A model generated the notes under the pieces. That model did no database searches. It was given only the letters and a program-made list of their open reading frames with translations, and was not told the origin of the DNA. Both the position numbers and the translations under genes were made by a program. 64,000 nucleotides of DNA from a bacterium (GTDB lineage Bacteria > Bacteroidota > Ignavibacteria > Kapaibacteriales > UBA2268), in assembly GCA_037127915.1 (NCBI GenBank), contig JBAXXL010000004.1, forward strand, positions 32,509 through 96,508. The letters are read 5' to 3'. Shown one piece after another: positions 1 through 64,000 of the stretch (positions are counted from its first letter, which is position 1; every line of letters starts with the position of its first letter).

Positions 1-596
1 ATGTAATCATCAGAATATGAATCGAAATAATTGAAATAGCTAAGTTGTTCGGCAGGAGTTTCTAATTCAAGTATGTTTTTGTTAAGTGTTTTGGCTTTAG
101 AACTAAAATAATTATCTAAACCGTAAACAGAACGATATCCATTGTTTGCAAGTTCTATTTGCATTAATAACATAGCTGTGTACCAGGGTTTGATTTTATT
201 ATAGCTTTCCGGATAGATTTTATATTTTTCACACTGTTTAGAAATCATCTCATAAACTTCGGGACTTACGTGGCTCTGCAAACTTGAGGTATCGGAGTAG
301 CTGACAACTTTAAATATTTCTGAAAATATCACATTCTCTGTATTACATTCTAAAACTAAGTTATTACACTCGGCAAACCCTTTTTCGATTTTTGAATTTA
401 AAGGATAGGCATCTTTGTTCGCTATGTGGATGGAGCCGAGCATATAGATATTTGCTTTATTTGTCTTGAGCGTCCAAAAATACAAATTTTTAGCTTCTGC
501 CTTGGCACTTACTGCCTTGAAGGCGGCGATCACAATCAATATGCCGAATGAGATTTTTGCAATTCTCTTTAAATCTGATTTTGTAATCATTTTCAT
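1..596 (-). CDS. TraB/GumN family protein (partial, runs off the window start)
   Basis: Not in the ORF track; translated by hand. MKMITKSDLKRIAKISFGILIVIAAF...YFWTLKTNKANIYMLGSIHIA...AYPL...LVLE...KPW...GLD...ILELET matches TraB/GumN motifs. The ATG overlaps the coaD stop (ATGA). Confidence 0.8.
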   Translation of the reverse strand, partial: MKMITKSDLKRIAKISFGILIVIAAFKAVSAKAEAKNLYFWTLKTNKANIYMLGSIHIANKDAYPLNSKIEKGFAECNNLVLECNTENVIFSEIFKVVSYSDTSSLQSHVSPEVYEMISKQCEKYKIYPESYNKIKPWYTAMLLMQIELANNGYRSVYGLDNYFSSKAKTLNKNILELETPAEQLSYFNYFDSYSDDY

Positions 597-1069
597 ATTA
601 TTTTTCTTATAAATTCAGCGGCATAAACCGGTACAAATTCGTCAATATTTTGTTTTAATTTAATAAGTTCTCTAACAGAAGAAGATGAAATATAGGTATA
701 TTCATTTGCCGGAGCTAGAAAAATGGTGGTGATTTGTGGAGCTAATTTACGATTGAAAAATGCAAGTTGAAATTCATAGTCAACATCACTTACAGTCCGA
801 ATTCCTCGAACCATTGCACGGGCTCCAATTTCTTTTGCATAATCGGTTATTAGGCCATTATGGACATTTACCACTACATTATCAATGTGTTTCACGGAAT
901 TTATTGCCATATTTAAACGGTCTTTGACCGTGAACATTGATGATTTTTGTAAATTTTCGGCAATCACAATATGCAAACTATCAAAAAGCAATGAAGCTCT
1001 TTCGATAATGTCAACATGACCCAAAGTAATCGGGTCAAAACATCCTGGATATATTGCTAATTTATTCAT
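593..1069 (-). CDS. coaD: Phosphopantetheine adenylyltransferase
   Basis: AIYPGCFDPITLGHVDII, RGIR...DYE and ISSSSVRE motifs; 158 aa. Confidence 0.97.
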   Translation of the reverse strand: MNKLAIYPGCFDPITLGHVDIIERASLLFDSLHIVIAENLQKSSMFTVKDRLNMAINSVKHIDNVVVNVHNGLITDYAKEIGARAMVRGIRTVSDVDYEFQLAFFNRKLAPQITTIFLAPANEYTYISSSSVRELIKLKQNIDEFVPVYAAEFIRKII

Positions 1070-1136
1070 AAAAATTCCGTAATTTTACATTTATAAAATA
1101 TAAGTCGTTTATAAGAAAATAAAATTTTAAGAAGAA

Positions 1137-4034
1137 ATGAAAAAACTCATTGTATTTATTGTTATTACATTGGTAGCCGGATGTTTAAACGCAAATTCAA
1201 AAGGCAATACCGAAGCCGGAAAATTGATAATCAAGCTGAAAGAAACTTCAGAATATTATAAAATAATCAAAACGCAGAATGATTATCAGATTCACATCAA
1301 GGAATTGGATGGTTTGCTGGGAAAAACCAGTGTATCTCCATATCTAAATATCAAACTGATAGCGAAATCAGAAAAGAAAACGAATAACTTATTATCCGTA
1401 CCAAAAGCAAAAAAATATAATTTATCCGCTTTATTGTTAGTAAATTATTCATCTGCTATAAATCCCGAAATCGCCGCAAAGAAACTTCAATACCTCGATT
1501 TTATAGAATATATAGAACCTGTTTATAAATATGAATTTTGCTATCATCCCAATGATTCTATGCTTGGTCAGCAATATTATTTAGATAATGTTCGGGCATT
1601 TGATGCATGGGATGTTATAAAGGCATCAAACTTGCCGGATTCACAGAAAGTTGTTATTGGTATTATCGATACAGGCGTTGATTTCTATCATCCTGATTTG
1701 AGGGATAATCTTTATATTAATCCTGGTGAAGATGGATTGGACAAGGATAATAATAGTAAACGTGATAACGGTATCGATGATGATGGGAATGGTTATATCG
1801 ATGATTGGTGCGGTTGGGATTTTGTTTCCGCCGATGGTCCCGATGGCGATAATTTACCACTTCCCGGTAATGCTCACGGCACCCACGTAGCCGGAACTTG
1901 CGCCGCCGTTCAGAATAATGTTGGTGGTATTGCCGGAACAGCAATACATGCAAAATTCCTTCCTGTGAAAATTGGCAAGGACGATGTAAACAGCAGATCC
2001 ATAGAAAACGGTATGGATGGTATACTGTATGCGGCTGTAATGGGATGCGATGTGATAAATTGTTCTTGGGGTGGGACAGGATTTTCTAAAGCGGCTCAAG
2101 AAGTTATTTGGTCAGTAACAGATATGGGTTCTTTGATAATTGCCGCCGCAGGTAATGACGGTCAGGATTCAGAATTTTACCCGGCCGCTTACGATGGAGT
2201 GTATTCCGTTAGCGCGACTGATATGGGGGATACAGCAACTAGTTTTACTAATTATAATTTTACAGTTGATGTTGCCGCTCCAGGTTACCACATATTATCG
2301 ACAATACCATTCGATAATTATGACGCATGGAACGGTACTTCTATGGCATCTCCAATTGTTTCCGGTGTTGCGGCCATGATTAGGTTAATGAAACCGGAAC
2401 TTTCACCTATTGAGGCGGGTGAGGTTTTAAAAGTAAGCTCCGATAATATCGATTCACTAAATCCCTACTACTATTCAAAATTGGGTTTTGGGCGAGTTAA
2501 CGCGTATAACGCTCTTTCAAGGACAAAATTTCAATCTATAAACGTGAAAAATATACAAATCAAAGATGAAGATGGGAACGGTTCTTTTATGCCTAATGAA
2601 AGGATGGAAGTGTATTTTGATGTGCTAAATATCCTCGATTCTATCGGTAATCTAAAAGTCCGTGTTCGTAGCAATCCAAGTGATTTCCTACAAATTGATT
2701 TTGATCAACAAGTTATTACAGTTGGGGATTTGGCAAGCAAACAGTATAAACAGAAAATCGGACCAATTAGTTTCACACTACCTGAAAATACTCCTTATAA
2801 TTATCCTGTCGAAGTAGATTTAATGTTTTTCGACAGCAAAGAATATAAATATGAGACCGGTTTTAATTTAGTAGCAAATCAAACATATATGACTTTTGCG
2901 AAAAACGATTTATTAATGACAATAACAAGTTCAGGAAATGTCGGATACAACGATTATCCAAACAATGTTCAAGGTTTCGGTTGTATTTTCAACGATACAA
3001 AACTTCTTTTCGAAGGAGGCTTAATGGTGGGTCGGGGAATAGGAAGAATATCCGATGCTGTTCGCAACGATTTTGGCGAATCAGCCAATAGAGATTTTTA
3101 CATAAAAGATAGAATTCACATAATTGATTCCAATGACACAAAATTAGTTTCAAATTGCAGTTTTAATGATAATGAACTAGGTAAAATGGGTAATGATTTA
3201 GCTGATATAAGCATAGACCAAACAAATTTCCAATATAATTTATCCGATGTAGATAATGTAGTATTTGTTCAATTTGATATAGTGAATGATGGCCGATTTA
3301 CCGATTCCTTATTTTTAAGTTATTTCTTTGATTGGGATATTGGTATAAGAAGCGAGGATGACCGTTGTTTGTGGGATAAAACAAATCAATATGGTGTATT
3401 TGAAAGTATAGGTGAAAGTAAAGACCCGTTAGTTGGTGTCAAAATGCTCTCGAACCATAGAGTTAACTTCTTTCCTATGGATAATGAAAGTACCGATGAA
3501 AAGTTCCCCGGAATTTATGATGGTTTCACTCAAAAAGAAAAATGGTTGACAATGACGAACGGTATTTTACGCGACAGTTCAAAAGTGAACGATGCTTCTA
3601 TGATTATAGGTGCTGGTCCGATATCTTTACGCAATAACGATACAACAAGAGTTACTTTTGCAATTTTTGCAGCTGAAAGCAGAGCAAAATTGGACGAGAC
3701 ATCAACAAAATGTGCGGAATTTGCTAAAACAAATTTCATAAACGAACCAGGGTATGAAGCCTATGTAAGAATTGACGCTGTTAAGAATATCTTTCCAAAT
3801 CCGTCCTATACGAATGATATGAAGGTATATTTTGCTTTAAAGCAAGAAAGTGATGTGAACTTTAAGCTATATGATTTTGTCGGCAAAGAAGTGTATTCTA
3901 AATCAATCGAAGGATTAGGGCAGGGGAGACATTATGTTACATTAACACCGGAAAATATAGCTCCCGGTGCTTATGTCTTAGTTATAGAAAGTAAAGATTT
4001 AAGAATAAGCAAGAAGGTAATTTTTGTAAAATAA
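1137..4034 (+). CDS. Secreted S8 subtilase with T9SS C-terminal domain
   Basis: Signal peptide; catalytic triad IIDTGV / HGTHVAG / GTSMASP; C-terminal IFPNP...PGAYVL...KKVIFVK. Confidence 0.93.
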   Translation: MKKLIVFIVITLVAGCLNANSKGNTEAGKLIIKLKETSEYYKIIKTQNDYQIHIKELDGLLGKTSVSPYLNIKLIAKSEKKTNNLLSVPKAKKYNLSALLLVNYSSAINPEIAAKKLQYLDFIEYIEPVYKYEFCYHPNDSMLGQQYYLDNVRAFDAWDVIKASNLPDSQKVVIGIIDTGVDFYHPDLRDNLYINPGEDGLDKDNNSKRDNGIDDDGNGYIDDWCGWDFVSADGPDGDNLPLPGNAHGTHVAGTCAAVQNNVGGIAGTAIHAKFLPVKIGKDDVNSRSIENGMDGILYAAVMGCDVINCSWGGTGFSKAAQEVIWSVTDMGSLIIAAAGNDGQDSEFYPAAYDGVYSVSATDMGDTATSFTNYNFTVDVAAPGYHILSTIPFDNYDAWNGTSMASPIVSGVAAMIRLMKPELSPIEAGEVLKVSSDNIDSLNPYYYSKLGFGRVNAYNALSRTKFQSINVKNIQIKDEDGNGSFMPNERMEVYFDVLNILDSIGNLKVRVRSNPSDFLQIDFDQQVITVGDLASKQYKQKIGPISFTLPENTPYNYPVEVDLMFFDSKEYKYETGFNLVANQTYMTFAKNDLLMTITSSGNVGYNDYPNNVQGFGCIFNDTKLLFEGGLMVGRGIGRISDAVRNDFGESANRDFYIKDRIHIIDSNDTKLVSNCSFNDNELGKMGNDLADISIDQTNFQYNLSDVDNVVFVQFDIVNDGRFTDSLFLSYFFDWDIGIRSEDDRCLWDKTNQYGVFESIGESKDPLVGVKMLSNHRVNFFPMDNESTDEKFPGIYDGFTQKEKWLTMTNGILRDSSKVNDASMIIGAGPISLRNNDTTRVTFAIFAAESRAKLDETSTKCAEFAKTNFINEPGYEAYVRIDAVKNIFPNPSYTNDMKVYFALKQESDVNFKLYDFVGKEVYSKSIEGLGQGRHYVTLTPENIAPGAYVLVIESKDLRISKKVIFVK

Positions 4035-4137
4035 TTAGCAAGAATTTACGAAGGTTGTAATTGAATATTATTTTGAAAATATTTATTCTGCGTAATCGTA
4101 ATAGATTTGATATGATCACCAACCGAGATACTTGAAA

Positions 4138-4311
4138 ATGAATAAAGAATTTGATTCCGTAGAGATGCAAAGAAAGATCAGGGATGAATTTATTGAGGAA
4201 GCCGACAATGATTTCGATAAATTATTAAGTTTATTGAAAAAGAAAATCTCTGAAAGCGATATTAATAAGAAACTAATAGAAAGAAAAGAAAAGCAGTTAA
4301 CGACAGTATAA
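4138..4311 (+). CDS. Small 57-aa hypothetical protein, resembling partners found after PIN-domain genes
   Basis: MNKEFDSVEMQRKIRDEFIEEADNDFDKLLSLLKKK...; below the ORF-track cutoff; overlaps a decayed ...I*SPTEILENE* tail. Confidence 0.55.
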   Translation: MNKEFDSVEMQRKIRDEFIEEADNDFDKLLSLLKKKISESDINKKLIERKEKQLTTV

Positions 4312-4350
4312 TTATACGAGTTTTATTTGAAAAACGAGTACGAATCTTTA

Positions 4351-4431
4351 TTCGTGTCACAACCTGTGACTCAAATAGAACCATCTGAAATTAATGAACA
4401 TCTAATTGTGTCACAACCTGTGACATAAATT
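4351..4431 (+). pseudogene. Fragment of a DUF1016/YhcG-type linker
   Basis: Reads FVSQPVTQIEPSEINEHLIVSQPVT*I; contains two GTGTCACAACCTGTGAC units. Confidence 0.45.
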
Positions 4432-4467
4432 GAAAATATCAATAAAGCTATTACACTAGCAAAAAAA

Positions 4468-4630
4468 AAACTCGTTTCCAGCCGGAGCTTAGAAACGAGT
4501 ATAAAGATGGATTCTTCACTTTGTTCAGAATAACTAATTGTTTATTTATCTGGGAGATTCCGTGTCAAGCACGGAATGACGGCAAATGCCCTACACTCCC
4601 ATCCCCAAAACCCAATCCCCAAAACCCTTC
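4468..4630. repeat. Cluster of REP-like palindromes and short CCCCAA(A/T) repeats
   Basis: CTCGTTTCCAGCCGGAGCTTAGAAACGAG; GATTCTTCACTTTGTTCAGAAT; ATTCCGTGTCAAGCACGGAAT; CCCCAAAACCCAATCCCCAAAACCC. Confidence 0.65.
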
Positions 4631-5248
4631 TTAAGAAATTGGCAAAATAATAAATATAACCACATCCCAAACAGCATGCGAAATTATGCAAGGCCAAATT
4701 GATTTGTATTTTTTATACATCCAACCCCAAAACAAACCGCAAATAAGCGCGGCCATAATTAACATGAAATTGAATGACCAAATATGTACTAATGCGTAAA
4801 TAGCGGCAGTAATCAAGTATCCGCGTAAATCACCATATTCGAGCGATAAATTATGTTGAGCGAAACCACGCCAGAAAATTTCTTCAGCTGGGCCAATCAA
4901 AAGCAATAATGCCAACCCGATGAAAATTTGTCCTGATTGCGATTTTGTAGAATAAATATTGTCGATTTGCTTGCCAGCAAAATCAAAGAGTAATTTCGAA
5001 AAATAATCGCCTGCTAAAAATAGGACATATAGAATGGTAGCGGCAAAAAATCCAACAAGTACCCATTTCCATCTGAAGTTATAGACCGTTTTGAGTTGGT
5101 CTTTAGCAACAATTAAACTATAAGTAATTAACGTGATTGTTGCTACGACCATAGTGTACCAGAAGTTAAAAAAATCTTTTGTCCAAGGTGAAAACATTAA
5201 AAACCAAAATATCGCGGCTAATATAAAGCCTGGTAGTGCTTTTTTCAT
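4631..5248 (-). CDS. CPBP/Abi (CAAX protease-like) intramembrane metalloprotease
   Basis: GPAEEIFWRG, YALVH and HAVWD motifs; hydrophobic. Confidence 0.9.
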   Translation of the reverse strand: MKKALPGFILAAIFWFLMFSPWTKDFFNFWYTMVVATITLITYSLIVAKDQLKTVYNFRWKWVLVGFFAATILYVLFLAGDYFSKLLFDFAGKQIDNIYSTKSQSGQIFIGLALLLLIGPAEEIFWRGFAQHNLSLEYGDLRGYLITAAIYALVHIWSFNFMLIMAALICGLFWGWMYKKYKSIWPCIISHAVWDVVIFIILPIS

Positions 5249-6159
5249 TATTTTATAAACTCCATAATCAATATACTAATCGAGAATAGTAGGCCGAAAA
5301 GCATGTGGTGCTGTGCTGTCATAACATCCAACATTTCAATTTTTGCTGGTGTTTTGACTTCGGCTGTTGCCATTGACTTTACATTTTTTAAAGCCGGCAT
5401 TATGCTAAGGAATACAATCAGTGACCAAGGGCTAACTAAACCCAATATAATAAATATCACAACAGATAAAAACGAACCGAATATTAAAAAGTAATATTCA
5501 TTTTGCGCGCCTTTTAATCCAAGAGTGCTTGCTAATGTCTTGATTCCTGCTTCGGTATCGTGCATGATATCTCTAGTATTATTAGCATGTAAAATAGCGG
5601 TTACTAAAAATCCTACAGGTATTGATAATATCAAACTCGTTACTAATAAATCATAATTACCTATCAAAGCATAAGTAGTGCCGAATACCATTAGAGGTCC
5701 GAAAGTAAGATAAATAAGGAAATCACCCATTGCTCTGTATTTGAATACAGTATAGAATAAAGAAGCAAAAATTCCAATTAAACCAATTACCAGCATAGGT
5801 ATTCCTCTGAAATACACTAGTATCATTCCTATAGCAAATAATAAAACTATCACCCCTATACCGGCTCTGAAAACCTGTTTTGGCTGTAGTAAACCTTCAA
5901 TTAAAACTCGGCTCGAACCAAAGGTTTCTACTCTGTCCACCTTATGAATAAAATCATAGTACTCAGAAAGTAAGTTTCCAGCTACTTGAAACAAAGGGCT
6001 TCCAAGTCCTATTACAATCATAAGCGGCCAATTTACAATGGCGTCATAAAAAACTAAAGTTATCATTGCTCCCAATAAAACGGGAATTACCGAAGCTGTA
6101 TAAGAAAATGGTCTAAGTGCTTGCATCCAAATACTAAATTTTGTACGATTAGTGTCCAT
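5248..6159 (-). CDS. menA: 1,4-dihydroxy-2-naphthoate polyprenyltransferase (UbiA family)
   Basis: LRPFSYTAS, EYYDFIHKVD and ANNTRDIMHDTEAGIKTLA; divergent from menG. Start moved to MDTNR because a TAATTTTG motif lies at 6196-6203. Confidence 0.85.
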   Translation of the reverse strand: MDTNRTKFSIWMQALRPFSYTASVIPVLLGAMITLVFYDAIVNWPLMIVIGLGSPLFQVAGNLLSEYYDFIHKVDRVETFGSSRVLIEGLLQPKQVFRAGIGVIVLLFAIGMILVYFRGIPMLVIGLIGIFASLFYTVFKYRAMGDFLIYLTFGPLMVFGTTYALIGNYDLLVTSLILSIPVGFLVTAILHANNTRDIMHDTEAGIKTLASTLGLKGAQNEYYFLIFGSFLSVVIFIILGLVSPWSLIVFLSIMPALKNVKSMATAEVKTPAKIEMLDVMTAQHHMLFGLLFSISILIMEFIK

Positions 6160-6301
6160 ATTACTTTCCAATTGAATTTTTGATTTATAAAACATCAAAA
6201 TTATAAAATAAATCTCGAATTAACTAATTAATATTCATTCATACTTCCTACATTGAATTATAAATCTTATTTTTGTGTTTTTATAATTAGAATATATCAA
6301 A

Positions 6302-6991
6302 ATGAGCCGTCAAATAGATAATATGTTTAGCCAAATTGCTAAAAAATATGACATTATGAACGATATACTATCGTTCGGAATCCATAAAATCTGGAAGGAT
6401 AAAACCGTTAAATTATCAGAAGTTAAGCTAAATGATAAAGTTTTGGATTGCGCGAGCGGTACCGGCGATTTAGCAATCAAATTCAAGCAAAAAGTGGGTA
6501 CTTCCGGCAAAGTTATAGCCAGCGATTACAACAACGATATGCTCAACATCGCAAAAGAAAAATTTAAAAAATGGGAATATGACATCGATGTTCTGCAAGC
6601 CGATGCCCAAAATCTGCCTTTTGAGGATGATTCTTTTGATGTGTGTTCTATTGGTTTCGGTATAAGAAATGTTGATTCACCCGAAATTTGTATCAAAGAA
6701 ATGGCGCGTGTTGTCAAATCCGGTGGAAAAGTAGTCATTCTTGAGTTCGGTCAACCGAAAGGATTTTTCAAATATTTATATGCTATTTACAACAAAACTA
6801 TATTGCCTTTAATGGCAAAAATTATCGCAAACAATGGATTTGCTTATGATTACCTAACCGATACGGCTTCAAAATTCCCTTGTCGTGAAGAATTTCTCGA
6901 TATTATGCGCAAATCAGAAATTTTAAAAGAGGTAGAATTTACAACGTTGACGTTCGGAATTGCATATATATACGTAGGCACAGTTAGATAG
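6302..6991 (+). CDS. menG: Demethylmenaquinone methyltransferase (UbiE/MenG)
   Basis: MFSQIAKKYDIMNDILSFGIH, VLDCASGTGD, IGFGIRNV, RVVKSGG. Confidence 0.93.
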   Translation: MSRQIDNMFSQIAKKYDIMNDILSFGIHKIWKDKTVKLSEVKLNDKVLDCASGTGDLAIKFKQKVGTSGKVIASDYNNDMLNIAKEKFKKWEYDIDVLQADAQNLPFEDDSFDVCSIGFGIRNVDSPEICIKEMARVVKSGGKVVILEFGQPKGFFKYLYAIYNKTILPLMAKIIANNGFAYDYLTDTASKFPCREEFLDIMRKSEILKEVEFTTLTFGIAYIYVGTVR

Positions 6992-7110
6992 GAAAATGAA
7001 TATTTTTTCATTATTTATAATTTTGCAGAATAACAATAATTCACAATATTTTATTGTATCCAAATGCTAAAATGTGGAAAAAAATTATTGTATAAATAAA
7101 AAAATAGTCC

Positions 7111-7118
7111 TATTTTTG
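7111..7118 (+). promoter_or_regulatory. Putative Bacteroidota-type -7 promoter element (TAnnTTTG) for the nuo operon
   Basis: TATTTTTG about 36 nt upstream of the nuoA ATG; the same motif precedes many operons in this window. Confidence 0.5.
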
Positions 7119-7154
7119 AATTGTGAAAAATTTAAAAATTAAAAAGTTTTGATT

Positions 7155-7568
7155 ATGCTTACAAATTTCGGAATTATTCTTATATTTTTTATCATCGGTT
7201 TTGGGTTTGTTGGTGTTGGATTAATTGCCGCGGGCTTAATTCGTCCCAGCCATCCAAATGAGATAAAAAATTCTACTTATGAATGTGGTGAAGTCCCATT
7301 CGGAGGCTCTTGGTTTCGATTCAATATTCGCTTCTACGTAGTAGCTTTAGTATTTTTACTATTCGATGTTGAAGTCGTGTTTTTGCTTCCTTGGGCAGTA
7401 GTTTTTAAACAATTCGGCTGGTTCGGATATCTTGAGATGCTGGTTTTCGTAGTCATATTGGCAACCGGTTTAGCGTATGTCTGGGCGAAAGGCGATTTGG
7501 ATTGGGATAAACCTATTCCGGTTATTCCAAGATTAAAAGATTTAGTTATAAATAAAAAAATTGATTAG
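7155..7568 (+). CDS. nuoA: NADH-quinone oxidoreductase subunit A
   Basis: YECGE, FYVVALVFLLFDVE, W.KGDLDW. Confidence 0.96.
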   Translation: MLTNFGIILIFFIIGFGFVGVGLIAAGLIRPSHPNEIKNSTYECGEVPFGGSWFRFNIRFYVVALVFLLFDVEVVFLLPWAVVFKQFGWFGYLEMLVFVVILATGLAYVWAKGDLDWDKPIPVIPRLKDLVINKKID

Positions 7569-7588
7569 AATAAAAATTTAGGATAAAA

Positions 7589-8164
7589 ATGGGAATTTTA
7601 AATAGATTAAATGACCCTACCGAAGGTGGTGGAATTGTACTCGCCACCGTCGAGGACATTTTAAATTGGGGTCGCAGTAAATCCGATTGGTACCTCCAAT
7701 TTGGTTTAGCTTGCTGTGCTATTGAATTCATGGCGGTAAATGCCGCTCATTATGATTTAATGCGCTATGGCATTATTTTTCGCTCATCACCTCGACAAGC
7801 TGATTTTTTATTTGTTACCGGAACAGTAACTTTGAAAATGGCTGAAAGAGTAAAGAGATTATACGAACAATTAGCAGAACCAAGATATGTTATTGCCGTA
7901 GGTTCTTGTGCCGCTAGCGGTGGTCCTTATTGGGAACACGGTTATCATGTACTGAAAGGTCTTGATCAAATCATTCCGGTTGATGTTTATATTCCAGGAT
8001 GTCCACCACGCCCTGAAGCATTCCAAGAAGGTATGATGAAGTTACAGGCAATGATTAATCAGGAAGCAATTTTCAACAAACGGAAAAGAATTGCCGAAGA
8101 AGACGCCAAATTCCAAAACAGTAATTTTACTGACTCACCAAGTGATATCCAAATTAAGATGTGA
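7589..8164 (+). CDS. nuoB: NADH-quinone oxidoreductase subunit B
   Basis: [26 protein letters not shown]. Confidence 0.97.
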
Positions 8165-8170
8165 GGCATT

Positions 8171-8644
8171 ATGCAAGCTAAAGAAATTTACGAAGTTTTA
8201 AAAACAGAATTTGGGGACAGTATCATAAGTTTTAATGATACAGCGGCTGGAGATCCATTTATTGAAATTCAAAGTGATAAAATATTAGAAATTGGTCTTT
8301 TTCTAAGAGACAACGAAAGTTTACTTTTCGATTTTCTAAATTCAATCACAGCTATGGATTTAGTAGATAAATTAGCGGCTGTTTACCATATTTATTCTGT
8401 ATCCTTAAACCATCGAATTGTTATCAAATTATTTGTTCCTAAAGATAACCCTAAAGTTCCGACTGTTGAAAGATGTTGGAGAACAGCAGATTGGCATGAG
8501 CGCGAAGCTTGGGATTTAATAGGAATTGAATTTGTGGGACACCACAATCTTATAAGAATTTTGTGCCCTTACGATTGGGAAGGTCATCCTTTGAGAAAAG
8601 ACTATACAGCACCAGAGTTTTATCATGGTATTAAAGTCAATTAA
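8171..8644 (+). CDS. nuoC: NADH-quinone oxidoreductase subunit C
   Basis: WHEREAWDLIGIEF.GH, GHPLRKDY. Confidence 0.96.
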   Translation: MQAKEIYEVLKTEFGDSIISFNDTAAGDPFIEIQSDKILEIGLFLRDNESLLFDFLNSITAMDLVDKLAAVYHIYSVSLNHRIVIKLFVPKDNPKVPTVERCWRTADWHEREAWDLIGIEFVGHHNLIRILCPYDWEGHPLRKDYTAPEFYHGIKVN

Positions 8645-8696
8645 TTAAGATATTTATATGATTATTAAATTAGAAATAATGAAAAAGGTATAAACA

Positions 8697-9848
8697 GTGG
8701 GCGATAGAAAAATAGTAGATTTAGAATACAGCCCGTTCGAAAGTGATAAATTTCGGGTTAATATAGGACCTCAACATCCGTCAACTCATGGTGTATTACG
8801 TTTAGAAGCAGAATTAGACGGTGAAATAATAACAGAAGTTATTCCTCACATCGGTAATTTACACCGCTGTATGGAAAAGCATTGTGAGTTTAAGACATAT
8901 CCTCAAATCATACCTTTTGTTGATAGATTGGATTACTGTAGTGCTATAAACAATGAATTACCTTATGTAATGGGTGTAGAAAAACTTTTAGGAATTGAAT
9001 TATCCGACAAAGTCGAATATATCCGTGTTATTTTAAGTGAATTTAATAGAATAGCCAATCACCAAATAGCCGTGGCGGCTTTTGGTTTGGATACAGGTGC
9101 ATTTACACCTTTTTTATATTTATTCCGTGACAGAGAATTTATTGTAAAGATATTAGAGCATTGCTCCGGTGCAAGATTGCTCTATAATTATTTTTGGATT
9201 GGCGGTTTAGCACGCGATATTTACCCAACTTTCAAAGAAGACTGTCTTGATGCAATCAAGAGAATTAGAGTTACAAATGCGGAAATTATGGACCTTCTTA
9301 TTAATAATAAGATTTTCATAGTTAGAACAATAAATACAGGTATCCTTCCGGGTGATGTGGCTATTAGTTACGGTTGTACCGGTCCTGTATTAAGAGGTTC
9401 AGGTGTTCCGTTCGATTTACGTAAAGCTCAACCATATTCCATTTATGATAGATTTGATTTTAAAGTTTGCGTTGGTACCGGCGAATTAGGTACTATCGGC
9501 GATTCTTGGAATAGAAATATCGTTAGGATGAATGAAATGGAAGAGAGTTGTAAAATAATCGAACAAGCTATAGCTCAAATGCCGATGGAAGGCGATGTAA
9601 GAGAAAAGGTTCCTAAAAGAGTGAAACCTCCTAAGGGTGAAATTTATTCTTGTGCTGAAAACCCTAAAGGTGAATTGGGCTTCTATATCGTTAGCGATGG
9701 CACCGATAAACCATCTCGTTTAAAAGTACGTAGTACAGGCTTCTCGAATTTAAGTGTATTACCCGATATTTCCAAAGGCTATATGATTGCTGACTTAATT
9801 GTAACATTAGGCAGTTTGGATATAGTTTTGGGTGATGTTGATAGATAA
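8697..9848 (+). CDS. nuoD: NADH-quinone oxidoreductase subunit D
   Basis: NIGPQHPSTHGVLRL, DRLDY, C-terminal DIVLGDVDR; GTG start. Confidence 0.97.
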   Translation: MGDRKIVDLEYSPFESDKFRVNIGPQHPSTHGVLRLEAELDGEIITEVIPHIGNLHRCMEKHCEFKTYPQIIPFVDRLDYCSAINNELPYVMGVEKLLGIELSDKVEYIRVILSEFNRIANHQIAVAAFGLDTGAFTPFLYLFRDREFIVKILEHCSGARLLYNYFWIGGLARDIYPTFKEDCLDAIKRIRVTNAEIMDLLINNKIFIVRTINTGILPGDVAISYGCTGPVLRGSGVPFDLRKAQPYSIYDRFDFKVCVGTGELGTIGDSWNRNIVRMNEMEESCKIIEQAIAQMPMEGDVREKVPKRVKPPKGEIYSCAENPKGELGFYIVSDGTDKPSRLKVRSTGFSNLSVLPDISKGYMIADLIVTLGSLDIVLGDVDR

Positions 9849-9876
9849 TAATGTTTAATTAATTACAAAACTGAAA

Positions 9877-11001
9877 ATGGAAAATTTTATAAACGGCTTT
9901 ATCAATAATGAATTTATTACAGCAATAATAATAAGTATTATCCCGTTGATATTTGTTCTTGTCTATGCATTAATTGCTATATTGGGAGAATTAAAAATAT
10001 CTGCATTTATGCAAGAACGTCTTGGACCGATGCGTACCGGACCTTGGGGTATTTTTCAACCAATAGCTGAAGTTATTAAATTACTTCAAAAAGAAGATAT
10101 CACACCTGATGCAGTTAATAAACCATTATTTAATTTTGCACCATTTCTTATGTTTGCGGCATCTTATGCTTGCTTTGCTGTCATCCCGTTCAGTTCACAT
10201 TTTATACCCGCTAGTTTAAATTTAGGTTTGTTTTATCTATTAGCAGTTGGATCTATAGGTGTAATTAGTATTGTAATGGGTGGCTGGGCTTCGAATAATA
10301 AGTATTCTATCTTGGGTGCTATGCGTTCAGCTTCGCAAATAGTAAGTTATGAACTTCCTGCTGGTATTTGTTTACTTACCATAGCGGCTTTGACAAGTAC
10401 ATTCACATTCAGCGGCTTAGGTGTATCAAAGGAATTGATGTCTGCGGTTGGCGGTACTCCAAATGCGTTTTTAGGCGGTTTGGATATACAACATATCAAT
10501 GTTGCCCAAAGCGGTGGATTTTGGAATTGGTTCATATTTGGCGGACCGGGTAATATAACGAAAATTTGGGTTATACCTTTTACTTTAGGTTTAACATTAA
10601 TTTATTTTATTTCCTCGCTTGCTGAAACTAACCGTACTCCTTTCGATATATCCGAGGGTGAATCTGAAATCGTAGCTGGATACTTTATTGAATATAGCGG
10701 TATAAAATTCGCTATGTTCTACTTTGCCGAATACGCAAATATGTATGTTGTAGCGGCAATCATGACAATTCTCTTTTTAGGTGGTTGGACATCACCTTTC
10801 GGTGACTTCATGAACGGTCCTATATGGGGCGCTTTCTGGTTTGTATCCAAAGCATTTGCAGTAGTATTTTTGCAAATATGGGTACGCTGGACATTACCGC
10901 GTCTTAGAGTTGACCAATTAATGAACATCGGTTGGAAAGTGTTACTTCCGTTATCATTAGTTTGTTTTTTAGTTATCAGTTTATGGGGCATTCTCCATTA
11001 A
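9877..11001 (+). CDS. nuoH: NADH-quinone oxidoreductase subunit H
   Basis: QERLGP, SNNKYSILGAMR, AETNRTPFD, LPRLRVDQLM. Confidence 0.97.
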   Translation: MENFINGFINNEFITAIIISIIPLIFVLVYALIAILGELKISAFMQERLGPMRTGPWGIFQPIAEVIKLLQKEDITPDAVNKPLFNFAPFLMFAASYACFAVIPFSSHFIPASLNLGLFYLLAVGSIGVISIVMGGWASNNKYSILGAMRSASQIVSYELPAGICLLTIAALTSTFTFSGLGVSKELMSAVGGTPNAFLGGLDIQHINVAQSGGFWNWFIFGGPGNITKIWVIPFTLGLTLIYFISSLAETNRTPFDISEGESEIVAGYFIEYSGIKFAMFYFAEYANMYVVAAIMTILFLGGWTSPFGDFMNGPIWGAFWFVSKAFAVVFLQIWVRWTLPRLRVDQLMNIGWKVLLPLSLVCFLVISLWGILH

Positions 11002-11042
11002 TATTTTTTACTAAATAAGAAAATAAAGGAAAAAAATACGTT

Positions 11043-11603
11043 ATGTACAAAACATATATAAAAGCTCTGTGGGATAGTATTTATAGTGCATTAGTCGGTA
11101 TGACTATAACAATAAAGCATTTGTTTTATAAAAATGTGACAAATCAATATCCAAATGTTGATGCAAGAGTAAAATCAGGAACTGCCGAAATGCCGGATTA
11201 TGCAAGGAATAGATTAGAATTTTTACCTGATGCTTGTACAGCTTGCAATTTATGTGAAAAAGCTTGTCCTGTTAACTGTATTGAAATTGATTCTTTTAAA
11301 GTTGTTGATGGTGATCCTGACCAACCTTTAATGACAAACGGTAAACCAAGAAAACAGTGGATACCGACGTACAATATAGATTTTTCGAAATGCTGTTATT
11401 GCGGTCTTTGTGCCAATGCATGTACTTTTGGCGCTCTTAAAATGACAGACTTTTTTGAATATGCTACATACGATAGAAAAAATTTATATTACCATTTAAG
11501 CAGTATGACTCCTAAAATGGTTGACGATAAAAGAAAAATGTTAAGTGATAACTTATCTAAGATAAAAGCGGAAAAAGCACTTGAAGCAAAAGAAGCATCT
11601 TAA
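11043..11603 (+). CDS. nuoI: NADH-quinone oxidoreductase subunit I
   Basis: Two CxxCxxCxxxC [4Fe-4S] motifs; position in operon. Confidence 0.94.
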   Translation: MYKTYIKALWDSIYSALVGMTITIKHLFYKNVTNQYPNVDARVKSGTAEMPDYARNRLEFLPDACTACNLCEKACPVNCIEIDSFKVVDGDPDQPLMTNGKPRKQWIPTYNIDFSKCCYCGLCANACTFGALKMTDFFEYATYDRKNLYYHLSSMTPKMVDDKRKMLSDNLSKIKAEKALEAKEAS

Positions 11604-11666
11604 ATTAAAGATGATTTTTGCCAAAAAGCTTTTTATTTTGTTAACAAGTATATTAGATGATAGATT

Positions 11667-12173
11667 ATGGATATAATAAGTATATTATTTTTGGTTTTTG
11701 CCGCAGTAGTTATAGGTTCTGCGGGGGTTGTTGTTTTTTCTAAAAATATCATGTTTTCGGCTTTCGCATTACTTTTTACATTGTTTGGTATTGCCGGATT
11801 ATATGTTCTATTAAATGCGGATTTCATTGCGATAACGCAAATAATGATTTACATAGGCGGTATTTTAGTATTGATCATATTCGGTGTGATGCTAACAACA
11901 AAAATAACACAGATAGAATTTAGAGGCGGATTATCCGGCAAAATACAACTTGGTACAGCTGGCTTAGCAACGGCTTTATTAGCTTTCACATTAGTTACTG
12001 TATTTATGAAAAGCAATTGGCTTTTGAAGGGCGATCCTAATAAAGTTGCCGAAACAACAGTAAATTCTATCGGAACAATGCTACTATCTGAATATTTGAT
12101 TCAATTTGAAATAGCATCAGTTTTACTTTTAGTGGCTATTATCGGTGCTACATTTATAGCACGCAGAAAATAA
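11667..12173 (+). CDS. nuoJ: NADH-quinone oxidoreductase subunit J
   Basis: QIMIYIGGILVLIIFGVML, FEIASVLLLVA. Confidence 0.95.
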   Translation: MDIISILFLVFAAVVIGSAGVVVFSKNIMFSAFALLFTLFGIAGLYVLLNADFIAITQIMIYIGGILVLIIFGVMLTTKITQIEFRGGLSGKIQLGTAGLATALLAFTLVTVFMKSNWLLKGDPNKVAETTVNSIGTMLLSEYLIQFEIASVLLLVAIIGATFIARRK

Positions 12174-12194
12174 TTTAGAATTAAATTAAGGAAA

Positions 12195-12509
12195 ATGCAA
12201 ATGACAATAGGTTTGACAAGTTATTTAATTGTAAGCGCGCTTTTATTCTGTTTAGGATTGTTTGCTGTGGTCACACGGAAAAACGCGATTTTGGTATTAA
12301 TGGGTCTTGAATTAATATTAAACGCCGCAAATATCAATTTTATAGCTTTTGCAAAATACGGTGGATTTAATATTGAAGGCCACGTTGCAGTGATTTTTGT
12401 GATTATATTAGCCGCCGCCGAAGCCGCGGTAGCTCTAGCGATAGTATTGAACATCTATCAAAACTACAGACATTTAAATGTTGATGAAATAAATAAATTA
12501 AAAAATTAA
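12195..12509 (+). CDS. nuoK: NADH-quinone oxidoreductase subunit K
   Basis: LMGLELILNAANIN, AAAEAAVALA. Confidence 0.96.
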   Translation: MQMTIGLTSYLIVSALLFCLGLFAVVTRKNAILVLMGLELILNAANINFIAFAKYGGFNIEGHVAVIFVIILAAAEAAVALAIVLNIYQNYRHLNVDEINKLKN

Positions 12510-12529
12510 TTTTATAAGTTAAAATAAAT

Positions 12530-14692
12530 ATGGCTCCAGAAACTTTATTAACTTTAGGAATAGTTATACTACTCTTACCGCTATTAACCTTCGCAATTCT
12601 AATTTTCTTCGGAAAAAGAATGGGAAGGGTCAGCGGCTATATTGGTACAACTATATTGGGCTTAGATCTACTTCTGGCAATTTATGTGTTGATTACCAAA
12701 TATACAACAAATTTTGCCGAAACTATAGCTAATGGAAGTACCGGAATTTTTATCAAAGGCGCCCTCGTACAAGTCAAATTCAATTGGTTCTCAATTGGTA
12801 AATTAGATATTGCAGTCGGTTTCGGTATTGATAATTTAACCGCAATGATGCTTTTGGTTGTAACCTTAATCAGTTTTCTTGTTCATTTGTTCTCACTTGA
12901 ATATATGAAGGAAGAGGAAAGGTTTCCAAGGTTTTACGCGTATCTCGGATTGTTTTCATTCTCTATGTTGGGAATAGTTTTAGCCAATAATTTCTTGTTT
13001 ATGTATGTATTTTGGGAACTTGTAGGTATAAGTTCTTACTTGCTGATTGGATTTTGGTATGAAAAAGATTCTGCCGCCAATGCAGGCAAAAAAGCGTTTT
13101 TAGTAAACCGAGTTGGTGATTTCGGCTTCCTTATAGGTATTTTATTCATGTACTCAACCTATGGAACTTTCATGTTCGATGAAATTTTCAAATCTATGGG
13201 TATGGGAGTAATGCCTTTTGGTAGCGGATTATTTCTAACTATTGCCGGATTACTCATATTCTGCGGTGCTATTGGTAAATCAGCACAATTCCCATTACAT
13301 GTTTGGTTACCGGATGCGATGGAAGGTCCTACTCCGGTAAGTGCTTTAATTCATGCCGCAACTATGGTTGCCGCAGGTGTTTATATGGTAGCTAGGGTAT
13401 TCCCAATATTCACAGCCGATGCATCGCTGGTTATTGCCTATGTTGGTGCAATCACTGCGTTTATTGCCGCTACTATAGCCATTACGCAAAATGATTTCAA
13501 ACGCGTTTTGGCTTACTCTACTGTTAGCCAATTAGGCTATATGGTAATGGCTCTTGGTGTTGGTGCATTTACAACTGGATTTTTCCATTTAGTTACTCAT
13601 GCTTGGTTCAAAGCCGCATTATTTTTGGCTTCAGGTTCGGTAATTTATGCTATGCACCGTGCCGCTCACGCATTACACGACCATCACACTGATGTTCAGG
13701 ATATTCGTAACCTTGGCGGTTTGAAAAAAACTATGCCTTGGACGTATTATACGTTTCTCTTTGTAACGCTTGCGCTCTGTGGTGTACCGCTTACTTCAGG
13801 TTTCCTCAGTAAAGATGCTATATTGGCCTCAACACTTGCATTCGGTATGTTAACAGGTCATTGGATCATTCCGCTAATAGGATTTGCTTCTGCAGGTATG
13901 ACAGCGTTCTACATGTTTAGACTGACCATTTTATCATTCCATGGTAAACCGCGAACTGAGATCGCTAAGAAAACCCGAGAAAATAATTTCCCAATTGTTT
14001 TCCCATTGGTGTTATTAGCTATTATTTCAGTTTGGGGATTTTACTCAATGAATCCAACAAACGCTCATACGGGTTGGTTCTATGAGAAAATCCAACAACC
14101 GGCTTCTGCTGTACCGGAGAACCTTCAATGGAAACACAACCTAATCGAAAAGAAATTTGATGGTGAATCTACCGATTTAGCTGTTGGTGCTCAACATAAA
14201 ACTGTTCACGAAATATCACAATTCGAAGAAACTGTAGAACAAGCACATTATCCAGCAATGGGATTATCAATATTAATAGCCGGTGGAGGTATTTTATTTG
14301 CATTTATGATTTATCAATTTAAATGGTTTGATGCAGATAAATTCTCTAGACAATTGGGTATTATTTATAAATTCTCATTTAATAAATGGTATTTCGATGA
14401 AATCTACGCGGCAACAGTCATTGGCGGAACAGTCCTAGGTGCAAAAGTCTTAGCTCTCTTCGATAATTATGTCATAGATGGAGTTGTCAATGGTGCAAGT
14501 TTGGTTACACGTTTCTCAGCTAAATTAACAGGAATCTTCGATAATGTAGTTGTGGATGGGATAGTAAATTTAATAGCGAAAATTACCGGATTTTTTGGAG
14601 CAACAGCTCAGAAAATGCAAACCGGTCGAATTCAAACTTACGTAATTTTAGCAGTAATTGGTTTAATTACTTTAATATATATCTTTATTTAA
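12530..14692 (+). CDS. nuoL: NADH-quinone oxidoreductase subunit L
   Basis: GKSAQFPLHVWLPDAMEGPTPVSALIHAATMV. Confidence 0.97.
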   Translation: MAPETLLTLGIVILLLPLLTFAILIFFGKRMGRVSGYIGTTILGLDLLLAIYVLITKYTTNFAETIANGSTGIFIKGALVQVKFNWFSIGKLDIAVGFGIDNLTAMMLLVVTLISFLVHLFSLEYMKEEERFPRFYAYLGLFSFSMLGIVLANNFLFMYVFWELVGISSYLLIGFWYEKDSAANAGKKAFLVNRVGDFGFLIGILFMYSTYGTFMFDEIFKSMGMGVMPFGSGLFLTIAGLLIFCGAIGKSAQFPLHVWLPDAMEGPTPVSALIHAATMVAAGVYMVARVFPIFTADASLVIAYVGAITAFIAATIAITQNDFKRVLAYSTVSQLGYMVMALGVGAFTTGFFHLVTHAWFKAALFLASGSVIYAMHRAAHALHDHHTDVQDIRNLGGLKKTMPWTYYTFLFVTLALCGVPLTSGFLSKDAILASTLAFGMLTGHWIIPLIGFASAGMTAFYMFRLTILSFHGKPRTEIAKKTRENNFPIVFPLVLLAIISVWGFYSMNPTNAHTGWFYEKIQQPASAVPENLQWKHNLIEKKFDGESTDLAVGAQHKTVHEISQFEETVEQAHYPAMGLSILIAGGGILFAFMIYQFKWFDADKFSRQLGIIYKFSFNKWYFDEIYAATVIGGTVLGAKVLALFDNYVIDGVVNGASLVTRFSAKLTGIFDNVVVDGIVNLIAKITGFFGATAQKMQTGRIQTYVILAVIGLITLIYIFI

Positions 14693-14745
14693 ATTATTTT
14701 TATGAACAATAACAGAATAATTCAATATATTCTTTTGGAGGATTG

Positions 14746-16392
14746 ATGGGAGGCTATATTAGTTCGATTTTTGGCTCCTCTATTTTAACATGGATTACAT
14801 TTTTGCCGTTAATAGGAATGGTTGCAATGCTATTTATTCCATCCGGCAAGGATGAAGACAAGAAAGCTAATACGGATAAGATTTTTAAATGGATGACAGT
14901 CGGAATTACATTCATTCAATTAGTAATGGCTGTATTCATTTACATGAATTATAATAATGCTTTGACAGGTGTCAATGTAATGGATAAATTCCAATTTGTA
15001 GAAAAAGTCTCTTGGATAAGAGCTTCTTTACCTTTGGTTGGAAATCTAAACATTGATTATTTTGTCGGCATTGACGGACTTAGCGCACCAATGGTGCTTT
15101 TGACTGCCTTAATATGCTTCTGTGCCTCATTGGCGTCATTCAGCATAAAGAAATCGGTTAAAGGTTACTTTTTAATGTATCTACTATTAGACGTAGGTAT
15201 GATGGGCGTTTTTGTTTCGTTAGATTTTTTCCTATTCTACGTATTCTGGGAACTTATGTTACTCCCAATGTACTTCCTGATAGGTATTTGGGGCGGTCCT
15301 CGTAAAGAATATGCCGCAATTAAGTTCTTCATCTATACTTTAATCGGTAGTGTGTTTATGCTATTGGTTATGATTGCGCTGTACTTCAGTGTAGGTTCGT
15401 TCAACATGTTAGACATGATGAATCCGGCAAATTATGCTCCTGATTCATTATTAGCAGGTTTAAACACGACTTGGCGATACGTGGCATTTATAGCACTATT
15501 CGTTGGTTTTGCTATTAAAGTTCCAATTGTTCCATTCCATACTTGGTTACCGGACGCTCACGTTGAGGCTCCAACACCTATAAGTGTTATATTAGCCGGT
15601 GTGCTTTTGAAAATGGGTACGTATGGAATATTGAGAATTAATTTTGCAATGTTCCCCGATGCGACTTTGCATTTCCAAGACCTATTAGCTGTTCTTGGGG
15701 TGGTATCCATTATATATGGTGCATTATGCGCTTTAGGACAATTCAAAGTCGGCAAACGAGACTTGAAGAAGATGATAGCGTACTCCAGTGTTAGCCACAT
15801 GGGTTATGTAATCCTTGGTATGTCATCGCTAAGACCTGAAGGTATGGTCGGTGCGGTTATGCAAATGTTTAATCACGGTACCATCACTGCTATGCTCTTC
15901 TTAATAGTTGGCGTTATTTATGAAAGATCTCACAAACGCGGTTTAGACGACTTCGGCGGACTTGCTAATAAAATGCCTATATTTATGGGTATTACAGCAA
16001 TAGCATTTTTCGGTGCTATCGGTCTTCCGGGATTGAGCGGATTTATCAGTGAATCTTTAGTATTCTTAGGTGCTTTTAAAGCTTATCCTATCATTACTAT
16101 GTTCGCTGGTTTGGGAATAATTTTGGGTGCCGGTTATATGCTATGGGCACTTCAAAAAGTATTCTTCGGTAAATTACCCGATGTGTGGTCAGGTCCTTGG
16201 GATCCAACTAAAAAATTGTACAAACACGATGATGTAAATGCTCTAGAACTTGGTGCTTTGATTCCATTGGCAGTTGCTGTTATTTTATTCGGTATTATGC
16301 CAAATCCATTAATAAATATGATGAGTGCGACTTTAAACCATCTCATTGAATTTGTTCAAACAAGCCCTGCGCTTTTTAGCAGTTTAATGTAG
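14746..16392 (+). CDS. nuoM: NADH-quinone oxidoreductase subunit M
   Basis: KVPIVPFHTWLPDAHVEAPT, AYSSVSHMG; GGAGG upstream. Confidence 0.96.
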   Translation: MGGYISSIFGSSILTWITFLPLIGMVAMLFIPSGKDEDKKANTDKIFKWMTVGITFIQLVMAVFIYMNYNNALTGVNVMDKFQFVEKVSWIRASLPLVGNLNIDYFVGIDGLSAPMVLLTALICFCASLASFSIKKSVKGYFLMYLLLDVGMMGVFVSLDFFLFYVFWELMLLPMYFLIGIWGGPRKEYAAIKFFIYTLIGSVFMLLVMIALYFSVGSFNMLDMMNPANYAPDSLLAGLNTTWRYVAFIALFVGFAIKVPIVPFHTWLPDAHVEAPTPISVILAGVLLKMGTYGILRINFAMFPDATLHFQDLLAVLGVVSIIYGALCALGQFKVGKRDLKKMIAYSSVSHMGYVILGMSSLRPEGMVGAVMQMFNHGTITAMLFLIVGVIYERSHKRGLDDFGGLANKMPIFMGITAIAFFGAIGLPGLSGFISESLVFLGAFKAYPIITMFAGLGIILGAGYMLWALQKVFFGKLPDVWSGPWDPTKKLYKHDDVNALELGALIPLAVAVILFGIMPNPLINMMSATLNHLIEFVQTSPALFSSLM

Positions 16393-16448
16393 TGTTGAAA
16401 TTTTAACTTGTTTTAACTCAAATATAGTGAATATTACGAGAAATAAAT

Positions 16449-17966
16449 ATGATAACTTCAGAATCAATTAATGCTTTAATATCAGCAGTAACTCAAAGCG
16501 TCACTCAGTTTTTACCTGAAACTGCCTTGATAGTTACCTTTATTATAGCAATATTATTTGATATTATTTTCAAAAAAACGAAAAATATAACAGCTTATGT
16601 ATCTATTGCCGGTTTTGTTATAACAGGAATTCTCTTGTTGTTTCAAGGTTCGTATGCAAGTAATTCGATTTTCTCAAAGATGCTGTCCATAGATGCCTTT
16701 GGTCAATTTTTTAAATTTATCATTTTGGGTTCCGGTATATTTGTAATGCTTATGTCATTGTTATCGAAAGAATTGAATGATGGCGACCGCAAGGTTGGTG
16801 AGTATTATACCCTTATAGTCGGTATGACTATAGGTATGTTTATAATGGTATCGGCAACTAACCTGATTATGATTTATCTTGCATTAGAAACCATGAGTAT
16901 CAGCTCATATATCCTAGCTGGATATACCAAAGAAGCAAAAAGAGCTTCGGAAGCGTCGCTTAAATATGTCATTTATGGCGCTACTTCTTCGGCAATTATG
17001 ATATATGGTATGAGCTTACTTTTCGGATTAACAGGCTCATTGAATTTGGATGAGATTAACCTTGTTATTCAATCAGGTGTTGATTTAGCACCATTGCTAA
17101 TCGCAGGTTTGATGATTGTAGTTGGAATTGGTTATAAGATTTCAGCTGTTCCGTTCCACTTTTGGACACCGGATGTTTACGAGGGTGCTCCTGTCACAAT
17201 TACTGCCTTATTGTCCGTTGCTTCTAAAGCGGCCGGTTTTGCATTGCTAATTCGATTTTTCCGTTTAACATTTGCTAATTCCAGCCTTGTTGCCGATCCT
17301 TCATGGTCTGTATTAACATCAATCGATTGGAAAATGATTATTGCTCTCTTATCGGTGTTATCTATGACAGTTGGTAATTTGACAGCTATTTGGCAAACCA
17401 ATATTAAAAGAATGTTAGCATATTCAAGTATTTCTCATGCAGGATTCATGCTTATGGGTGTGGTTGTGATGAACGATATTGGAGTAGCGGCAGTAATGAT
17501 GTACTTCTTTGTTTATATAATTATGAATTTGGGTGCATTTCTTATTGTTATGTTTGTTGCTGATAAAACCGGTTCAGAAGAAATTGATGATTATTCCGGT
17601 TTAGGTTACAGATCACCATTTTTAGCGGTTTGTTTAAGTATATTCTTAATCTCATTAGCAGGTTTACCGCCTACTGCCGGATTCACAGGCAAATTGTATG
17701 TCTTTACAGCTGTGTTAAATTCTAATTACGTCTGGTTAGCTGTTGTCGGTATTATCAATAGTGTAATAGGACTCTTTTACTACGCTAAAGTATTTAGAAA
17801 TATGTTTATGCGCAATACAGACACTACGGAAAGTAAGTTTACAGTTTCACGTGCAGGGATCGCTCTTGTACTTTTAACAGTGATTCCTACAGTTTTGTTC
17901 GGTGTATGGTGGTCACCAATCGCCGCATGGGCAAAACATTCTGTAGCAATGTTCTTATTCAAATAA
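16449..17966 (+). CDS. nuoN: NADH-quinone oxidoreductase subunit N
   Basis: KISAVPFHFWTPDVYEGAP, KRMLAYSSISHAG, SLAGLPPTAGF. Confidence 0.96.
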   Translation: MITSESINALISAVTQSVTQFLPETALIVTFIIAILFDIIFKKTKNITAYVSIAGFVITGILLLFQGSYASNSIFSKMLSIDAFGQFFKFIILGSGIFVMLMSLLSKELNDGDRKVGEYYTLIVGMTIGMFIMVSATNLIMIYLALETMSISSYILAGYTKEAKRASEASLKYVIYGATSSAIMIYGMSLLFGLTGSLNLDEINLVIQSGVDLAPLLIAGLMIVVGIGYKISAVPFHFWTPDVYEGAPVTITALLSVASKAAGFALLIRFFRLTFANSSLVADPSWSVLTSIDWKMIIALLSVLSMTVGNLTAIWQTNIKRMLAYSSISHAGFMLMGVVVMNDIGVAAVMMYFFVYIIMNLGAFLIVMFVADKTGSEEIDDYSGLGYRSPFLAVCLSIFLISLAGLPPTAGFTGKLYVFTAVLNSNYVWLAVVGIINSVIGLFYYAKVFRNMFMRNTDTTESKFTVSRAGIALVLLTVIPTVLFGVWWSPIAAWAKHSVAMFLFK

Positions 17967-17985
17967 GACAACTGCGTTGTTTTTT

Positions 17986-18024
17986 AAAGTGGGTTGATTC
18001 GATAAGAGTCATCCCACTTTTTTT
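17986..18024 (+). terminator. Rho-independent terminator of the nuo operon
   Basis: AAAGTGGGTTGATTC-GATAA-GAGTCATCCCACTTT followed by a T-run. Confidence 0.75.
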
Positions 18025-18055
18025 AGTTCATAAAGTTGCAAGAAAGAAAGATAGA

Positions 18056-18295
18056 AAATCTTTATTATACTTTCAGGTGGTAAAGTAAAATAAGGAAAAT
18101 CATATTTTACTTTTAGGTGGTAAAGTAAAATAAGAAAATCTATATTATACTTTTAGGTGGTAAAGCAAAATAATGAAATTTATATTATACTTTTAGGTGG
18201 TAAAGTAAAATAATGAAATCTATATTTTACTTTTAGGTGATAAAGCAAAATAAGGAAATCTATATTTTACTTTTAGGTGATAAAGTAAAATAGGA
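18056..18295. repeat. Six-copy 40-bp tandem array of palindromic units
   Basis: Unit approximately AAATCTATATTTTACTTTTAGGTGGTAAAGTAAAATAAGG, with internal arms TATTTTACTTT / AAAGTAAAATA around TAGGTGGT. Confidence 0.9.
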
Positions 18296-18303
18296 AAAAG
18301 AAA

Positions 18304-18468
18304 AAAAACTCATCCGCTGACTGCCATTCATCGGATGAGTGAGTTCAAAATTTAAAAAAAACTTTCAATCATTCCCCCACGACTTAAGGTTGTGGCTGTT
18401 AAATTCTTACTATCTTTATCTTGTTCTTTTCTTTATAAACTTTACGAACTTTCAACTTTATAAACTCT
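18304..18468. repeat. REP-like hairpins and short 9-mer repeats
   Basis: ACTCATCCG...CGGATGAGT; CCACGACTTAAGGTTGTGG; repeated CTTTATAAA-like units. Confidence 0.55.
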
Positions 18469-18469
18469 G

Positions 18470-21079
18470 TTAATCTTTTACGCAACGAACTGCGAAACCA
18501 TTGCCCTTGTAGATGCCGTAACTACTCTGACTAGAAAAAAGATTATACAGGAACCTGCTCCATGCTTGTGCGGTACTGTACTCATTAGAACTCCACCAAT
18601 AACAGCGGTATCCAATAGCGTAGTAAGTCCCATAGAATCCTCTATATCCGGCTGGGAGAGCCGAAAATCCATATTTATCAGTAGCATCTGTGTTTGGGCT
18701 ATACCACAAACCATCTTTTGCTTCGATTGTACCTGTACTTTTTAATTTACTGCCAGCTAAACTTTCACCTCCAAGATAATCAGATAAAGTCGTCCACTCT
18801 CCATCGCTCGGTACGTGCCAGCCTGTCGGAGCCAATCCGCGAGAATCTTTAACCGCATACCAATTATATAGCTTGCCGTAAATTGCTCCCACATCAGGGT
18901 CGTTATTGTAATAGCACCAAGCACCTTCTCCTTTGCTATTGGCATCTGCCCAGTCAACAGCCGTTTCAGCGTATCGGATTTTGGTTCCATCACGGTAAGT
19001 TGAAACATCAAGGTTTTTCTTCATCCATATCTGTGTACCAATGGTAACGGATTTGTTGCCGTCAGGGTCGGTAGGCTTAACGGTAAAATCAACATCATTG
19101 CTTTTTGTTCCATTTACAGTTACTGATACTTTACCGGTTAATGCACCAGTAGGCACTTTTAATTTTATTTCGGTAGCACTCCAGCTTTGGTAATCACTTT
19201 GCTTTGGATTTATAGAATTAAATGAAACAAAGCCTGTGCCTTGCGTTGTGCGGAAACCAGTACCGGTTAGAGTGATAATTTCGCCTATTTCAGCTGAAGT
19301 TGGAGAAATAGAATTTAAAGTAGGAGCCTCTGAGTCTTTAACACAACGAACTGAGAAGCCACTTGACTTACTATCATTGCGCCTGTAAATAACGGTAACA
19401 TTGTAAAACAGATATCTGCTCCAAGCACCTGTGGTATAAGACATAGTCGAACTCCACCAATAACCGCTGTATCCCATATTATAGAATATTCCATCAGTAG
19501 TACGTGCTCCACCGGGTAACCCTGAAAAGCCGATTTCATTCGTGGCACCTGTATTCGGACTATACCACAATCCATCTCCAGCCTCTATTGTTCCTAAGCT
19601 TTTTAATTTTCCGCATGCTACGCTATCTCCGCCTATATAATTTGTCAACGTAGTCCATTCATCATCGCTTGCTACGTGCCAACCTACAGGAGCTAAACCG
19701 CGTGTGTCGTTTAATGCGTACCAATTGTAAAGTTTTCCGTAGGTCGTTCCGTTGTTAGCTTCATTTTTATAATAGCACCAAGCCCCGGTTTTGAGATTTT
19801 TCCATTCTGTTGAATCAGTAATCTGAGGTATTGTGTCTCCATTTCGGTAAAAACATACATCGAGATTTTCTCCCATCCATACTTGTGTTCCAATGGTATC
19901 AGATGTATATGAATTTCTTTCAGTGCATGGAGTTAAAACTATAAAATCTAATCCATTGATTTTTGTCCCATTTACAGTTACTGAAACTTTGCTTGTTGTT
20001 GCTCCGATTGGAACTTTTAATTTTATTTCGGTATCGCTCCAGCTTTGGTAATCACTTTGCTGTGGTTTCGTATCATTAAATGAAACGTAGTTTGTTCCTT
20101 GAGTTGCGCCAAAGCCGGCACCGGAAAGAGTAACAATATCACCGATTGATGCGGAAGTTGGCGTTATAGAATTTAAAATAGGATTATATAAATCTTTTAT
20201 GCAACGAACCGAGAAGCCACTAGCTTGATAATTGTCCTCCTTGTAAATACCCGATTCAGCCAAATTCAGGGCCCTGCTCCATGGATGTGACGTAATGCCT
20301 TCAGTAGAACTCCACCAATCACCACCGAAACCAATATTACCGAACCAACCATAATTGTAATGGCGGGAGCCACCAGGTAGTGCAGAAAAACCGGTTTCAT
20401 TCGTTGCACCTGTATTTGGACTTAACCAATGAGTTGTTCCTGCTTCTTTCAACTTGCCGCCGGCAACACTTTCTCCGCCCAAATAATCAGAAAGAGTTGT
20501 CCACTCTTCATCGCTCGGTACATGCCATCCATCTGGAGCTAAACCGCGAGAGTCATTTACAGCATACCAATTGTAAAGTTTGCCGTAAACCGCTCCCAAT
20601 GCAGGGTCGTTATTGTAGTAGCACCAAGCACCGCTTGTTAAATTAACCCAAGCTATGGAATCAGTTACTTGAGGTATCTCATCACCATTGCGGTAATGGT
20701 CAACATCAAGATTCTTACACATCCAAGTTTGAGTGCCAATTACAACTTCAGTACATGTATTTGGAATGAAAATGATACTGTCTATATCGGTTATACTAAA
20801 ATTTTCTGATGAACTTAGTAGATTAATTGTTAATTTGGTGGAATTAATAAACTCAATTGAATTTATATCTATCACATTATAAGTATTTATAGAGCCATTT
20901 GCAAAGATTTCCATTGAATAAGACAAATTTGATTTGATAAAATCAAGCCTCGATATATCAGCAATTTTGTATTCTTTAGTCTGGCTTCCATCATTAAGAT
21001 AGAATTTTACTACAGGGTCTAGAGCATAAAGCGATAATGCAAAAAAGAACATCAATAAAATAAGTATAACTTTTTTCAT
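18470..21079 (-). CDS. Secreted protein: 3 N-terminal beta-repeats, 3 FISUMP (Fib_succ_major) domains and 2 IPT/TIG domains; no CTD
   Basis: Three copies of IGTQ.WM..NLDV...YGKLYNWYA...P.GWH....EW...GF.VRC.KD; two copies of LNSI.PTSA.IG.I.TL.G.GF...WS.TEIKLKVP. Confidence 0.92.
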   Translation of the reverse strand: MKKVILILLMFFFALSLYALDPVVKFYLNDGSQTKEYKIADISRLDFIKSNLSYSMEIFANGSINTYNVIDINSIEFINSTKLTINLLSSSENFSITDIDSIIFIPNTCTEVVIGTQTWMCKNLDVDHYRNGDEIPQVTDSIAWVNLTSGAWCYYNNDPALGAVYGKLYNWYAVNDSRGLAPDGWHVPSDEEWTTLSDYLGGESVAGGKLKEAGTTHWLSPNTGATNETGFSALPGGSRHYNYGWFGNIGFGGDWWSSTEGITSHPWSRALNLAESGIYKEDNYQASGFSVRCIKDLYNPILNSITPTSASIGDIVTLSGAGFGATQGTNYVSFNDTKPQQSDYQSWSDTEIKLKVPIGATTSKVSVTVNGTKINGLDFIVLTPCTERNSYTSDTIGTQVWMGENLDVCFYRNGDTIPQITDSTEWKNLKTGAWCYYKNEANNGTTYGKLYNWYALNDTRGLAPVGWHVASDDEWTTLTNYIGGDSVACGKLKSLGTIEAGDGLWYSPNTGATNEIGFSGLPGGARTTDGIFYNMGYSGYWWSSTMSYTTGAWSRYLFYNVTVIYRRNDSKSSGFSVRCVKDSEAPTLNSISPTSAEIGEIITLTGTGFRTTQGTGFVSFNSINPKQSDYQSWSATEIKLKVPTGALTGKVSVTVNGTKSNDVDFTVKPTDPDGNKSVTIGTQIWMKKNLDVSTYRDGTKIRYAETAVDWADANSKGEGAWCYYNNDPDVGAIYGKLYNWYAVKDSRGLAPTGWHVPSDGEWTTLSDYLGGESLAGSKLKSTGTIEAKDGLWYSPNTDATDKYGFSALPAGYRGFYGTYYAIGYRCYWWSSNEYSTAQAWSRFLYNLFSSQSSYGIYKGNGFAVRCVKD

Positions 21080-21090
21080 AAATCACCTTC

Positions 21091-21549
21091 CTATTTAACC
21101 AAAATCATTTTTTTGGATTGAACTTCGCTATTGAATCGTACTTCGTAGTAATAAACTCCGCTCTCGACGCGATTTTTATTCTTGTCTAAGCAGTTCCAAG
21201 GTAGCGTGTTTTTACCAATTTGGCAGTTATTACATTCTAACTTTTGGATTTGTTTTCCGCTATTATCATAGATAATGACCGCAACATCGCCTATAGTTGC
21301 AATTTCAAACTCAATATTAGTCTGCTCCTGAAATGGATTCGGATAATTTCCGGCGACCGACAAACCTTTTGCGATTTTTGTCGGCTCGTTTACGGATGTA
21401 ACATTCTCAAATTTGATCTTTTGGATTTTATTAACAGCAATTTTCTCTATTTGGTTGTTTTTCAGTTTAATAACCAGTGTATCTGTTTGTGCATTTAACA
21501 AGAAGTTACAAGCAAATAGCACTATAAAAGCGGTTGTTAGAAATTTCAT
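21091..21549 (-). CDS. Small secreted protein: one beta-repeat plus T9SS/FlgD-Ig-type C-terminal domain
   Basis: Signal peptide; NYPNPFQEQTNIEF...IYDNSGKQI...W...VESGVYYY...KKMILVK. Confidence 0.88.
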   Translation of the reverse strand: MKFLTTAFIVLFACNFLLNAQTDTLVIKLKNNQIEKIAVNKIQKIKFENVTSVNEPTKIAKGLSVAGNYPNPFQEQTNIEFEIATIGDVAVIIYDNSGKQIQKLECNNCQIGKNTLPWNCLDKNKNRVESGVYYYEVRFNSEVQSKKMILVK

Positions 21550-21753
21550 CTTTTTTACTCCAAAGAATAATTTATTTATAATCTATAGATATTTTTATTT
21601 TACTTTTATACGACGGATGTAAATCCGAAATTGTTTGTAAAATACTATTTATATTTTGTTATCTATTTATGGCGAAAAATTAATATAAAATTTTGACATA
21701 TACAAATAAATGAACAAAATAATAAATAAACTGAGTCAAATCCTTGACAAAGA

Positions 21754-21789
21754 AAAAGGAACTCGTTGATAAAACAATGAGTTCCTTTT
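21754..21789. terminator. Terminator hairpin 3' of tRNA-Ser
   Basis: AAAAGGAACTC-14 nt-GAGTTCCTTTT; T-run on the minus strand. Confidence 0.8.
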
Positions 21790-21790
21790 G

Positions 21791-21877
21791 TGGAAAGGGA
21801 GGGATTCGAACCCTCGGTACAGTTCCCCGTACACACGCTTTCCAGGCGTGCCAGTTCAACCACTCCTGCACCTTTCC
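21791..21877 (-). tRNA. tRNA-Ser(GGA)
   Basis: GGAAAGG/CCTTTCC acceptor stem, CACGC-CTGGAAA-GCGTG anticodon arm, long variable arm, GGTTCGAATCC T-arm; CCA not encoded. Confidence 0.96.
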
Positions 21878-21967
21878 TTATGGTTGTATCTTTTTTGCAT
21901 TTTAAAGAACCCAAAATTACGCATTTTTTGTTATATTTGAAAATATCTTTAAGAAAAAAGCGAAAAA

Positions 21968-23026
21968 ATGGGAATATCGAGACGAGATTTGTTCAAATTC
22001 AGCGGCGCCGCAATTGGTGTAGCCGCGCTTGCGAAGTTCGCCCCAAAAGCGATTGGTGAAGAATTACCATCCTCAATTTTAAACTTAACTGATGATGATT
22101 GCATAATACCGCCGCTCCTAAGAAAAAACTCACTCGTAGCTATTACAGCTCCCGGAAGCCCTACTAATACTGGTGAATGCAGATTTGGTGTAAAATTGAT
22201 GAAGGACAATTTGTGTCGAGTGGTTTTTGGTGACACTGTAGCTAAACAAAAAAATGAATATAAATATTTGTCCCAAACAGATGAATTTCGTGCCGCAGAA
22301 TTTATGAGTTTTATCAAAAACCCCGATGTAAATGCAATTTTTACTGCTCGGGGAGGTTATGGCTCATCACGAATCTTGGATTTATTAGATTATGATATAA
22401 TTAGAGAGAATCCTAAACAAATCATAGGATTCAGTGATGTAACGGCTCTATTAACTGCAATTTACGCACGAACCAAAATTGTTACTTATCACGGACCGGT
22501 TGCTTCAAGTTCTTTAAATGAATTTACAAGTGGCTATTTACAAAAGATAATTTTCGAAAGTCCAAAATTTGAACCTGTTGTTTATCAATCACCTACTATG
22601 CTGACAATTGTCCCTGGTAAAACCGCAGGGCGGCTAATTGGTGGAAATCTATCGGTAATATGCTCGCTAATGGGTACAAAATATGAAATAGATACGAAGG
22701 ACGCAATACTTTTTCTTGAGGATGTATCGGAAGATGCATATAAAATTGATAGAAATTTTAATCAATTAAAATTAGCCGGAAAATTTGACGATGCCGCCGG
22801 AATAATGTTTGGCATATTTCCTAATCTGAACCGTAGAAGAAATTTTTATCCGAATATGGGATATACAATTAGAGAGCTATATGATCAATATTTCAGCAAA
22901 TATAAGAAACCTATAGTTTACGATGTACCTTTCGGACATTTGGAAAACAACCTTACTTTACCGATTGGCACAATGGCGGAATTGGATTCGACGAAGGGTA
23001 AACTTGTTTTATTTAATGCGGTGTAA
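21968..23026 (+). CDS. S66 LD-carboxypeptidase with Tat signal peptide
   Basis: SRRDLFK twin-arginine motif; ARGGYG, GFSDVT (Ser), LEDV (Glu), FGH (His). Confidence 0.92.
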   Translation: MGISRRDLFKFSGAAIGVAALAKFAPKAIGEELPSSILNLTDDDCIIPPLLRKNSLVAITAPGSPTNTGECRFGVKLMKDNLCRVVFGDTVAKQKNEYKYLSQTDEFRAAEFMSFIKNPDVNAIFTARGGYGSSRILDLLDYDIIRENPKQIIGFSDVTALLTAIYARTKIVTYHGPVASSSLNEFTSGYLQKIIFESPKFEPVVYQSPTMLTIVPGKTAGRLIGGNLSVICSLMGTKYEIDTKDAILFLEDVSEDAYKIDRNFNQLKLAGKFDDAAGIMFGIFPNLNRRRNFYPNMGYTIRELYDQYFSKYKKPIVYDVPFGHLENNLTLPIGTMAELDSTKGKLVLFNAV

Positions 23027-23028
23027 TT

Positions 23029-24015
23029 ATGAAAATAGCTGTTTCTTGCGGTGATGTTAATGGTATTGGTCTGGAGTGTTTCTTTAAAGCACTTGATATG
23101 TTTTTTGCAAAATCTGATTTCGCAGATAATTGTCAAATCGCTTTAGCGGTAGCGCCTTCAACCTTAAAAGAATATGCCGAGAAACTCCATATTCCAATAT
23201 CAATAAACGAAAATCTAATAAACTATAAAGGTTACCAAATAGAATTGCTTGTATGCGATTCTGAAGTAAAACCGGAATTTGGAAAAGTAACTCAGCAATC
23301 CGGAAAATTAGCCCAAGAAAGTGTTTTAAAAGTTATTGATTACATTCGTCGTGGTGAAGCCGACGCAATAATGACTCTACCAATATCAAAAGAAGCGGTT
23401 TATTTGGCAGGATGGGGCTTTGCGGGGCATACAGAGCTATTGGGTTCTTGCTACAACGATCCGAATCCGTTGATGATCTTATTTGCAGGTAAACTTCGAG
23501 TGGCTTTGGTAACAATTCATTCAGCTTTGCGCGAAATTCCAGATTTAATAACCCAAGAACGCATTATTGAAACTTGTACAAAATTCTACAATTCACTAAA
23601 ATTTGATTTTGCAATTCCCAATCCTAAAATTGCTGTACTTTCGTTGAACCCGCACGCAGGTGAAAATGGTACTATGGGTAAGGAAGAAATCGAAATCATA
23701 TCGCCCGCTATTAAATCACTCAATGACAATGGTATTTCTGCCGAAGGACCATTCCCATCGGATGGCCTTTTTGCACACAAGGAATTTGAAAAATATGACG
23801 GAATTGTATCAATGTACCATGACCAAGGTTTAACAATTTTGAAGTATATAGCTCAAGGCGGTGGTGTGAATTTTACAGCCGGTTTACCAATTATTCGTAC
23901 TTCACCCGACCATGGTACTGCTTTTTCTTTAGCCGGACAAAATATAGCAAATGCCCAAAGTACGCTCGACGCATTAGTTTGGGCATTTGAAATTTATAAA
24001 AACCGCAATTTGTAA
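23029..24015 (+). CDS. pdxA: 4-hydroxythreonine-4-phosphate dehydrogenase
   Basis: GD.NGIG.E, GHTE, LNPHAGE, MYHDQGL, RTSPDHGTA. Confidence 0.94.
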   Translation: MKIAVSCGDVNGIGLECFFKALDMFFAKSDFADNCQIALAVAPSTLKEYAEKLHIPISINENLINYKGYQIELLVCDSEVKPEFGKVTQQSGKLAQESVLKVIDYIRRGEADAIMTLPISKEAVYLAGWGFAGHTELLGSCYNDPNPLMILFAGKLRVALVTIHSALREIPDLITQERIIETCTKFYNSLKFDFAIPNPKIAVLSLNPHAGENGTMGKEEIEIISPAIKSLNDNGISAEGPFPSDGLFAHKEFEKYDGIVSMYHDQGLTILKYIAQGGGVNFTAGLPIIRTSPDHGTAFSLAGQNIANAQSTLDALVWAFEIYKNRNL

Positions 24016-24018
24016 GGT

Positions 24019-25056
24019 CTATTTATCTTCCGGTTCATTAAACTTGAACATATTATCTTTTCGCCACTTGAGATACTCTTTTACAATATCGGTATTGCTT
24101 TGAGCCCAATTTTGGAAACCGACCGGATCGCCATTGTAAAATATCAAATAATTATAGGTTTCGAACTGTCCTTCTTGAATTACTTTATTTATATAATCAT
24201 ACAGGAAATTCCCGTAGCGGTTGTTTATACCATCCTTATACCATAGATTAAAAAATCCTTTTCTCAGAAGATATAATTCTTCTAAATTCAACCCATCCGA
24301 TAAATCGATGTTTTTTGCCGCTCTATTAAGAACCATTTCGAAAGCCAGTTCAAAATATGTATTTTCTTTCGTGCTTTTCCTAAATGAAAAAATATAACCT
24401 AATGAGTCATTTTTAATTATTGACTTATTGTATATATTAAAACATAACTTGCTGATTTCATTAATTTTTGTATCATTATTGGATAAATTCAAAAAAGTTT
24501 CAGCACTTACTAATGCAAAAATATCCATAGAATCTTTGTTATACTGTTTTGCCAAACGATAATGCAAATTATCATAGTTAGGTTGAACACGTGTTCCTTG
24601 TGCCCAAAAATTCAACCCTTCTTGGATTTTATCTTCTTCAATTGATATAATTCCTAATTCCATATATAAACGACCGGATTTTGGGAACCTGCTTAAACCT
24701 TCGTTGTAAATATCACGGGCTTCATCTCTTTTAGCAAGGTAATCGAAGCAATTTCCTAGCAACTGAAAAACTTGCTCATTTGCTTCAGGGTGTCGTTTTA
24801 AAGAGTCCAAAATCTTCATAGCTTCAGGAAATTTCTCTTTATCATAATACGCAACGGCAATTTCGTAAGGATAAAATATTGATTTTGGGTCTAACTTTTG
24901 AGCTTTCTTTAAAAGATCGATTGCCTCGGTAGTTTTTTTCTCATTTATTAGCTTTATAGCTTGATTCCCAAGATCTTTCGCTTGTTCTATTTTGTTTTGT
25001 GAGTATATTTGTAAAGTTGATAATATTATAATCACAAAAATTAGTAATTTTTTCAT
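24019..25056 (-). CDS. Secreted TPR protein
   Basis: Signal peptide; TPR-like helices (KAQKLDPK, GLSRFPKSGRLYMELG). Confidence 0.8.
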   Translation of the reverse strand: MKKLLIFVIIILSTLQIYSQNKIEQAKDLGNQAIKLINEKKTTEAIDLLKKAQKLDPKSIFYPYEIAVAYYDKEKFPEAMKILDSLKRHPEANEQVFQLLGNCFDYLAKRDEARDIYNEGLSRFPKSGRLYMELGIISIEEDKIQEGLNFWAQGTRVQPNYDNLHYRLAKQYNKDSMDIFALVSAETFLNLSNNDTKINEISKLCFNIYNKSIIKNDSLGYIFSFRKSTKENTYFELAFEMVLNRAAKNIDLSDGLNLEELYLLRKGFFNLWYKDGINNRYGNFLYDYINKVIQEGQFETYNYLIFYNGDPVGFQNWAQSNTDIVKEYLKWRKDNMFKFNEPEDK

Positions 25057-25129
25057 TTTTTGGTTTCGAGTAATTTATAAAATACAAATATACTTTAAAC
25101 GAATAAATCAGCAAAAAGTTAAGGTGAGA

Positions 25130-26755
25130 ATGATGAAAATAGAAGCAAATATCGTAGATATTATTAAAAAAAAGGTATTTTTTGGCTCTATTCAAATAGA
25201 AAGTGGAAAAATATACTCAATCAAAGAGAAAACCGGTAAATCAGATAAATACATTTTACCGGGTTTTATTGATTCCCATATTCATATTGAAAGCACAATG
25301 CTTGTGCCATCCGAATTTTCACCGGTTGCGCTATCATTCGGTACAACCGCTGTGGTAGCCGATCCCCACGAAATAGCAAATATTTTGGGAATTAAAGGCG
25401 TTCGTTATATGATTGAGAATGCCGAGAAAGTTCCTTTGCGTTTTTATTTTGGTGCGCCAAGCTGTGTTCCGGCTACTGAATTTGAAACTTCCGGAGCCGT
25501 AATCACACCCGATGATATTGAAACCCTAATGGAAAACGACGAAGTGAGTCATTTATCGGAAGTGATGAACTATCCGGCAGTTTTAGCGGAAGTACCCGAT
25601 ATAATGACCAAAATGGAGATTGCAAAAAAGTTTGGAAAAGAAATAGATGGTCACGCGCCGCACTTATCGGGAGTGGATTTAGAAAAATATATTTCTGCGG
25701 GTTGCCGGACTGACCACGAAGCTGATAGCTTTGCAGAAGGTGAAGAAAAAATCCAAAAAGGAATGAAAATACTTATCCGCGAGGGCTCCGCCGCGAAAAA
25801 TTTTGATGCTTTAGCTGATTTAATTGATAAATATCCTGAAAGCGTTATGTTTTGCTCTGACGATATTCATGCGGATGATTTGGTTAAAGGGCATATCAAT
25901 CTACTCGTTAAGCGTGCAATTGCAAAGGGATATGATTTGTTTAATGTTCTGCGTGCCGCTTCACTGAACCCAAAGAAGCATTATTACTTGAACACAGGTT
26001 TGCTGGAAAAAGGCGACAATGCGGATTTTATTATAGTTGATAGTTTGACCGACTTCAATGTTTTGGAAACTTACATAGCCGGTGAAAAAGTATTTGATAG
26101 GGCAGAACCTATTACAAAAAAGAATCCAGTTCGGTTAGTTAATAAATTTGATACAATCCCAAAAGTAGTTGAAGATTTTAATGTGATCGCTAAGGGTGAC
26201 ATGGTTAAAGTAATAGTTGCCGAAAACGGGGAACTTATTACTAAGAAAATCATTGCTAAAGCCAAAATTGAAAATGGATTTGCATTAAGCGATGTTGAAA
26301 ACGATATTTTAAAAATTGTGAATTTGTCGCGATACAATACTACAAAACCGTCAATAGCTTTTATAAAGAATTTTGGATTGCATAGCGGTGCAATAGCTTC
26401 GAGTATAGCGCATGATTCGCACAATATTATTGCCGTTGGTGCGGATGATGATAGTTTGTTGAAAGCAGTAAATTCCATTATTAGAGCGAAAGGTGGAATT
26501 TGTGTTTGCTCTGACGGCGAAATTGACCAATTGGATTTGCCGGTTGCCGGACTAATGTCGGACCTAAGTGCCGAAAAGGTTGCGTCGAAATACACAGAAT
26601 TAAACAAAAAGGTCAAAGATTTGGGTTGTAAGCTCGATGCTCCATTTATGACGCTCTCATTTATGGGATTGTTAGTGATTCCTGAGCTTAAGCTGAGTGA
26701 TAAAGGATTGTTTGATTCGACGACTTTTCAGTTTATAGAATTATTTGAAGAATAA
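25130..26755 (+). CDS. ade: Adenine deaminase
   Basis: PGFIDSHIHIES, DPHEIAN, DGHAP, TDHE, REGSAAKN, AHDSHN; start moved to MMKIEAN. Confidence 0.95.
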   Translation: MMKIEANIVDIIKKKVFFGSIQIESGKIYSIKEKTGKSDKYILPGFIDSHIHIESTMLVPSEFSPVALSFGTTAVVADPHEIANILGIKGVRYMIENAEKVPLRFYFGAPSCVPATEFETSGAVITPDDIETLMENDEVSHLSEVMNYPAVLAEVPDIMTKMEIAKKFGKEIDGHAPHLSGVDLEKYISAGCRTDHEADSFAEGEEKIQKGMKILIREGSAAKNFDALADLIDKYPESVMFCSDDIHADDLVKGHINLLVKRAIAKGYDLFNVLRAASLNPKKHYYLNTGLLEKGDNADFIIVDSLTDFNVLETYIAGEKVFDRAEPITKKNPVRLVNKFDTIPKVVEDFNVIAKGDMVKVIVAENGELITKKIIAKAKIENGFALSDVENDILKIVNLSRYNTTKPSIAFIKNFGLHSGAIASSIAHDSHNIIAVGADDDSLLKAVNSIIRAKGGICVCSDGEIDQLDLPVAGLMSDLSAEKVASKYTELNKKVKDLGCKLDAPFMTLSFMGLLVIPELKLSDKGLFDSTTFQFIELFEE

Positions 26756-26825
26756 ACCAAGAATGAATTACACATAGGAATTTTCGCAGATATGGGGTTA
26801 CCCCAAAACTCAGAAAATAGCACAA

Positions 26826-26897
26826 TAGCTCAGACAAGAATGTCTAAGCTACTATATAAATCAATAGCATAGTAGAATAGACATTCTTGTCTGTTCC
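26826..26897. repeat. Inverted REP-like doublet
   Basis: CAGACAAGAATGTCTA (26831-26846) and its exact reverse complement TAGACATTCTTGTCTG (26878-26893). Confidence 0.75.
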
Positions 26898-26975
26898 TAT
26901 AAACTTTTGTTTTTGAAATGGCTTCTATCTCTGAACAACTCTTTGTAAAAATTTTCGTAGAAATTTGTAAGGAAC

Positions 26976-27587
26976 TTACCCCAAAATTTTATTTCTGTGC
27001 TTCAGCAGTTCAGTTTTTAGATAAATTAGGCTTTGGTTTTGGGAATTGTCGAAAAGCGGAATAAGTGTTTTGGATATTTCTTCGAGGTATTTTAAAACAT
27101 TGCCCGTTACGTCGATGTCGAAACAGCGGATTGTGTCCAAATGCTCCGCTCCTAAAATCAATAAATAATCATCGTTACAAACCTGTGATTGTAAATTGGT
27201 GTTTTCATCCGGATTTTCGTATTTTTGACATAAGGTATGGCTGTCAGTAATACATTGAATCAAATATGTGGTATATGCTCCAAAATTAAAGTCAATTATC
27301 TCGGGAGTAATATCGTTGGTCAAATTGAAAACATCGTGGAGAAGTGCCGCGCAAATCATTTCGGGCTCAAAAATATTTAGCTCGTCAATCAATATATAGC
27401 ACACACGTGTAGCATGATTAAAACTATTCATACCAAAAGGTGTTAGTTTGGACGAACAAATCATTTCGGCCATTTCGTAAGCAGAGAGAATGCGGTTGAT
27501 TTCCAAACTGTCCAATCTGTCCATTAGTAGAAATTCTATGTCGCCGGAATCTATATATACATCTTCATAATGGGAGTAAATTTCCAT
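26976..27587 (-). CDS. Stand-alone RelA/SpoT-type HD-domain protein with degenerate motifs
   Basis: AYEMA...H.TRV..IL...ICAALLHDV...IDFNFG. Confidence 0.7.
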   Translation of the reverse strand: MEIYSHYEDVYIDSGDIEFLLMDRLDSLEINRILSAYEMAEMICSSKLTPFGMNSFNHATRVCYILIDELNIFEPEMICAALLHDVFNLTNDITPEIIDFNFGAYTTYLIQCITDSHTLCQKYENPDENTNLQSQVCNDDYLLILGAEHLDTIRCFDIDVTGNVLKYLEEISKTLIPLFDNSQNQSLIYLKTELLKHRNKILG

Positions 27588-27778
27588 TAATTTTCTGTTT
27601 TCTAATTTTATTAAAGTGCTAATATAAGAATTATTAAGCAGAAATTTACATCCAAACTATTAAAAATCCAAATAAAAATAAAAAAACATCGCAGATGTTT
27701 TGGAAAATTGTTAGGCTTTTTATAATTTTGCTAAATATTATGAATTTATTTATGATTTATGTAATTAGGGGTTTTGAT

Positions 27779-28390
27779 ATGAAAAAACTAAGTTTGTTAT
27801 TGATTTTGATTTTTGCTATGCAATTTGCGGCTTTTGGGCAGAGTGCGGACGATGAATATACAAAAAGAGGAATTGAGAAGGTCAAGGCTAAAGATTATAA
27901 AGGTTCCATAAAAGATTTTAACAAAGCGATTATGGTTAACCCAAATAATGCAATTGCTTATTATTACCGTGGACACGCGAAAATTGAGATTAGTAATCAA
28001 AAGAGTGCTAATAAAGATTTTGATAAAGCTATTGAATTAAACCCTAAATTCCAAAAGGCATATATCGGTCGCGGAATGGCTAAATTAGGCTTTAATGATA
28101 ATGAAGGTGCTTTTAAAGATTTTAGTAAAGCTATAGAATTAAAACCTGACGATGCTGAAGCATATTGTAAGCTTGGATATGTAAAATCTAATTTAAAAGA
28201 TTTTAAAGGTGCTTGCGAAGACTGGACTAAAGCTATTGAATTAAAACCCGACTATTCAGAAGCATATTTTATTCGCGGTATTACAAAAACACAATTCAGC
28301 GATATGGAGGGTGCTTGCCAAGATTGGAAGAAAGCCAAAGAATTGGGTATGAAAGAGGCAGAAGGATTTATTAGTCAATATTGTAAATAA
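27779..28390 (+). CDS. Secreted TPR protein (array gene 1)
   Basis: MKKLSLLLILIF signal peptide; canonical AI.LNP..A.AY..RG TPRs; ends YCK. Confidence 0.92.
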   Translation: MKKLSLLLILIFAMQFAAFGQSADDEYTKRGIEKVKAKDYKGSIKDFNKAIMVNPNNAIAYYYRGHAKIEISNQKSANKDFDKAIELNPKFQKAYIGRGMAKLGFNDNEGAFKDFSKAIELKPDDAEAYCKLGYVKSNLKDFKGACEDWTKAIELKPDYSEAYFIRGITKTQFSDMEGACQDWKKAKELGMKEAEGFISQYCK

Positions 28391-28407
28391 ATTATAAAGA
28401 ATACATT

Positions 28408-29220
28408 ATGAAAAAACTAAGTTTGTTATTGATTTTGATTTTTGCCGTTCAAATAGCGGCATTTGGGCAAACAGTCCAAGAATATTTGGTAAAAGGAATG
28501 GCAAAAGATTCCGTTGAAGATTTTCATGGTTCTGTTGAATATTACAACAAAGCTATTGCGACTAACCCTAATAATGCTGAAGCATACTTCAGAAGAGGCA
28601 GTGCAAAAAAACAATTAGGTGATAATAAAGCCGCAATACTCGATTTTAACAAAGCCATTGAATTAAACCCAAGTTTTGGAGATGCCTATAACAACAGAGC
28701 TATTTTGAAGATTGATATGGGTGATTTAAAAGGTGGTGTTCAAGATTTTGATAAATCAATTGAAATAAATCCTAAGGATGGAGATACTTATTTCAATCGA
28801 GGAAACATAAAATCAGAACTCGGTGATGAAGATGGTGCTTTTCAGGATTATTCAAAAGCGATTGAATGCAACCCTAAGGATGTAGATGCATATTATAATA
28901 GAGCCATTTTCAAGTTCAATAAGGGACAATTTCGGGGTGCTATTGAAGATTATGATAAAGCTATCGAACTTAGCCCTCGTGACGGGGAAATGTATTATAA
29001 TAGGGGGCAGGCTAAGATTAATTTAAATGATGGCAAAGGTGCTCTACAAGATTTTAAAAAGGCAATAGAATGTGATCCTGAAAGGAAAGAAATACTAGTG
29101 AATATTGGAATTGCAAAACAAAAAACAGGCGATATGGATGGAGCTTGCCTAGATTGGAAGAAAGCTTTAAAACTTGGTATTAAGGAAGCAGAAAACTTGA
29201 TTAGTCAATATTGCAAATAA
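28408..29220 (+). CDS. Secreted TPR protein (array gene 2)
   Basis: Same signal peptide; TPR repeats; ends YCK. Confidence 0.92.
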   Translation: MKKLSLLLILIFAVQIAAFGQTVQEYLVKGMAKDSVEDFHGSVEYYNKAIATNPNNAEAYFRRGSAKKQLGDNKAAILDFNKAIELNPSFGDAYNNRAILKIDMGDLKGGVQDFDKSIEINPKDGDTYFNRGNIKSELGDEDGAFQDYSKAIECNPKDVDAYYNRAIFKFNKGQFRGAIEDYDKAIELSPRDGEMYYNRGQAKINLNDGKGALQDFKKAIECDPERKEILVNIGIAKQKTGDMDGACLDWKKALKLGIKEAENLISQYCK

Positions 29221-29235
29221 ATGAAAGAATCCATT

Positions 29236-30153
29236 ATGAAAAAATTAAGTTTGATATTGATTTTGATTTTTGCAGTGCAAATAAGTGCATTAGCACAGTG
29301 TGATGTGCAAGAATATATTACGAGAGAATTGGAAAAAGCTAAAGTTGAGGATTATGAAGGTGTTATAGAAGAATTGAATAAAGCTTTAGAAATTGATCCA
29401 ATTAACGAAATTTTGTATTTCCAGAGAGGATTTCTTAAGCTCTGTAATAAAAAATATCAAGAAGCAATATTAGATTTTAGTAAGGTATTAACAAATGATT
29501 CGCTTTCTGCCTATGTATATTGTTGTACGGGATTAGCCAAAATTATGTTGAATGATTTTAAGGGCGCAAGGCAATATTTTAGCAAAGCAATCAAAACAGA
29601 TCCCAAATTTTTTGATGCTTATAATTTGAGAGGCTTAATGAAACAGCAGTTATATGACAAGAAAGGAGCACTTGAGGATTATAATAAGGCGATTCAACTT
29701 AAACCTGATTATGCTGAAGTTTATAACAATAGAGGTAATGTGAAACTTGATTTGAGGGATACTTTGGGAGCAATTTTGGATTACAATAAAGCTATAATAT
29801 TTGATTCTGAAAATGCAACAGCTTATCGCAATTTGGGGTTAGTGTATGAACTACTTAATAATTATGATGAAGCTATCTTTAATTATAATACCTCCATAGA
29901 AATAGATATTGATTATTCGGATGCTTACAATGGCCGGGGTTATTTAAAATTTAAATTTAAGAACTTTTGGGGTGCAATTGGTGATTATGATAAAGCGATT
30001 GAATTAAACCCAAAATTTGGATTAGCATATTATAATAGGGCATTGGCTAATAAAGAAATTGGTCGCTTAAATGAAGCCTGCTCCGACTTTCAAAAATCTC
30101 AAGAATTAGGTTATGAATGGGGTGAATGGGCTATTGAAAAATATTGTAAATAA
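29236..30153 (+). CDS. Secreted TPR protein (array gene 3)
   Basis: MKKLSLILILIF; TPR repeats; ends YCK. Confidence 0.92.
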   Translation: MKKLSLILILIFAVQISALAQCDVQEYITRELEKAKVEDYEGVIEELNKALEIDPINEILYFQRGFLKLCNKKYQEAILDFSKVLTNDSLSAYVYCCTGLAKIMLNDFKGARQYFSKAIKTDPKFFDAYNLRGLMKQQLYDKKGALEDYNKAIQLKPDYAEVYNNRGNVKLDLRDTLGAILDYNKAIIFDSENATAYRNLGLVYELLNNYDEAIFNYNTSIEIDIDYSDAYNGRGYLKFKFKNFWGAIGDYDKAIELNPKFGLAYYNRALANKEIGRLNEACSDFQKSQELGYEWGEWAIEKYCK

Positions 30154-30170
30154 ATTATAAAGAATACATT

Positions 30171-31391
30171 ATGAAAAAACTAAGTTTGTTATTGATATTA
30201 ATTGTTACTGTTCAATTTGCGGTTTTTTCGCAGAATGCGGAAGACTATTTTTTTAGCGGGAAACGGCACTATGATCACAGAAATTATCAGGAATCGCTAA
30301 TGTATTTTGATAAAACAATTGAAATGGATTCAAGCTATTGGAATGCTTATTATTACAGAGGAAATGCCAGATATTCTCTATGGGATAAAGATGGCGCCCT
30401 GAAGGACTATAGCAAGGTGGTTGAGTTAAATCCAACTTATGTTGATGTGTATTTCATTCGTGGTAATTTAAAAGAAGAATTGGGTGATAAAGAGGGTGCA
30501 TTAAAAGATTTTGATAAATCGATTGAATTGAACCCCAAGGATCCGGATTCATATAACTTTAGAGCCGGTTTAAGAAGGCAAGCAAATGATTTAAATGGTG
30601 CAATCGAAGATTGGGATAAAGCCATTGAATTAGCTCCTTATTATACCAACGCGTTAAATAATAGGGGACTGGCAAAAGCAAATCTGGGCGATTTAGAAGG
30701 CGCAATAAAGGATTATAATAAAGCCTTAGGTACCGATCCTCAAAACTACTATTCTTATTGTTACAGGGGAACGGCTAAACAACAATTAGGCGATTCTAAA
30801 GGAGCAAGCAAAGATTTTGATAAAGCAATAGAAATAGATCCCAAATATTCCTATGCTTACGATTGCCGTGGGTATTCGAAAAGTTTGAAAGGTGATACGA
30901 TAGCGATTGTCAAAGGTTTGGACAAAAAAATCGACACTAATTCAACTAATGCTTCCGCTTTAACCAACCGAGGTGCACTCAAATATAATAAATTTGATTA
31001 TGACGGTGCATTAAAAGATTTCACTAGAGCTATAGAATTGGATTCTACTTATGAAATTGCTTACTATAACCGAGGATTAATAAAAGAACGACGTTTCAGC
31101 TTTCAAGCCGCAATTACTGATTTCACTAAAGCATTAAAAAGAAATCCCAAATATTTGGATGCCTGCTACAGAAGAGGATTCGTGAAATATAAACAGGGTG
31201 AATATAAAGGGGCTATTGAAGATTATGATAAAGCAATTGAATTAAATGTCAATTTCGCAAAAGCATATATAAATAGAGCTCTTGCAAAACAAATGCTCAA
31301 CAATAAAGAAGGTGCTTGTCAAGATTTAACAAAAGCAAAAGAATTAGGCCATAAGGATGCGGATTATTATTTAAAGAAATTTTGTAAATAA
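30171..31391 (+). CDS. Secreted TPR protein (array gene 4)
   Basis: MKKLSLLLILIV; about 10 TPRs; ends FCK. Confidence 0.92.
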   Translation: MKKLSLLLILIVTVQFAVFSQNAEDYFFSGKRHYDHRNYQESLMYFDKTIEMDSSYWNAYYYRGNARYSLWDKDGALKDYSKVVELNPTYVDVYFIRGNLKEELGDKEGALKDFDKSIELNPKDPDSYNFRAGLRRQANDLNGAIEDWDKAIELAPYYTNALNNRGLAKANLGDLEGAIKDYNKALGTDPQNYYSYCYRGTAKQQLGDSKGASKDFDKAIEIDPKYSYAYDCRGYSKSLKGDTIAIVKGLDKKIDTNSTNASALTNRGALKYNKFDYDGALKDFTRAIELDSTYEIAYYNRGLIKERRFSFQAAITDFTKALKRNPKYLDACYRRGFVKYKQGEYKGAIEDYDKAIELNVNFAKAYINRALAKQMLNNKEGACQDLTKAKELGHKDADYYLKKFCK

Positions 31392-31463
31392 ATTATTGAT
31401 TATGTCAATGAACTATTTCAAAAATATAACGTAATGAATATATTTATTAAGCAAGGCATCATT

Positions 31464-32345
31464 ATGAAAAAATCAATTATAATTTTAGCGTTAATCGCTT
31501 TTATTTTGCAAATATCTACTTTGCAATCTCAAGAGGTAGAGGTTAAAATCAAAGGTGGTTTCAAGGAGTGTACTGCTTATAGTTACACGGTTGAATCAGG
31601 CAAGCCAGTAAACGATAACAAAGAAAAAATTTTTCATGCAAAATACAATGACAAAGGATATTTGATTGAGTTATATTCGTTTAATCTGGGTATAAAACAA
31701 GTTTTCAAATATGATGACAAAGGAAATCAAATCGAGATACAGGCTTATGACACTAATGGTATAGCTTGCAACAAAATGACTATGCAATATGACGTGAATG
31801 GAAATTTATTGGAGTATGTTGAGAATAATGCAAAAGGGGCACTTTTAGAAAAACAAGTTACCAAATATAATTCCCAAGGCAAAATGATTGAAAATCTTAA
31901 ATCTTATATTTCTCCGGATAACGACTCAAAAAGAATTTACAAATATGACGAACGAGGTAATTTGAGTGAGGAACTCTGGTATTTATCGGATGGCAAATTG
32001 GAATATAGGATTATACATAATTATAATTCAAAAGTTAAGGAAACGGAAGATGATACTTACAATTCTGATGGAACCTTGGATTGGAAGAAAATTTATAAAT
32101 ACGATTCTAAAGGTAATAAAATTGAGGAAGTTAATTATGAAGACGGTGGTACTTTTGCCTCAAAGACCACTTTTGATTATGATTCCAAAGGTCAATTAAA
32201 TGAAAAAGCTGAGTATAATACCGACGGCTCACTTAGCGCAATATATACCTTTAAATATGATAAATTTGGAAATCGGGTTGAGGAAGTTGATAATAATAAA
32301 TTTATTAAGCGTGTTTTAAAAATTGAATATGTATATACTAAATAA
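31464..32345 (+). CDS. Secreted YD-repeat-like protein (array gene 5)
   Basis: Signal peptide; ~24-aa repeats YKYD.KGN.IEE..Y..DG. Confidence 0.85.
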   Translation: MKKSIIILALIAFILQISTLQSQEVEVKIKGGFKECTAYSYTVESGKPVNDNKEKIFHAKYNDKGYLIELYSFNLGIKQVFKYDDKGNQIEIQAYDTNGIACNKMTMQYDVNGNLLEYVENNAKGALLEKQVTKYNSQGKMIENLKSYISPDNDSKRIYKYDERGNLSEELWYLSDGKLEYRIIHNYNSKVKETEDDTYNSDGTLDWKKIYKYDSKGNKIEEVNYEDGGTFASKTTFDYDSKGQLNEKAEYNTDGSLSAIYTFKYDKFGNRVEEVDNNKFIKRVLKIEYVYTK

Positions 32346-32364
32346 ATAAAATGAGTAAGCCATT

Positions 32365-33255
32365 ATGAAAAAATCACTCGTATTTTTAGCGATTATTGCT
32401 TTTCTTCTACAAATTAATTGTATGCAATCTCAAGAAGTATTTAATAAACCGAAAGGCGGATTCAAAGAATGCACCGCTGTTATTTATCCATATATCATAG
32501 GTATGAATTTACCCGGTTTCAAGCAAAAAATTTTCCAAATGAAGTACGATGATAAAGGGCATATTGTTGAGTTGAATTCCTTTAATTCAAGTGGTAAGGG
32601 TTCTAAACAAACTTTTAAATACAATAGTAAAGGCAATTTAATTAAGACCCAGTCTTGGGACTCCACCGCTAAAATTAGTAAAACAATGACTCAAAAATTT
32701 GACGAAGCGGGGAATCTAATAGAGACCGTGGAAAGCAATTCCACCGGAAAATTAATCCAAAAGCAAGTCTATAAAAACAATGCCAATGGGAAAAAGATAG
32801 AAATGCTGGATTACGGCAAAGACGAGGCAATCGATTCAAAAACTACATATAAGTATGATGAAAAAGGAAATTTATGTGAGGAAATCGAATCTTCACCAGA
32901 TGGCAAAGTTGACAATAGAACTATTCGTAAATACAATTCCAAAGATCAGGAAACTGAAATCAGTACTTATAAAGCTAATGGTACATTAAGCGCAAAGATA
33001 ACCAATAAATATGATTCTAAAGGTAATAAAATCGAGGATTCGAAGAATAATGGCAACGGCAATATCATTTCGAAAAACAGCTATAAGTTTAATTTGAAGG
33101 ATCAATTAATTGAGAAAGTCGAATATGAAAAAGGCGGCTCTTTGAGTAAAAAACATATCTATAAATACGATAAGTTTGGGAATCAAATTGAAGAAGTTAT
33201 ATATAGCAAATCGAATAAAGCGGAAGCAAAAATCAAATTTGTATATTCGAAATAA
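32365..33255 (+). CDS. Secreted YD-repeat-like protein (array gene 6)
   Basis: Paralog of the previous gene (KGGFKECT...YKYDKFGN.IEEV...K..Y.K). Confidence 0.85.
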   Translation: MKKSLVFLAIIAFLLQINCMQSQEVFNKPKGGFKECTAVIYPYIIGMNLPGFKQKIFQMKYDDKGHIVELNSFNSSGKGSKQTFKYNSKGNLIKTQSWDSTAKISKTMTQKFDEAGNLIETVESNSTGKLIQKQVYKNNANGKKIEMLDYGKDEAIDSKTTYKYDEKGNLCEEIESSPDGKVDNRTIRKYNSKDQETEISTYKANGTLSAKITNKYDSKGNKIEDSKNNGNGNIISKNSYKFNLKDQLIEKVEYEKGGSLSKKHIYKYDKFGNQIEEVIYSKSNKAEAKIKFVYSK

Positions 33256-33497
33256 GTATTTTATCTACTATGTTTTTGGGTGCTAATATATATCAGACTT
33301 TATAATTTTTATATATTGAGTGTCTTTAACATAAGATATACAATAAAAACAGCATTAGATATTCTTATGATTGTTTGAAATATACCTCGTTAGGAAATTA
33401 TTTTTGTAATTTTCTGGTATGATCAGTCAAACATGCTAAAACTAAAAGAATAATAATTTTAAGAAATAAAATAAATATCGAATAATGGAGTTTAAAA

Positions 33498-34391
33498 ATG
33501 AAAAGAACAATCATACTTGTATTGGTGATAACCTTTTTCTTACAATTTACTAACGCGTATTCTCAAAACGCTCTTAATCAAATAAAAGGCGGTTATAAAA
33601 CTTGTGCAATTAATGTATATCTGTATGATTCCGGGCGGCTAAACGATAATTCAAAATCTAAAATATGTACTGCTCAATATAACCCCGAAGGTAAAATAAC
33701 CAGTATGGATATATATAAATATGACGGAGCAATTTGGGATAAAAGGAACTATAAATACGATGGCAAAGCGAATCTTGTCGAAATCATAAGCCAAAACACC
33801 GATAGTACCCTTAGTTATATGGAAGCGTATAAATATGATGATAATGGAAATATGATTAGTAACATATCCTACGATGCCGCTGGACAAAGTCCGGGTAGAT
33901 TTATTTACAAGTTCGATTTTCAAGGCCATAAAATAGAGATGGTTAGCTACAATGCAAAAGATTCTATAAATACAAAAGAAACTTATAAGTATGACTCTAA
34001 AGGTAATATGATAGAAATGAATAGATTTACAGGGGATGGCTATCTGGATTTCAAAGAAACCAATATGTACGATGAGAAGGGTAATAAAATTGAAGTTCAT
34101 AGTTATAACTCCGATGGATCAAAATCCTGGAAGAAAATCTATAAGTACGATGAACAGTCGAATAAAATTGAATTAGTGAATTATAATGGAAAAGATTCGT
34201 TCGTTTCCAAATTCACTTATCAATATGATGCTCAAAAAAATGAGATTAATAGAGTGGAATACGATTCCGAAAATACTGTAAGTTGGAAATATTCTTCTAA
34301 ATACGACACAGCGGGAAATCTGATTGAAGAAATGAGATATACCGATACAAATCAACCTGACAGAAAAATAGAATATCTTTATTCAAAGTAA
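33498..34391 (+). CDS. Secreted YD-repeat-like protein (array gene 7)
   Basis: KGGYKTC; YKYD..GN repeats; ends KIEYLYSK. Confidence 0.85.
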   Translation: MKRTIILVLVITFFLQFTNAYSQNALNQIKGGYKTCAINVYLYDSGRLNDNSKSKICTAQYNPEGKITSMDIYKYDGAIWDKRNYKYDGKANLVEIISQNTDSTLSYMEAYKYDDNGNMISNISYDAAGQSPGRFIYKFDFQGHKIEMVSYNAKDSINTKETYKYDSKGNMIEMNRFTGDGYLDFKETNMYDEKGNKIEVHSYNSDGSKSWKKIYKYDEQSNKIELVNYNGKDSFVSKFTYQYDAQKNEINRVEYDSENTVSWKYSSKYDTAGNLIEEMRYTDTNQPDRKIEYLYSK

Positions 34392-34412
34392 ATTTTCATC
34401 AAAGGTATCAAC

Positions 34413-35531
34413 ATGAAAAAAATATGTTTGTTACTGACTTTTATCATTTCGATTCATTATATGTCTTTTGGGCAAACTTCTCAAGAATATTTAGTTAGTG
34501 GAGAATCAAAATATAAACTCGGCCAATATAAAGAATCTATCGAAGAATATACAAAAGCACTCGAAAAGAATCCCAATTCCTCGGCTATATATTACAATCG
34601 AGGACTTGCGAAATATAGTATTGGAGAATATATCGGGGCAATACAAGATTACACCAAATCAATTGACCTCAATCCAAAGGATGGTGGCACATATTACAAT
34701 CGGGGACTAGCGAAATTTTATTTAGGTGATTATAAAGGGGCATTACAGGATTATAACAAAGCGATAGAGATCGATTCCAAAGATTATGCTTCATATATTA
34801 ACCGTGGTCTTGCCAAATCCGAATTAGGCTTTAAAGAAGCCGCCATAGATGATTATAATAAAGCTATTGAACTCAATCCTGATGATTCGAAAGCATTTTA
34901 TAACAAAGCTCTTGCAGAATATGGGTTAGGAGAAAAAAAAGAGGCTTTACAGGATTACACTAAAGCAATCGAACTTAACCCTAAAGATTCAAAAACTTAT
35001 TATAATAGAGGTATTTTAAACATAGAGATGGGCGAATTCAACTCTGCATTGTCGGACTTTACTAAAGCTGTACAACTTAATCCTAATTTTCCGGAAGCGT
35101 TTGCTAATAAAGGAAGAGCAAATGATGAACTCGGTGATAAATCAGCCGCAATTAAGGATTATTCCGAAGCTATAAAGTTGAATCCTAAAATGCTTGAAGC
35201 ATTTTATAATAGAGCTATTGCAAGAACTGAGCTAGCTGATTATAAAGGAGCGATTGAAGATTACGATAATGCTATAACGCTCAATCCCAATAATGCTGAT
35301 ATATATTATAATCGTGGCTATGTAAAATATAAAATTGCGGATTTGGAATCGGCTATCCAAGATTATTCTAAAGCTATTGAACTTAATTCCAAATTCGCTG
35401 AAGCATATCTAAACCGAGGGTCGGCAAAATATGAAATCGGTTATAAGGAAGGCGCTTATGCCGATTGGAAAAAAGCCAGTGGATTGGGTAATAAATCGGC
35501 GGCAGATTTATTGAAACAAGTTAAAAAATAA
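34413..35531 (+). CDS. Secreted TPR protein (array gene 8)
   Basis: Signal peptide; about 10 highly regular TPRs (DY.KAIELNP....YYNRG). Confidence 0.92.
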   Translation: MKKICLLLTFIISIHYMSFGQTSQEYLVSGESKYKLGQYKESIEEYTKALEKNPNSSAIYYNRGLAKYSIGEYIGAIQDYTKSIDLNPKDGGTYYNRGLAKFYLGDYKGALQDYNKAIEIDSKDYASYINRGLAKSELGFKEAAIDDYNKAIELNPDDSKAFYNKALAEYGLGEKKEALQDYTKAIELNPKDSKTYYNRGILNIEMGEFNSALSDFTKAVQLNPNFPEAFANKGRANDELGDKSAAIKDYSEAIKLNPKMLEAFYNRAIARTELADYKGAIEDYDNAITLNPNNADIYYNRGYVKYKIADLESAIQDYSKAIELNSKFAEAYLNRGSAKYEIGYKEGAYADWKKASGLGNKSAADLLKQVKK

Positions 35532-35569
35532 AAAAAGTGTCCTGCACATCGAAGTGCAGGACATTTTTT
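35531..35569. terminator. Bidirectional terminator between the TPR array and dnaA
   Basis: AAAAAAGTGTCCTGCAC-ATCGAA-GTGCAGGACATTTTTT. Confidence 0.85.
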
Positions 35570-35623
35570 CTAGAAATATATTCTCATCGGATGACTTATT
35601 TTCATCCCGTGAGTAACATATTA

Positions 35624-37123
35624 CTATAAGTATTCTTGACATTTATCGGTCAAAACACGGCAATCTTTTTTAACTACAGGGTCTGTAAAAATATAATTGT
35701 CAATCGTTTTAATCGAATGCAATACAGTCGAATGGTCACGTTTGCCGAATGCGGCTCCAATTTTCTTGAGCGAAAGCATTGTGAGCTTCTTTCCGAGATA
35801 CATAGCCATTTGTCTTGCTAATGCAATTTCGTGTTTTCGTGAAAGCGATTCCATTTCATCAATATGAACTGAGTAATGGTTACTTACTAATTGCTTGATT
35901 ACTTCAATAGTAAGTATTTTTTCCTCAGAACTGACATTGTTTGCTCCTATAACTTCGCGAGCTAATTCTACATTCAGTTGGCGATGGTCAAAAGCAACTT
36001 TTGCCAAAATGCTAATCAATGTCCCTTCGAGCTGACGAACATTATTTACGACGTTCTGAGCGATGAAATTCACTACATCCATAGGAATTTCTATACCTTC
36101 GTCCTTAGCCTTTTTCAATATGATTGCAACGCGGGTTTCGAACTCCGGAGGTTTGATATCCACGTTTAAACCTTGCTGGAAGCGCGAAATTAAACGGTTA
36201 TCAATATCTTTTAACTCCACCGGTGAGCGATCACTTGTTATTACAATTAATTTGCCGGCTTGGTATAAGGCATTAAAAATATAAAAGAAATTATCTTGAG
36301 TTTTGTCTTTACCCGCTAAAATATGGATATCATCAATCAGCAATACATCAATATTGCGATAGAACGCCATAAACTTACTAACTTTATTATCCCTAATGGA
36401 ATCGATAAAATCAGTATAGAATTTTTCACTGGATAAATACAAAACCTTTAATTTAGGTTCATTTCTTTTAACTGAGTTGCCTATCGCCTGCAATAAATGC
36501 GTTTTTCCCAAACCGGAATTACCGTAAATAAATAACGGACAATAGCGGTTATGAAGTGGTTTTTCAGAAACTGCTTGCGTGGCACTCGAAGCCAATTGAT
36601 TGCTATCACCGACGACAAAGTTATCAAATTGATAACGAGTGTTCAAAGTTTCCGGATACTCGTCCTCGGTTTTTTTTTCAACATCGAATGTAATGCTTTT
36701 TTGTTGATTTTTTCCATCAACTTTAATTGTTCGCTCTTCTAAAGTATTACTGGCTTTCTCAACAACAATTTCGAAATCCAATAATGTATTTTCGCCAAAA
36801 ACATTAAAAACTGTTTTTTGGAGCAGATCATAATAGTTCTCTTCTATCCATTCGAGAAAAAATTGACTCGGGACTTTTAAGGTCAATGTATTCCTCTCAT
36901 ACCTTAGTGGTTTGAGAGGAATAAACCAAGTTTTGAAGGGATTTTCTGTTATATTGTCTCGGATAACTGATAAGCAGTTTGACCATTTTATTTCATGGTC
37001 GGGCTTGCTTTTTTCAATTTTCCTTTTACCAAAACCGTTGTGTTGCTCATGTATTGCTATGTTAGCATCATCAACGAACAATTCAATGTTTTCATTTGCG
37101 TAACTGGTATTTTTATCAAACAC
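35624..37123 (-). CDS. dnaA: Chromosomal replication initiator DnaA
   Basis: FKTWF.PL, FDNFVVG.SN, GNSGLGKTHLL, LLIDDI, RLISRF, NVRQLEG, RDHSTVLHS; GTG start preceded by AAGGAG. Confidence 0.97.
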   Translation of the reverse strand: MFDKNTSYANENIELFVDDANIAIHEQHNGFGKRKIEKSKPDHEIKWSNCLSVIRDNITENPFKTWFIPLKPLRYERNTLTLKVPSQFFLEWIEENYYDLLQKTVFNVFGENTLLDFEIVVEKASNTLEERTIKVDGKNQQKSITFDVEKKTEDEYPETLNTRYQFDNFVVGDSNQLASSATQAVSEKPLHNRYCPLFIYGNSGLGKTHLLQAIGNSVKRNEPKLKVLYLSSEKFYTDFIDSIRDNKVSKFMAFYRNIDVLLIDDIHILAGKDKTQDNFFYIFNALYQAGKLIVITSDRSPVELKDIDNRLISRFQQGLNVDIKPPEFETRVAIILKKAKDEGIEIPMDVVNFIAQNVVNNVRQLEGTLISILAKVAFDHRQLNVELAREVIGANNVSSEEKILTIEVIKQLVSNHYSVHIDEMESLSRKHEIALARQMAMYLGKKLTMLSLKKIGAAFGKRDHSTVLHSIKTIDNYIFTDPVVKKDCRVLTDKCQEYL

Positions 37124-37602
37124 TTCAGATTGCTCCTTATAAAAAGTTCCATATAAATTTCATACTAAAAATACCTCTTTTTGCTGTTTTTTTTATTGAG
37201 AAAAATAATCAACTTCCCCTTAAGTTTTTGTCTTTTTTCGTTTTTAAGCTATATTTGTATTTCAAAAATTCTGTACAAAAAGACAATGATTCTATCTGTT
37301 TTCTCAATCATTACTGGTTTAAATATTGGATTTTTTTTCCGAAAAAAAAAATGAATATTAAAAGTATTTTTATTGTTTTTTAAGGTAATTTTTCAATCCA
37401 TGATTAGGACTGAGGTTAATAAAAAAACTATTTTTTTAGAATTTTATTCAATTAATATTTCTTAAGAAAAGTTAATAAATCATCTTTTTGGGTTCATAAT
37501 TTGAATTGATATGATAAAAATAATATGAATATTAACCAATATTTTAAATTAATTATGAAGGATGTTCGTTATTTTAGTGAAATAAAATTATTAGGAAAGA
37601 AA

Positions 37603-40017
37603 ATGAAATTTAATATAATATATAAACTGACTTTTAGCATAGTATTTCTAATTGCTCTATTCAATGCTGTTCCGGTTCAAAGTCAATGGCAGAGAGTAAA
37701 AAATCTTCCGGTGAACTATTCTGAAAATGATGGAGCATATTACTTAGATGTATATTTTCTGCCCTATGATGCAAATTTTGGATGGGCTTGCGGGTACGCA
37801 GGCAGGATTGTTGCTACAACCGACGGCGGCAAAACCTGGAAGGGATCTAGAATAATTACATCCGATCCGTTGAATAGTCAATTTGAAAGCATACAATTTG
37901 TTAATAAAAGTGTTGGATTCTGTGTTGATGCAACTGAAAGTGCAATTTACAAAACTACCGATGGCGGGGCAAACTGGAAAAACATTTCTCCTAAACCTAA
38001 TCCGGGATTAAGATCTGCTTATTGGGGAACATATTTTTATGATGCAAATTTAGGAGTAATAATGGGCGGTGGAACTTGCAATAATGGACCAACCTTCCAT
38101 GATTACTGCAGATTTTATCGAACTACCGACGGAGGTAAAACTTGGGACCAATCAACGGCAGATCCGGTTGGCAGACCAACTAAACCCTGCGATGCTGTTA
38201 TAATGGACGCAAAGGGATCCGGATATGCAATTTCAAGCGGTTTACTTTGGGAAACAGACGATGCTCTAAATTGGAGAATTATTGACCAAACAGGTGCGCT
38301 GGATTGGCATGAAGAAATAACTTATGATAACGGTAGTTTTTTAGTGCCGGTTTCTGAATATTGCCAAGGATCAACAGGTAACAACTACGGTGGAATGCGA
38401 TTTAAAGAAGTAGGTACAAGTATCTGGAGAAGCTATAATACTGGTGTTCCAATGTTCGGTACTTGTTTATTAGGTACAAAAATTGGTTGGGCTGTAGGTC
38501 ATAATAGAGCTGTTTATTATACTTCGGATGCAGGAAAAACTTGGGAATTAAGAAACTGTGGTGTGATGGAAGGAACAGATTTAGATGATATATATTTTGC
38601 AAACGATACAACAGGTTGGCTTGTTGGAAAAGGAATATATAGATGGGCACCGGTGGATACTACAAAACCGGACTTAATACTAGAAAATCCAGTTTGTCCC
38701 GATGAAAAGGGATATATAAAAGTAAAAAATGCCGCTGATTACGAAAAATTGGATTGGTATATAAACGGGAAATTCTATACTTCATTTTATGATTCCATTG
38801 CAGTAAAACCCGGACAATATGTAACTATTGTTTATGAAGATTGGGATAAACCTAACTGCGGTCAAATAGATTCGGTTTTAATTACAGAATTTCCAAGAAG
38901 CAAACTATCTATATTAAATGCAGACAGTTTAAATTTATGCAAAAACGATTCATTGGAATTAATCTGTGAGCAGATATTTCCAAAGTATCTATGGTCAACA
39001 GGTGATACAACAAAAACAACGATGGTTCATAAAGCTGGTGTTTATACAGTTATGGTCCAAGATTCAAACGGATGTCAGTATGCCGAAAGTGCTCAAGTTA
39101 AAGACGTCGGGCTACCTTCGGCAAATATCGAGATTGTAGGCAATAACAGCATCTGCGTTAAAGATTCACTGATTTTAAAACTGCATGGTAATTATCAAGA
39201 ATGTAAATGGTATAGAGATAATAAGAATGACGAGAATTACATATCCGATAAAAATGAAATAAAAGTCGGCAAGCAAGGATATTATTTTGCTGTTATTAAT
39301 AGCAAATGGGGTTGCGAGAACACATCCGATTCAATATTTGTTGAGGTCAGGATAGATTCAAACCGCTTTGATTATCGATTTGCCGCAAGCGATTTAGTTG
39401 AGAGATTTGAAGAAAGCAAATATCCGGAATTGGTTTGCCGTGATTTGACTATATATAACATTACAAGCAACTACGAAGAGCTTTCTACGGCTTACTTCAG
39501 GAATAATATTTCATTTTCTGTTCCACCTGGGCAATTACCTTATACAATCGAACCTAATGGGAAATATAATCTGCGAGTATGCTACACATCTTATAATTTA
39601 CCACGTGAACGAGATACGCTGTTAATATTTGACCGTTGTAGGAACCACACAGTACCAATGGTAGCCGAAGTAACAGCAGACCCGAATACCGGGCAATCAA
39701 ATTGCGATATATTTATTGAAACAACCCCGAAAGATATAGATAAAAGCTTTGTTGCTTTTTTCGATAGACCGTATCCTAATCCTGCTTTTGAAGATATATA
39801 TATAGATGTAATCGGCAAAATCCAAGAAGTAATCGATGCTGATATTTCAATTTACGACTTTATGGGCAACAAAATATCTTTCGAGAAAAATATATTCAGT
39901 ACCAATACTCAGAGTACAACTATTAAATTATCAGTTAAAGCAAGTAATGGTACATATTTTGTGAAAATTGTACAGGGTACTCAAATAGTTGTTTATCCGA
40001 TAGTAATTCTTAAATAA
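37603..40017 (+). CDS. YCF48/BNR beta-propeller protein with Ig-like repeats and T9SS CTD
   Basis: Repeated T.DGG.TW boxes, Y.WSTG.TT Ig repeat, PYPNPA...GTYFVKI. Confidence 0.85.
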   Translation: MKFNIIYKLTFSIVFLIALFNAVPVQSQWQRVKNLPVNYSENDGAYYLDVYFLPYDANFGWACGYAGRIVATTDGGKTWKGSRIITSDPLNSQFESIQFVNKSVGFCVDATESAIYKTTDGGANWKNISPKPNPGLRSAYWGTYFYDANLGVIMGGGTCNNGPTFHDYCRFYRTTDGGKTWDQSTADPVGRPTKPCDAVIMDAKGSGYAISSGLLWETDDALNWRIIDQTGALDWHEEITYDNGSFLVPVSEYCQGSTGNNYGGMRFKEVGTSIWRSYNTGVPMFGTCLLGTKIGWAVGHNRAVYYTSDAGKTWELRNCGVMEGTDLDDIYFANDTTGWLVGKGIYRWAPVDTTKPDLILENPVCPDEKGYIKVKNAADYEKLDWYINGKFYTSFYDSIAVKPGQYVTIVYEDWDKPNCGQIDSVLITEFPRSKLSILNADSLNLCKNDSLELICEQIFPKYLWSTGDTTKTTMVHKAGVYTVMVQDSNGCQYAESAQVKDVGLPSANIEIVGNNSICVKDSLILKLHGNYQECKWYRDNKNDENYISDKNEIKVGKQGYYFAVINSKWGCENTSDSIFVEVRIDSNRFDYRFAASDLVERFEESKYPELVCRDLTIYNITSNYEELSTAYFRNNISFSVPPGQLPYTIEPNGKYNLRVCYTSYNLPRERDTLLIFDRCRNHTVPMVAEVTADPNTGQSNCDIFIETTPKDIDKSFVAFFDRPYPNPAFEDIYIDVIGKIQEVIDADISIYDFMGNKISFEKNIFSTNTQSTTIKLSVKASNGTYFVKIVQGTQIVVYPIVILK

Positions 40018-40029
40018 TCGGTAGTTTTT

Positions 40030-40494
40030 ATGGGTTTATTTACTTCGAGAATGGCAAAACTTAATAATAATTCTGTGGATAGTGATGAGTTTATTGGTGA
40101 ATTTAATTGGGAAAATTGGAAGCAAATCACCGGCTGGTCGGATAGTGATGGCATAGCTTATATTCCCGATGAAACAATTTTAGAAAAATTAAAAGTTAAA
40201 TTAAAAAAACAGAACATTCGATTTGTATTTTTTGTTGCCGAGTGGTGCGGGGATTCGCATTATGCCGCACCTATGGTAATTAAATTATTGAAATTATGTG
40301 ATATTACGGACAATCGGCTTAAGCTGATAGGGGTGAGCCGCGATAAAATGTCACCCAATATTGCATTTCAAAATAATATAGATAGTATTCCTACATTAAT
40401 TGTTCAATATGATGATTATGAATTCGGCAGAATAGATGAGTATCCTGCCGTTTCTTGGGAATATGATATACTAAAAATAGTTGCGGATTTTTAA
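40030..40494 (+). CDS. Thioredoxin-family protein (WCGDS)
   Basis: AEWCGDS, cis-Pro motif SIPT, GRI.EYP. Confidence 0.85.
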   Translation: MGLFTSRMAKLNNNSVDSDEFIGEFNWENWKQITGWSDSDGIAYIPDETILEKLKVKLKKQNIRFVFFVAEWCGDSHYAAPMVIKLLKLCDITDNRLKLIGVSRDKMSPNIAFQNNIDSIPTLIVQYDDYEFGRIDEYPAVSWEYDILKIVADF

Positions 40495-42035
40495 TCGACT
40501 AAGTAGTGGCATCCTGATTTATGGACTTTACTTTGGCTTGCCGCTAGTGTTATAGCTATTGCGGATTGAACACCATTTCTAAGTTCGACTGTTTCCTTAG
40601 TTAACATAGCTTTCTTATAAAACTCCACAATTTCGTTCTGCAAATTTCTTAAAGTATGATTTGCACGGTCTAATCGTGCTGTCGTTCGTACCAACCCTAC
40701 GTAATTCCACATAGTATATTTAATCCGCATCCAATCTTGAGCAATCAATGCAGGGTCAACGTGTTCATCGGATTTTATCCAAGGATAAATTTCAGGGAAA
40801 TATTGGGATTCTTCATTGAGTTTTGCGGCATCTTTTCCGGCTAAATGTCCCCAAACAACTCCTTCTAAAAGGGAAGTGGAAGCCAAGCGGTTTGCCCCGT
40901 GCAATCCTGTACAGGATACTTCGCCAATTGCATATAATCGGCGGAGGGAAGTTCTACCGTTTAGATTTACACCGACGCCGCCGCATGAATAATGTGCGGC
41001 TGGAACGACAGGGATCGGTTCAGTTGTAATGTCTATACCACTTTGAAGACAATGCCCATAAATAGTCGGAAAACGTGATTTGAGCCATTCTGAAGGTTTA
41101 TGTGAGATGTCTAAATAAACGTAGGGATGCCCCGAATTGAGCATACTTTGGTAAATACCACGAGAAACAATATCACGTGGCGCCAAATCACCTTGCGGGT
41201 GAAAATCTTTCATAAAAGGGTAGCCTTTATGGTCTAACAATTTTCCACCTTCGCCGCGAACAGATTCTGAAATTAAAAATCTATCATTAGCATTATAAAA
41301 TGCGGTAGGATGAAATTGTATATACTGCAAATTAAAACATCTAGCTCCTGCTCTCCAAGCGATAGATAATCCATCGCCTGTTGCATCTGCCGGATTAGTT
41401 GTGTGTATATAGACTTGTCCCAAACCACCGGCCGCTAAAATAGTATTTCCGGCAAAGAGTGGAAAAATTTCTTCAGTGTCAAGCGAAAGAACCCAGCTTC
41501 CGAAGCAGGCGGGATTCTTATATATATCGAGAGTATTTGTTGAATCATGCGAAAGTGTTAGCAAATCCACAGCCATGTGTCTGGTCATAACCTTTATATT
41601 CGGATGTTTTTCGACTTCCTCAACCAAAGATTCCATGATAGATTTACCGGTTTTATCCTTGCAATGAATTATCCGGGCTTGGTTGTGAGCACCCTCGGCG
41701 GTTAAATCCAATTCACCTTCATCGGTATAGTCAAATTCGGTGTGGCATCGCTCTAATAAATATTTATCAACTAATTCAGCACCCATTTCGCCAAGTTGAA
41801 CAACTGCGGATTCTTCACAATGTCCGTCCCCGGCAACCATAATATCGTTAATTAGCTCACGGGCTGAGTCGTGACGGCCTTTATAAATAATGCCACCTTG
41901 AGCGTGCGGTGAGTTTCCGCTTATTAAACTATCAGCTTTGGTTATTATCGTTACTTCACAGCCCTCGTCAGCGGCTGAAAGTGCTGCAATACAACCGGCA
42001 ATACCGGAACCTATAACTAAAATATCTGTTTTCAT
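40491..42035 (-). CDS. nadB: L-aspartate oxidase
   Basis: VIGSGIAG, AQGGI, EGAH, QFHPT, LISESVRGEG, LAPRDIV, AHYSCGG, GLHGANRLAS.SLLE. Confidence 0.95.
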   Translation of the reverse strand: MKTDILVIGSGIAGCIAALSAADEGCEVTIITKADSLISGNSPHAQGGIIYKGRHDSARELINDIMVAGDGHCEESAVVQLGEMGAELVDKYLLERCHTEFDYTDEGELDLTAEGAHNQARIIHCKDKTGKSIMESLVEEVEKHPNIKVMTRHMAVDLLTLSHDSTNTLDIYKNPACFGSWVLSLDTEEIFPLFAGNTILAAGGLGQVYIHTTNPADATGDGLSIAWRAGARCFNLQYIQFHPTAFYNANDRFLISESVRGEGGKLLDHKGYPFMKDFHPQGDLAPRDIVSRGIYQSMLNSGHPYVYLDISHKPSEWLKSRFPTIYGHCLQSGIDITTEPIPVVPAAHYSCGGVGVNLNGRTSLRRLYAIGEVSCTGLHGANRLASTSLLEGVVWGHLAGKDAAKLNEESQYFPEIYPWIKSDEHVDPALIAQDWMRIKYTMWNYVGLVRTTARLDRANHTLRNLQNEIVEFYKKAMLTKETVELRNGVQSAIAITLAASQSKVHKSGCHYLVD

Positions 42036-42162
42036 TATTTTCTATTTTGTAAATTTTCTGAATTCAAACTTAAGAAAAAACGTTATATAATGTTCAATAT
42101 TATAAAATTCCTCAATATTTTAGTAAATTTGTATATTATATATTACAAAAAATGGTAAAGTC

Positions 42163-43038
42163 ATGATAAAAAGTATGACAGGTTTCGCAAAAGCAGAAAC
42201 CACAGAAAATGGATTAACAGTAAATATCGAAATAAAAAGCCTTAACGGTAGATTTTTGGAAATCAATTGCAAAATGCCTCGCAATCTAAATCATCGTGAA
42301 AGAGAACTTCGTGAATTAGTTCGTCAATATATGGATCGCGGTACGGTCAGCGTATTTGTGAATGTTGATAATAGCGACGGGTCTAAAAAAATGGTGTTCA
42401 ATGAGAATGCGGCAATTTTATGCTTCGAATCTTTGAACAATCTTCGCGAAAAGTTAAAAATACGTGAAACTGTTAAATTAGAACACGTTCTAAAATTATC
42501 CGATAATTTTATAGTACAAGAAGTTAATGATGATGAAAAACAACTTATGTACTTAATCAACAAAGGAATGCGCAATGCGTTGAAATCTTTGGACGAAATG
42601 CGTATGAAAGAAGGTCAGCAAATCGCGAAAGATATCAAAATGCGTATGGGCGAAATCGAAATTCTTATGAATCAAGTTGAAGAAATTTCATTGAACCGTG
42701 TACCGGACGAAAGACAAAGATTGCGCGAACGTATTGCTATGCTGTTCGAAAGCGATGAAATTGATGAGCAAAGATTACAGACCGAAATGGTATTGCTTGC
42801 CGATAAATTAGATGTTACCGAAGAAGTTACACGTATGAGATCTCATGTTATATTCTTCAATGAAATCTTCCGTGGCAAAGAATCTTCAGGTAGAAAATTG
42901 AATTTCCTTTTGCAAGAAATGAATAGAGAAGTCAATACCGTCGGTTCAAAAATTATGGATGCTAACGCTGCAAAAATCGTTGTTGCGATAAAAGAAGAAT
43001 TAGAAAAAATCCGCGAACAAATTCAAAATATAGAGTAA
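42163..43038 (+). CDS. yicC: YicC/YloC family endoribonuclease
   Basis: MIKSMTGF, GRKLNFLLQEMNREVNTVGSK, EKIREQIQNIE. Confidence 0.95.
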   Translation: MIKSMTGFAKAETTENGLTVNIEIKSLNGRFLEINCKMPRNLNHRERELRELVRQYMDRGTVSVFVNVDNSDGSKKMVFNENAAILCFESLNNLREKLKIRETVKLEHVLKLSDNFIVQEVNDDEKQLMYLINKGMRNALKSLDEMRMKEGQQIAKDIKMRMGEIEILMNQVEEISLNRVPDERQRLRERIAMLFESDEIDEQRLQTEMVLLADKLDVTEEVTRMRSHVIFFNEIFRGKESSGRKLNFLLQEMNREVNTVGSKIMDANAAKIVVAIKEELEKIREQIQNIE

Positions 43039-43071
43039 AATCATTAATAAATAAATCTACGGAGTAAATTT

Positions 43072-44136
43072 ATGAATAACTTACTGAAATCCGATAAAAA
43101 CGATATGTTTTCGATTCTAAAAGATTATCCGAACGATATCCAAAAAGCCCGGAAAATGTATGATAATCCTGAAATAGGCGATATCAAAGATTTTCAAAGT
43201 ATAGTAATTTGCGGTATGGGCGGTTCGGCTATAGCCGGCGAAATAGTCGGTTCGCTAATTAATTATCATACAGAAGGTACGCCAAATCAGCCAACGGTGT
43301 TTATAAACCGTGAATATACATTACCTCACTTTGTAAATGAAAATACGTTGGTGATTTTAAGCTCATATTCGGGTAATACAGAAGAAACATTATTTTCAGC
43401 TTTAGAAGCGGTCCAATTAACGAAAAAAATAATTGTCATCACAACCGGTGGTGAACTGGGAAATTTTGCGCAAAAGAATAATTTACCTGTAATTGAATTG
43501 CCTGTTGGATTCCAACCGCGCTGTGCTTTGGTTTATGCTTTGATTGCGTTATTAAATATAATAGCCAAATTGGGTATTTCAATTCAAAAAGCGGGTTTGG
43601 ATAAATATTTGGATAAAATAGAAAAGAACGCCACGGAAAAAATGGCTGTTTATTCAGATATAAATGATGATAATATAGCTCTTCAAATCGCTCGCAAGCT
43701 TCAAAACAAAATCCCGGTTATATACTCCGAAGGCAAATACTTGGGCGCAATTTCTCTGCGCTGGCGTCAGCAAATTCACGAAAACGCTAAGCAAATCTGC
43801 TTCGGAAATACGCTACCCGAAATGAACCATAACGAGATTAACAGCTGGAATTTTCCTAAGCAGTTAATCGCGCAAAGCCAAGTAGTTTTTCTACGCGACG
43901 AGCATATAGAAAACAAACGGATGGGACTGCGATTTACAGCTTTCACTAAAATTTTGAATGATGAACATATTGAACTGATTCAAATTTCTCCCGAAGGCGA
44001 TTCGCTATTAGAGCGTCTATTCGATTTGATCTATCTTGGCGATTGGGTAAGCTATTACTTAGCAATGCTCAACGAAACCGACCCGACGGATATTCCTTTT
44101 ATCCTGTATTTAAAGGATTATTTGGGAAAGAATTAA
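43072..44136 (+). CDS. Bifunctional phosphoglucose/phosphomannose isomerase
   Basis: GMGGSAIAG, SYSGNTEET, QPR, ENAK, PEMNHNE, GDWVSYYLA. Confidence 0.93.
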   Translation: MNNLLKSDKNDMFSILKDYPNDIQKARKMYDNPEIGDIKDFQSIVICGMGGSAIAGEIVGSLINYHTEGTPNQPTVFINREYTLPHFVNENTLVILSSYSGNTEETLFSALEAVQLTKKIIVITTGGELGNFAQKNNLPVIELPVGFQPRCALVYALIALLNIIAKLGISIQKAGLDKYLDKIEKNATEKMAVYSDINDDNIALQIARKLQNKIPVIYSEGKYLGAISLRWRQQIHENAKQICFGNTLPEMNHNEINSWNFPKQLIAQSQVVFLRDEHIENKRMGLRFTAFTKILNDEHIELIQISPEGDSLLERLFDLIYLGDWVSYYLAMLNETDPTDIPFILYLKDYLGKN

Positions 44137-44901
44137 TACGGCCTATTTATCGTTCCCAAGCTCCTGCTTGGGAACGGCTTGGCCAATAATTGAATATCTA
44201 AACCTTCAGAAGGGATGGAACCGCAGACCTGAAAACGTTTGTAGAAAAAATAATGGACCGAAAGATTTTTGACCAGGGAAAAACTCACAGACTTATTAGA
44301 AACAAAACTGCTACGTTCAGAGCAGTTTTATCCAAGTTCTTGCGCAAATCACTTATTATGTGTTTTATAAATATCATTTTTTTGGTTTATAGATATGATT
44401 GATTTAGAAGAATCCACACCCCAATTGTATAGTGATGTTTGCCAAATTATTGATGGTACCCGCACTCGTATTGCAACCACTCTTAATGCCGAAATTTGTA
44501 TGCTTCACTGGCATATTGGCAAACGCATTAAAGAAGATGTGCTGTATAACAAACGGGCGGAATATGGCAAAGAAATTTTAAAAAACTTATCTGTTTTGCT
44601 TACCTAAAAGTATGGCAAGGGTTGGGGTTACGAAAAACTCAAACATTGTGTACGCAGTGCGTACCTTTTTACGGAAGAACAGATTGTGTACGCAGTGCGT
44701 ACACAATTGACTTGGACACATCTTCGGTCGCTTATGGGTGTCGACGACGAACTGAAACGCTCGTTTTACTTCGAAATGGCTCGTTTGGAACACTGGGATA
44801 CCCGCACGCTTGATAAAAAAATTGATGCAATGCTCTATGAAACCGACCCAACAGATATTCCTTTTATTCTGTACTTGAAGGATTATTTGGGAAAGAATTA
44901 G
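44062..44901 (+). repeat. 75-bp imperfect direct repeat of the pgi/pmi 3' end (44062-44136 and 44827-44901)
   Basis: 67/75 nt identical; both copies encode AML(N/Y)ETDPTDIPFILYLKDYLGKN*. Confidence 0.93.
44395..44901 (+). pseudogene. DUF1016/YhcG N-terminal relic with an in-frame stop, fused to the displaced pgi/pmi tail
   Basis: W.IGKRI...RAEYGKEIL..LS..LT*KYGKGW...QLTWTHLRSL...R.FY...W..RTL..KI; the nuclease domain is absent. Confidence 0.88.
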
Positions 44902-44907
44902 GAACAG

Positions 44908-45126
44908 TAAACCTTCGGAAGGTTTCGAACCTTCCGAAGGTTGCGAAAATAAAACAGGGATAGACCAAAAATCTATCCCTGTTTTATTAGCTCTGAATGA
45001 GCTGAATCTCAATAACCGCGGGTGAAACCCGTGGTAGAACTGCTCGTGGCATTTGTACAGATTTAGAAATTCCAACGAGTCATATAAAACATATGTCCAG
45101 CACCTTGGAGTTGTTGGACATATGTT
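44908..45126. repeat. REP-like palindromes and a terminator-like inverted repeat
   Basis: AACCTTCGGAAGGTTTCGAACCTTCCGAAGGTT; AATAAAACAGGGATAGA...TCTATCCCTGTTTTATT; CCGCGGGTGAAACCCGTGG; AACATATGTCCA...TGGACATATGTT. Confidence 0.7.
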
Positions 45127-45150
45127 GTGATAGAAATTCATAACAATTAC

Positions 45151-48100
45151 TTAATCCTTAATACATCGAACCGAATTACCATCTTTTTTATTAGCTCCAC
45201 CACTGCTAGCTACTCCATTTTGATTATAGTTTAAACTTCTTGCATTTCCATTTGTAGCATTGAGTTCAGTAGCTGACCACCAGGAACCGAAATAACCAAT
45301 TAGGTCAAATTTACCATCATAAATACGGTAACCGCCTGGTAGTCCTGTAAAACCACTTGTATTTGTTGCTCCAGTATTTGGACTTTTCCAATGTGAATTG
45401 CCACTTTCTTTCATTTTCCCTCCAGCAGCATTATCACCACCTAAGAAATTAGATAAATTATTAAATTCTGAATTTGTAGGTATATGCCAGCCCATTGGGG
45501 CCAAACCACGTGGATCGATTACTGCATACCAATTATAAAGTTTTCCATAAGTTGTAGCATTATTTGGATCGTTATTATAATAACACCACGCACCCGTTGT
45601 TAAATTTGCCCACGCTGTGGGATCTGTTACTTGCGGTATTGGGTCGCCATTGCGGTAAGTTGAAACATCAAGATTTTTCTTCATCCATTCCTGTGCACCA
45701 ATTACTACTGATTCGTAGTTTGGTATTATTGAGGAATTCTCATTATATAATGCACTAATTTCTGAATCAGATAATGCATTATTATAAATACGAATATCAT
45801 CCATTAATCCATTATACCAAACTCCTGCACTAGGATTAGCAGCATATCCAAAATATAGACTACCAGAATTGTTTGTTTGAGAACCTTGATAATTATTTAA
45901 AATATATTTTTTATTGTCAATGTATAATGATGAATTATTGCCATCCCAGACCCAAGCAATATGATACCATTTTTTAGAATTCAAAGTAGCTAGCTTTGGT
46001 TTAGAAACATTATTCGTAGTGTTTATTACTAAATTCCACCCATCGGTTTTATGTGTGGCAATACCATAAATAGGTGATTTAATCTTGTCACCTTTAAAAA
46101 GGAAAGGTGCCCATTCACCACCCCACCAATTATTAATATTTACCCAGAACGACATTGTGAAAGCTGATGTTAATTGTAGTGAACTTGAATTTTTTATTTC
46201 AATGTTATTCGTTACCCCATTAAAACTATATGCCTTATTATCCTGTCCAAACCGGTCTTTCACTAATGATGCTCCGTTAACTATCCCATTTTGCCCATTT
46301 CCACTTTCATCGTTTGCATTGCCATTAAAAGGATAATAAGCTACTAGCCCTTGTGTAGGGATTTGGTTGTTAGTAACCGTGAAATCTTTTGTAATTGTTG
46401 TTTGATTAAAGTTTCCATCACCAGCAGCAATATAAAATCTTAAAACGGTTCCAACGGGATATTTTGAGGTATTTACTAAGATTTCTCTTGTAATATCCTT
46501 TTGAGCATTTGATAAAGTTTCTTTAGCAATAGTTTCGTTCTTTTTTGTTGTCTGATTCTCAACAGAGATTTTCCAAAATTGAATAGAGCTATCATCTGTT
46601 AAATGAATTTTCGCTGTAACATTACTTCCTTGAGGAATTGTTGTTTCTGTTGGTGCAGTTAATTCAACTGTTGGTTTTGTAATATCATTTGGACTATTAG
46701 TTACTTCAATATTAATTGTTTCATCAGTACGGTTTCCATATTCATCATAAACAGTCAATCGTAATTTATGATAGCCTAAAATCTTATTTGCCATCCAATT
46801 AAATTGTATATCTTTAGTTTTAATATTCTGGTCTAATAAATCCTCTGTCTGGTATGGTTTAGTATTATTATCGTTATCAACATATAAATGAGCTTTACTC
46901 AATTTTAGGTTATCAGATAAAGTTGTTGATATATTTACGTAATTTAAAGGTGCAACCTTGTTATTATTTGGAACAATGGAATTGATTTTTATTATGGGTT
47001 TTTCTAAATCTTTTGTTACGTCTGGTAAAACAAAGAAGGTAGAATACTCATTAATCCACCAGAGATCAAAGTAAATACCTAAGAAATCCAATGAATTACA
47101 CAATGCAGTTGAAAATGCAACAATTCTATTTATTACTTCTTCTGAAATTGAAATACTAAATACTTTTGCAATTACTTCTATTAACTCTTTATCGGTAGTG
47201 ATTAATTTAGCTGTTTCTAAGCAAGCACCTGGTATATCATTTTTTGCTAATTTCTCCTGAATTTCAGATTTTGCAAGTATTCTATTTGAATTAGTATAAA
47301 TAAAATCTATAATTTCCTGGTACAATTCCATATTTTTTGGGTCTAACTTACCAAAATATCCTGATATTATACAATCAATAGCGGGCATAGCCATAGATGC
47401 AACCGTTCTAAAGTAAGGGTCTAAATAAAAATTATCATTATGATCATATCCAATGATGTTATATCCAAATGCAGGTCCACATGCCTCTATTGTAAATCCA
47501 TTACTTATTTTAATATTAAGTATTTTAGGATTTTCAAATTGTTCATCTAATAAGGATCCTAATAATGAGGAATTGGCTTTTAATGGTCCTACTTGGAAAA
47601 CTTCCCCAGGCAATGCATTAGTTCTTATATTAATATGTCTTTTCCTATTGTTAGTTATTTTCACTTGAACAAAACCATCCTGATTACTATTAGCTTCGAC
47701 TTTTATACCTGATTCTTCAATTGGCAATACTTTTAAGTCATTTAACAGTACGTCAAAATTCTTATTAATTTTATTTATTTTTCTCAATATTTCAGGTTTT
47801 TTTCCTGTAATAAATTCATAAACTTTGCTTACTGCCATTTCTAAAACTGGTTTTAGTGTATCGTCCATTGTATTAGTATATGATAGTCCTTCATTTTGAA
47901 ATTGTTCAATTCTATTTGCAATCCATGATGTTTCACCTAAATTATTAATAAAGTCAACAACATTATCTTTCATACTATCTAAAGATACACCTGCCATCAT
48001 AGTGTTTAAGAAAATTATTACAGATGCAGTAGATTTGGAGTTAATATTACAGACTAAATCGGTTGTTTTAATTATGGAAGCACCAATAGCACTATCTTGT

Positions 48101-48600
48101 TGATTTTTAAGAAAAATAATTTGAGGTAAATTGTTATTTGGTATTCTGATAATGAAATCTCCATCAATCCCGATTTTACGATTAAAGTCATTGAAACTAC
48201 TGACGATAAGTTGGTCTCGGTTTATTATTAAATCCGTAACCCAGCCATTAATAATCCTTGCATCTGAGGCGTAAAAAACAACGCTATCAATGTCCATAAG
48301 TTTTAAATTGCTTATTTCAAGAGAGGAATAAACTCTTAAGATGCCTGGTTCGCCGAATAAATCGACGATGATAATACTATCAATGTCAGATATATAGAAT
48401 TTTGATTGTAAAGAATCCTTTGTAAAGATTCTCATTAATCCGGCATTCTGACCTTTTATAAAACCGATATTTCCAATATTAGCAATCTTATATTCTTTCG
48501 CTTGGCTTCCATCATTAAGATAGAATTTTACTATCGGGTCTATTGCATAAAGTGATAATGCACAGAAGAATACCGATAAAAGAAGTAAAGTTTTTTTCAT
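45151..48600 (-). CDS. Large secreted protein: 3 N-terminal beta-repeats, unknown domain, Ig-like domains, LamG and one FISUMP; no CTD
   Basis: GLVAYYPFNGNANDESGN...MDDIRIYN.ALS (LamG); IGAQEWMKKNLDV...SVRCIKD (FISUMP). Confidence 0.9.
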   Translation of the reverse strand: MKKTLLLLSVFFCALSLYAIDPIVKFYLNDGSQAKEYKIANIGNIGFIKGQNAGLMRIFTKDSLQSKFYISDIDSIIIVDLFGEPGILRVYSSLEISNLKLMDIDSVVFYASDARIINGWVTDLIINRDQLIVSSFNDFNRKIGIDGDFIIRIPNNNLPQIIFLKNQQDSAIGASIIKTTDLVCNINSKSTASVIIFLNTMMAGVSLDSMKDNVVDFINNLGETSWIANRIEQFQNEGLSYTNTMDDTLKPVLEMAVSKVYEFITGKKPEILRKINKINKNFDVLLNDLKVLPIEESGIKVEANSNQDGFVQVKITNNRKRHINIRTNALPGEVFQVGPLKANSSLLGSLLDEQFENPKILNIKISNGFTIEACGPAFGYNIIGYDHNDNFYLDPYFRTVASMAMPAIDCIISGYFGKLDPKNMELYQEIIDFIYTNSNRILAKSEIQEKLAKNDIPGACLETAKLITTDKELIEVIAKVFSISISEEVINRIVAFSTALCNSLDFLGIYFDLWWINEYSTFFVLPDVTKDLEKPIIKINSIVPNNNKVAPLNYVNISTTLSDNLKLSKAHLYVDNDNNTKPYQTEDLLDQNIKTKDIQFNWMANKILGYHKLRLTVYDEYGNRTDETINIEVTNSPNDITKPTVELTAPTETTIPQGSNVTAKIHLTDDSSIQFWKISVENQTTKKNETIAKETLSNAQKDITREILVNTSKYPVGTVLRFYIAAGDGNFNQTTITKDFTVTNNQIPTQGLVAYYPFNGNANDESGNGQNGIVNGASLVKDRFGQDNKAYSFNGVTNNIEIKNSSSLQLTSAFTMSFWVNINNWWGGEWAPFLFKGDKIKSPIYGIATHKTDGWNLVINTTNNVSKPKLATLNSKKWYHIAWVWDGNNSSLYIDNKKYILNNYQGSQTNNSGSLYFGYAANPSAGVWYNGLMDDIRIYNNALSDSEISALYNENSSIIPNYESVVIGAQEWMKKNLDVSTYRNGDPIPQVTDPTAWANLTTGAWCYYNNDPNNATTYGKLYNWYAVIDPRGLAPMGWHIPTNSEFNNLSNFLGGDNAAGGKMKESGNSHWKSPNTGATNTSGFTGLPGGYRIYDGKFDLIGYFGSWWSATELNATNGNARSLNYNQNGVASSGGANKKDGNSVRCIKD

Positions 48601-48611
48601 AACGCACCTGT

Positions 48612-49070
48612 CTATTTAACCAAAATCATTTTTTTGGATTGAACTTCGCTATTAAATCGTACTTCGTAGTAGTAAACTCCGCTCTCAACCCGGTTGTTAT
48701 TCTTGTCGAAGCAGTTCCAAGGCAGTGTGTTTTTACCAATTTGGCAGTTGTTACATTCTAACTTTTGAATTTGTTTTCCGCTGTTATCATAAATAATAAC
48801 CGTTACATCTCCGATAGAAGCAATTTCAAACTCAATATTAGTTTGCTCTTGGAATGGATTTGGGTAATTACCGGCGACAGACAAACCGCTATCATTTTTA
48901 GTAGATTCGTTTACGGATGTAACATTTTCAAATTTAATTGTGCGGATTTTAGAAACGGCAATTTTGTCTATTTGGTTATTCTTCAGTTTAATAACCAATG
49001 TGTCTGTTTGCGCATCTAAACAGTAACTATATGCAAATAGCACTATAATTGCGGTTAATAGAAATTTCAT
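48612..49070 (-). CDS. Small secreted beta-repeat plus T9SS/FlgD-type CTD protein, close paralog of 21091-21549
   Basis: The mature sequence is nearly identical to the 152-aa protein; start moved to MKFLL. Confidence 0.88.
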   Translation of the reverse strand: MKFLLTAIIVLFAYSYCLDAQTDTLVIKLKNNQIDKIAVSKIRTIKFENVTSVNESTKNDSGLSVAGNYPNPFQEQTNIEFEIASIGDVTVIIYDNSGKQIQKLECNNCQIGKNTLPWNCFDKNNNRVESGVYYYEVRFNSEVQSKKMILVK

Positions 49071-49525
49071 CTCAGCCTCTTCGAATAAATAAAAACAAAA
49101 ATACTTTTTCATTTTGGCTATTGTAACTTATAATTCATTCAGAATTATAAGTTTAAATGTATTTTAATAAGTCACTATGTTGACAGGCTCTAATTATTCT
49201 TATTATGTATTTATAATTAACGACTTATGCCCATCAGAAATTAATTTAAAAAAAATGTTTTAACTTTTTACATTTTTATGGTGAAAAATTAACAATTAAT
49301 TTTCATTTGTGCAAATATTTTTCCTAAAAAATGAAAATATTTCATAATTTAGGTGAAAATTTGAATTTTTTCGAAAAATATAGTGTGTATTGTTGAGGTC
49401 AAAACCAAAATACAATTGAAATATCCACAAACCGTCTTACTTGCTATGTTAAATAATCCCTTGGCCGGATGTACAAATATCTACTTTTTTTTAAATGATT
49501 CTATAATTAATAGAGAGAACAAGTA

Positions 49526-51103
49526 ATGGAAAATTACCAGGCAAAAATCCTTTGGATAGACGACGAAATAGACCTGCTGAAACCTTATATTATATTATTA
49601 AAACAACGTGGATATTTTATAGAAACGGCAACCAATGGGGAAGACGCCATCGAATTGGCAAAAGCCCAGCACTTCAATTTGATTTTTTTGGATGAGACAA
49701 TGGTCGGTATGACCGGTTTGGAAACATTACCGATTCTGAAACAGATAGACCCATCCACACCAATAGTAATGGTAACAAAAAATGAAGCCGAAGCTGTAAT
49801 GGAAAGCGCAATCGGCAGTAAAATTGATGATTATTTAACAAAACCAGTCAACCCTGCGCAAATTATTATGGCTTGCAAGAAATTCCTCGATAAAGGGCGG
49901 ATCTCGGAAGCAAAATTCACTCAAGATTATTTCGCCGGATTCAACGAAATCTCCCGCTCTTTGAACGAGAGAATGGATTGGGACGAATGGGTTGAATTAT
50001 ATAAAAAACTTACCGATTGGTCAATCGAACTTGACCGTTTATCCGAAAGCGGATTAAAACAAACTTTATTCGACCAATGGCGCGAAGCTAACGCAGTCTT
50101 TTCGAAATATGTAGAGCGCGATTACAAAAGCTGGTTAGTAAATAATCTTGATGAAGCTGACCCCGTTCTATCGCCGCACGTCTTAGATAAATATGTTTTA
50201 CCTCTTTTGAAAGCTAACGAGAAAGTATTTTTAATCGTTGTAGATTGTATGCGCTTAGACCAATGGAAAGTAATGGCGGAAGAATTGTCGCATTTTTATT
50301 CGATTGATACAAATCACTATTGCTCAATTTTGCCGACTTCAACGCAATACGCAAGAAATTCACTATTCTCCGGTTTATATCCAGCTGATATCAAGAAACA
50401 TTATCCGCAATGGTGGGTAGCAGAAACCAACACCGAAGAAGCGAAATTGAATGCTTACGAATGCGAAATGCTTACCGCTTGGACAGAAAGAAGAAGATTG
50501 AAACTGAAAAACGCACCGCAATATGTGAAAATATATGACACTGATTTCGGCGCAAAAATCGAACGTGAAATTGACAATTATTCAGGTAATCAATTAACAG
50601 CAATGGTTATAAACGCGGTTGATATGATAGCTCATTCAAGAAGCGATCACGCGGTATTGAAAGAAATAGCTCCTGATGAATCGGCATACCGTTCGCTAAC
50701 AAAATCTTGGTTCCATCATTCGAGTTTGTTTGGAATATTGAAGCAATTAAGCAAAAGAAAAGATTTGAAAGTAGTTATCACAACCGACCACGGTTCAATT
50801 CGTTGTATGCGCGGCGTGAAAGTACTTGGCGATAGAGATACATCAACGAATTTGCGCTATAAATTCGGCAAGAATGTGAAAGCCGAGAGTAGATATGCTA
50901 TCCAATTGGCTAATCCGGAAGAATTCAGATTGCCTTCACACGGTATAACAGTCAATAACATTATCGCAAAAGAAGATTACTATTTTGTATATCCGACCGA
51001 TTATCATCATTTTTTAAATAAGTACCGCGATAGTTTCCAACACGGAGGTATTTCGATGGACGAAATGATTATTCCTGTTGCTGTACTTAATCCGCACAAA
51101 TAA
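49526..51103 (+). CDS. porX: PorX-type response regulator (receiver plus PglZ/alkaline-phosphatase domain)
   Basis: ILWIDDE...FLDE.M...MVTKNE...DYL.KP; VDCMR.DQW, ILPT.TQYARN, TTDHG, FQHGGIS; adjacent to tsaE. Confidence 0.88.
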   Translation: MENYQAKILWIDDEIDLLKPYIILLKQRGYFIETATNGEDAIELAKAQHFNLIFLDETMVGMTGLETLPILKQIDPSTPIVMVTKNEAEAVMESAIGSKIDDYLTKPVNPAQIIMACKKFLDKGRISEAKFTQDYFAGFNEISRSLNERMDWDEWVELYKKLTDWSIELDRLSESGLKQTLFDQWREANAVFSKYVERDYKSWLVNNLDEADPVLSPHVLDKYVLPLLKANEKVFLIVVDCMRLDQWKVMAEELSHFYSIDTNHYCSILPTSTQYARNSLFSGLYPADIKKHYPQWWVAETNTEEAKLNAYECEMLTAWTERRRLKLKNAPQYVKIYDTDFGAKIEREIDNYSGNQLTAMVINAVDMIAHSRSDHAVLKEIAPDESAYRSLTKSWFHHSSLFGILKQLSKRKDLKVVITTDHGSIRCMRGVKVLGDRDTSTNLRYKFGKNVKAESRYAIQLANPEEFRLPSHGITVNNIIAKEDYYFVYPTDYHHFLNKYRDSFQHGGISMDEMIIPVAVLNPHK

Positions 51104-51105
51104 AT

Positions 51106-51552
51106 ATGCAAAAGATAAAAATCACAACTAAATCGAGTGATGATACAGTAGAGTTAGGTTATAAGTTTGCGAAGAACCTCTCCCGCGGGGATGTAGTAAC
51201 ATTTACCGGAGTATTGGGTGCTGGGAAGACCGAGTTTATAAAAGGACTTTGCAGGTACTTCAACGCCGAAGAACAGGTATCGTCTCCGACATTCACAATC
51301 ATTAATTACTACAGCGGTTTTGATGAACAATCCGAGCTTGAAATAGCGCATATAGACCTATACCGCATAGAAAAGCCGGAGGAACTTACCCAAATAGGTT
51401 TTGATGACTATATATATAATGTGTCAACTATAAAATTAATCGAGTGGCCTGATAAAGCGCAGGACAGATTAAAGAAAATAGATTATAGTATAACAATAGA
51501 AATTGATGATGAACTGGTAAGCGAAAGAATAATCGAAATAGAATCGTTTTAA
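51106..51552 (+). CDS. tsaE: tRNA threonylcarbamoyladenosine biosynthesis ATPase
   Basis: GVLGAGKT, SSPTFTI, HIDLYR, IEWP. Confidence 0.96.
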   Translation: MQKIKITTKSSDDTVELGYKFAKNLSRGDVVTFTGVLGAGKTEFIKGLCRYFNAEEQVSSPTFTIINYYSGFDEQSELEIAHIDLYRIEKPEELTQIGFDDYIYNVSTIKLIEWPDKAQDRLKKIDYSITIEIDDELVSERIIEIESF

Positions 51553-51570
51553 ATTAACCTCAAAAAATGC

Positions 51571-51738
51571 CTTGGAAACGCCGTTTGACTTCTGTGAAAC
51601 GGCGTTTTATCTTTGTGAAACGGTGTTATACCTCTTAGAAACGGCGTAACACCTCTGTGAAATGGCGAACGACCTCTGTGAAACGGCGAACGACCTCTGT
51701 GAAACGGCGAACGACCTCTGTGAAATGGCGGACAGACT
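51571..51738. repeat. Eight-copy 21-bp tandem repeat
   Basis: Consensus CTGTGAAACGGCGAACGACCT; units diverge toward the left. Confidence 0.9.
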
Positions 51739-51834
51739 AAAAAAGACATCTCTTTTGGTTCACTCGCTTTATTTATTGGCAACTACAGTAAATCTTTTGC
51801 TTAATAAACCCAATTTTTATCTCAATTAACTACT

Positions 51835-52065
51835 TTATTGAGACAAAAACTCATCTTATTGACATTTTTCCTGACTTTATTGACATTTTTCCTGACTTTA
51901 TTGACATTTTTCCTGACTTTATTGACTTTTTTCCTCAGTTAGTTGACCTTTTTCCTCAGTTAGTTGACCTTTTTCCTCTGTTGGTTGAGGTAAAATTTCA
52001 TCTTTCTAAGGTTTTTCCTCTTCTTTCTGAGGTAAAAACTCATCTTTCTGAAGTTTTTCCTCGTC
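51835..52065. repeat. Eleven-unit 21-bp periodic array
   Basis: TTATTGACATTTTTCCTGACT x3 grades into TAGTTGACCTTTTTCCTCAGT and TTTCTGAGGTAAAAACTCATC in register. Confidence 0.85.
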
Positions 52066-52248
52066 TTTTTTTGTTCGCACTTAGTATTTAGATGTTCTAT
52101 ACATCCAAAGTGGGAACATTTGCTCTATCAATTAGGAACTCCACTCTATTTATTTTATATGCCGTTTTTTACAAATATAATTATTGCCAAAAAAGGGATA
52201 GACTAATTAAATAATCTATTCCTAATTTATTATTTCATCATTCATTTT

Positions 52249-52374
52249 TTATTCTATTACTAATTTTTTGACTATTGTTTTGTTGTTTCCTTCCACACGA
52301 ACAAAATACATTCCCGCAGTAATATCTTTCGTATTTACTGTATATTGGTATTTGCCTTTCTCAATATACCATTC
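52249..52374 (-). pseudogene. Orphan T9SS CTD tail
   Basis: WYIEKGKYQYTVNTKDITAGMYFVRVEGNNKTIVKKLVIE*, with no start codon in frame. Confidence 0.75.
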
Positions 52375-52620
52375 CTAAGGAATTCTCCCAACATAATCTT
52401 CATATTTCCTATTAATATGGCATCACTACGTGATTGAACAGCGTAGCTGTGCTATATCAATAGAAATTGTTATTAGATTGCGTTCTGAGCAACGTAGTTG
52501 CGGAATACTTCTTCAAGCCTGAAAGGATGGAATTATTATTGAAAATGGAAAATAGACCTGTTACAAAACTCTGAAAGAGTGGAATAAATTTGTATTATTT
52601 GATTTTGTTTTCATTTTACA

Positions 52621-52959
52621 TTACTCCACAATAAACTTGTAACTTAATTGCTCAATTATTTTTGCACTATCAATTACATCAAGAGTATCAGAATTTTGAT
52701 TTTTTATATAAGCAAGATATCCGTGATAATATTTCATATTAAGTGCCATATCAAGTTTTTCACCTCGGTTCCCCCAATTCCATCCCAATATGAATTGCTT
52801 TGATGTGTTTATTAAATCAGGAAGATACAAAGAATCATTGCCCGGAATTGCCCAATTTTGCGTTTTGTCGAATAACCTTGGCGGATCAATAATATCTTGC
52901 GATTATAGAATGATTATACTCATCAAAAATACTGTAGTTATGATAAGTGTATTTTTCAT
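52621..52959 (-). pseudogene. N-terminal relic of a secreted protein with a stop at the end of the signal peptide
   Basis: MKNTLIITTVFLMSIIIL*SQDIIDPPRLF...FILGWNWG..., in frame with the 69-aa ORF; begins 4 nt after the upstream gene. Confidence 0.7.
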
Positions 52960-52963
52960 AACT

Positions 52964-54259
52964 CTATTCCTTCAGGAATTTGTAACTTTTAGAAAAACTT
53001 TTGCTATTTAGTTGTAGTATGTACATTCCTTTTGGTAAACGAGAAGTGTCGTAATTTAATTGATAGGAATTAGTAAAGGTCAAAGTATCAATAACTTTAC
53101 CGATTTCATCTATCACTTGAACATTATATAGTGAGTTGTAATCAACATTCAGGTTCAAAAAGTCATTAGCTGGATTAGGGTAAAGGACTTTCTCATTTTT
53201 TGGGTCATTGACACTTATTGCATTAGAAATATCGTAGAAAGTAAATCTATTTTCTAAAATTATGTCTTGTGCAATCAAAAGATTTTTGCAAATTACAAAT
53301 TTACTGATTTTGTATTCCGATTGAATACGCTTGCATATTAAATCTACAAGATTGACGCGATATAACTTCTTGTCATTTGTGGTAAATAAATAATTTCCGA
53401 TAATATGATTAGAATTTTCAGTAAATATTTTCTTACCATTATATAAAGTTTCGCAAGTTTGTGTTTTTACAAAGTTAGAACTATCATAATAAAATGTAGA
53501 AATATTATCTTTATTGCCCCAATACCAATTTGAAATCAATAAAGTATCGGATGTTGTTGAAAAGCAAATTGATCTTTTGCCATTTAATCTTTTAATAAGT
53601 TGTTCGGTTTCTAAACTAATGATATCTAATCCCATTGTTCCGCTTTCAAAAGGTTTCAAATAATCTACTCTTCTTTCCCAGTTAATCAGAGCAAATTTTC
53701 CATTTGAGCTTATTTTAATATCCATTGCGAAATTGTAATCTGTTTCATAGATTTTGTCAGGCAGATCCAATTTGTAACTCATTTGTTTTTCTATATCGTT
53801 CGTTAAAGTACTGTAAACTATCAATTCACATTCTTTATACCAATGGATACCTAATTTCTCTGTCAATAAAATCAAATGATTCCCATCCTCTGAAATATTC
53901 CAAAGTATTGTTTTAAATTCAGGAAACGAAAATGCAAAAAGTTCTTGGTTTGTAAATGGGTCGATCTTTTTTATTTCGTTTCCGTTTCTTCTGAGATAAT
54001 GATTGGGACTGACCCTTAAATCAACATAAGCATCTTCCGATAATTCCATTTTTTCTGTTGAAATATCATAAATTTTAAATATATAATTATCGCCAAAATA
54101 AAGTTTATTAGCAACTTCATTATACATAAAATAAGTCGGATTATCTTTCACACTACCTAAAATTAGATGCTTAGTCATCTTTAAATCTTGGGCATTCGTT
54201 TTGCCGGCAACAACAATTAATATCGCCAGCACTAAAATTAAAATCATTTTTGTTTTCAT
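52964..54259 (-). CDS. Secreted beta-propeller-like protein with T9SS CTD
   Basis: Signal peptide; ISEDGN / ISSNGK blades; LYPNPA...LPKGMYIL...KFLKE. Confidence 0.82.
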   Translation of the reverse strand: MKTKMILILVLAILIVVAGKTNAQDLKMTKHLILGSVKDNPTYFMYNEVANKLYFGDNYIFKIYDISTEKMELSEDAYVDLRVSPNHYLRRNGNEIKKIDPFTNQELFAFSFPEFKTILWNISEDGNHLILLTEKLGIHWYKECELIVYSTLTNDIEKQMSYKLDLPDKIYETDYNFAMDIKISSNGKFALINWERRVDYLKPFESGTMGLDIISLETEQLIKRLNGKRSICFSTTSDTLLISNWYWGNKDNISTFYYDSSNFVKTQTCETLYNGKKIFTENSNHIIGNYLFTTNDKKLYRVNLVDLICKRIQSEYKISKFVICKNLLIAQDIILENRFTFYDISNAISVNDPKNEKVLYPNPANDFLNLNVDYNSLYNVQVIDEIGKVIDTLTFTNSYQLNYDTSRLPKGMYILQLNSKSFSKSYKFLKE

Positions 54260-54301
54260 TTTGGAATTCTCAATTTGTTTAATAAATTTTTTGTTTCTTC
54301 A

Positions 54302-54550
54302 CATGGGCAAGCCCACGTGCTTCCACACCTTTATGTTTTTTTGGAAGCATTGGGGCTTGCCCCAATGAAACCACTTTTTATCCCCACGCTGAAGCGTGGG
54401 GTTGATAATATTAAGTAAGTTACGTATGTCATTCCCATAAATATATTCCTATAATTGCGAATGTATTTATTTCCGGCTTTGGGATAACAAGGCTTATGCC
54501 ACAGCCCGTGCGGGAATGCAGAGAATTCGCTCCGTCTTCAGATAGAGCTT
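54302..54550. repeat. REP-like patchwork
   Basis: CATGGGCAAGCCCACGTGCTTCC...GGAAGCATTGGGGCTTGCCCCAATG; CCCCACGCTGAAGCGTGGGG; GCTCCGTCTTCAGATAGAGC. Confidence 0.65.
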
Positions 54551-54702
54551 TGTGCGGAAAAAGTATAGATTATTCATAAGTAACTCACTATTTTATTCAA
54601 ATTCATTATGAAACACAAACAAAAATAATAAAATTATTTTAATTAATACCCATATTCATCTTACTATAACACAAATATGAATAGAAAGTTACAAAAAGCA
54701 AT

Positions 54703-54734
54703 AAAAAAAAGGTGCCTGTAAAAACAGACACCTT
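54703..54734 (-). terminator. Terminator of the large T9SS gene
   Basis: AAGGTGCCTGT-AAAA-ACAGACACCTT with an A-run on the left (T-run on the minus strand). Confidence 0.75.
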
Positions 54735-54763
54735 ATATTTTTATGTTCGATTAATCGAATAGC

Positions 54764-57700
54764 TTATTTTACGACGTTCATACCTTGAGTAAGCATATTG
54801 TCGCCAGCTTTAATAACGATTGTATAAGAACCGCTAGCAAAGTTATGAGCATCGATTGATAATGAATGAGTACCTGCAGGTTTTGTACCGTTGAATAAAG
54901 TTGCAACAACTTTACCGCTTAAGTCATAAACCATAGCACTGATATTCATTTCATTTGAAATTGTAAATTGAACTTCTGAAGTTTCTGTTACAGGGTTTGG
55001 ATTTAAGCTATTGATATAAGCCGCGCCGGTTTCGCCTTGTACGTTAACAATTTTAACTTCTGAATATGTATAATTACCGTCAGCATCAACTAATTTCAAT
55101 CTGTAAGCGTAAGAATTGCCGCTAACTACTTTGTTATCAACATAAGGACCATAGTATTTGATTGTTGTACTTGCACCATTAGCAGGAACTTTTTCAAATG
55201 CTGTGAAGTTGCTTGTAGAACCGTCAATTACGTTAGCTTTTTCGATATCAAAGTAAGCTGAATTCATTTCACTTTGGGTAGCCCAATCTAATTGAACACC
55301 GTTAGATGTAGAAGTAGCATTGAAATCGTATAATTCAACAGGAACAACAATACCGTTTTTCTCTAAATAATCGAGAACGGCTCTCATTACTGTTTCAGGA
55401 CTTGACCAATGACGCCAATCAACGTTTAACACTATAATGTTATAAGGTAAAGCAGAAGTGATAACACCACCAATACGTTCTTCTAAAGCAACGTATTTGC
55501 CTTTATCAGGTCTATCTTGATAATGTTTATTATATTTAATAGCTATTTTTGATGTACCAATAACTTTACTATCAGTAATAATTTTGTTTAAGCCTGGTTG
55601 AGGATATGAATCACCTAACCACTGAGTAGCTTGAACACCAAAAATCAAATCTTTTGCTAATGATATGCCTGTTACAGAATCACCGGAATAATTGCCGGCC
55701 AAATCTAATGGGTTACCCGGTTGATTGACAGTGGCACGAATGCGGTAATTCATAAATTCTTTATTATTAGCTTCGTTTGCTCTAATGAATTCTTGCGAAG
55801 ATGCAATGAAATTCTTTTTAATACTTGCAGAGCCTGATTTGAAGTAGTCTTCTAAGTTAATGACATCAAAACTGGAAAGAGTGTTAGCAACTCCAAGAGT
55901 TTTATCATCGCCATCAGACCAAATCAAAGTACGATATAATGGATAATTGATTGAACGAGGTTCCCATTCTTTACGGTCAAATAGATCTACATCTAAGTGA
56001 TTGTTTTCAGGTTCAGGACCTAATTTAGTACTCCAACCGAAATTATTCAATACTTTAACTACTGAGTCAAGATTTAATCTTGAAGCAAACAAGTTAGGAT
56101 CGCTTTCATTGCTGATATCATATTTCATGTTTTCAGCAGAAACCATCAAACTCAAAGTTGCGCGTTTCAAATAGAAACGAACTATTTTTTCTATTTTGTT
56201 GTTATAACCATTTTCGTCATCACCCAATTCAATTATTATTTTGTAAAGTGGAGAAACGTTAGGTTCCATAGCTTTGAATTCATCAGGTACGTTGAAAGGT
56301 TGTGTACCATCTGTTCTTCTCCAATCGCCATAAGTTTCAGGAACAAATTCATTGTTTTTATTAGTAAGAGAAACAACTGCAGTTTGGAAACTTCCGATAG
56401 AAGGAACTTGTAATGTGTAATCCATTACTTTGTTTAATGAAGGATCAAATACACCTGCATAAGTTTCATGATATATAGTTACATGAACCGAAGGGCTTGT
56501 AGTAGACATACTTGAGTTATTTCTGATTGCAACTGTCATAGGAACAGGAGCTTCAGTCATAATATATTCATAAGCTGAAAATTTGCCGACTTGGTCTTTG
56601 TAAACACCAGGTTCAATTAATCGAACCAATTCCAAATCTGAAATATAAGATGAGCCATAGAATTCTACAGCACCAATGTCGAATCTTTCGCCTGATTTAC
56701 CGCGAACTATACCATCAACATCATCATATACTAATTTTTCTAAGTTCATACCACGATTGTTCAAAACTGAATTTTTCGGATAAGGAGTATCATTAACTCT
56801 TAATGTAAGAACATCTAATACATCGTCATCATCGTTAGGACCTTTAGAATGTTTGATTACAAAGTCTTTAATAAAGTTACCGGAAATAGAGTTTCCATCT
56901 TGACCTGTCCAATATTGCCATTGGCTCAATTTCAAGAATTCACCTTTTTTACCGGCGTTAACTGTGCTACCATCATTACGTATTTGAATTAAGCGGAACA
57001 AATCAGTTGTAGGATTTGTTAGGTAGAATGCATTACGATCTGATACCAAGCCTTGACCCCAACGAGGTAATAAACCTTGGTATAATACAGCAGTGTTGAA
57101 CACAGATGAAGATGAAATAGTATTATCTGTAATTGCAATAGCGTTATTATAGAATTGAGGATTGTTTGAATAGCTCATGCTAATACCAACAACTAATGCT
57201 TTATTTACTACATTATTGTAATCTTCAATATATATTGTGTTGTTCGCAATGATATCGCCATTAGTAAAGTAATCAGCAACCATTGGTTTATTTGTTGCAT
57301 CGTTTAAATCTGTAGAAATACTAATACCAACAACAGCCGCAATATCTTCAGCAGGTTTTAAATTCCAAACGATATTATTTTTAATTAATGTGTTTTCGTC
57401 TACACTAGGAATTGTTATTGATTTACCAGTAAATTGAATGGTAGTAGGAGTTTGAACGCTTACGATACCATAAACAGATTCTAAACCAGATACATCAGAA
57501 ATTTCGTTTTTCTGAATAGTTAAGTTTAAGTTATTGAAGCCATAATAATTATTAATATTGTCAGCTTCACCACCTGCCATAATACCAGCGGCATAAGGAA
57601 CACATGAACCAGTTACTTGGAAAATTCTATTGCCGTCAATATTTGTTCCATTTTCATAACCTACAAATATACCTGTTTTAGAAACATCATAAATTATGTT

Positions 57701-60391
57701 ATTACTAATTGTATTATTTTCATTATAGTAGGTTGCGAAATCACCGGTATTCGCGTCTAATAAAGCACCAATACCTAAGGAAATAACACCAACACCAAAA
57801 CCATGGATTTCGTTATTATCAATAACGTTGTTTTTGATAATCAAAGTATCTATATTGTAATAATTAATGCCATATTGCAAATCAACTGGAGGCAAGTTAC
57901 GTAATAAAACACCGGCTGATGAGTTAGCGAATGGTTTAAATTCAAATTTTTGTGAACCTGAATTAAATCTTGCTCCAGGAATATCACAGTTACTTGATTT
58001 AGAATTATCAACTAAAACTGTGTTTTTGAATGTGATATTTTGTGATCCGGTAGCTAAATTAACAACCGCTTTAGCAGCACTTAATGTATGAAGAACGAAT
58101 TTTAATGAATGACTTGCTAAACCATCAAAAGTTATATAACCTTCACTTCTAGCAAATTCATTTTTTTGAGTAAGATCTACATAATATACAGGTGCTTTAA
58201 CATTGTCAGGTTGTGCATTTTGTCCGAATAAAATACCAATACCTTTCTTTGAATAAAGATGTACTTGAATTTTTTGTCCAAAATCGTCTTCTCTAACTGT
58301 AAATATAACCGGATTAGCTTTGCTTACACCGATGATTTTTGAAGATAAATCAATAGCAGGACCATTTTTATTGATATCGCCTTCGCTGTAAAACAGGTCT
58401 GTTAAATAGAATGTAACAGGACCAGCTACGCCGCGGCGGTATAAAGCATTAACAGCATCGCCTAACGATGCAAAATCTGCGCCCGATTTAGCGATTGTAT
58501 ATTTGCCTTTTAATCCGCCGTTAACTGTTAAAATGTAAGTTTTTTTGTTATTTGATGGTATTACATCGCCATCAACAGCATAATTTACTTTAACAGTATA
58601 GTCGCCAGATTTTTTAGGGAAGAATGGTTTGTCCAAATAGAATGGTTTTTGATTGTCGAATCTTGTTGGTAAGTTGCTGACCATGGTTTTCTCGTTATAA
58701 ACAGAAACGCCATCAGGATCGATTATTTCAACATAAACAAAATCGCCGGCTAAATCAATTGAACCGTTGTTTCTAAGTTCTACGCCGACACTTACAGGAG
58801 AATTGACATATTCGCCATTATCTAAATCAGCACCAACTAAACCAACAACTTCACCTTCGTAGTCATAACCGACTTCGAATACATAATCAGCTTGCCCTTT
58901 ACGTGGGTATTGATTATTCAATGGATCGTCATCCGAAGCGGCATCTAATATTTTTGTTGTTACAGTGATTTTATAATCACCAATTTTATCAGGTATAAAA
59001 CCTAAATCAAAATTATCAACAACAAAAGATTCACCCATTTCAATTGGATTGTTCGGAGGAATGCTTGAATCGAAATTATATTTTAATGTTGTTTTCGATT
59101 TTGTACTGATATGTTCAATAACAGCAGTCATTTCGAATTTAGTAATTGCGCGTTTACCTAAGTTTCTTGTTTTGATTTCGATAGGAACGCGTTTATTATA
59201 AGGATAAATTGATTTATTCTTAGTTACAGGGTAGATAATACTTGTTACTTCCAAATCATTTTGCAAAGCAATAGTGAATGTAGAAGTATAATCTGAGTAG
59301 AGACCGCTTGTTTTTTGGGTTAATCTAACTCTAACTTGATATTGTCCACCTACAATAATATCTTTATTTGTTAGTAAATCCAAAGCACCGGTTTGTAAAT
59401 CACCACATAATTGGTTAGCGTGGTCAATCATCACCTTATTGGCATTGCCTTCAGGTTGTGGATTAGGGTCTATTGATGTGCTTGAAGCATATTCGTCGCT
59501 TTGACCTTGATAGATGATTTTCGGATTAGCACTGCTTAAAGGACCGTAAATATTATAAGTGAAAGTTACTTGCTCCTGAGTTGCTGCACGGTTAATACGT
59601 ACAAATGGGCGTTCGTCACCTTCATAAATTTTTCCGGTCACTAAAATGTCACCAGGTGCAGGATAAACTGTTGCTACTGAAGGAGCAGGTGATAAAGTCC
59701 AAGCTCTTCCTGAGAATACCCAGTCGCGGGTATTTTTGTTCAACCAAAAAGAAGAATTGTTGTTCTTGTAATAAGTAGAACCTGTGAATTCATCTTCAGG
59801 GCGAACGTTAATATATTTCGATTGGCTACTGCCAACAAAATATATTGCACCATCAATGCCTTGTCTGCCTATTCCGGAATTTTCTCCGTAAATAACAGTA
59901 ATTTCATTGGTCGTTTCATAGATAATTACTTGAGCATCAAAATAATTTTTTGTGCCATCCAACATAGTTTGAGCTTTTAGGTGTTGGATAATTAAAGAAC
60001 GAAAAGGCTTTGTACCTACAAATTTGTAGGATAAATCGCCTAAAGTTCTTAAATCATTGCCATACCAAGAAACCATGTTAGGGTATCCAGCGAATCCGGG
60101 AGCTTGACTAGGATTACGATCAGCATTAAATGACAGCCAGCCATCGCCATAAATAGTTACCGTAGTAATATTTTGGTTGTCATAATTGAAGGCAAAATCT
60201 TGTGGAATGTTGATTCTGCCCCAAGGCCTGTTGCTACCCAGCGAGTAACCGTCATTGAATGGTGACCAAAATTCATAAGTTTCTCGAACTTGGTAACTAT
60301 TCAAATCTGTTGCTTTGGCATCTGTCATCGCTCCAGCGATGAGGAATGCCCCCAGCAATAATAGCATTTGAAATAACTTAGTGGTTTTCAC
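54764..60391 (-). CDS. Very large secreted T9SS substrate (CARDB/Ig-like domains, parallel beta-helix, CTD)
   Basis: GTG start after GGAGG; N.I.NN.I helix repeats; PVELYDFNA...W.T.SE.N...YRLKLVD.DG..TYS...PNP...SGSY. Confidence 0.87.
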   Translation of the reverse strand: MKTTKLFQMLLLLGAFLIAGAMTDAKATDLNSYQVRETYEFWSPFNDGYSLGSNRPWGRINIPQDFAFNYDNQNITTVTIYGDGWLSFNADRNPSQAPGFAGYPNMVSWYGNDLRTLGDLSYKFVGTKPFRSLIIQHLKAQTMLDGTKNYFDAQVIIYETTNEITVIYGENSGIGRQGIDGAIYFVGSSQSKYINVRPEDEFTGSTYYKNNNSSFWLNKNTRDWVFSGRAWTLSPAPSVATVYPAPGDILVTGKIYEGDERPFVRINRAATQEQVTFTYNIYGPLSSANPKIIYQGQSDEYASSTSIDPNPQPEGNANKVMIDHANQLCGDLQTGALDLLTNKDIIVGGQYQVRVRLTQKTSGLYSDYTSTFTIALQNDLEVTSIIYPVTKNKSIYPYNKRVPIEIKTRNLGKRAITKFEMTAVIEHISTKSKTTLKYNFDSSIPPNNPIEMGESFVVDNFDLGFIPDKIGDYKITVTTKILDAASDDDPLNNQYPRKGQADYVFEVGYDYEGEVVGLVGADLDNGEYVNSPVSVGVELRNNGSIDLAGDFVYVEIIDPDGVSVYNEKTMVSNLPTRFDNQKPFYLDKPFFPKKSGDYTVKVNYAVDGDVIPSNNKKTYILTVNGGLKGKYTIAKSGADFASLGDAVNALYRRGVAGPVTFYLTDLFYSEGDINKNGPAIDLSSKIIGVSKANPVIFTVREDDFGQKIQVHLYSKKGIGILFGQNAQPDNVKAPVYYVDLTQKNEFARSEGYITFDGLASHSLKFVLHTLSAAKAVVNLATGSQNITFKNTVLVDNSKSSNCDIPGARFNSGSQKFEFKPFANSSAGVLLRNLPPVDLQYGINYYNIDTLIIKNNVIDNNEIHGFGVGVISLGIGALLDANTGDFATYYNENNTISNNIIYDVSKTGIFVGYENGTNIDGNRIFQVTGSCVPYAAGIMAGGEADNINNYYGFNNLNLTIQKNEISDVSGLESVYGIVSVQTPTTIQFTGKSITIPSVDENTLIKNNIVWNLKPAEDIAAVVGISISTDLNDATNKPMVADYFTNGDIIANNTIYIEDYNNVVNKALVVGISMSYSNNPQFYNNAIAITDNTISSSSVFNTAVLYQGLLPRWGQGLVSDRNAFYLTNPTTDLFRLIQIRNDGSTVNAGKKGEFLKLSQWQYWTGQDGNSISGNFIKDFVIKHSKGPNDDDDVLDVLTLRVNDTPYPKNSVLNNRGMNLEKLVYDDVDGIVRGKSGERFDIGAVEFYGSSYISDLELVRLIEPGVYKDQVGKFSAYEYIMTEAPVPMTVAIRNNSSMSTTSPSVHVTIYHETYAGVFDPSLNKVMDYTLQVPSIGSFQTAVVSLTNKNNEFVPETYGDWRRTDGTQPFNVPDEFKAMEPNVSPLYKIIIELGDDENGYNNKIEKIVRFYLKRATLSLMVSAENMKYDISNESDPNLFASRLNLDSVVKVLNNFGWSTKLGPEPENNHLDVDLFDRKEWEPRSINYPLYRTLIWSDGDDKTLGVANTLSSFDVINLEDYFKSGSASIKKNFIASSQEFIRANEANNKEFMNYRIRATVNQPGNPLDLAGNYSGDSVTGISLAKDLIFGVQATQWLGDSYPQPGLNKIITDSKVIGTSKIAIKYNKHYQDRPDKGKYVALEERIGGVITSALPYNIIVLNVDWRHWSSPETVMRAVLDYLEKNGIVVPVELYDFNATSTSNGVQLDWATQSEMNSAYFDIEKANVIDGSTSNFTAFEKVPANGASTTIKYYGPYVDNKVVSGNSYAYRLKLVDADGNYTYSEVKIVNVQGETGAAYINSLNPNPVTETSEVQFTISNEMNISAMVYDLSGKVVATLFNGTKPAGTHSLSIDAHNFASGSYTIVIKAGDNMLTQGMNVVK

Positions 60392-60675
60392 TATAAACCT
60401 CCAAAAAATGATAATATAAACATACATTTGTTTTATTCAATTTAACTTAAAATAACTATAAAATATTGTGCCAAATATGTAATAACAATTTTATTCAAAT
60501 TTACAGTTACATATAATTAACAAACTACAAAACTAATAAAATAATTCCAATATATAAAATTTTTATTGCTCTAATTATCAACATTTTATTTTTATTATAA
60601 GTTTTTTCAATAATATTTTATTGTTTATATTTGAATATGTAATTTTTTCAATACTTTTTGCAATGATGTTGACAC

Positions 60676-61707
60676 ATGGAAAAAATAATCGAAAGACAAA
60701 ACAAAAATATTGTTGACGGAAAAGTCAATGAAGAAGACTTTGACAAAACGTTAAGACCAATAGATTTTTCAGAATTTACCGGTCAGAAGAAAATCGTTGA
60801 AAATCTAAAAATTTTCATTTCTGCCGCCATTTTAAGAAACGAACCATTAGACCATGTATTGCTTACCGGACCGCCCGGATTGGGGAAAACAACTTTGAGT
60901 CATATTATTTCTAGAGAAATGAATACGAATATAAAAGTAACTAGTGGACCCGTTTTAGAAAAAGCAGGGGATTTAGCAGGTATATTAACCAATTTGGAAG
61001 AAGGTGATGTGCTCTTTATTGATGAAATCCATCGCTTGTCGTCTATTGTTGAGGAATATTTATATTCTGCAATGGAAGATTTTAAATTGGATATAATGAT
61101 CGACTCCGGTCCATCGGCCCGCTCAATCCAGTTATCAATACCACACTTCACTTTAATCGGAGCTACCACAAGGAGCGGATTATTAACCGCACCCTTACGT
61201 TCACGCTTCGGTATAATAAATCGCTTGGATTATTATAACTCCGAAGAATTATTGCTTGTGGTTTTAAGGTCAGCAGAAATTTTAAATGTTCCTATTTCCG
61301 AAGAGGGTGCTTATGAAATAGCATCACGGTCGAGAGGAACGCCGCGTATAGCTAATAGATTACTCAGAAGAACACGTGATTTTGCTCAAATTAAAGGGCA
61401 AGGCGATATTACAAAATTTATTTCCAAAATGGCATTAGATGCTTTGGATGTCGATGAACGCGGATTTGATGAAATGGATAAAAAAGTTCTTTTAACAATA
61501 ATTGAAAAATTTGGCGGTGGACCTGTTGGGCTGAATACGATAGCAACTGCTATTGGTGAAGACGCCGGTACAATAGAAGAGGTCTATGAACCGTTCTTAA
61601 TACAGCAAGGCTTTTTACAGCGCACGCCGAGGGGTAGAATTGCCACGAGAGCTTGCTATAGATATTTTGGTTACGAATTTGACCAAAAAGAAAATACTTT
61701 GTTTTAA
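60676..61707 (+). CDS. ruvB: Holliday junction branch migration helicase RuvB
   Basis: [43 protein letters not shown]. Confidence 0.98.
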
Positions 61708-61730
61708 AAATAATATTAATTATAAAAAAG

Positions 61731-62057
61731 ATGAAAGCTAATTTGTTTGCTGATATTCCTGAAAAAGCAGAAAAAGAAATAATCGAAATTCTTGCGAGCG
61801 GAAAAAAATTCCGTGTAGAGAGAATTATTTCCAATGGACAATCTACACCCGAAAACAATTGGTATGACCAAGATGAAAGTGAGTGGGTTATTGTTGTGGA
61901 GGGTGGGGCAGTAATAGAATATCAAGAAGATGAATTTTTTGAAATGTTTCCAGGGGATTATATTTTCATTCCAGCTCATAAAAAGCATAGAGTAAAATCT
62001 ACTTCTTTGGATGAGGAGACAATTTGGCTGGCATTTTTCGTTATGGATGAGGATTAA
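61731..62057 (+). CDS. Cupin domain protein
   Basis: ERIIS.GQ, WYDQ.E.EWV....G, PGDY.FIPAH.KHRV, T.WLA. Confidence 0.88.
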   Translation: MKANLFADIPEKAEKEIIEILASGKKFRVERIISNGQSTPENNWYDQDESEWVIVVEGGAVIEYQEDEFFEMFPGDYIFIPAHKKHRVKSTSLDEETIWLAFFVMDED

Positions 62058-62662
62058 TGAAGAAAATAATATTTGTAATAATTTTAGCTTTATTCTCTTA
62101 TAATGCAAAAGCGGTAGAGTATAAGGTCGAAAAAGTAATAGAAATTAAAAACAATCTCAATTATGAAGGATTGCTCGATAACTCAATGTATGATTATCAT
62201 GTTGAGATGTTGTATAAGAATAATAAAATTGCAGGTAGATTTATTGCTATCGAGTTTAAAGATTTAATAGCTAAAAATTACCCCATAAACGAAGAAAGCA
62301 AAAATAAATTACTTATTCGTTGCACAGCCGAAAATGGTGAGAGCATTACTTATTCTTATTCACAAATAGATGAAGATGTGACGGCTCTACCAACATACCT
62401 AGTAATCAAAGTAATTAAAGGTAGAATTGGAGATACGATTGATGTACATTTTGACAAAGGAAATAAGATGGAGACTGCGCCTATCGATTTAGAGTTAGAT
62501 AAAGCAATAGACACAAAAATTAAAATCCTTTTCGATGACAAAACCGATAAAATAAAACCGGATTTTTTAAAACCCGGTTCTTTGATTTTTCTTAGTAATA
62601 AATCAACTAAATATTGGCTGAAGAATCTAAAGAAAATTGAATTACTTTACCCCGTCATGTGA
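62057..62662 (+). CDS. Hypothetical secreted protein
   Basis: Signal peptide; translationally coupled to the cupin gene; no motif recognised. Confidence 0.7.
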   Translation: MKKIIFVIILALFSYNAKAVEYKVEKVIEIKNNLNYEGLLDNSMYDYHVEMLYKNNKIAGRFIAIEFKDLIAKNYPINEESKNKLLIRCTAENGESITYSYSQIDEDVTALPTYLVIKVIKGRIGDTIDVHFDKGNKMETAPIDLELDKAIDTKIKILFDDKTDKIKPDFLKPGSLIFLSNKSTKYWLKNLKKIELLYPVM

Positions 62663-63892
62663 GGTAAATTCCCAAGAGTCTTTTAAAATGTTATAACTGG
62701 CTGAATTGTCCCATTTTGCAGGCTCACCGGTGATGTACCAAAAATCAAATGTGCTGAATTGGCGGTCACCAAAATTATCTAATTTGGTGAAACCGGAAGC
62801 ACCAAAATAAGTGTTCGAATTAGTTACGAATTGATTTTTCAATTGACTGAATTTATTGGCGCGGACGCTAAGTTTTGCCGTTAAAGCATTCCAAGTAGCA
62901 TCATAAACACCAAGAGCATAATTATTAACTGTTGTTTTGCCTGTTTTTGCTAAGATTCTTGCAATCAAAGGTGTATATATCGCATTAGCTGAAAAATCTA
63001 AACCAACCGTTGGTGAAATCAAGCTGACTTTTTTTGCAAAATCCGAGGCTTTCTGCGATTCAAAAATTGCATTATTTAAAGTGATCCCGTCGCCGCAATA
63101 CCATTGAACCGTACTGAAAACTTCATCTTGAGAAGCTAATTCTAATATTTGTTTACATTCGCTAAATCCAGCATAATACACAATTACTTGCTCAGTAGGG
63201 TTTTCATCCAATGCTTGAATTAATGTATTTCTAAGATTTATGATAGTTTGTGCGTAATCTGTCGTTGTTGGTTCGAAACTGACGGGATTATACATTTTAC
63301 CACCTTCAGCGGTAAAATAAGTTTTTAAAGCATCGTACAAACCCTTATTTCCAACATCGTTCCGGTAAAGAGTTACGATAGCCTTTTTCCCTTGCTTAAC
63401 GATATACTTACTCATAGCCAAGCTTTCTAATCTGTCCGGTGGACTATATCTGAATAAGTTATCATCCGCCGCAAGTGAGCCGGCTGTACTATAATGAGAG
63501 ATTACCAAAACGTCATTACTTTCATAAAACGGTTTTATTTTGGAGATTTCTGAACTTGATGAAGGACCAATAAAAATTCTGTATCCTTCTTTAAATCGCG
63601 CTTCCACTATTTCTTTAGCAATATCAGGATTTAATTTTGAATCTTCAATTACATAATCAACAGTATAATTAATCGAATTTCGAACAAGCATAGCTTTGAA
63701 ATCATCGACTGCCAATTCCATAGCGGCTTTGCTATCGATACCCAAATCCGTCATATTTTCGGTGAGGGAAAAAACTCCACAAATTTTCACTTGATTGATA
63801 TCGTCAACTTCATAAATATCACAATCATTCGGAGTTTTCGAACAAGCAGTAATAAATAAAATTGAAATTAATAGTAAGAAATATTTTTTCAT
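62642..63892 (-). CDS. Lipoprotein, branched-chain amino-acid-type (type I periplasmic binding) ABC substrate-binding family
   Basis: Lipobox ITAC; GVFSLT..., IEDSK, IGP.SS, LFRY.P.D, YDA, GASG.TKLD.FGDR. Confidence 0.82.
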   Translation of the reverse strand: MKKYFLLLISILFITACSKTPNDCDIYEVDDINQVKICGVFSLTENMTDLGIDSKAAMELAVDDFKAMLVRNSINYTVDYVIEDSKLNPDIAKEIVEARFKEGYRIFIGPSSSSEISKIKPFYESNDVLVISHYSTAGSLAADDNLFRYSPPDRLESLAMSKYIVKQGKKAIVTLYRNDVGNKGLYDALKTYFTAEGGKMYNPVSFEPTTTDYAQTIINLRNTLIQALDENPTEQVIVYYAGFSECKQILELASQDEVFSTVQWYCGDGITLNNAIFESQKASDFAKKVSLISPTVGLDFSANAIYTPLIARILAKTGKTTVNNYALGVYDATWNALTAKLSVRANKFSQLKNQFVTNSNTYFGASGFTKLDNFGDRQFSTFDFWYITGEPAKWDNSASYNILKDSWEFTSHDGVK

Positions 63893-64000
63893 AGCATAAC
63901 CTTCATTATTTTTGAATATTCAAAATTAATATTTTTTGATTAGCAAACCAATATTTTTTTTCACTTGGCGTCGCAATTTCAAATAATTATTCAAAAGAGT

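Follow-up and report, generated by a model that had tools for sequence, protein, structure and literature searches.

Two similar gene pairs in the window

Two pairs of genes in the window (the whole stretch of 64,000 nucleotides that was analysed) combine a small gene, whose product ends in a type IX secretion system (T9SS) C-terminal domain (CTD), with a neighbouring gene for a much larger protein without CTD, referred to here as the cargo (Table 1). The gap between the stop codon of the small gene and the start of the cargo gene is 11 nt in both pairs. The open reading frames and the domain matches confirmed the coordinates and architecture of the 18470-21549 pair given in a preliminary description of this DNA. 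Its statement that the same architecture returns at 45151-49070 with another cargo body also holds, this second body carrying LamG and one FISUMP domain.

Table 1. Features of the two gene pairs (window coordinates).
Feature	Coordinates	Strand	Description
Cargo gene 1	18470..21079	minus	869 aa: signal peptide, 3-unit N-module, FISUMP x3, IPT x2; neither CTD nor lipobox
N-terminal 3-unit module of cargo 1, residues 22-106	20762..21016	minus	unit HMM: 3 matches
Small 'adaptor' gene 1 (putative)	21091..21549	minus	152 aa: signal peptide, single beta unit, flexible linker and type-A T9SS CTD
Beta unit of small protein 1, residues 21-50	21400..21489	minus	predicted binding surface
Type-A T9SS CTD of small protein 1, residues 69-152	21094..21345	minus	TIGR04183/PF18962, AF2, Foldseek
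Cargo gene 2	45151..48600	minus	1149 aa: signal peptide, 3-unit N-module, long stretch without assigned domain, LamG, one FISUMP; no CTD
N-terminal 3-unit module of cargo 2	48268..48537	minus	unit HMM
Small 'adaptor' gene 2 (putative)	48612..49070	minus	152 aa counted from the ATG at 49070; 88% identity to gene 1

Small proteins and secretion machinery

After its hydrophobic leader, small protein 1 consists of a unit with six Lys followed by the CTD. Read from the sequence, the leader is a Sec signal peptide with a basic n-region, a hydrophobic core and an Ala-Gln junction, features kept in 26 relatives. The CTD was matched over residues 69-150 by TIGR04183 (39.0 bits, cut-off 23) and PF18962 (30.4 bits, cut-off 27), and that of small protein 2 was also above both cut-offs (40.1 and 31.2 bits, respectively). 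The small protein has 75 relatives of 140-182 aa, with identities of 49-100%. Its unit is strongly conserved in 26 aligned relatives and across 14 loci, and Cys106 and Cys109 of the CTD are invariant (26/26 sequences).

In the AF2 model of the small protein alone, the CTD forms an Ig-like sandwich of seven strands (pLDDT 80-91), residues 51-60 of the linker have a pLDDT of 49, and the unit is a hairpin only (pLDDT 66-79). Foldseek related the CTD to P. gingivalis PorU (6za2, E 3.8e-4) and PorZ (5m11, E 1.8e-3); generic Ig-like matches such as FlgD were also among the results.

Concerning the host, the genome of the window encodes PorU (803 bits), PorZ (294 bits) and SprA (730 plus 218 bits), all above their cut-offs, and a PorV-like gene adjoining PorU whose matches of 164 plus 82 bits fall just under the cut-off of 250. 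At least 150 CTD matches were found in this genome. Judged from family match, Sec leader, Ig-like modelled fold and host machinery, the small protein belongs with the type-A CTD proteins; its export, its cleavage and its attachment to A-LPS are putative.

Cargo proteins and their N-terminal module

The body of cargo 1 contains three Fib_succ_major and two TIG stretches, with 469.9 bits over three stretches for PF09603 and 302.6 bits for TIGR02145, and cargo 2 scored 154.9 and 106.1 bits against the same families; all these values are above cut-off. Scans of the complete Pfam-A and NCBIfam libraries at E <= 0.01 revealed no sorting domain of any type in either cargo. Neither protein has a Cys within its first 40 residues, and therefore neither has a lipobox. 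The cargos thus fit neither the usual T9SS substrate, as they have no CTD in cis, nor a bacterial lipoprotein, as they have no lipobox Cys.

A cargo-unit HMM built from 33 units matched exactly 11 of the 11,271 ORFs of the genome, with three units apiece, and the three units of each cargo are, from their sequences, real repeats. A profile of the complete module recovered 160 representatives among 1.84 billion proteins. Of the 149 representatives that were re-scored, 148 have the start of the module at or before residue 40, and the bodies behind it, in 150 representatives, are Fib_succ_major, FGE-sulfatase type, IPT, LRR or LamG. No curated family of Pfam-A or NCBIfam matched module residues 20-110.

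The preliminary description spoke of a beta-repeat shared by the small protein and the cargo. The HMM bears out the three related cargo units, but it did not detect the unit of the small proteins above chance, giving matches in two of the five small paralogs with E-values of 5.2 and 9.6. Softer signs of kinship are that MAFFT aligns the small-protein unit with cargo unit 1, and cargo unit 3 with the small-like unit of a natural fusion protein, P0225 (see below), and that the full small-protein profile weakly matches the N-termini of 18 of the 150 module proteins, a match to which the signal peptide contributes. The small unit and the cargo units may be homologous, with weaker signs of this than was first implied. 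Something similar applies to charge. The contrast between an acidic cargo module and a basic small unit is found in the window, where both small units carry +3 and the two modules -6 and -2, but beyond it this is a mere tendency, the small unit being at or above 0 in 22 of 25 pairs and the module at or below 0 in 19.

Linkage and co-occurrence of the two genes

The search recovered 32 small genes, 29 of them with downstream DNA, and in 28 of these 29 the N-module is encoded by the following ORF on the same strand. As the signal peptide was part of the module profile used for this count, the E-values are too favourable; coverage was used instead, and it extends past residue 98 in 26 of the 28 matches. 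The two genes overlap by 4 nt in nine loci, and in one locus (L005) two unrelated genes lie between them. This adjacency holds across families of 25-45% identity. Moreover, a profile test of co-occurrence, as the preliminary description had proposed, showed that, among 301 sampled genomes of the class, 19 have at least one of the two parts and 18 of these have both; the single genome lacking one part (G245) is cut by a contig end. The small gene and the module gene form a conserved cassette.

The cassette was expected in T9SS-positive hosts. The components named above are present in the genome of the window, and SprA was found in all 18 other genomes with either part, a figure that does not discriminate because the class-wide share of T9SS-positive genomes forms no baseline here.

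Regarding gene numbers, the genome of the window has five adaptor genes and 11 cargo genes, including one cluster in which a single adaptor is followed by four cargos. Three of the 11 cargo genes (two on contig C3 and one on C16) have no adjacent small gene, and another genome (G211) shows seven module matches and one small-unit match. Adaptors would therefore have to be shared.

Predicted complex of small protein and cargo module

The complex prediction that the preliminary description had called for gave an ipSAE of 0.80 for the small protein with the cargo module (0.79-0.80 in three runs), and the best of three controls reached 0.01 (range 0.00-0.01). Among solved complexes 58 of 80 reach the 0.80 mark, as do 2 of 110 mismatched pairs; these counts are only roughly valid here because own alignments were used. 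The runs have at least 93% of their contacts in common, with a partner pLDDT of 81-82. The predicted interface joins residues 21-31, 35-37 and 39-50 of the small protein, which is exactly its unit, to module residues 1-10, 14-33 and 75-85. The pLDDT of the module is 84-85 with the small partner versus 56 and 69 with unrelated partners. All predictions were made at 1:1 stoichiometry, and in this 1:1 model the small unit contacts both unit 1 and unit 3 of the module. Binding of the small protein to the cargo module is thus well supported in silico.

Natural fusions of module and CTD

By Pfam, only three of the 150 module representatives (P0124, P0194 and P0225) have a CTD in cis. These are fusions in which the module, the body, a small-like fourth unit and the CTD follow one another in a single polypeptide, with exactly 3+1 units. 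The small-unit profile matches directly before the CTD in all three (E 1.7e-7, 1.5e-6 and 3.4e-12, respectively), and the C-terminal 125 aa of P0225 are 32-36% identical to the small-protein family. Each fusion is a singleton, with one member on one contig, and they may be assembly chimeras. A word-based search with small-protein residues 21-70 found no further fusions among longer proteins, and the same kind of search with the C-terminus of P0225 returned CTD-level matches and no other fusion.

For P0124, an AF2 model was computed from an alignment of cargo rows alone. Its fourth unit (residues 307-331) forms three strands with a pLDDT of 85-94, although only one other row of the alignment covers this unit. 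The MAFFT alignments for fusion folding were discarded because they placed the small proteins at the N-terminus of P0124 and matched cargo unit 3 to unit 4 of P0225. The pLDDT of the model suggests that unit 4 could dock in cis within P0124. When this model was compared with the PDB by Foldseek, no match had an E-value below 0.16, and the NAD-kinase beta domain (TM 0.2) headed the results. As leads only, a structure search of the ESM Atlas returned unnamed clusters of Bacteroidota proteins, 185-190 aa long, with a TM by query of 0.80-0.83 and, at 0.56-0.65, parts of proteins of the pectate-lyase family.

These results bear on whether, and how, the two proteins interact. They could be co-regulated neighbours with a common ancestral N-terminal segment and no physical contact, the complex being an artefact of beta-prone peptides. 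In favour of this explanation, all the evidence for interaction is computed, and the small unit shows no significant sequence similarity to the cargo units. However, the contrast between the complex and its controls, the adjacency kept across divergent families and the small-like unit within the same protein in the fusions make it improbable. It is still less probable that the units build a larger homo- or heteropolymer, such as a surface fibre or layer formed by strand exchange, instead of a closed 3+1 domain. The units are indeed repeats that pair edge to edge, the predictions cover 1:1 stoichiometry alone, and there are a cargo with one unit only (locus L102) and an adaptor with an extra domain (locus L104). 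Against a polymer, the contact of the small unit with units 1 and 3 fits a closed domain, the fusions hold exactly 3+1 units, and no pilin or fimbrial family of Pfam-A or NCBIfam matched the window proteins, except for a weak TafC match on the LamG region of cargo 2.

A proposed T9SS substrate split over two genes

The reading towards which we lean is that each pair encodes a T9SS substrate split over two genes, in which the tag of the small protein acts for its CTD-less neighbour. This tag probably works for the cargo, since several computed lines indicate that the two proteins clip together. All the checks of the preliminary description that could be run were favourable, and none of the observations that it had named as speaking against its reading was made. 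Its interpretation, a signal supplied in trans, is supported, and joint T9SS export of the two proteins and anchoring of the cargo by the small one would follow as its further steps.

In this proposal, both proteins enter the periplasm by their own Sec signal peptides, as read from the sequence, and would form the complex there. The small unit is predicted to consist of a hairpin and a third strand, the latter forming upon binding only. It would insert into the cargo module with unit 1 on one side and the final strand of unit 3 on the other, and complete a four-unit beta domain of roughly 12 strands. The type-A CTD of the small protein, on its flexible linker, would then bring the complex to the SprA/PorV translocon, and the two proteins would pass SprA jointly. 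PorU/PorZ would remove the CTD and the remaining peptide of about 45 residues would be joined to anionic LPS. The CTD-less cargo would then hang from the surface by its N-terminus, held by a non-covalent clasp to the glycolipid-anchored remnant, with its lectin-like FISUMP or FGE-type domains and its free C-terminus facing outwards. One adaptor type could serve several cargos.

Several steps agree with published observations, as far as the available text of each source goes. T9SS substrates cross in a folded state (PMC9251779), PorU cleaves ahead of the CTD and small A-LPS-bound CTD proteins exist (PMC12152298). According to translocon structures, the CTD exits first, via a lateral opening with PorV (PMC10994853), and therefore a non-covalent passenger would need to survive that step. 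In DGR targets of the Fib_succ_major/DUF1566 and FGE-sulfatase types, the variable exposed region is at the C-terminus (PMC5758913), in agreement with the C-terminal position of FISUMP binding sites assumed in the preliminary description. No precedent for export of a hetero-complex by the T9SS was found in the literature searched. Likewise, the available main texts gave no CTD or T9SS signal supplied in trans, in line with the earlier view that the arrangement is undescribed.

Binding could also take place and not lead to export of both partners. The small unit would then be a periplasmic cap or chaperone, or the complex would work in the periplasm, and the CTD would merely dispose of the small protein or recycle it. 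The rise in module confidence with the partner and the incomplete folding of the small unit alone are what such a role would produce. This is quite unlikely, however, as the cargo bodies (Fib_succ_major, FGE-sulfatase type, IPT, LRR and LamG) are described in the available text of PMC5758913 as surface-exposed ligand binders, and in the fusions the same chain still ends in the CTD.

Another possibility is that the small protein only provides the anchor. It would be an ordinary T9SS substrate that ends as an A-LPS-linked peptide, and the cargo would exit otherwise, by vesicles, lysis or an unknown exporter, and be captured by the clasp. The binding evidence is silent on the compartment in which the two proteins meet, and the cargo genes outnumber the adaptor genes (11 versus 5). 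Nevertheless, we regard this as unlikely, considering that the cargos have no lipobox or any other recognisable export signal, that no GspD-type secretin was found in the genome (99.3% complete), that module and CTD share a chain in the natural fusions, and that the 4-nt gene overlaps fit joint synthesis.

Returning to the split substrate, its general form is that the T9SS can export CTD-less proteins, with an adaptor family of about 150 aa lending its CTD in trans through a split 3+1 domain and then serving as glycolipid anchor. In our judgement this broader statement could equally hold or fail.

Comparison with known systems

Canonical type-A CTD substrates, such as the gingipain RgpB and F. 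johnsoniae RemA, resemble the small protein in their Sec signal peptide, their Ig-like TIGR04183/PF18962 CTD and the presence of SprA, PorV, PorU and PorZ in the host. The difference is that here the CTD protein has almost no passenger, and the functional domains are on a separate, CTD-less chain encoded by the neighbouring gene. In Tat 'hitchhiker' co-export, the targeting signal is found on one subunit, and a partner without signal is carried along in the folded complex. That process differs in membrane, machinery and signal; in the present case each protein has a Sec leader of its own, and sharing would be limited to crossing the outer membrane. Donor-strand complementation, as in chaperone-usher and type V pili, also completes an incomplete beta domain from another polypeptide, as predicted here. 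However, there is no pilin match in our case, and a whole three-strand unit would close a 3+1 domain, instead of a single strand acting in a polymer.

The PorA and P27 proteins of P. gingivalis are small CTD proteins too, and PorA is A-LPS-bound on the surface after PorU has cut ahead of the CTD (PMC12152298). PorA is reported to be a ligand of the PorXY regulatory system via its CTD, and its likeness to the small protein is by description only; the available text of the same source does not describe a partner-binding unit or an adjacent CTD-less cargo for PorA or P27 (PMC12152298). A non-covalent hold at the surface, as proposed here, is described for type-B CTD proteins and their nearby-encoded PorP-like partners in the part of PMC9143113 available. 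In that system the CTD is on the cargo itself and an outer-membrane protein acts as partner, whereas here the cargo is CTD-less and the partner is a CTD substrate. Lastly, the lipoprotein-anchored Fib_succ_major/DUF1566 proteins of the Legionella LdtA type have the same C-type-lectin-like body with its C-terminal face exposed (PMC5758913, available text). They are anchored by an N-terminal lipid; the cargos would instead be clasped at the N-terminus to a distinct peptide that is itself anchored.

T9SS targeting is described as relying on a C-terminal signal carried by the substrate. In the available text of a recent review, this signal is the hallmark of the T9SS, and substrate specificity is an open question (PMC13721041). 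If the split-substrate proposal is true, this would be the first hitchhiker mode for type IX secretion, and the translocon would be shown able to carry a non-covalent complex. CTD-based predictions of secretomes would be missing a class of surface lectins (11 in the genome of the window), and the predicted secretomes of Ignavibacteria/Kapabacteria-type organisms would be wider. It would also explain how lectin-like proteins whose working end is C-terminal arrive at the surface although they have neither lipid anchor nor C-terminal tag. In addition, the peptide and the module would be a natural tag in two parts, compact and portable, that could be tried for displaying proteins on the surface of T9SS hosts.

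Genomic and transcriptional context

FISUMP and FGE-sulfatase domains are known DGR targets (PMC5758913, in the text available). No DGR lies near the pairs, and the idea of a DGR variable protein was dropped here: of the two RVT_1 matches in the genome, the best (contig C26, 439-aa ORF) looks by eye like a group II intron enzyme, and the second, on C105, is partial (46.9 bits, 175-aa frame). The RT region of C26 gave dispersed short repeats only and no cargo gene by blastn. A promoter and terminator scan returned no more sites than in shuffled sequences. In three metatranscriptome runs of the same study, the window was matched by a single identical contig (181 nt, at 20464-20644) and by a few short partial stretches, too little to draw conclusions about expression. 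Finally, inspection by eye of contig C3 showed a lipoprotein-type FISUMP paralog beside two cargo genes.

The small and cargo genes of the window

Analysis of the open reading frames and domains showed that small protein 1 consists, after its leader, of a unit of some 26 residues rich in Lys, a linker and a C-terminal domain (CTD) which exceeds the curated cut-offs of TIGR04183 (39.0 bits, cut-off 23) and PF18962 (30.4 bits, cut-off 27). The cargo gene lies on the same minus strand after a gap of 11 nt, and its product begins with a leader devoid of Cys, followed by three related units, and also contains three Fib_succ_major (FISUMP) stretches and two TIG stretches; scans of the whole libraries at E ≤ 0.01 revealed no type of sorting domain in it. 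The preliminary description, a small protein of one unit and a CTD ahead of a CTD-less cargo with related units, was therefore borne out, as was its recurrence with a different cargo body at 49070..45151. The paired feature is real.

Coordinates of the features in the window
Feature	Position	Strand	Description
Small gene 1	21549..21091	-	ORF, 152 aa
Cargo gene 1	21079..18470	-	ORF, 869 aa
Small gene 2	49070..48612	-	Second pair
Cargo gene 2	48600..45151	-	Second pair, LamG/FISUMP body
CTD Cys 106 and Cys 109	~21223-21234	-	In small gene 1
tRNA-Ser (GGA)	21790-21877	-	
Direct repeat, copy 1	44062-44135		74 nt
Direct repeat, copy 2	44827-44900		74 nt
354-aa gene	43072..44136		

Small gene 1 is preceded, at a distance of about 240 nt, by the tRNA-Ser gene. 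Just downstream of cargo gene 2, the direct repeat (91% identity, copies 765 nt apart) is the duplicated 3' end of the 354-aa gene, and its copies flank gene fragments; the arrangement resembles a scar left by an old insertion.

Conservation and gene linkage

The 75 relatives of the small protein (140-182 aa, 49-100% identity) form a tight family with strong conservation of the unit and of two cysteines in the CTD. The MAGs yielding these relatives are labelled Kapabacteria, Ignavibacteria or Bacteroidetes/Chlorobi group. All of the 26 relatives compared retain both cysteines, and a third one near residue 121 is frequent. Conserved cysteines are not known to be typical of type-A CTDs, so the residues may form a disulfide or a metal site.

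Linkage was scored in nine full-length loci from named genomes, the loci of the window's own genome and 20 from a class sample of 301 genomes. Three of the 32 small genes found had no downstream DNA. Among the remaining 29, including two (L105 and L106) fetched via the module and not via the small gene, the next same-strand ORF carries the module in 28; in the exception (L005), two unrelated genes lie between and the module gene is 1.3 kb further on. Small and cargo genes overlap by 4 nt in nine pairs. Moreover, the module profile matched 7 of the 301 genomes and the small-unit profile 16, together 19 genomes, and closer inspection found both parts in 18 of them; in G245 a contig end cuts the locus. 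The co-occurrence of module proteins and small genes that had been proposed was thus upheld by the profiles. The small/cargo pair is a conserved cassette.

Genome G158 encodes a 221-aa adaptor variant in which an additional domain separates the unit from the C-terminal domain (L104:4261-4926), and G294 a cargo with a single N-terminal unit, whose ORF shares 29 nt with the small gene (L102:3563-4780).

In the window's genome (4.14 Mb, G+C 35%, completeness 99.3%) there are five small paralogs and 11 proteins with an N-terminal module. An HMM of 33 cargo units, run on its 11,271 ORFs, matched exactly these 11, with three units in each, and did not find the small protein's own unit above chance. 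Of the beta-repeat supposed to be shared by both partners, the relation among the cargo units stood, whereas that to the small protein was not recovered by this HMM. Eight of the 11 cargo genes belong to clusters that start with a small gene, such as that on contig C20 (one small gene, then four cargo genes), and three (two on C3, one on C16) have no adjoining small gene.

Directly adjoining two module-type FISUMP genes, contig C3 (81947-82615, L086) encodes a FISUMP protein of 222 aa whose leader contains Cys and resembles that of a lipoprotein as judged by eye, so the same FISUMP domain seems to be combined with two distinct means of N-terminal anchoring. Contig C26 (19057-20376) encodes a 439-aa reverse transcriptase that resembles a group II intron enzyme; many short repeats (30-140 nt) in the flanks of this gene recur on dozens of contigs.

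The module family and natural fusions

A search of 1.84 billion proteins with the module profile (E ≤ 1e-3) gave 160 representatives. A local re-scan re-scored 149 of the 150 listed, and the module begins by residue 40 in 148; the outlier, the Ig-repeat protein P0109, is probably a spurious match. Among the 150 listed, the bodies carry Fib_succ_major (90), TIG (54), FGE-sulfatase (15), Lcl_C (9) and, in a few, LRR and LamG.

Only three of these 150 (P0124, P0194 and P0225) have a CTD in cis, and in all three the small-unit profile matches just ahead of it. They are Rosetta-stone fusions that unite the module, the body, a fourth unit and the CTD in a single polypeptide, and come from three sources as singletons of one member on one contig each. 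In the metagenome protein P0138 (495 aa), the module, FISUMP and a fourth unit of the small-protein type are followed, where a CTD would stand, by about 135 residues without Pfam match, which may represent a different type of tail for sorting or anchoring. On contig C44 of G270 (L093), two small/cargo pairs are in tandem on the same strand; fusing a cargo to the small gene of the next pair would give exactly the order of the fusion proteins.

Predicted structure of the complex

The module (alignment A2) and the mature small protein (residues 21-152, alignment A1) were modelled together in three runs. An interaction of the small protein with the cargo N-terminus had been anticipated, and it was predicted with ipSAE 0.79-0.80 versus 0.00-0.01 in three controls. 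An ipSAE this high was obtained for 58 of 80 solved complexes and for 2 of 110 mismatched pairs, rates that are a rough guide here, where our own alignments were used. Contacts agree in at least 93% among the runs, and the partner pLDDT is 81-82. In the predicted interface, residues 21-50 of the small protein contact unit 1 and the final strand of unit 3, which fits a closed domain of three cargo units plus the small one. The AF2 model of fusion P0124 agrees with this picture, its fourth unit being three strands with pLDDT 85-94. Predicted alone, the small protein forms no more than a hairpin in its unit and has a flexible linker; its CTD is modelled with confidence and resembles those of PorU and PorZ. 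No significant PDB counterpart of the module was found.

Residues 120-301 of the P0124 model are a FISUMP domain (pLDDT > 90). Foldseek against the PDB returned nothing below E 0.16 for it; by this approach, the modelled domain seems to lack any solved relative.

Secretion and a possible role of the small protein

The window's genome encodes PorU (803 bits) with an adjoining PorV-like gene, PorZ (294 bits), SprA (730 + 218 bits) and at least 150 type-A CTD matches; a GspD-type secretin was not found in this 99.3% complete genome. SprA is also present in all 18 of the other genomes with either part of the pair, the set to which this count is confined.

Four independent kinds of computed evidence make it likely that the small protein's unit binds the cargo module. 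The full model, for which the odds are slightly favourable, is that the cargo would be co-exported with the CTD-bearing small protein and then anchored through the processed adaptor. This is the most economical reading, since the small protein is itself a genuine CTD protein, the genome is rich in T9SS components and no other export route is evident.

A description of a CTD acting in trans was not found in literature searches or in passages of PMC9251779, PMC10994853, PMC10202321, PMC12152298 and PMC13721041, and the small/cargo pair is a novel variant of T9SS substrate organisation. According to PMC5758913, the binding face of such cargo bodies is exposed at the C-terminus; hence, an N-terminal, detachable anchor would make sense.
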